Assembly (NCBI GenBank): GCA_001600815.1 | Contig: BCKZ01000017.1 | Span: forward strand, 62,001-94,314 | Direction of reading: 5' to 3' | From: Alloascoidea hylecoeti | Lineage: Eukaryota | Length of the DNA stretch: 32,314 bases | In this document: positions 1 through 32,314 of the stretch, one piece after another | Position numbering within the stretch: position 1 is the stretch's first letter | How the letters are laid out: every line of letters begins with the position of its first letter | Made by a program: the position numbers and the translations under genes | The notes under the pieces: model-generated | Seen by the model: the letters and a program-made list of their open reading frames with translations, nothing else | Told to the model about the DNA's origin: nothing | Databases searched by the model: none

Positions 1-731
1 GTTGATTCTATTGAATTAGCTCATCCTTATACGAAAACTTTTGATAGAGTTGAATATTGTGATACCGATGAACAAGCTATTAATATTGTTGATACAATTA
101 TTACTCGTGGTGCTCAAAGACCTGGTAATTCAAGTCAGTCGATAATTGAATCAAAAGATATATTAAATGAAAATACTGAAGGTGCTACAGAAAATGATAC
201 CAATGGTGATAAAACAAATGGTGAAGAGGAAAAAGACGAACATGAAGGGAAAATAGCTGTTCATTTAACAACTCTTTATATTGGTATAAAGTTGAATCTT
301 CATCGTGAGTTTTTGAAACCAGGACAAGTGATAATATAATAAGATTTAACTAATAAAAATAGGTGTCGATCGAAAATTGGATATTCAATATCCTTGTTCT
401 GATTTTTATAACGTTTGCAAGAACTGGCCACAATATAATGATGATATTAATAGTGTTAGCATTAGAAACGTTCGACTGTAAGTTTACACAAAACTTTATT
501 CATTTATGATCTTATAAAGCTAACATTTTAAAAATAAAATAGATATGATTTACCGGATGAAGTCTATGCTGAAGGAGAAACAAGACCCGAGAAACCGGTT
601 AATAAGAAGCGAAAAAGAGATAAGGCAATAAAGGTATGGTACTTATTTGAATTTTTTCATTCTCATTTATATTATTATATTTTTTGCATTATCTTCTCAC
701 ATTCTTTATTTATTGATTAATGTACCTATAT

Positions 732-763
<32 letters not shown>

Positions 764-979
764 GTTTTGCATTAAAAAATTTCATCATCATTAATGATTA
801 CACGAAAATGGGATTTTAATTATAATTCTTTTTCTTTCTACCTTTATCCTACTTGCTATATACATTTTAAACATGTATATAACGAATGTGATAATTTTCT
901 ACATTTTGAAATATTTTTCATATAAATTCAGGGATTAGGGAAGAAGTCTAGATCAAATGATTCGGTTATTACCAATTAA
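1..979 (+). CDS. PAP1: Poly(A) polymerase, 3' part (C-terminal RNA-binding domain and NLS); spliced, 5' end lies outside the window
   Basis: Manual splicing gives exons 1-304, 363-477, 543-633 and a putative 932-979. Introns are GTGAGT..TAG (305-362), GTAAGT..GCTAAC..TAG (478-542) and GTATGG..CAG (634-931). Translation ...IELAHPYTKTF...HLTTLYIGIKL...KLDIQYPCSDFYNVCKNW...RNVRLYDLPDEVYAEGETRPEKPVNKKRKR resembles the yeast Pap1 C-terminus (TTMYIGL..DIHIPC..YDLPDEVF..KRK). The last exon is uncertain (see findings). Confidence 0.88.
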
Positions 980-1563
980 TTTTGTTAATAAATACAAAGC
1001 AAGCGAATGAGGAAACAAACATCACAGGTAATTATAAAAAACAGTTTATTATTTCTTTTTTTATTCAAATGTTAACATCGGTCTAATATTAACATTGTTG
1101 GATTAAACAGGTAGAGTATGTGGTCTTTTAATTTCAATTCGCTTCACTTACTTCATATTCTTCTTTTTTCTTTTTTCCTCTTTCCTCTTTCCTTTCTCTT
1201 TTCTCCTTTTTTCTTTTTTAATTTTCACTCTTAGTATAAAATTTGCTATGGTATGATAGGTAAGTGAATTAGATCATGATTAAATTATTATATGAGACAC
1301 ATTGAAACCGAAGAAAACGAGTAGATAAATTGACAATTCCCTAAAATTCAGCTGGGTAGATTTTAATTGCAATTAATTGAGTAGTTTTAAGTTCCTTGGC
1401 AATTTACAAAATGGATTTAATCTAATCATACTTTTTTATAACTATAACCATTAATATATAGAGTGGACTGGATATCCATATACTAGGTTTTCGTTAGGTA
1501 CCCGTTTCTTGGTCTTACTTTTTTTTACTCTGCTGAAATATCTATTATTTAAAGATTATTAAC

Positions 1564-1578
1564 TATTATTATTATTAA

Positions 1579-1630
<52 letters not shown>
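1564..1630. repeat. (TAT/ATT)n trinucleotide microsatellite, about 22 units with one interruption
   Basis: Run of tattattatt... directly visible. Confidence 0.95.
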
Positions 1631-2936
1631 GTTATCATTTTAATCTAATTTTTTATTGTTTTTATCTTTTGTAATGCAAACAAATATTTTTTCTATTTAT
1701 TTAAACTTAAGCTTAACTAACTTTCAAATATATTTTTTAAACTGTTAGCCTATAAAGGATATAAAAACACATGAATTACAACAACGACACGAACTTGAAA
1801 GTTATCTAAATAAAATAATGAATGGGTATATCTATCAGTAACTATAAAACACCATGAACACCATATCACATATTTCAAACATCGAATTGGCATCTTGTTA
1901 ATATCAAAATCTACAAAGCAAGTACAAAACAATTGGATATCATACATTTTTTTGATTATTTAATAAAGATGTCAATTAATTAACGGCAACAAAATAATCA
2001 AACCTTTTGTGATTAACTTATAGTTATTATTAATTAAACCCGGGGGATTATTTATTTATTTATTTATATTTTCTTTAAGAGATAAATTGTTAACATGTTT
2101 TTCCGTCATTATAGAGATACTTTTTTCAATAAGAAAACAAATATTCCAAAAAAAAACTTAGGATAAACTATAGCCTTTCCTTTTCAAATTTTATTTCAAT
2201 ACTTATATATACTACTCTTTTTACAAAACAAAAACTGATATTGTTATTATTTGTCATTTATAAAAAAAATTCTTTTATCATATTTCTATTTTATTTACTG
2301 ATTTGATTTGTTTAGTAATTTGTTATAATTTTATTTGCAGGTATATAACTTACATATCATTAATATTTCAATACTTTGCAATTGGTTATAGTTGTTTATA
2401 TTTGTATTTGTATTTGTGTTTTTATTTGTATTTAGAAGGATAATTAAGGATATAAATGTAAATTTTCAATTAGTTATGTCAATTAATGCTGTATTAAAGA
2501 TAATATTGTCAAAAGAAGGATAAGCCGGAAGCTTTTAAGTTCCTTGCAATTGCGGATAGTTTAAAATATACTACCGCGGAAGTTGCTATTTGTGTTCACA
2601 GTTTTAACTACGTCAAAAATGGTTTAATGGTAGCAACAGAATATTTATTAATAATTTTTTGTAGAGCTGAAGAAATATAAATGTATAGTTATTAATAAGA
2701 ATAAATAGTAATAGATGGGAATAAAAAGGAATAAAAATGATAAATAATTTGGCGAAGAATGTAATATGTATCACCGAATTAGGAAAAATGGTATCTCACT
2801 TTGCATCTTTGATACTTTTATATTTCATTATTCACTCCAAATATTTATAATCTCAATTCCAATCTTTTAAATTTATTCATTAAATCTTCAATTCTTTCCA
2901 TTTTCATCCAACAACTTTTCCAAAAATAAAAAATAT

Positions 2937-4451
2937 ATGGTTCTTCATAAATTATCATCATCAGCAAAAGGATTATTAACAACCGGTAAGTGCACATATA
3001 AACAAAGATATGTTATGGATTTTATGCTTTTCTTTCTCACACCTCTAGATTTAATCCAGTGCCACCACCATGAACTATCTTTGTATGCTTTTCTATCTTT
3101 ACCATCCCATTTATAAATACTAACTTCTTATTTTTGATGTTCTCAAGGGAAGGCAGCAGCTCCGAAATCTCCAAGGCCTGGTTCCGCCACGCTATCTAGC
3201 AACCACCCGCCGCCCGACGCCTCCACGGTCAACATTGATGATGTCGACGAGGTTGGAGATGAAAATCAAAGCATCATCATGGGAATCATATCTCAATTAC
3301 GTCCAGGCAGCGATTTAAGCAGAATCACTCTTCCCACCTTCATTCTCGAGCGTAAATCAATGCTTGAAAGGATAACAAACCAGTTACAGCATTACGATAT
3401 TTTGTTAGCTGCGGAAAAGGAAGAAGACCCTGTTCAACGATTTCTTTTGGTTCTAAAATGGTATTTGAGTGGTTGGCACATTACTCCAAAAGCTGTTAAA
3501 AAACCGTTGAACCCGGTTTTGGGTGAATATTTTACTTGCTATTGGGACTTACCTGATAAATCAAAGGCTTATTATGTTTCAGAACAGACTTCCCATCATC
3601 CACCAAAATCTAGTTATTTTTATTCGGCTCCAAGTTATGGCATTAGAATTGACGGGAAACTCGTCCCCAAATCGAGATTTTTGGGAAATAGTGCTGCTAG
3701 TATGATGGAAGGTGTTACTCATTTACAATTTGCTAATCATAGACATGAACAAAATGATAAAAAGATCCCGGAAAAGTACTCTTTAACACAACCAAATATG
3801 TATGCAAGAGGTATACTCTTTGGAAAGTTTAAGTATGAAATGGGAGACCATTCCATTGTGAAATGTCCATCGACCGGATTAATTGCGGATGTTGAGTTTA
3901 AAACAAAGGGTTTTATCTCTGGTACTTATAACGCCATCTTTGGTGAAATTAAAAACGAGTCTACTGGAGAAGTTTTATACGAACTAACTGGTAAATGGAA
4001 TGAAGTAATGGAAATTAAAGATGTTAGAACAGGTAAAAAATCTGTATTTTTTGATGCTTTTACAGCAAAACCTGTAGCACCAAAAGTTCGACCTATTGAA
4101 GAACAAGGTGAATTTGAATCTAGGAGACTTTGGAAAAAAGTAACTGATGCCCTAGGACAAAGAGATCATGAAGTGGCAACTGAAGAGAAGTATCAAATTG
4201 AAAACTCGCAACGTGTTAAGGCGAGACAACGAGAAGAAGAAGGCCTTGAGTTCCACCCTAAATTGTTTAAAGCTGTTGATGATGAATTGGAATTTGAGAT
4301 TTATAAACCGATTAATATAGATTGGACTCCTGAACAACAGGTTGAAGCCATTTTATCGATTGCTCCTATTTTGCCTGGTCAGAATTTTGGAGAACATTTT
4401 GAAATTCCTGCTCATAAAAAACACGAAGACGAGATTAAATTAATTAATTGA
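2937..4451 (+). CDS. OSH6: Oxysterol-binding-protein family lipid transfer protein, Osh6/Osh7 type
   Basis: Exon 1 2937-2985 (ATG, MVLHKLSSSAKGLLTT), intron 2986-3147 (GTAAGT..TACTAAC..AAG), exon 2 3148-4451 in frame with the 390-aa ORF. Motifs: LPTFILE, KPLNPVLGE, EQTSHHPP (OSBP signature), acidic N-terminal DDVDE stretch and C-terminal APILPGQ, typical of Osh6/7. OSH6 versus OSH7 cannot be separated. Confidence 0.93.
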
Positions 4452-4656
4452 TATAGTAATAATTTTTGCAATTTGATAAATTATATATTTATATTTATAT
4501 TTAGAAAGTAAAATTTGTGTGGTACATTTCGCGTAGTTACATTAGTGGTAGTTATTTATTTTTTGTTTGTAGCAAATCCCCGGCTCCACAATTAATAATA
4601 AGTACTCACACTTTTGTTCATCTTCACCTTTTTCATCAACAACCGAAAGACTAAAA

Positions 4657-6181
4657 ATGGACGAGACCCGTTACCAAGTATTTATCTACTTACCAGAACA
4701 TTTCTTTTCATTATAATTATCATTAACTGTTATTTTCCAGATACCGAAAGTGGACTCTCCTTGGAATCATATCCCGAATGATGTTAACGATTTGGTAAGT
4801 ATATATACATAGACAAATATCTAGATTTATAAGCATAAACGTTAACAATGATATTTAAAAGACTTCAAGATCATCTACAAGACCAGTCAACCTTCTTTCG
4901 GTAACAGTTGAAGGAGATAAGTCAGTAACAAACGATTTCTTGAAAACCCAATTGAGTCCTCTTCTTGCGAATTCAAACTTTACTGTCGACTCAATAAATA
5001 AAGCTTCTTCCAACGTGTTAACAAACCTTGAAAAATATGGGTTATGGGACTCAGTCAAAATCCAATTTGATACTGATAATAATAGTATCACTAAATCCAA
5101 TGAGCCGCTTCAATTAAAAGCAATCATTCGAGCGAAACCAAAACAATTTGATAATTTATCATTCGCCGGTACAGTTGCAGATAATGATGGAAGTACCATT
5201 TTAAGACTTTTACGACAAAATGCTTTCAACCATGGAGAATTTTTGAATATTTCATTTCTATTATCAAATCTAAAACAAATTCCAAATAAATCATATTTAG
5301 CTGATCTTGAAGTACCAATTCTTCAATCACAAAAACTAAAATTGAGGTTGTTTTCTTCAAATACAAATTCCATGAAAGTTGATAATGATTTCCCTTTTTC
5401 TTCAAATCGTCAAATTCAAAGAGGTGTTATTGCAAATTTCTTAAAGTTTACTAACCCATTTTGTTTTCTAAATGTTGGTATTTCTGGTGTACAAAGAACT
5501 ATAACTGATATTTCAGATGGTACTAGTGATGTTATAAAAAGAGATGTTGGAGATTCTTTTAAAGCCAGTTTAATTGGTGCCGGTACAATTGATACCAGAA
5601 ATTCTACTTTATTCCCAACAAAGGGTATTTACGCCAATCTTGAACAAGAATATGCAAGTCCTAACTTCTCAAGTGATGTTAATTTTACCAAAACAACTTT
5701 GGATGTCAAATCACATCAATCTTTTTTAAAAGATTTTATTACTTTCTCTTTTGGTTTGAAATCCGGTTATTTAACTTCAAACTCTCATACTTTAGATAAA
5801 TTTTATGTAAGTTTGGATGATTCAATTAAAGTACTTGATAATGATATTGCTACAAGAACTTATCATCAAGCTGGTCAAAAAGATGGTAATGATTATTTAG
5901 GTGGTGAAGCATTTACTTCTTTTTCAACTGATTTTCATATGAAATTCCCATTTCAATTAAAACCATTAAATTCTCCTTTAAGATTATATGGTTTTGCAAA
6001 TGCTGTTAATTTACAATTAAAATCTTCAAATGCTTTACAAAATTTATCAAATATTGATGAATATGAAGTTTCGTATGGTGCCGGAGTTGCATATTCTTCA
6101 AATGCTGCTAAACTAAAATTATTGTATACAAATTTTGGACCAAGGGCTTCGGTTACTCTTGGATTTGGTACAAGTCTTTAA
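4657..6181 (+). CDS. SAM50: Omp85-family mitochondrial outer membrane beta-barrel, Sam50-like (divergent)
   Basis: Exons 4657-4677, 4741-4794 and 4862-6181; introns GTATTT..CAG (4678-4740) and GTAAGT..GTTAAC..AAG (4795-4861). POTRA-like start (VTVEGDKSVTNDFLKTQLSPLL), NAFNHGE, DTRNSTLFPTKG, DYLGGEAF, SPLRLYGFANA and amphipathic beta strands ending TLGFGTSL. Confidence 0.8.
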
Positions 6182-6328
6182 TTTGAATAGAAATAATAAT
6201 AATATATTTAAAATATAACTTATAAAATATATAAAATAGTAGAAATCTTATAGTTTTATATTGTATGATGTTTGGAGGTAATAAATATTTCACTTGTTCC
6301 ACTCCATAAAATAAAATTATACTTCAAA

Positions 6329-6995
6329 ATGGATATGGAAATAGATCCCCCTCTAATAACACCAAGTATGTGTTTATTCTGCTTTTCTAACTCGTATATA
6401 TAATCTCTAACTTGTATTTAAACCAGATGCAACAACAAGTGAAGGTCTCAATATTGTAAAATGTATGTTTGAAAAATCGAATCAATGATTGAAACAACAA
6501 CTAATAATTGATAATTGAGTTTAGCAATTGAAGGCTACATACTTATAATTACAAATGTTCATGAAGAAGCTTCGGAAGAAGATTTAGCTGATTTTCTTGA
6601 GGAGCATGGGACTATTCAAAATATTCATTTGAATCTTGATAGAAGGACTGGGTTTGTTAAAGTATGATTATGAATATAATTATGATATGCTAATCGTTTC
6701 AATTTTTTTCGATTCATACTAATTATTTGTATAGGGTTATGCATTGGCTGAATTCGACAAATTGGATGAAGCGATAAAAGTTAAAGAGGCAATTAATAAT
6801 GCTGAGTTTTTAGGTCGTGATTTAGAGGTTGATTTTGCTTTTATAGCTCCACCACAATCCACAGATAAAAATGATAACATTTCGAATTATGAAGATGACG
6901 ATGAAAATGTAGAACGAGGAAATGAAAGAAATACTAAAAGAAGTCTAGAGGGACGATTGGGAAGGAGAGAAAGGAGTTTAAGTCCAAATCGATGA
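6329..6995 (+). CDS. RBM8A: RNA-binding protein Y14/RBM8A, exon junction complex core subunit
   Basis: Exons 6329-6365, 6427-6462, 6525-6661 and 6735-6995 with GTATGT/GTATGA..AG introns. The spliced product contains [22 protein letters not shown]...[20 protein letters not shown], the hallmark Y14 RRM, and ends in an RS-like RERSLSPNR tail. The ORF track caught only the last exon. Confidence 0.95.
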
Positions 6996-9098
6996 TGATA
7001 ATACATAAGAAAAAATTCATGTGTATGTTGAAATTGAATTATTAAAGTTTGTAATCTAATGACCTCCCAATTGATTTGCTGGAGATTTTCAATCCATATA
7101 CAGTGGATACCGTCCTATTAAACTTACAAATAATTGGTATTGGGATTTTTATACTGTTCTACAGATAGCTTAAGATGTTATAAATGACAGTTTAATTTGA
7201 TATTTATTAATAATCGATTTCAATAGTTTCAAATTCACGTTATATATATATAGACTTCTAATTGCAACTTAATTCTGATCTGAATTATAGGCGTATCATA
7301 AAGCAATATAGTAATTTTATATGGTTAGTAGCTAAGGAGTATTAGTATCATTTTGATTGGTTTGAAAAAGCAATTGTAACATTATACAGAAATATAACCA
7401 GTAAAAAAACATATATTTGGTAGATAGGGCTATAGCTCTTTTGGTCTACATCATCATAGTTCTGAAAAAAAAAAAATCTTAAAGAAGTAACCTCTTTAAA
7501 TTTGTATAATAATCATGCCACCGATATCATTGCAATTGTCTTGTTATACTTCAATTGAAAAAATTTGTATGTGGTAAAGCTACCTTGTGAATTAGAACAT
7601 GATAAGCTAGAGGTTTAGTAATTGGTGGAAATTTTGTTATAATCTTGACTAAAGGTGTTATAGTCATTTAAGTAGATTAGTTATCTGGGTAAATATATAA
7701 GTGCACTACTGTCTATTTTCAACACTGATAACTTCAGATTTAAGAACCAAGGCATCTAGCACTGATATCGATTATAGCTTATCTAATGCCATTGTTTACC
7801 GAAGATTCATTACGCTTATAAGACTTTAAAACACTTTCAATATTAATGATGAATTCTAACACTCTTATAGATATCTTTTAAATATATTTGGTGCCGTTTC
7901 GCATAAAGTATTCATATGTTACACTTCTACAGACTTACAGTGCAAGCTTAAACCGACAATATTTCGGATTTTGCCCAATATAGTCTCTTCACGAGTCTTC
8001 GGTGACCAATAAGTTTGACCAGATTGCTTTAATTAAGCGGCAATTATAACACTAATTAAGAGTACTATTGTTTCATCTAAGACATGTAGTATTTGCCAGA
8101 TACTTGTCGTCTTACCAACATCTTTGTTTCTTTAATTCTCAATTGCAATATTGAGCATGCCCAATACCCATGATAAATTGTTTCAGAATAGCTATAGTAT
8201 GATTATACGGAACGGAAGTAGTTAATATTAATATTATCAATTATGAATAACACCCACAGGGATTTGGGACCGAATATATATTTAATCTACTACTCTTAAT
8301 TATAATGTATAATCTCAGGTACAACTGCACGGCTGCAACGCTTTACTCGATCGAGTTCTTTGAAAAGGCTTTTACATACAAAATTAAAATTTTATATATA
8401 ATGATATTCAGCGGAGCTAGTGGATTTGTCACTTAATAGAATACTACAAAACTGAAATCTGATTGACATTTAGGATATAATAAATACATAATACATACGT
8501 ATTGCGATTATAAATATATAAGTTGACGATGTGAATTAGTATTCTGCGGTTACATCGATAAAGCTTATATAATTAAAACAAGATATCAATGGATACCTTA
8601 TAATTATGCAATTCTTAAGCTTTAAATATACGTACCCTTTTTTAAAAATTATTACCTTCATATAGATATAAATTAATTAATACTAAATTAATCACATATG
8701 TGAGAACTATGTCGATGATGTTGTATGTTTAATTAATATTTCATAATTAAGGGAGCCTCGAAGGGGACATATCTCAAATATGTTTCATGATCAAACAATA
8801 TAACATTACATATTTGAAGCTTATACCATATGATTTTCTAGAGTTCGCACCACTGTCCTATTCATTATTAATAGATATTTTTGTAATTACTATATGTTAC
8901 ATAAAAGCGCCTTGTAACTAAGTAAGCTTTGACTTATATAAGTTCATAGTCTGATCGTATAGATATGAAGGATCAATTTATCCTTCAGATTTTATTTTAA
9001 AAGAGAAGAAATACCCAGATTCTAATAAATATAAAATTATCATATATCTCATCTTTATAACTAAATTTTATCGTTCTAATACTTAGAAAAAGATAAAG

Positions 9099-10388
9099 AT
9101 GAATTCACTTCATTCAGTTACTATCTTAGGAGTAGCTGTGCTATTATCCTCCAAAGTCATTGCCGAATGTGCTGGTCTCTATAGTCAATGCGGAGGGTCC
9201 AATTGGGCTGGTGCGACTTGTTGCTCCGTTGGTACCTGTTCACAACAGAATGACTATTACTATCAGTGCGTTTCCACAGATGGTTCCAACATGGAAACTT
9301 CAGCTGCTGTTATTAACTCATCCCCCTCAGTTTCCAGTATCAATATTGTAGCAACGTCTGGTCCCGCTGTTACTTCAAGTTGCACCTTTTCGAGTTCATC
9401 TTCAGCCAATGCGGTTAGTATTGCCGATACTTATGAAACTACTTTGGAAACAGCTTATGTTCAAAGCACTACCGCTGATGATGTTGTTGTTAGTAGTAGT
9501 GGTCTAGAAAAAGCTGCAGGTGTCGAAGATACAACATATGGAACATTTGCTACATCCTCTTCCGCTATATCTAGTACTGTTACAGGATCTGGTACTACAA
9601 CGTTTCCCACAGCTACTCGTACAGCTGATACAGCCTCAACATGGGATCCACCTGCCTCATTGGTTACTCCACTATCTCAAGTATGGACCCATGAAATGTC
9701 AACTTACTCCGATCCCACTGGATTCAAGAATTATGGATTTGATCAAGTTATGGCCCATGAAGGGAAGATAAATTATTGTGTCAGGTGGGAAACCAATAGT
9801 ACAAAACTTACTGAGACATATAGAGCAGAAATCGAAGCTGCTTTACAAAAGCAATATTCTAAATGGATGGATTGGTTAATTGGCTATGATGGCTTTCCAT
9901 ATACAAGTGTCCCAGTATCAGTTGTTGGCTGGGCTGTTAAATCAAAGGATCTTGTTGAAGGTGATACGACTGGTCTTAATATTTATACTGATACAGATTC
10001 GGATGGTATTCCTCAATGTTCTGAAAACTGTGGTAGGTATTTCCATACAGATAATGATTATTCCAGTTGTGCAGCTGGATCAGATCAACATTATGATCAT
10101 TCACTTTGGTTAACAGAAGGTATGGATGGTGGTGCTGGTGGTGATTGGGGTCAAAGAATAGGTTTAGAATATTTCATAGATGCTGTTGAAGCTGGCACCG
10201 AAAATATTCACATTTATCTTCATGAATTAGGACATACTTACGCATTGGACGACTTTTATGATTGGATGCCGGATGGAGTCACTGAATTCATTATGAATTC
10301 GGGCTCTTCAACTGTAATTACCGACTTTGATGGCTGGATGTTTAGGGATTGGTGGACAAATTTAAAGAGTCGTTATGACCTCAGCTAG
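9099..10388 (+). CDS. Secreted protein: signal peptide, CBM1 carbohydrate-binding module, Ser/Thr linker and putative zinc metallopeptidase domain
   Basis: Intronless 429 aa. Hydrophobic signal ending VIA-E; CBM1 consensus [34 protein letters not shown] (about 9168-9272); roughly 120-aa S/T-rich linker. The C-terminal domain has [26 protein letters not shown] (10221-10253) and a downstream FIMNSG that resembles a Met-turn. Confidence 0.9.
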
Positions 10389-10496
10389 AAGATATCTAGC
10401 TATCATATATAGTGTTCAATAGATACACGTTAGTGGATCGGAGGATTTAATAAATTATTTATGATTTATGCTTTTTCAAGAATAAACTCAAAATAT

Positions 10497-12266
10497 TTAA
10501 TTTTGTAGTCTATTTCGGTTAACGTTATCAAATTCTTGTTTCTTTATATCATCGCGGTCTTTAATATACTGCTTCATTTGTTCCGCTTCAGGAGGGATAC
10601 GATCACTCCTACTATTGTACAATACTATTCCGTTATCCAAGGCATTTAATCTTTCCTCTCTCTTATAAAACCATAAAAACACAAACGAAAAAACAAATTG
10701 GCAAAATGCAAAACAAGCTGTTGTTGTATAACCTTTTAAAAATCTTGGAGATTCTTCAGTAGGAAAAACAAGAACTGATATCCACACTGAAGTTGATTGA
10801 CCAATGATGAATGCTATTAACCAAATAATTGATCTTTCTTGTCCATCGTGTCTTAAAATATCACTAAACCAACCAAATGTTACACTACATTGAGACCATC
10901 CAAAATATTGTAGACAAAAGGCAAACCATTTAGCACGTTCAGGAATATCCCAAACTGCCAGAAGTATATTTCCAATTAGATTCCAAAATTGGGAAAAAGC
11001 AATTGCACCATATCTCGATCTAAAAATATCAGCTCCAAAACAAACGATACCAACCCATAATATACCAAGCGCTGGTGTAATTGTAGTCATATCATTCAAT
11101 TCGCCTGTATTATATCTGTCTAGTGATTTAAGCCATAAAGCATAGGATCCGGAAGAAGCATTTGTATTATTCCATAAAAAGATACTCATTAAGGTAATGA
11201 TATACAACTTCCAAGATTTCACGATTTTGAGCCATAACTTTTTATTCCAAAACGAAGTATTATAATCCGCAGCTCCAACGTCAGCCACTTTAAGCCTTCG
11301 TCTAGCTAATCTGATTTCATCATCTGTTAACCAAATCGAATAACATCGATTTGGTGTACCTGGCATAATAAAAAACCCAAATATACCGACTGGAATAGTA
11401 ATACATGCATCGACTATATACATCCATCTCCATCCCGATAAGCCATGTACACCATTTAATGTTCTTGCGGTCGCACTTGCTAATAAACCAGCAGTTATAG
11501 TTCCTAACATTAAACCAGTATAATGAAGACCACCACGTCTTCCAATTTCGGAAGGCTTATACCAACTTCCAAATAAATAATTCATCCCAGGATAAAAAGC
11601 TGTCTCAAAGACGCCGACAAAAAATCGTAATGCCATTAAACTTCCTGTGCTATTAACTTTATATGTTGCAAGAGTCAATAAGCCCCAGCATATATCAAGT
11701 GCTGGGAGCCAAAAATTTAGAGGATACCTTGGAAATATATACATAAAAGGTATGCAAAAGACAATTGAACCAATGTTATAAACAGCTTGTGTATTAACCA
11801 AATCATTTCCTCTCATACCGATTTCTTCTTTCATACCAGAAACATAAGAATTTGTCAAATTAACTTGATCAATAAATTTCAGCCAATATACAATGAAACC
11901 ATAAAAAACAACGATGATATCTAATTTTATTAATAGTCTTTTTTCCTCTTTTGTTGTTCCTTTATCATACCATTGAAACCAATCATGCTTCTTTCTTTCA
12001 AATTTATTATAGCGATATTCGTATTCATCGAAATATTTCCACCATTTTCGGTTTTTCTCATCTCTATATTCTAAAGTACGAACTTTATGATCATCATTTT
12101 GCATAATTAATCCCTCTTCAATGCCAATATCAACTGTCACAGATGGATTTTTACTATCTCTTGATTTTTTCGAATGAACCGATTCTTCAGATATAATGAC
12201 CTTTTCTTCATATAAATCCTCGACTTCCCTTAGATGAGGGATCCAATTGTATAGATTCATACGCAT
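10497..12266 (-). CDS. SEO1: MFS permease of the allantoate (anion:cation symporter) family, Seo1-like
   Basis: 589-aa multi-pass membrane ORF. EYRDEKNRKWWKYFDEYEYR, NSYVSGMKEE, GSWYKPSEIGRRGG, GLSGWRWMYIVD, EESPRFLKGY and NGIVLYNS match recalled yeast Seo1 segments. Confidence 0.88.
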   Translation of the reverse strand: MRMNLYNWIPHLREVEDLYEEKVIISEESVHSKKSRDSKNPSVTVDIGIEEGLIMQNDDHKVRTLEYRDEKNRKWWKYFDEYEYRYNKFERKKHDWFQWYDKGTTKEEKRLLIKLDIIVVFYGFIVYWLKFIDQVNLTNSYVSGMKEEIGMRGNDLVNTQAVYNIGSIVFCIPFMYIFPRYPLNFWLPALDICWGLLTLATYKVNSTGSLMALRFFVGVFETAFYPGMNYLFGSWYKPSEIGRRGGLHYTGLMLGTITAGLLASATARTLNGVHGLSGWRWMYIVDACITIPVGIFGFFIMPGTPNRCYSIWLTDDEIRLARRRLKVADVGAADYNTSFWNKKLWLKIVKSWKLYIITLMSIFLWNNTNASSGSYALWLKSLDRYNTGELNDMTTITPALGILWVGIVCFGADIFRSRYGAIAFSQFWNLIGNILLAVWDIPERAKWFAFCLQYFGWSQCSVTFGWFSDILRHDGQERSIIWLIAFIIGQSTSVWISVLVFPTEESPRFLKGYTTTACFAFCQFVFSFVFLWFYKREERLNALDNGIVLYNSRSDRIPPEAEQMKQYIKDRDDIKKQEFDNVNRNRLQN

Positions 12267-13406
12267 TTTTTTTTTTTTTTTTTTTGTACTTGCTGCTTAT
12301 ATAAAGCACAATTGCAAGGTGTAAAGAAAATAGAGAAAGCTTTATCTTTTGATCTTCAAGGAGGGCCGAGAATCTTATATAAACTCGATGACTCTTATAA
12401 CAATACCCAATGGGAATAGATCTAGTATGTTAATGCAATTGATAACACCACTAATATTAATAATGTATTTTATTGAACAATTCTTTTACCCTTTGATCGA
12501 TGTATAGTTACCCAAGTAAACCACTCCAACTGCTATTCCTTTGTTATTTAAAAATAACTCAATCCTCTAGTGTAATTCACAATTGAGTATTAAAGAATTT
12601 TTCCGTAGATTGAGTATATGATTGATCTACTACGTATCTTCGAGGATTATTCATTTTCCGAAGTGAATCAAAAAATCAGCACATTATACAGGAATCAGAT
12701 TAATTATAATATAAGTCACTCTATAAAGTTGTGAACCAGGGTCGCTGCAGTACGTTTTTTAAGTCAAATCAAGATCAACCTTCGGTTGAAAAATAAAAGC
12801 TGATTAATGATGTATCGATAAGATAATGGCCGCTGCTATATGGCGGTTCCATACCATCTCATGACGAATCATAACTCTCAAATTGGTGAACATTCTTCAA
12901 CAGATCTCCCAAGTTGCCACAATACTAAACCAACTGGTATTCCAATTATAAACATATCGTGTCATGCGGCTGTCTTTTTAGTTTTTACTGCGTTAACCTT
13001 GGTTTCTTCCTTTCTCGAGATCTGATTACAATTGAGAGCTCAGCTTATCGCAAACACTAATCGCTTTGAAATACTCCATTTACATATTTGATATAACTTA
13101 TATATAATTGAAGCATTCGTACATATCATTCTATAAGAATATGTAAGCATCAACACCTGATGTATTATCTTGATTTAATATGTTACGTTTATAGTAACTT
13201 TATGCTTTCTAGGTCTTCTTCTTCAAAAATTTAAATATTACAGAGAAATCGATAAAAATATATTCAGCTTGTCTTTTTGCTGATAATTCTATTGATAGAT
13301 GACATTATAAATAGTATAGTAATAATAATGCTATAGTTATGATCTATGAATATTCCCTAATTATGAGTCTATGACTATGTATTTTGTTTTTGCAATTGAT
13401 GCATGA

Positions 13407-16400
13407 TCAATTCCCACGGTATAAATCTCGTTGATTTCCTGTTTGTTCTTCTATAAAACTCCCCCCAATACTATTATCACTATAGCTAGCTATAGTACTA
13501 CTAATACTTGAGAAATTTTCATTATTAAATAATAACCCTTCTCTTACTGCATCAGCATTGCTGGTTTCAATGATATCGAGATCGAGTTCCGGTGATATTT
13601 CCGATTGTAAACTATTGCTATCGATATCACTTCTAAATTTTGAAGGATTTTTGGATGTTGAAACGTTAACATGTGCGTCGTCTGTATCAATATCACTAGT
13701 ATCATAAACATTAATATTATTCTTACGATCCCAAATAGTTTGTGGTTGTATTAAAGTAACATAATCATCATCGCTTCGATTTATTCTTTCTCTTTCAAAT
13801 TCTTTCCAATGTTTCATAACGATTTTACTAGCATCAAATTTCCCTTCACCTTGATCATGACCTTTATTTGCTGCATCACCACCTGCTATTTCTCTTGTTT
13901 GCCCCCAACTAAAATCATCAAATTTCCAAAAGGCATATGTTGGTAATACAAAATTCCAAATAATTAGTGCACATAAATAGATAAACATCCAAACTACATA
14001 GGACCAACGAGCAGCAGTTATAATAATCAAAACACCTGGTAAACCTAAAATCATTGCTAATAAAATCAAAGATAATGTAGCTTGTTGAATATCAATAAAT
14101 GCAATGACAATAACATACAATGTAAAAGCAATTGCAGCAGGTAGGACTAAAGTACCCATTAATTCAATGAATACAACAAATTGCATTGAAAAGCAAAACA
14201 CACCACATAAATCTTTAACGAGTACTAATTCCATTAGATTATGAACAGTTGAATTTATCCACCTTCTTCTTTGTGATAATAAAACAAAAAATTCATCAGG
14301 AACAATTGTTTTACAACATGCTTTTGGAACAAAGATTTGTTTCCTTTTTGGGAATGCTCGTAACATTAATGAAGTTAAATATCGATCTTCTCCCAATAAA
14401 AGCAAATTCTTTTTATGTAAAGAATCAGTCACATTATCAGCATATCTTTCAACAATATCGGGACTTGCAAGTATCGGCACCCAATAACGACTTGAACCTT
14501 TTGGAGCCTTAATTCTGTACATACAAAAGCAACCAGGTAAACAGGTAACACCACCAAAAATCGATTCAAATGCTTTTGCTTGATGATGAGAAATATAATA
14601 TTCAAATACTTGGATTGCTGTTACCCAGGATTGTGATTTATTTGATATTTTAGTTTCTCCACATAAACCCATAATCATTGGATCTTTTACCATTTCTGCA
14701 ACCATATGAGTTAATGAATCTGGATAAACTTTTGTGTCTGCATCGACCATCAAAATTATTTCATATAAATCTGCAAATAACCCAGTTATACTCCAAATGT
14801 TTGATAGGATTTCGAATTCAAGCCTAGTCATACGTTCATCAAACATTAAATGTTGTAAGAAACTCATCAATATAATTTGTGTATCTCTTTTACCCCTATT
14901 TCCAGGCTTTGATGTACCATCTTCTTCCGGAGTACCACATTTGACAATACATACAACGGGGACGCGTTGTTGTTTATTTAATGGTACAGTATTATTATCA
15001 TATTTATAAAAACCTGAATAAACTTTTGCCATATTATGACGTTTTGTTCCTTTTGCAACAGCGATGTAAGAATGAGGCAAAACTTCATCTTTTGGTATTG
15101 AAAAATCCTCCATCATATCTAAACAAATATCAGGGGTTGTTTGATCATTACCAGAACCTTTAATTATACCATCACAAATAATAACTAATAATTTATGTGA
15201 GTTTGGATAATCTGTAGTTGCTAATGAATCACATGTTGTTCTTAAACCTTCAATTGATTCTGAATAGGCGGTGATTAATAATAAAACATGAGGTAATGGA
15301 TAACCAAACGGTTGAAATTCCAATGGGGGTTGAGGTACTACATTTGAATGAATTGATTCAAAAGATAGTTGATTTCCACAAGAGTACACAGATTGCAATG
15401 GCGACGTTTGCAATTGGTTATTTTTCGAGATAGGAGACAAAGAAGTAGATACAAGGGGACTAACACCAATCTTTGCAGATTTTCGTTTACTGCTATGAAT
15501 ACTTGATCTTGCTTCAGAAGCTGCAGCTGATTGTGTTGACATTGTAACCATCTGGTTCTTTCCATAATTGGTAGAAAATTTTGAATGTTTTCTTTCATAC
15601 CATTTTTCTTTTTCAGTGCTTAACCTTTTTTTACCTGAAGGTGATGTGACAGTTTGAATTGGGCCCTGCGAATTTTGATTATTACTCCATTCTTCTAACT
15701 GATTTGATCTTTCATTCATTGATTTATTATCCATATAAAATGCACCTTGTCTACCTGCAACAAACCAATGAAAATAACAAGCAAATAAGAATTTAATTAT
15801 AACAATTGCTAATATGAAAGCTAATGATACGACCAAAACAACCTTTGATGATATACACCCGATTGATGTTGAACTAACAATACCAATTTTAATGGTTTCC
15901 CTTAAACAGTTTGCAACTCTTCTACTGTCATATGAGGTCATTTGTAATGAAATATCGTGTCCTCTGATTTCTTTGTCATTCTGTAAATCATCGAAAATTT
16001 TGGGATAATCGAGGTTTGTAACATCCAACCAATGAAGCAGATCTAGGTCTAATACATCACCATTATAAACAACCAAATTTCTTGAGGAATTTTTGATATT
16101 AACCCAGTCTAAATAAATGCCACCAACGGTATGCAAATCATATAAATTTTTTCTTGATTTAATTGATGTATGACATGACCAACCATTATAATACATATCA
16201 GTAAAATTTGGTTTAGTTGAACCATCAGGATCAAAAACTCTACATGGGAAATACCATGCCAAATTATCATCATCATCAAATGGAATTGTACAATTATGCT
16301 TTGGTGTAATTAAACCTTTACAGTTCCCATTAACATTTTGAAACAAAAAACTTAAATCATTACCACCAGCATTTATTGGAGGAAATAAGATATTCGATTT

Positions 16401-17143
16401 TTTACTGATACCAGCTACTTTTGGATGAATAAATGAGGAAGCATTAAGAGCTTGACCATTTATTAAAATATATCCAGCGAGTTCGGTAGAATTAGCAAGA
16501 TTAAGTGTTATGGAATTAGGGCGACAAACCGTTTTAGTAAATCCAAAAGTTAAAAAGGCAATAAAAGCAGCCAGATATAAAATGATTGAGATCAAACCAA
16601 TTTTTTCTCTCCATGCTAATTGTCGATCTTTATCGGGCATGCCACACAATCTCATCAATGGAGTTGGAATCCACCATGTCAAAGCCCAACAGTAAATGAT
16701 CCAACTTGAAGGAAATGATTTATCGATATCATTTTGATAGTCAGCAGTGGTTTTAGAGCCCCAGTTTTCTTGTACTGGTATTAGACCGTTACCACGACCA
16801 CGACCATGACGTCGCGAACGACTAGCTGTGATACCACCTCCTTCAATAATAATATTTGGAACTTCAACGTCAGATGTATCTTCTTTTGACTCTCTCAAAC
16901 GCTGAATATAATGATAGTTAGATTGCGATGGATCCAAGCGAGATCTTTCTGGTATTGTTAGAGTTTTCTTTTTGGAAAGTTTTAAAGCAGCAGAAGAAGT
17001 TGGAACTTGATATTCTAAATTAGGTTCAACATCAACATGCTTATAATCTATTTTTTGAAGGATCCAAAGAGGATGTCAGTAAAATTGCATTTGTGCATCA
17101 TAAATAGTATCTTACTAGCAAAATTATTCCTTCTAACGCTCAT
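13407..17143 (-). CDS. CHS3: Class IV chitin synthase (Chs3-like)
   Basis: The true start is upstream of the ORF-track TTG. Exon 1 17143-17116 (MSVRRNNFA), intron 17115-17048 (GTAAGA..TACTGAC..TAG), exon 2 17047-13407 (..TIPERSRLDP..). Motifs: AWREKIGLI, cytochrome-b5-like region, GNRGKRD, MVDADT, TCLPGCF, LGEDRYL, QRRRW and KFDDFSWG. Confidence 0.95.
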
Positions 17144-17350
17144 GGTTTTATTGCTAAAATCAATTGTAGTTGAAAAGAACAAAGAATTTGAAAAGTCCAA
17201 AATTTCTGGATTTAAAGGGGGTATTTATATAATCAAAGGGGTTATTTATAGCCCCAAGATTGTAAGTGTTCAACGGATACACTACTTTTTCGTATTGCAT
17301 GAGTACCAAACATTGGCATTTCTGTGATTTCCATCGCAAACTTTTATACA

Positions 17351-18219
17351 ATATTTATTCATATGAGATTCCGTTCCAATGTATGCAGGGTCTACAGGAA
17401 ATCTTAAATGAACATTGCCAGTCAGATAACTTATCACCAATAACTTGCAATGTTTAAACTCAGTTAAGTCGAGTGGGAATGTTAATCAAACAAGGCCTGG
17501 GCAGTGGCATCCAAAATAATACTTGTATTTACAATCGCTCCAGACTATTGAATCGTCTTTTAATTACTAATTGTAATCATAAGCTTGAAATGATATTTTA
17601 TTCCCAGAAGGTTTCCATCGATCATTTAATATGTACTGAATTTGTTTCCTGCTTTCTTCAGTACTACAAACCTGTCTTTCCAGAATCTACATTTTAAACA
17701 AAAATCCGGACTTAATTGTTAAAAATATCAGGCATGAAAATATTTTGTTCAATGAAAATTACGTGTTTGAAGGTTACCGTTGTGTTTTATTAAATATCAA
17801 TATTACGAACGTTACGACCATAGCTGCAGGTACCATTTCTGCATCAGAAAAAATATATTTACAGTCGTTAATTTGTTGCCATCTTGATTATTAATTTCAT
17901 CTAACTTTTGTGGTATAACACCATAGATAGCATTTCCAAGTGATGACTCTAAAGAAAAAACCCTCTTCAGATTCCATCGTTTGAGCATCTCTCTATCTAT
18001 TTTTGTACTTTCTTTTCCCGTGACTACAATTTATTTTGCTATTCTTACGAAATACGGTTTTAATAAATAAACAAGCACGGGGAAGATATACAAATAACTA
18101 TTATTCACAATACTAGATTCGTAACCAGTGGAAACTTGGAACAAGGAGAACAGGAATATGAAACCTTTACTCTTGTCGTAATTTAATATAAAGTTTATGC
18201 GACCAATAAACGCTACCAC
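17351..18219 (-). pseudogene. Decayed coding-like sequence of unknown origin
   Basis: Minus-strand frame 18219-17812 has only one internal stop in about 135 codons. Frame 17686-17351 has 3 stops in 112 codons. Both are more open than the surrounding AT-rich intergenic DNA, but no family was recognised. Confidence 0.35.
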
Positions 18220-19108
18220 GAATTGCTAAACCAGCAACAAATATAAATTATTGAAAATATTATTACTCGAATCTACCTAATCTCATAATTTCCATAATAG
18301 ATGTTTGATATTCAATTTTGTAAATCTTTTTGTGGTGTTATTCTACGATTTTGCGTTATTGATGATCATGAGTTCACTAAAATATCAAAAGGTATTTTGA
18401 AAGATAATCTCGATATCGTGTAGGTTTTATCTCGTTTAATTAAATATGGAGATGGTACCTGTGCTTTCATTCTTATCGTTAGTACCACATAGTATTACCC
18501 CAACGACAGTTACCGGTGTTCAACAACTTTAGCCAAAGGCCTAGTTGGTAGATTACATTTTGATACTTCGTCGATGTCTGTTGAACTTATTTTAGGTTCA
18601 TGACCAAGATACAAATGAGAAGAAAACCTCCAGTTCATAATATCTTTCTGATTGGAAAATGCCAAAACTAGGAAGTATATAGGAAATGAATAAAGGTAGT
18701 TCAAACTTTATAACCCTTTCTTACATGGTTTCTTCTGTTTTTTGATAACATTCTACTCCAAATATCTTTAGATTCGGACTTTTTGTTAACACTAGCATTT
18801 ATTGCAATCAGCTATCTTGGGCGTCGTGTTGTACCTACTTCCTTCTCAGAATTGCTTTGTGGGATCTTCCAGCAGCTCTTTTAGTTCATTTATAGGAATT
18901 TTCCTAAGCGATTAATCAATCTGGTAGATCTGTATTACTTTGTATTACTATATGAGTCTGTATTTATCATAGGAAGAATATTAAGGGCTGATAATCATAT
19001 TGAAATTACGTTGGTACATGTATTACACACAGATGCAACGTCGGTACGAGCTTCAACTCCGCATAAAACGATATACTATAATCTTAAATTAAATATACAC
19101 TACCATCA

Positions 19109-19552
19109 CAGTTAGCCAAAATCATGATCAATCGACATATTAATCAAGGGCACCAAAAAATGGTTGCAATTGTAAAGTTATCATGTTTGCCTTTGTGTGT
19201 GTGAAATTGTACAACAAACCTGGATTTTCGTGTCCTCTGGATAGTTATCTTAATTATATGGGAAAAAGAGTCGATACTACTTGTGCCGAGGCATGTGGTA
19301 TCAATGCTACAACACCAAGTGACTTAGCATTGGGATTGGAATGTTACATATAGTGACAATTGAACATCGCTATTATATTTTTTCGTGTTTACAATAAGTG
19401 ATATTTGTAGTGTTTATATTTTTTATTACTGTCATGACCTATTTGTAAGGGTCATATATTGGTGCAATAGTTTTGTGTTGAGTATCCTTTTGCTTCTGTG
19501 TTACGTACCGCATCATGCCCAAATCCAAAATAAAAGTTATCTACGTATTATT
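19109..19552 (+). pseudogene. Inverted, internally deleted duplicate of the acid phosphatase locus (promoter piece, last about 55 codons and 3' flank)
   Basis: 19109-19192 matches the reverse complement of about 28104-28200. 19205-19372 is nearly identical to the reverse complement of 26154-26327 (..PGFSCPLDSYLNYMGKRVDTT.AEACGINATTPSDL..) with 1-nt and 5-nt deletions. About 19378-19552 matches the reverse complement of about 26050-25903. Confidence 0.92.
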
Positions 19553-19976
19553 ATTACATTAGTATCCATGCCAATGCGACTAAATGGAGGTCTTGTTTTT
19601 TTACTGGAATTGTATCCAGTAATATTTAGAAAAGTTAGGAGTCCTGAATTATATGTTATTTAATAATAATTCCTTAATAATTGGTACTTTAATCAAGATT
19701 CCATGTTTATAAATTATTCATATTTCCTTACATCGTATTTTGTTTCTTTTTCATCACATGATCAAAAGTGCCTGGGTTACCCGGCCATGAGCGATATGGC
19801 TGTTTGGGTTTTGGAAACGCGACTCACCTTTTATCTCCACATTTTCTTCTTCTTCTCCACAGTTTCCACCATCAAAAGCTTCTAATCTAATCAGTTTCCA
19901 ACCATCCATCATTAACGTATGTATTTTTTTGCCACACACTTTCTGCGTTATCCCAACTAATAATTTTTAGTCCAAA

Positions 19977-20529
19977 ATGAATCCAATTAATGATCTAGTC
20001 GTTGCCCAAGATGCCCGAGCTGCACGAAGAGGGGCAAATTCGCCGGCACTCACAGCGCCAAAATCAAGGTCAAACTCAAGACCAAAATCAGTCAGCGTGC
20101 CCGGCTTCAGATAATAGGCCCCATCCTGATCTTCAAAAGCTCTATCCAACTCCAAACGAACTCAAACTCCCGTTCATTAGAATTAATCTTTCCGAGCCAG
20201 AAGAGTCAGAATTGGTGGACTGTCTGAGGTTTGATGAAAGTGCCCCGCTTGAAGAATTCTACGGTGAGCTCTCAATACTCTTTGGTCGAGCGCTAAAGCA
20301 TAATGTAACTCAAGATATTACGTGTAAGTGGAAAGAAAATATTAGAAATAAAAGTGTCGGACCGACTTCTTGACAGGTATTTATATCATTAACTGATAAA
20401 AATTCTTTTGAAAGATTATCAACCAAGGATATAAATGTTGAGTGCAAACGTTATGGAGTGAAGGTTGATCTCACTAATAAAGCAAAAGTTGACCAACTTA
20501 TACACTTTATAGGAGGGTGTTTGGATTAG
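19977..20529 (+). pseudogene. Disrupted ORF preceded by a 5'-UTR intron; possibly a retroelement ORF1/gag remnant
   Basis: Intron-like 19917-19970 (GTATGT..AACTAAT..TAG), then ATG at 19977 (MNPINDLVVAQDARAARRG..). A frameshift near 20100 leads into PASDNRPHPDLQKLY.., with an in-frame TGA at 20371 and the frame continuing QVFISLTDKNSFERLSTKDINVECKRYGVKV.. to TAG at 20529. GC is higher than in the flanks. Confidence 0.5.
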
Positions 20530-20826
20530 CTTTCAGTAATAATTGTGAAGTATAAAATGCTATAGTCATAGTGATATCGCTCAAGAAAGTATAACTAGTG
20601 GATTCGTGTAGAATCATTGTGTAATTAAAATTAGCTATAGATTATAATTTATTACATAGCTTATCAGATTTTATCAGATTTTATAAGATATATATTGATA
20701 GGCTATATATTGATAAAGTGAACGAAAGGCAATTTCAACATACATGGTAGATATCATAGTTGATATCATAGTTGGTATCATAGAGTTACATGGTGACATT
20801 ATAAATAGAGAGAATTAATACTTGTT

Positions 20827-22470
20827 TTACCAAATTCTATAAACAATTCTTATAAATAAACTTTTCTTTTGATCATCATTTGTAATTCTATCTAAATTTG
20901 GTAGTAAAAACCAACTGATTAACATGACTACAAAAAGAGCAAGCGAAACAGGATGGACGATAAAAGTTGAATCAACAGATTGTGATATAATTCCAATTAT
21001 AAATGGAAACAATGCACCACCAACGGCACCAAATGCGCTTAACATTGTTAAGCCAACAACTTGTAAGTCTTTACTTATGATTTTCTCATTTACAGAAAAT
21101 GCAATTAACAATGGAATAATTGGACCGATTGACATACCCGCCAATGCAACGGTTATACCGTTAGCAATTATATTTGGAATCAGCCATGTTAATAATTCAA
21201 AGAAGATTGATAGTATACCAAGTATTGTAATACCTCTCTTCCAACCTCCATATTTTGAGATTAAAGAGGTTAAGAAAATCCGACTTACAGTCAAACCTCC
21301 CCAGTAACCCGAAGCAATGTAGCCAATTTTTTTGATATCACCGTTACGATATTTCATTATAAATGTTACGATCCAACCACCAATTGCAACTTCTGCCCCT
21401 TGATAAAATAAATCGAATAATGAAACTAACCAAACGTTCTTATTGGTATAGGCTGCCTTAGGATTTTTCCTTTTTGATACTGTTATTCTTGTTTCATTTG
21501 ATTCCATATCTTTATCAAATGTGTTTGTTAAAATTGTCTTTTCTGGGTTTCCAATTGAATTCGCTTCGTTATAATTAGTATTATTATTGGTATTGATATT
21601 TGAGTTTGAATTTTGAATTTTATTTTTATTTTTAGTTTTATATTGCTTTAAATCTTTTTCACAACCTTTTAAAGTAAGACTCGAAAAACATAGATTAAAA
21701 ACTGACAATCCCAACAAAATAAAATAAAAATAAGACCATTTGATCCCATTTGAAGTCATTATATTACCAACTAAGGGAGCAACTATACCACCAATACCAT
21801 AAGAAGCATGAAGATAACCTAAATACTTTTTATTCTTTGAATATAATGAAACAAACATATTAAATTCAGTTAAATTTGTTGCTAAACCAAACCCACTAAA
21901 GAAAAACCCAACTACAATTACTGGAAAAGGTGGTGATAACATAATTAGTAAAGACATTAAGATTATACAACCATTACCAAGAATTATATTTTTTGTTGTA
22001 CCAAGATAATTATGAATTAAATTTCCAATTATTGCAACTAATATGAAACCGACTGCACTACCAACCCATATTAAAGAGACGATTCCATAACTGATATCAT
22101 AATAATCTTCAATGTGTGGTAATAATTCTCCTGGAACACTATCATGGATACCAGCCGCGAAAAGTGAGCAAAATGCTGCGATAAGTCTATATTTATTAAT
22201 ACCTTTAAATTTCAATCCTTGTGGTTTTATTTCATGATCATCACTACAACTACTATCACAATTGTTATTGTCAATAATTGAAATTTCATCAACATTGGTT
22301 TCATTTGCGATTGATTTTAAATTGTTAGTTTTTTTGTTAGTTTTTTCATTAATCTTTTTACCTTCGATATCGTTGCTTTTTTGGATTTGCGTACTCGGCA
22401 TGGAAACATTATTATTTTTCTGATTAACTGTCAAGTTTGGCTTTAAATCAGCTGCAGATCCAGAATCCAT
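20827..22470 (-). CDS. BSC6: MFS transporter, Bsc6/FucP-like
   Basis: 547 aa with about 12 hydrophobic segments. GIHDSVPGELLPHIEDYYDISYGIVSLIW, LGYLHASYGIGGIVAPL, YQGAEVAIGGWIVTF, GYIASGYWGGLTVSR and GGALFPFIIG are characteristic of this family. The orthology symbol is tentative. Confidence 0.8.
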   Translation of the reverse strand: MDSGSAADLKPNLTVNQKNNNVSMPSTQIQKSNDIEGKKINEKTNKKTNNLKSIANETNVDEISIIDNNNCDSSCSDDHEIKPQGLKFKGINKYRLIAAFCSLFAAGIHDSVPGELLPHIEDYYDISYGIVSLIWVGSAVGFILVAIIGNLIHNYLGTTKNIILGNGCIILMSLLIMLSPPFPVIVVGFFFSGFGLATNLTEFNMFVSLYSKNKKYLGYLHASYGIGGIVAPLVGNIMTSNGIKWSYFYFILLGLSVFNLCFSSLTLKGCEKDLKQYKTKNKNKIQNSNSNINTNNNTNYNEANSIGNPEKTILTNTFDKDMESNETRITVSKRKNPKAAYTNKNVWLVSLFDLFYQGAEVAIGGWIVTFIMKYRNGDIKKIGYIASGYWGGLTVSRIFLTSLISKYGGWKRGITILGILSIFFELLTWLIPNIIANGITVALAGMSIGPIIPLLIAFSVNEKIISKDLQVVGLTMLSAFGAVGGALFPFIIGIISQSVDSTFIVHPVSLALFVVMLISWFLLPNLDRITNDDQKKSLFIRIVYRIW

Positions 22471-22948
22471 AACAATATTATATATTAGTTGAGATATATA
22501 AAAATATAGCCCGATAGCTATAGCAAAAGTTAAATCTTCAGGGAGTATACTTTACTTTGTAGTTCATTTTATATTTATAAGCCAACTTCTAGACCGTTGT
22601 TCTAATTATAATTGAGCCGATATTGCTGACCCTTGATCGGCAAACATTGAAATTTTAACAGGATGGATTACCATTTATAGACAAATTAGAAAATAATCTG
22701 TGAGGCAGACTAATAAAATTCATATTTCTAGATCTTAGAAGTATACCTGCCTAAGTGTAGCTATAAAACTTTATACTTATAGAGCACTGTTTAAAATTTT
22801 TCATCGAATTTACACCATTATAATATAATCATGAAGTGGTGAAAAAATCGCCAATCAATATCGAAATTGAATCGTATTATTGATATATATCCAGAATTGT
22901 AGTCATAAAAAGATAAGAATATTATTCCGTTTATTATTCCGTTTTTTC

Positions 22949-23243
22949 ACCATGATTATTCATTGATACTTAATCGCCGTTATTAACTTCCAAACAAGAC
23001 TTCAAGAAAATCTTCAGGAATACTACAGCGACTAAATCCTATCTAAGTTTTTTTCACCATACACCGGCATACAGTAGGTTCACTTATGTTAAAAGACGAT
23101 AAAGAATGAAAAAGGATATGCTAGCTATTTTTCTATTATAAAGGCGGTCGGGTAGTCATTTTTTAACAAATCATAAGTCGCAGATACGATCCCCATGGGG
23201 TTAACGAAAAATTAATATGGTAAGCACGACTAACCTTAAGATT
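22949..23243 (+). repeat. Diverged direct repeat, copy 1 (copy 2 at 28182-28481)
   Basis: Shared colinear blocks: ccgttatta, aagaaaatcttc.ggaat, cgactaaat, ttcacttat.ttaaa, exact atttttctattataaaggc (23127-23145 = 28354-28372), gtcgggtagtc, ttttaacaaat and atggta. Confidence 0.88.
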
Positions 23244-23552
23244 GCAATTGGCTGTTCCTGCTATTACCCGTTTATAATTCCTTATCACATTTCTTCCCAA
23301 ACCACAAATATTCATCGAATTTCAAAGAATTCAGGTATATTAGCACTTTTACTATATATACTATTGTATAGTGAAAAAGTATTACTTATGTTCAACAATA
23401 AATATATGCATCGATGATATATTATATATCTTATAATTATGTACTAGCCAGTGAATAACCTCTGCCAATATCAACCCACCGCAAATTAATTAAGAATGAT
23501 TGATATCATGGGCTGTGTTCACACGTGACCTATATTTGGATCCAAACTTTAG

Positions 23553-24059
23553 CTAATATGGTCTCGGAGGTGGCGGAGGAGGAGCTCCATCACCAGTACT
23601 GGAATTGTTATAACGGTGATTTTTGTTCATATTTTTGGATGAGGGAGATTGGAATTGAGATATCCATTTGCTTGTTTTTGTTTTTAAAAGATTTGCCTCT
23701 TGCATAAATTGTTGCTTGTACTTTTCCAAATCAGCATTTACATTACCAGATCCAAAGCTGGAAGTAAAATTAGAAGCAGAAACAGAATTAGAGGTAGAAT
23801 TAGGAGCATAATTCCCACTTGAACCAGAATGTAACCTTGGTGTCAAATGAGGAGCTTGTGAATTGAAATCCTGGGGTTTGGTGGTACTGGGAAGTCTTGG
23901 GGGCAGTGTTGGGGGTGTCACTGTGGAAGTCTGTTCACTGGAAGTGCTAACATTGGATGGTCTGTGGGGGAGGGGAGGGGGGCCATTTGCTGCCAACTGT
24001 TCCTCCCTTGACGGATCTATGGGAGTGTAGGGTGGAGGAGGCTCATTAAAGGCTGACAT
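23553..24059 (-). CDS. Small proline-rich hypothetical protein with PPxY and SH3-ligand motifs
   Basis: 168-aa ATG-initiated ORF with GC higher than the flanks. Motifs PPPPY, PPLPHRP, PTLPPR and terminal PPPPPPRPY, plus a short helix-like segment (DLEKYKQQFMQEANLLK). Confidence 0.75.
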   Translation of the reverse strand: MSAFNEPPPPYTPIDPSREEQLAANGPPPLPHRPSNVSTSSEQTSTVTPPTLPPRLPSTTKPQDFNSQAPHLTPRLHSGSSGNYAPNSTSNSVSASNFTSSFGSGNVNADLEKYKQQFMQEANLLKTKTSKWISQFQSPSSKNMNKNHRYNNSSTGDGAPPPPPPRPY

Positions 24060-24168
24060 TCCTTTTGGTACTAATTATTTATTTATTTACGGTAAAAGGT
24101 TCATTTTCATTTTCATTTTCTAATAAAGTAAATATACAACCAAACATTTTTTATCATTAACTAAATTA

Positions 24169-25767
24169 TCAGTCAAACTTCACTTTATGACCTGTGAATT
24201 TAATCTTTGATAAATCGGCACTGATCTTAGAATTCTTCTTAGCTTCCCAAGAAGGATGAAGTCCTTTAACAGGTTCTGGTTTAAAATCCTTTTTATTGCT
24301 ATTGATGGAAATTTCGGGATTTTGTTCAAGTTTAGCTCGTTTTTCCTGTCTTTTTGCTTCTCTTTCTTCATATTCTTTTTGTTTTTGTTCTCTTCGTTGT
24401 TGTTCTTCCTCTTTTTCTTTGATAATATGGTTGGCACCCGTTTTATACTTTTGTTCCCAAATTAATCGTCTTGCTCTTTGTCCCCTTCTATTCTTCTTGG
24501 GTTCTTTTTTGTTGGTTATTTTCTGCACTACTTCATCATTATCAATATCATCATCTGACCCTGAAATATAACCAGACATTAGCGCAGGTAAAACAACTTT
24601 TTTTTTACTTTTCTCTTTCTTTTCATCTTTCTTATCTTTTTTGTCTTTCTTATCTTTCTCTTTTTTATCCATTTTATCCGTCTTGGCCTTCTTATGTTGC
24701 CTGTCATCTTCATCATCCGACGTAAAAAAATCATCTTCTTCAATATTCAGTGGTTTAGTTGATTTTGATTTCAGCTCTGATAATTTTTTAGGGTTACTCA
24801 TGCCTAATATATCTTCTTCTTCCTCACTATCAGTATCAGTATCATTATCATCATCTTTTATGTTATATTTATCAAAATCTTCACTATTATAACCATCATC
24901 AATTTCTTCTTCATTAACACCATCTTCTATATCTGAATCTTGTATATTACTATCATATCCATCATCATCTTGCTCATTTTCATTACCATTATCTTCTCGA
25001 TGATTATTAGAATAATCGAATTGTTGTTCATAATCTCTTTTCCTTTTATTTACTTCTTTCTTACCTTTTAAACCACTTGATAATTCAATCGTATAAACTG
25101 CATTTTGTATACAATTCTTTGATTCATTTGAATTTAATAATAATGATGTATTATTTCTTAATCTTTTTGATAATTGATTATAATAAATTGAAGGATTTAA
25201 TAAATTATCTTCTTTTTTATTATTAAAAGCATCTATTATCCATTTTGGAATAAAATTTGGTGGATTTAATTTATCATTTTTTGAAATTAATATTTTTGTA
25301 AAAATTAATTTAACAATCCTTTGCTTTGATAAAATTTTTAAATCTAATTTTTTCAATTCATCAATTTCTTTTTCAATTTCAGTTTCAGGATTATCTTTTT
25401 CAATTGTTTTCAACTTTTTGTTTAATTTTTTTAATAATAGAACTTTACTATTTTTCAAACATCTTTCTAAATTATTAATTATAGAGTGTATTTTTTGCTC
25501 TAAAATAGTTGATCTAAACTCATCAATTTTATTATTGATCTCTTTATATGTAATTTCTTTGAAATTATATGGACATTTATTACTTTCCATTATAAATTTA
25601 GTTTGTGGAAATTTTGTTGAAATAAGTTGTAACATTTCATCATTGTTTAAAGGTTGTGAAGTATGACTTGAATTTGAATTTTTTGATTTTTCAAACAATT
25701 GTTTCTTTTGTCTGATCGCTCTTAATAAATCTATTTTAGGTAATAGACTATCTCGTTCCTTGACCAT
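24169..25767 (-). CDS. BUD22: Bud22, 18S rRNA / small-subunit ribosome biogenesis factor
   Basis: 532 aa with an acidic middle and K/D repeats. LPALMSGYISGSD, KKNRRGQRARRLIWEQKY, LHPSWEAKK and terminal FTGHKVKFD are the BUD22/SRFBP1 domain signatures. Confidence 0.93.
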   Translation of the reverse strand: MVKERDSLLPKIDLLRAIRQKKQLFEKSKNSNSSHTSQPLNNDEMLQLISTKFPQTKFIMESNKCPYNFKEITYKEINNKIDEFRSTILEQKIHSIINNLERCLKNSKVLLLKKLNKKLKTIEKDNPETEIEKEIDELKKLDLKILSKQRIVKLIFTKILISKNDKLNPPNFIPKWIIDAFNNKKEDNLLNPSIYYNQLSKRLRNNTSLLLNSNESKNCIQNAVYTIELSSGLKGKKEVNKRKRDYEQQFDYSNNHREDNGNENEQDDDGYDSNIQDSDIEDGVNEEEIDDGYNSEDFDKYNIKDDDNDTDTDSEEEEDILGMSNPKKLSELKSKSTKPLNIEEDDFFTSDDEDDRQHKKAKTDKMDKKEKDKKDKKDKKDEKKEKSKKKVVLPALMSGYISGSDDDIDNDEVVQKITNKKEPKKNRRGQRARRLIWEQKYKTGANHIIKEKEEEQQRREQKQKEYEEREAKRQEKRAKLEQNPEISINSNKKDFKPEPVKGLHPSWEAKKNSKISADLSKIKFTGHKVKFD

Positions 25768-25784
25768 ATTAACTAATTTTGATT

Positions 25785-25844
25785 GAGATGAGTTTAAGAA
25801 AATTCTTTGAAAAATTACTTTGGTTTGTATTTATGGCCGGGTAA
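25785..25844. promoter_or_regulatory. Ribosome-biogenesis promoter elements upstream of BUD22: PAC, RRPE and Reb1 site
   Basis: GAGATGAG 25785-25792 (PAC), TGAAAAATT 25808-25816 (RRPE) and CCGGGTAA 25837-25844 (Reb1 consensus), all within 80 bp of the BUD22 ATG. Confidence 0.75.
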
Positions 25845-26162
25845 TTAGTTTTAAACTTTAGAATGATAGAAATAGAGAAATATTGGTGTGACTGAATATG
25901 AAGTAATACGCAGATAAGTTTTTTGATTTGGGCACACAGTGGAAGCGGTAACACGAAAACAAATGGCTACCTAAACACAAACTATTGAGCCAATATATGA
26001 ACCCTTATAAATGAACTTATGCCTACCGCTTATGGTAAGTACGAAAAAATTTATTAATTTATTTAATTAAGATCATTTCTAAATTTCAATTAAAGTTTTT
26101 AAAATATGAACAAATTATTATTTACTATCTTATGTATTTAAATCTAATACATGTAGTGATGT

Positions 26163-27539
26163 TCAATTATCACTATATGTAACATTCCAATCCCAATAGA
26201 AGGTTAAGTCACTTGGTGTTGTAGCATTGATACCACATGCCTCGGCATAAGTAGTATCAACTCTTTTTCCCATATAATTAAGATAACTATCCAGAGGACA
26301 CGAAAATCCAGGTCCTGTTGTACAATTCTTCAAAGGTATAACTGCATCGTTAAGGTTAAATCTGACATATGTTCCATTATATCCAGTTAATGAATCAGTA
26401 CATGATAATCTTTCAACTAAAAATCGTGTACCCATTGGAACCATTTCACTTGATTTATAAGCATTATCAACTAAAAATTGAGTAGTTGGTAAATCTTCTG
26501 AAGGTGTAAATAATCCAATTGCAGCAAACATAAAATAAAGATCAGTATCGTGCAAAAAATTTAAAAATAGGCTTCCTGAACTTGGACCTGTTTTTAATAA
26601 ATCTGAAATGGCATCAGTAACTGGAGTTGAGATAATTTTACCTAAACTATTTCCAACACCAGCACTGTAGTAATCACTGATACTGTTAGAATAATCATAA
26701 GACACCCAATCATCGGGTTTTAATAAACTACAGAAATCAGAAAACCCTTTGGCATTTAATTCATAAGTACAAGCTGCAAATAAATTACTAGCATCGGAGG
26801 CAGTCAGATTAGCAGCTGGTGACTCCTTATTTAGTCTAGCTGCAATCTTTTTTAGATAAGTGTTAGGAGTAGAATCAATAATTTCTTGTTGTTCAGAAGA
26901 ATTATATTTAGTACAACCCATTCTTGGTGTCAATGAATTAGCTCCAACTTCAGCGGTTTCTGGTATAACTTGAACTGAAGCTAAAGTTGAATAATTTCTT
27001 GCAAAAAAACCTTTACCAAAATATTGTGCAGATTCAATAACTCTGAAATAATCTCCCGCGTAAATTGGTAAAACTGATTCTCCGTCCCATAATACACCAT
27101 ACTTATTTCTAAATTCAACACCATATTGAAACATATTAGCCAAACCGGAGTAAGGACCAGTTGTAGTTTCAGTTTCTAGTAATGCTTCATCTGTAATCCA
27201 ATACTCATAATCATTTATAAATTTCAATGCACCAGTCTGAGTATTTGCTTTTAATTTCTCCACAACTGCTTTAATGCTTTTGCCTTTCGACGTTGAAGGG
27301 TATCTTTCACCATGTCGACTATAAAGAAATACCTGATCTACAATACATTCATCTGGAGTTTCAGGACTAATTCCATACCCATGAAATGGAACCCATGGTC
27401 CACCTTGTGCTGAATATCTTAAGATGTTATATTGTTCATCTCCAGTTTGTGGAAACTGTTTATCGAATGACAATCCAAAAACTAAATTAGGAGTTAAAAA
27501 AAGGGTGGCTGCCAATGCAGAGAAACTAATTAATCCCAT
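26163..27539 (-). CDS. Secreted histidine acid phosphatase/phytase (Pho5/Pho3 family)
   Basis: 458 aa with a signal peptide, catalytic RHGERYP, LHDTD proton-donor motif, VPMGTRFLVERLSC, C-terminal CTTGPGFSCPL and LTFYWDWN, and many N-glycosylation sequons. Confidence 0.95.
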   Translation of the reverse strand: MGLISFSALAATLFLTPNLVFGLSFDKQFPQTGDEQYNILRYSAQGGPWVPFHGYGISPETPDECIVDQVFLYSRHGERYPSTSKGKSIKAVVEKLKANTQTGALKFINDYEYWITDEALLETETTTGPYSGLANMFQYGVEFRNKYGVLWDGESVLPIYAGDYFRVIESAQYFGKGFFARNYSTLASVQVIPETAEVGANSLTPRMGCTKYNSSEQQEIIDSTPNTYLKKIAARLNKESPAANLTASDASNLFAACTYELNAKGFSDFCSLLKPDDWVSYDYSNSISDYYSAGVGNSLGKIISTPVTDAISDLLKTGPSSGSLFLNFLHDTDLYFMFAAIGLFTPSEDLPTTQFLVDNAYKSSEMVPMGTRFLVERLSCTDSLTGYNGTYVRFNLNDAVIPLKNCTTGPGFSCPLDSYLNYMGKRVDTTYAEACGINATTPSDLTFYWDWNVTYSDN

Positions 27540-27790
27540 ATTGCAATTGAGTGTAGAAGAAAAGTAAAGAATGAGTTTGAGATCGAGGAAGATTCCAATG
27601 TTTTATACTTCCCAATTTTTCGAGAAATATGGAAATTAACCCTGTTAAAGTTCAAAGTGCCTGTTCTCCCAGTTGCGCCAAAAAGCCAATCGACTCTTTA
27701 GTGAACTGTTCTAAGAGTGTAATATATATCCAACAAACCCAATTAATATTATTATGGAGCAAACTATACCAATATCAATTAATTATCACA

Positions 27791-28061
27791 CACGTGGGGA
27801 TGGCTTTTTGTGATAACGCACAACAACATTTAATGTACATTTAGAGATTTCAATAAAGACCAATACAGTTAGATCATTTGCTACACGTTTCCACGTGCTC
27901 CAACCTAACCAGCCGCGATATACGCAACCGAGGATAAATCGATATATCGAAAGTTAAAATTATTTTACCACATATCGAGTATACATAAATATTTAGAGTT
28001 TCTTCATAATTATGCATATGGTAAAGTTACTCCATGATTGTAAATGCGTAGGGTGAACGTG
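27791..28061. promoter_or_regulatory. Cluster of Pho4-type E-boxes upstream of the acid phosphatase
   Basis: CACGTGGG at 27791, CACGTT at 27884, CCACGTGC at 27891 and AACGTG at 28056, 250-520 bp upstream of the ATG. TATA-like TATAAAA on the minus strand at about 27601-27607. Confidence 0.8.
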
Positions 28062-28181
28062 GTTATAATTATTCAGGATCATGAATTTCATGATGAGCCT
28101 TTCAGGCAAAAATGATAATAACTTTGCAATTGCAATCATTTCTTGGTGCTCTTGATTAATTAATGTATCAATTGATCATGA

Positions 28182-28481
28182 ACCATGATGATGGCTACCG
28201 TTATTAGTTAGACAATACTTTAAGAAAATCTTCGGGAATGCAACGACTAAATTAAATACAAAACCATAAATATGTATACATGTATAAGTTTTTCTTACCT
28301 TACAGCAGATTCACTTATATTAAAGGATAATAACGAATGACAAAGCATATGCCATTTTTCTATTATAAAGGCCGTCGGGTAGTCTTTTTAACAAATATTA
28401 ATTCACAGATTCGGTTCCCGGGGGTTGAAAGGGTAATCGAAAAAATATTATGGTAGGTGATGTCTTTCGACCAATAAGATT
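28182..28481 (+). repeat. Diverged direct repeat, copy 2 (copy 1 at 22949-23243)
   Basis: Same colinear blocks as copy 1, with indels. Confidence 0.88.
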
Positions 28482-28894
28482 CGAAGATGAGCTCAAAGTA
28501 TTATATGTAGATTCTTTTTTTATTAAAAAGGAATAAGTCCATGTGACTAAAACTATTTATACTACAAAGTAAGATTGACAATAATAATGAACAACTAGTG
28601 CTTTAAAAAGCAATTAAACAAATAAGAAATAAATTCTAATAAAAACGAATTAACTTATAAGAAAAAGAAATTAGAATTATGATTAGAAACCTGTAATAAG
28701 TTTTAATTTAAACATCATGTAAACCATTGTTATCTTCAAGTTGTACCCGATAACTTTCAATATTTTCGAGCTTAGATTCTAATAGATTCTCGTCACTTTT
28801 AGTATTCATTCCAAAATTAAGTGAGGAAATCTTCGTTATTTAATAATTCTCGAGGATCACTATTAATCAAATCAACTTCTTGTGCAAACCTATT

Positions 28895-28985
28895 TTTTGA
28901 TATGACCTGGTAATTTTATATTGGAATTTTGGAATGGTATTAGGAATAGAGAGAGATTGGTATCACATAATATGAAGTAATACGC
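28895..28985 (+). repeat. Eroded direct copy of the BUD22 upstream region (about 25825-25911)
   Basis: Exact aatatgaagtaatacgc at 28969-28985 and 25895-25911, preceded by colinear atg.cc.ggtaatt, gaatg.ta and gaatagaga..attggt blocks. Confidence 0.75.
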
Positions 28986-29479
28986 TATGATGAGGATGCG
29001 AGGAGTTCTCAAAAAGTGATTGATCCAGCTAACCCCATAACTCGGACAATAATTCTGAGAGGGGATCCAAGACCTTATTAAGTTTACCTTTAATGGCTTA
29101 CTATAAATAATTTTTGTCGGATCACTTTTGAGTTTTACTTATTGCAATGGCATTGAGATGTGAAAGTTCGTTTGCCAACATAATTGTTCCATTTGATTTT
29201 CCTCCTGATTTTTGGACATGGGAATATAGAAACTGTTCTTCTGAAGAATACTACCTTCAAAAGCTTGAATAAAAGGTATTGCTACCCGTTATACTACTTT
29301 TTTGATATGCACCTCTAAAAAAGTCTTTCCCTAAAAGTTCTCCGTAACAGACGAATACCGCGTGTTCTTTGTCAGACTCTTTTGTTACTCTTTTATTAGT
29401 ATCTTACCTTCTCGCTCGTATAACAGGCTTTCCGCCAGTCGTCTACAGTATTTCTTTTTATCTCTAGTCAACCAAATGA

Positions 29480-31507
29480 TTTATATTTCAAATGGTCGAA
29501 TATGATTAAGATTTCAAAAAACTTGCATACATTACCGACACCTATAGGTAGGATACTGTATAATATTTAAAATAATAAGTCACGTGAATCTTTTCTCGGT
29601 CCTAAAAATGCATAAGAAAATTTGAATCGGCAAAATTCTATGAAAAACAAGAACAAATAAAATCTGAAGGTTAGCTTACCTCCCCATACTAGAAGAATTA
29701 AAGAGGGCGATCGTGAAGAGAAAACGCATTATCCTTAGGCTTATTATCAGGGTATTGTATCAAGTAAAAAGACTTTATACAACAAAATAGAGCCATATAT
29801 ACGCACTCTATTTGGAAACGTGTCAATTGCAAAACATCTGAATAGAGAAATAATTAAGCAACCGGGGATTTACAGTGAAGAGGAGCATGGGGAGTTCTAT
29901 GAAAAGATGTCACTAACTCCAGTCCCTAATGGGAATGGCGAATATTTCTACGAAATGTCCGAGGATATACTCCATGCGGCTCACACTCTTGAGTGATGGA
30001 CTTAATTATTGTCGCACTGGGAATCTAAGTGGAATCATTATGGATGTTGTTTGTAATAATATGGGGGTACACAGAAATCTACCAAAATTAAAACATAATC
30101 TAATGGTTTTCCCTGGAAACCGAGTTGTAGACTCTTCTCTGACTAAATCGGATGTGGATAGCTTTTTATATCATCTATATGAAGAAGCCGCTAGGCTTGA
30201 AAAGGGTGTCAGAGTCTATGACAGTTATTCGAAAAAGGTGAAATCAGTAAGGGTGTATATTAACAAACTCTGTGGTGATATTCCAGGTACAGCAAAGCTC
30301 CTTCAATTTGGATTACATACGGCATCAACCCCATGCAGATTTTGTCTAATAAAAAAATCAGTATCATCAATTCCTAACACAGATGGAAGATTACGCGGTG
30401 TGATTAACTGTGAATCGCATAGAAATACTACTTGTATTGTCTCTGCAGAGCCACGCACAGTGGAAAATTATAATCAAACATTAGAATCATTGAAGGATCC
30501 GAACATCTCGAAGGAAACCAAAATGAATATCAGAAAGGATAGTGGTATCACTGGTTCATCAAAATTATTCTTTTTGTCAGCATTTAAATTATGCAGTTCT
30601 GCCCCCGTTGACTATATGCTTAATGTTCGAAAATCTGGGGAGAACGGTGGTTCTAAGGAGTCTGTTGGGCAAATTTGATGAGCCGCACATTGAATTGAAG
30701 CTTCAGCTTTCTAATAGTGAACTGAAACGTTTGGATAAGCTGTTAGTTACTAGTAACAGCAGTCTACCATTCCAAGGGTTTGGGAGGCCATTTCATACTG
30801 GGATAATGTTAGGAAAAGGATATCTTACTGCGGAATGTGTCAGCAATCTGCTCAATATACTACCATCATTGTTGTTTACTAATAACTTCAACATTCATCC
30901 TGATCATCTTACGCTTATGAATATGTTGTATCAGATTCATACAATATGCACTTTAACTGAAAACACAACGGAAACCATTGCTAAACTGGAAGCCATAATT
31001 AAAAAGTTTATACCTGCCTATGAAAAGTTATATAGTGTTCACATTGACTCATATGGGTTGGCCCGAGGTACCATGCCGATTCATTACCTTTGTCACCTTC
31101 CGCAGCAATTAAAGGACTGGGGGAGTATTACCAGCAATTGGTGCTTTGCTACTGAAAGATCGGTGAAAGAGCATAGAGACAGGTACAAACCCAATCGCTT
31201 TGGTCTCTGCAGCTGCAGTTGGTCAGCATCTTATTCCAATATATCAAAGTTAAGCCAAATAGCTATTCAAGATGCGGTAGAAATCTTTGGGAAACAAAAA
31301 GGTACTGTTACGCCTACCAGAGAGAACACATCATTTGTATTCAACAATCAACAGAAGCATGCATTAGCGACTTATCTTTATAAATCAAATGAATTCCCGG
31401 AAATTCGTTCAGCCCAAGAAGCCAAAGAGATAGTTAAGAACACATTGTCTAAGCTTCATATTTATAATCGGTTTCAAATACCATTCACAGAAGAGATTAT
31501 AAATCTC
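29480..31507 (+). mobile_element. CACTA/En-Spm (CMC) superfamily transposase pseudogene, frameshifted and 3'-truncated
   Basis: The joined frames read ..YNKIEPYIRTLFGNVSIAKHL..HGEFY.. / RLTLLSDG..DSFLYHLYEEAARLEKGVRVYD..CGDIPGTAKLLQFGLHTASTPCRFC..PVDYM / (H)LMFENL..IHYLCHLPQQLKDWGSITSNWCFATER. These are Transposase_21(Tnp2)- and DUF4218-like motifs. Frameshifts lie near 29965 and 30620, with several stops in 29480-29738. No terminal inverted repeat was identified. Confidence 0.85.
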
Positions 31508-32314
31508 TTACATCTTCCACATCAATCACATGAGTCGTTGTGGGGATATTAGGACCAGTCTGAAACGATCGAATATATGTACCATTAAAATTATATTCCA
31601 GCAGCTGGGGTCTATGTTAAACCAAAAGCAACTGCTGTTGCTTGAATCCAGTCACTAAGCTGATTACGATACCATATTGGATTTCCATGACACCTCTATT
31701 CAATTTGTGGTACATTATTGCATTGGTATCCCTATTACCATGATGAGTTTGATTGAGATTTATAATCTCTTCTGTGAATGGTATTTGAAACCGATCATAA
31801 ATATGAAGCTTAGACAACTTAACTATCTCTTTGGCTTCTTGGGCTGAACGAATTTCCGGGAATTCATTTGATTTATAAAGATAAGTCGCTAATGCATGCT
31901 TCTGTTGATTGTTGAATACAAATGATGTGTTCTCTCTGGTAGGCGTAACAGTACCTTTTTGTTTCCCAAAGATTTCTACCGCATCTTGAATAGCTATTTG
32001 GCCTAACTTTGATATATTGGAATAAGATGCTGACCAACTGCAGCTGCAGAGACCAAAGCGATTGGGTTTGTACCTGTCTCTATGCTCTTTCACCGATCTT
32101 TCAGTAGCAAAGCACCAATTGCTGGTAATACTCCCCCAGTCCTTTAATTGCTGCGGAAGGTGACAAAGGTAATGAATCGGCATGGTACCTCGGGCCAACC
32201 CATATGAGTCAATNTGAACACTATATAACTTTTCATAGGCAGGTATAAACTTTTTAATTATGGCTTCCAGTTTAGCAATGGTTTCCGTTGTGTTTTCAGT
32301 TAAAGTGCATATTG
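31508..32314 (-). mobile_element. Second, inverted copy of the same transposase (3' portion; continues beyond the window)
   Basis: The reverse complement of 31755-32314 matches 30942-31507 except for a 6-nt indel, at least two substitutions and one N. 31508-31754 continues the minus-strand reading (NQTHHGNRDTNAIMY..YGIVISLVTGF..). Confidence 0.88.

Follow-up and report, generated by a model that had tools for sequence, protein, structure and literature searches.

The catalytic site of snapalysin, a small neutral protease of Streptomyces, comprises an HExxH motif, an aspartate six residues past the second histidine and a conserved methionine further downstream, as described in the available part of PMC3890501. 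Secreted proteases fused to a CBM1 are described in the excerpted text of PMC10084794 for Aphanomyces euteiches, which releases C1A:CBM1 cysteine proteases in the pea apoplast. In Geotrichum candidum, the GH45, LPMO and polygalacturonase families were reported to be amplified, and the phylogenetically discordant genes of this species were read by Morel et al. as cases of retention (PMC4479816, accessible portion). The role of peptidases in the decay of plant biomass is itself described as not understood in the part of PMC7679414 at hand.

The window, meaning the whole stretch of 32,314 nucleotides analysed here, carries a gene in which a CBM1 is joined to a metallopeptidase-like domain; the gene is real, and it belongs to a widespread, unstudied family. 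It occupies 9099..10388 of the forward strand (P0001) as a single open frame of 429 codons from ATG to TAG, for which no intron needs to be assumed, and its product of 429 aa is predicted to be secreted. The N-terminus is hydrophobic (nine-residue Kyte-Doolittle values up to 2.8) and is read as a signal peptide of about 23 residues (9099..9167, +; cleavage site placed by eye), its DNA being 81% identical to the beginning of a second host copy, L002; hydropathy along the whole protein revealed no membrane segment past it. The six-cysteine CBM1 follows at residues 24-58 (9168..9272, +) and matches PF00734 over residues 27-54 with an E-value of 6.5e-9 and 36 bits, the curated cut-off being 20.6. 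It can be aligned to solved CBM1 structures with its cysteines (24, 31, 41, 42, 47 and 57) and aromatic face conserved, and Y28, Y53 and Y54 line up with the tyrosines through which the Cel7A CBM1 binds cellulose. A Ser/Thr-rich linker, assigned by composition, spans residues 59-177 (9273..9629, +), with Ser and Thr making up 41.5% of residues 60-177; none of the dibasic pairs KR, RR, RK or KK occurs within it, so the CBM1 probably stays attached to the catalytic domain. The latter covers residues 178-429 (9630..10385, +; 252 residues) and includes the putative zinc-site motif H375-E376-L-G-H379-T-Y-A382-L-D-D385 (residues 375-385; 10221..10253, +) and the presumed Met-turn residue M399 (10293..10295, +). 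An earlier note on this DNA had read from the letters a signal peptide, a complete CBM1, a Ser/Thr linker and an HExxH domain with a downstream Met, all within one intronless gene, and each of these features was recovered.

Upstream lies a spacer of 2103 bp (6996..9098) in which no ORF starting with ATG reaches 100 aa, in agreement with the gene-free 2.1 kb noted earlier. Beyond it stands an intron-split RRM gene, which is probably Y14-like, and downstream of the peptidase gene an MFS transporter gene is found on the opposite strand. Elsewhere in the window, an Omp85-family ORF (4859-6181) runs for 440 aa from stop to stop with its first in-frame ATG only at 5372, which probably signals a 5' intron. 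At the far end (29929-32183), fragments resembling Transposase_21 (tnp2) were seen through a weak Pfam match, a segment being present twice, once on each strand (30623-31552, +, and 31617-32183, -), and the synonymous third-position GC content (GC3s) of the region, 0.30-0.36, lying above that of the host genes.

No Pfam or NCBIfam model matched the catalytic domain, a PDB sequence search returned no family, and the best PDB profile match reached an E-value of only 0.12, with no solved structure among the family members. For the window protein, none of the Pfam or NCBIfam peptidase families considered (M7, M10, M12, M35, M43, M54, M57 and M64) gave a match above cut-off; weak Reprolysin_5 matches were obtained in 27 of 133 aligned members, the best at 0.001 and none at the curated cut-off. 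Judged by sequence profile, the peptidase lies outside every named family comparable here. A literature search returned no study of the family and no reported activity (supplements may list members), and the available main texts of PMC8035641, PMC3320895, PMC4645717, PMC9020665, PMC3948071 and PMC8254220 contain nothing attributable to it.

Among the 133 aligned members, H375, E376, H379, D385 and M399 are conserved in 131, 132, 131, 128 and 128, respectively. The glycine of the HExxHxxGxxH/D signature is absent from the window protein, where the earlier note had spotted an alanine instead; since 71 of the 133 members have Gly and 55 have Ala at position 382, A382 represents a family-level variant and not decay. 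By sequence position, D385 lies six residues past H379, the spacing of the metzincin third ligand (usually His, Asp in snapalysin), and M399 follows another 14 residues on, which in the predicted model puts it after the active-site helix and ahead of the C-terminal one in order along the chain. This model, built from the 133-row alignment (pLDDT 97.4, pTM 0.93), consists of five main strands, a backing helix, the active-site helix bearing HExxH (domain-model positions 194-203) and a C-terminal helix. When it was compared with 48,161 chains by VIA-align, ranks 1-30 were all zinc metallopeptidases by title, headed by ADAMTS5 (Z 8.3, rmsd 3.6, 162 aligned) and followed by proMMP-9 (7.9), ulilysin (7.7), snapalysin (6.6) and OgpA (6.2). 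The best Foldseek matches were ADAM and reprolysin domains (E 6e-4, TM about 0.35). In the ESM Atlas, the clusters found at 0.95 shared no Pfam family, and those found at 0.84-0.86 were reprolysin-like. For a structural comparison such values are modest (Z 8.3, TM about 0.35, 12% identity); motif and predicted fold together nonetheless make a well-founded case that the domain is metzincin-like with Asp as its third ligand, as the earlier note had proposed.

The homolog search gave 717 matches, the best 120 of which comprise the window protein, one paralog, 104 named filamentous fungal proteins and 14 others. All 104 named matches within these best 120 belong to filamentous ascomycetes and basidiomycetes at 57-70% identity, with Schizophyllum commune the closest. 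Bacterial genomes hold at least 535 relatives, of which the best 80 are nearly all actinobacterial (53-58% identity); proteins of oomycetes called 'neutral zinc metallopeptidases' are more distant members, and a metagenome scan yielded five loci, none closer than 58%. Modules were scanned in 82 of 150 listed representatives, picked for coverage or length, and the fusions found there were to dockerin (12), ricin/CBM13 (5), CBM2 (4), F5/8 (4) and CBM1 (3), with one case each of CBM3, a PL10 pectate lyase and GH43; no chitin-binding module was encountered among the 82. On this point the earlier note is supported, having placed the family in filamentous ascomycetes, oomycetes and bacteria and having mentioned its fusion to CBM2 or dockerin. 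A CBM is missing from most fungal members, as it is from the host copy L002.

Bacterial gene neighbourhoods were examined through 99 ORFs from 19 loci together with 78 of 112 further cluster representatives (the 34 left out being mostly short). Of 80 loci, most of them actinobacterial, 12 have a PL1, PL3, PL11, GH43, GH51 or GH127 enzyme within 4 kb (these represent 8 of the 24 linked contexts), and pectin or arabinan enzymes are absent from the vicinity of the other 68. GH43 or PL1 occurred in six contexts against 0.36 expected from the density in 20 of these genomes, a comparison for which the families were picked post hoc and in which secreted CAZymes cluster in any case. The GH5/GH18 control (none seen, 0.23 expected) is too weak to show specificity for pectin. 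In five Streptomyces loci (L042, L045, L067, L095 and L097), the peptidase sits in a block with GH127, GH43 and PL1, all three enzymes being present in two of the five and subsets elsewhere; this block is the best operon-level lead to a substrate. In Actinoplanes, the peptidase gene (L058:4763-6886) is flanked by a GH43 gene and a DUF6055-CBM2 gene. DUF6055 is another uncharacterised HExxH family, with no similarity to the peptidase past the HExxH motif.

That the host is a budding yeast, as the earlier note held, is supported by the chitin synthase gene (CHS3) of the window, for which every named match among the best 120 listed belongs to Saccharomycotina. A quick 39-row tree joins the host to one other protein, P0122 (89%), on a long branch that stands by itself, placed between a Dipodascales/Trichomonascales/Lipomyces group and the crown yeasts; the tree contained no named members of Alloascoideales, Sporopachydermiales or Ascoideales, and we take the placement to be compatible with small orders such as Alloascoideales or Sporopachydermiales. 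Window DNA was detected in four of ten listed sequencing runs from three studies, one run possibly being the source and another being a wood-decay metagenome, two contigs of which span 6525-9749 and 10328-12256 with zero differences. No RNA run was among those listed as carrying the DNA, and two RNA runs yielded no match to it, a result that speaks neither for nor against expression. The two metagenome contigs join the gene to both of its yeast neighbours, and the gene is therefore no contaminant.

The genome carries three copies of the gene, a point overlooked in the earlier note. L002 lies on the same contig about 40 kb away, is 93% identical and has no CBM1, whereas L003 lies on another contig, is 78% identical and bears an N-terminal CBM1. 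Catalytic-domain dN/dS values between the host copies are 0.19 and 0.10, the second at a dS of 1.5, near saturation; the copies are under purifying selection. Because the more distant L003 keeps its CBM1, and L002 shares its signal peptide and part of its linker with the window gene, L002 has most simply lost the module. Directly before its catalytic domain, L002 (1501-2556, -) has a repeated basic spacer of TTARK units, which was also seen in two independent runs. As for composition, the window gene was thought to be GC-richer than its neighbours, and its total GC of 0.409 does exceed the 0.263-0.368 of eight housekeeping genes. GC3s, at 0.229, falls within the range of these same genes (0.146-0.236), and the codon distance of 0.24 falls inside the host range of 0.17-0.30, so GC richness was discarded as a signal of transfer; the raised total GC is attributed to amino-acid content, the same effect being present in host GH45 genes.

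The host is well provided with cellulose-binding modules, with 15 CBM1 matches in 12 ORFs. Six of these ORFs are GH45 genes and one is a GH5 gene (L006:76-1686, -), which we take to be mannanase-like; the others are one gene ending in a Ser/Thr tail, two peptidase genes and a tandem pair. The tandem genes (L015-L018, G000:C3:1157693-1163794) are near-identical, each having two CBM1, and judged by eye their C-terminal domains resemble expansins or loosenins. Beyond its CBM1, the product of the Ser/Thr-tail gene (L010:859-1788, -) has just a long Ser/Thr stretch and a hydrophobic terminus, and it may be a wall-anchored cellulose adhesin devoid of a catalytic domain. The host also has two AA9 LPMO genes and seven full-length GH28 polygalacturonase genes. 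The AA9 pair (L110 and L111, G000:C5:880335-884185), with identical scores, opposite strands and a distance of about 2.6 kb, is an inverted duplication at which no CBM1 match was found; the GH28 matches lie at L106-L109 and on other contigs, and contig C8 holds broken GH28 pieces carrying stops. GH43 gave no match in the host genome, so the host may be without the arabinan enzymes seen beside the gene in bacteria; GH7 and DUF6055 likewise gave none, and as the control genomes gave none either, these two negatives do not establish absence. Queried with a host GH45, the same type of search listed eight named yeast clusters among 120, from three genera. Given the CBM1-GH45 proteins of Ascoidea, Geotrichum and Ambrosiozyma, CBM1 is uncommon yet established in yeasts; the earlier view that it is very rare in Saccharomycotina is weakened, the module being anything but exotic in this genome.

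The source of the CBM1 in the window protein, which the earlier note had also missed, lies most likely in this very kit. CBM1 was detectable in 42 of 124 homologs checked, the query included, and stands at the C-terminus in 40 of 40 filamentous homologs but at the N-terminus in both CBM1-bearing host copies. The window module is 82% identical to the CBM1 of the host GH45 L007 (75% in DNA) and on average 70% identical to nine host modules, as opposed to at most 62% and on average 47% for the CBM1s of homologous peptidases; it is of the N-terminal six-cysteine type known in yeast and Mucorales GH45. From the N-terminal position and the nearness to host GH45 modules, the fusion was most likely made within the host lineage, and a CBM1 grafted locally from the organism's own cellulase kit is apparently the new element here. 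Gene conversion of an older N-terminal CBM1 could have produced the same likeness.

With regard to the catalytic domain, the gene sits among fungi and not among bacteria, and the trees do not separate transfer from ancestral retention. In the bootstrapped tree (36 of 116 rows, long-branch, fragmentary and redundant ones having been dropped, as they were for a quick tree of 58 rows), the three host copies form one clade (100/99) inside a fungal clade (100/100), with an unsupported sister and a fungal backbone that is a polytomy. A tree of 322 rows brought no other fetched protein into the host clade. Quick trees suggested a sister group (SH-aLRT 83-85) of Schizophyllum and Cylindrobasidium, joined by Aplosporella and once also by Rhizina; this grouping collapsed in the 36-row tree, and consequently no donor is named. 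The balance is slightly in favour of an old horizontal transfer, with a filamentous fungus as donor, either of Pezizomycotina or a wood-decay Agaricomycete, with later adoption of host codon usage, to which we would give roughly an even chance. This preference stems from the lack of listed yeasts despite a working positive control: none of the 104 named matches in the best 120 of 717 is a yeast and none of the 14 others joins the host clade, while the same search lists the eight yeast clusters for GH45 and nothing but yeasts among the named matches for CHS3. The 57-70% identity to filamentous fungi, best for Schizophyllum commune among the matches listed, and a host branch that is not long in the peptidase tree, yet long for CHS3, point the same way, and joining the host to Schizophyllum and Cylindrobasidium costs just 1.8 log-likelihood units (p-AU 0.49). 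Weighing against transfer are the missing donor and the polytomy, the host-like base composition and the 597 of 717 matches beyond those listed, which could include divergent yeast members. Retention since the split of yeasts from Pezizomycotina, as for GH45, AA9 and GH28, with loss in nearly all other yeasts, comes close behind at slightly under even, owing to the early branching of the host and its GH45, LPMO and polygalacturonase kit, the same as that of Geotrichum candidum (PMC4479816, accessible portion). The constrained trees were not rejected by AU tests (p was 0.068 for the host with Pezizomycotina, 0.105 for Pezizomycotina alone and 0.138 for the host outside all filamentous fungi), but the vertical trees fall short by 31-40 log-likelihood units, and losses would be needed in all other sampled yeasts, the keepers of CBM1-GH45 included. 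The horizontal acquisition proposed in the earlier note is accordingly plausible, there being no yeast among the named matches listed, with vertical inheritance left standing beside it. Assembly contamination or a recent bacterial transfer, to which the intronless gene and the bacterial relatives at 53-58% identity might point, is extremely improbable. Contamination is ruled out by the presence of three divergent copies, spread over two contigs and surrounded by yeast genes, by host-like composition and codon usage and by the independent metagenome contigs bridging to both neighbours with no differences, and a bacterial donor is not favoured by trees that group the host with fungi at 100/100, even if the constraint placing it between bacteria and the other fungi (p-AU 0.138) was not rejected.

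As to function, the reading that we favour, with a measured degree of confidence, is that of a cellulose-anchored endopeptidase cutting plant-wall proteins, probably glycoproteins of the pectic matrix. The protein would be secreted and would act as a zinc endopeptidase, its metzincin-type family being so far unclassified. Once the signal peptide has been removed, the CBM1 would bind cellulose, and an O-glycosylated linker, as in CBM1 enzymes, would let the catalytic domain reach nearby material. H375, H379 and D385 would bind zinc, E376 would activate water and M399 would underlie the site; it is from motif and fold that we infer these roles. Its substrates would be proteins held in the plant wall, for example structural glycoproteins of the pectin-rich matrix, cleavage of which may loosen the wall for the GH45, GH5, AA9 and GH28 enzymes of the yeast and make nitrogen available to it in wood. 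In the history that goes with this reading, a catalytic domain of fungal stock would have received a CBM1 from the cellulase kit within the yeast lineage, and the fused gene would then have been duplicated twice, one copy losing its CBM1. The dockerin, CBM, PL10 and GH43 fusions, the bacterial pectin and arabinan neighbours, the host kit and the occurrence in a wood-decay metagenome all speak for a plant-wall role; counting against it, the fold reveals no substrate, and most bacterial loci and fungal members are without a wall link or a CBM.

Those many members without a binding module would be accommodated by a broad scavenging protease, or by one cutting plant-defence proteins or the wall-bound enzymes of the host itself, in which the CBM1 merely holds the protein on wood. 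Such a role is on balance unlikely, though it deserves consideration: CBM1-bearing proteases of another class exist in Aphanomyces euteiches (PMC10084794, excerpted text), and peptidases with unclear roles are induced on lignocellulose (PMC7679414, part at hand), whereas conservation across kingdoms (53-58% to actinobacteria) and the PL10 and GH43 fusions suggest a narrower, wall-linked substrate. It is improbable that the metzincin fold cleaves a non-peptide bond, such as an ester or amide, in a wall polymer and represents an unrecognised carbohydrate-active enzyme; the modules and neighbours are CAZyme-like, but the top structural matches are all peptidases and the full peptidase site is conserved. 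Some CBM1 modules bind chitin. Dead wood, moreover, is a competitive habitat (PMC12684719, available part), and a chitin-targeted protease attacking the walls of competing fungi, as the earlier note had entertained, is conceivable at a slightly lower level still; that suggestion found no support in the family modules, none of the 82 scanned representatives having a chitin-binding module, nor any chitinase among the scanned bacterial neighbours (only 0.23 GH5/GH18 expected), and the CBM1 most likely derives from endoglucanases. Within the preferred plant-wall reading, a more specific and rather doubtful proposal is that the family consists of plant-wall glycopeptidases acting on arabinosylated glycoproteins (extensins or arabinogalactan proteins), and that the yeast obtained its gene from a co-habiting filamentous fungus and re-tethered it with its own CBM1. 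If true, this would explain the CBM1, CBM2, CBM3, CBM13, dockerin, PL10 and GH43 fusions and the GH43, GH51, GH127 and pectin-lyase neighbours, and the re-tethering would mean that one architecture was assembled convergently, with its modules the other way round.

The family is conserved from cellulosome-type bacteria to fungi and oomycetes, has neither a Pfam model nor a solved structure, and is repeatedly tied to plant-wall modules, which makes it a promising candidate for the activity against wall proteins that is missing from the picture of plant-biomass decay. The yeast gene is convenient for testing, since it is intronless, predicted to be secreted and accompanied by a natural CBM-less paralog. 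For yeast evolution, it would add a case of a cellulose-binding module moved to a new catalytic domain, in a host lineage whose mould-like set of wall-degrading enzymes was either kept or regained.

Relatives are known under other names: the 'cellulose-binding family II protein' of fungi such as Botryosphaeria, Drepanopeziza and Fusarium (FG05_08003) and the 'neutral zinc metallopeptidase' of Phytophthora and Globisporangium are members of the same uncharacterised family. Fungal members share the catalytic domain at 57-70% identity, with HExxH-x5-D and the Met common to both, and differ from the yeast protein in their C-terminal CBM1 (40 of 40 filamentous cases), the yeast module being N-terminal and six-cysteine; the yeast is further set apart as the sole yeast member among the matches listed and by its three copies. 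Among named peptidases, snapalysin (M7; PDB 1c7k, 4hx3) aligns over 119 residues with a Z of 6.6 and an rmsd of 3.8, but it has 132-134 aa where the window domain has 252, its likeness is confined to the motif (E 0.12), and the window protein has no PF02031 match. The best fold matches, at Z 7-8.3, are reprolysin/ADAM/ADAMTS (M12B), matrixin (M10), pappalysin (M43) and astacin (M12A), which differ in having His as third ligand in place of Asp and are 9-16% identical to the window domain. The gut-bacterial O-glycopeptidases OgpA and Amuc_1438, which we take to be glycan-recognising zincin peptidases, rank no higher than other metzincins (Z 6.2 and 6.0), and their substrate is animal mucin-type glycoprotein, without a plant-wall role. 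The Aphanomyces C1A:CBM1 proteases are likewise secreted and tethered to a CBM1, although these belong to an unrelated catalytic class, carry the CBM1 at the C-terminus and come from an oomycete pathogen. The GH45 enzymes of Ascoidea and Geotrichum bear the same N-terminal six-cysteine type of CBM1 as the window protein, and the GH45, LPMO and polygalacturonase set of Geotrichum candidum matches that of the host; a peptidase-type domain is not among the matches listed for these two yeasts, whereas in the host it is to this domain that the CBM1 has been joined.
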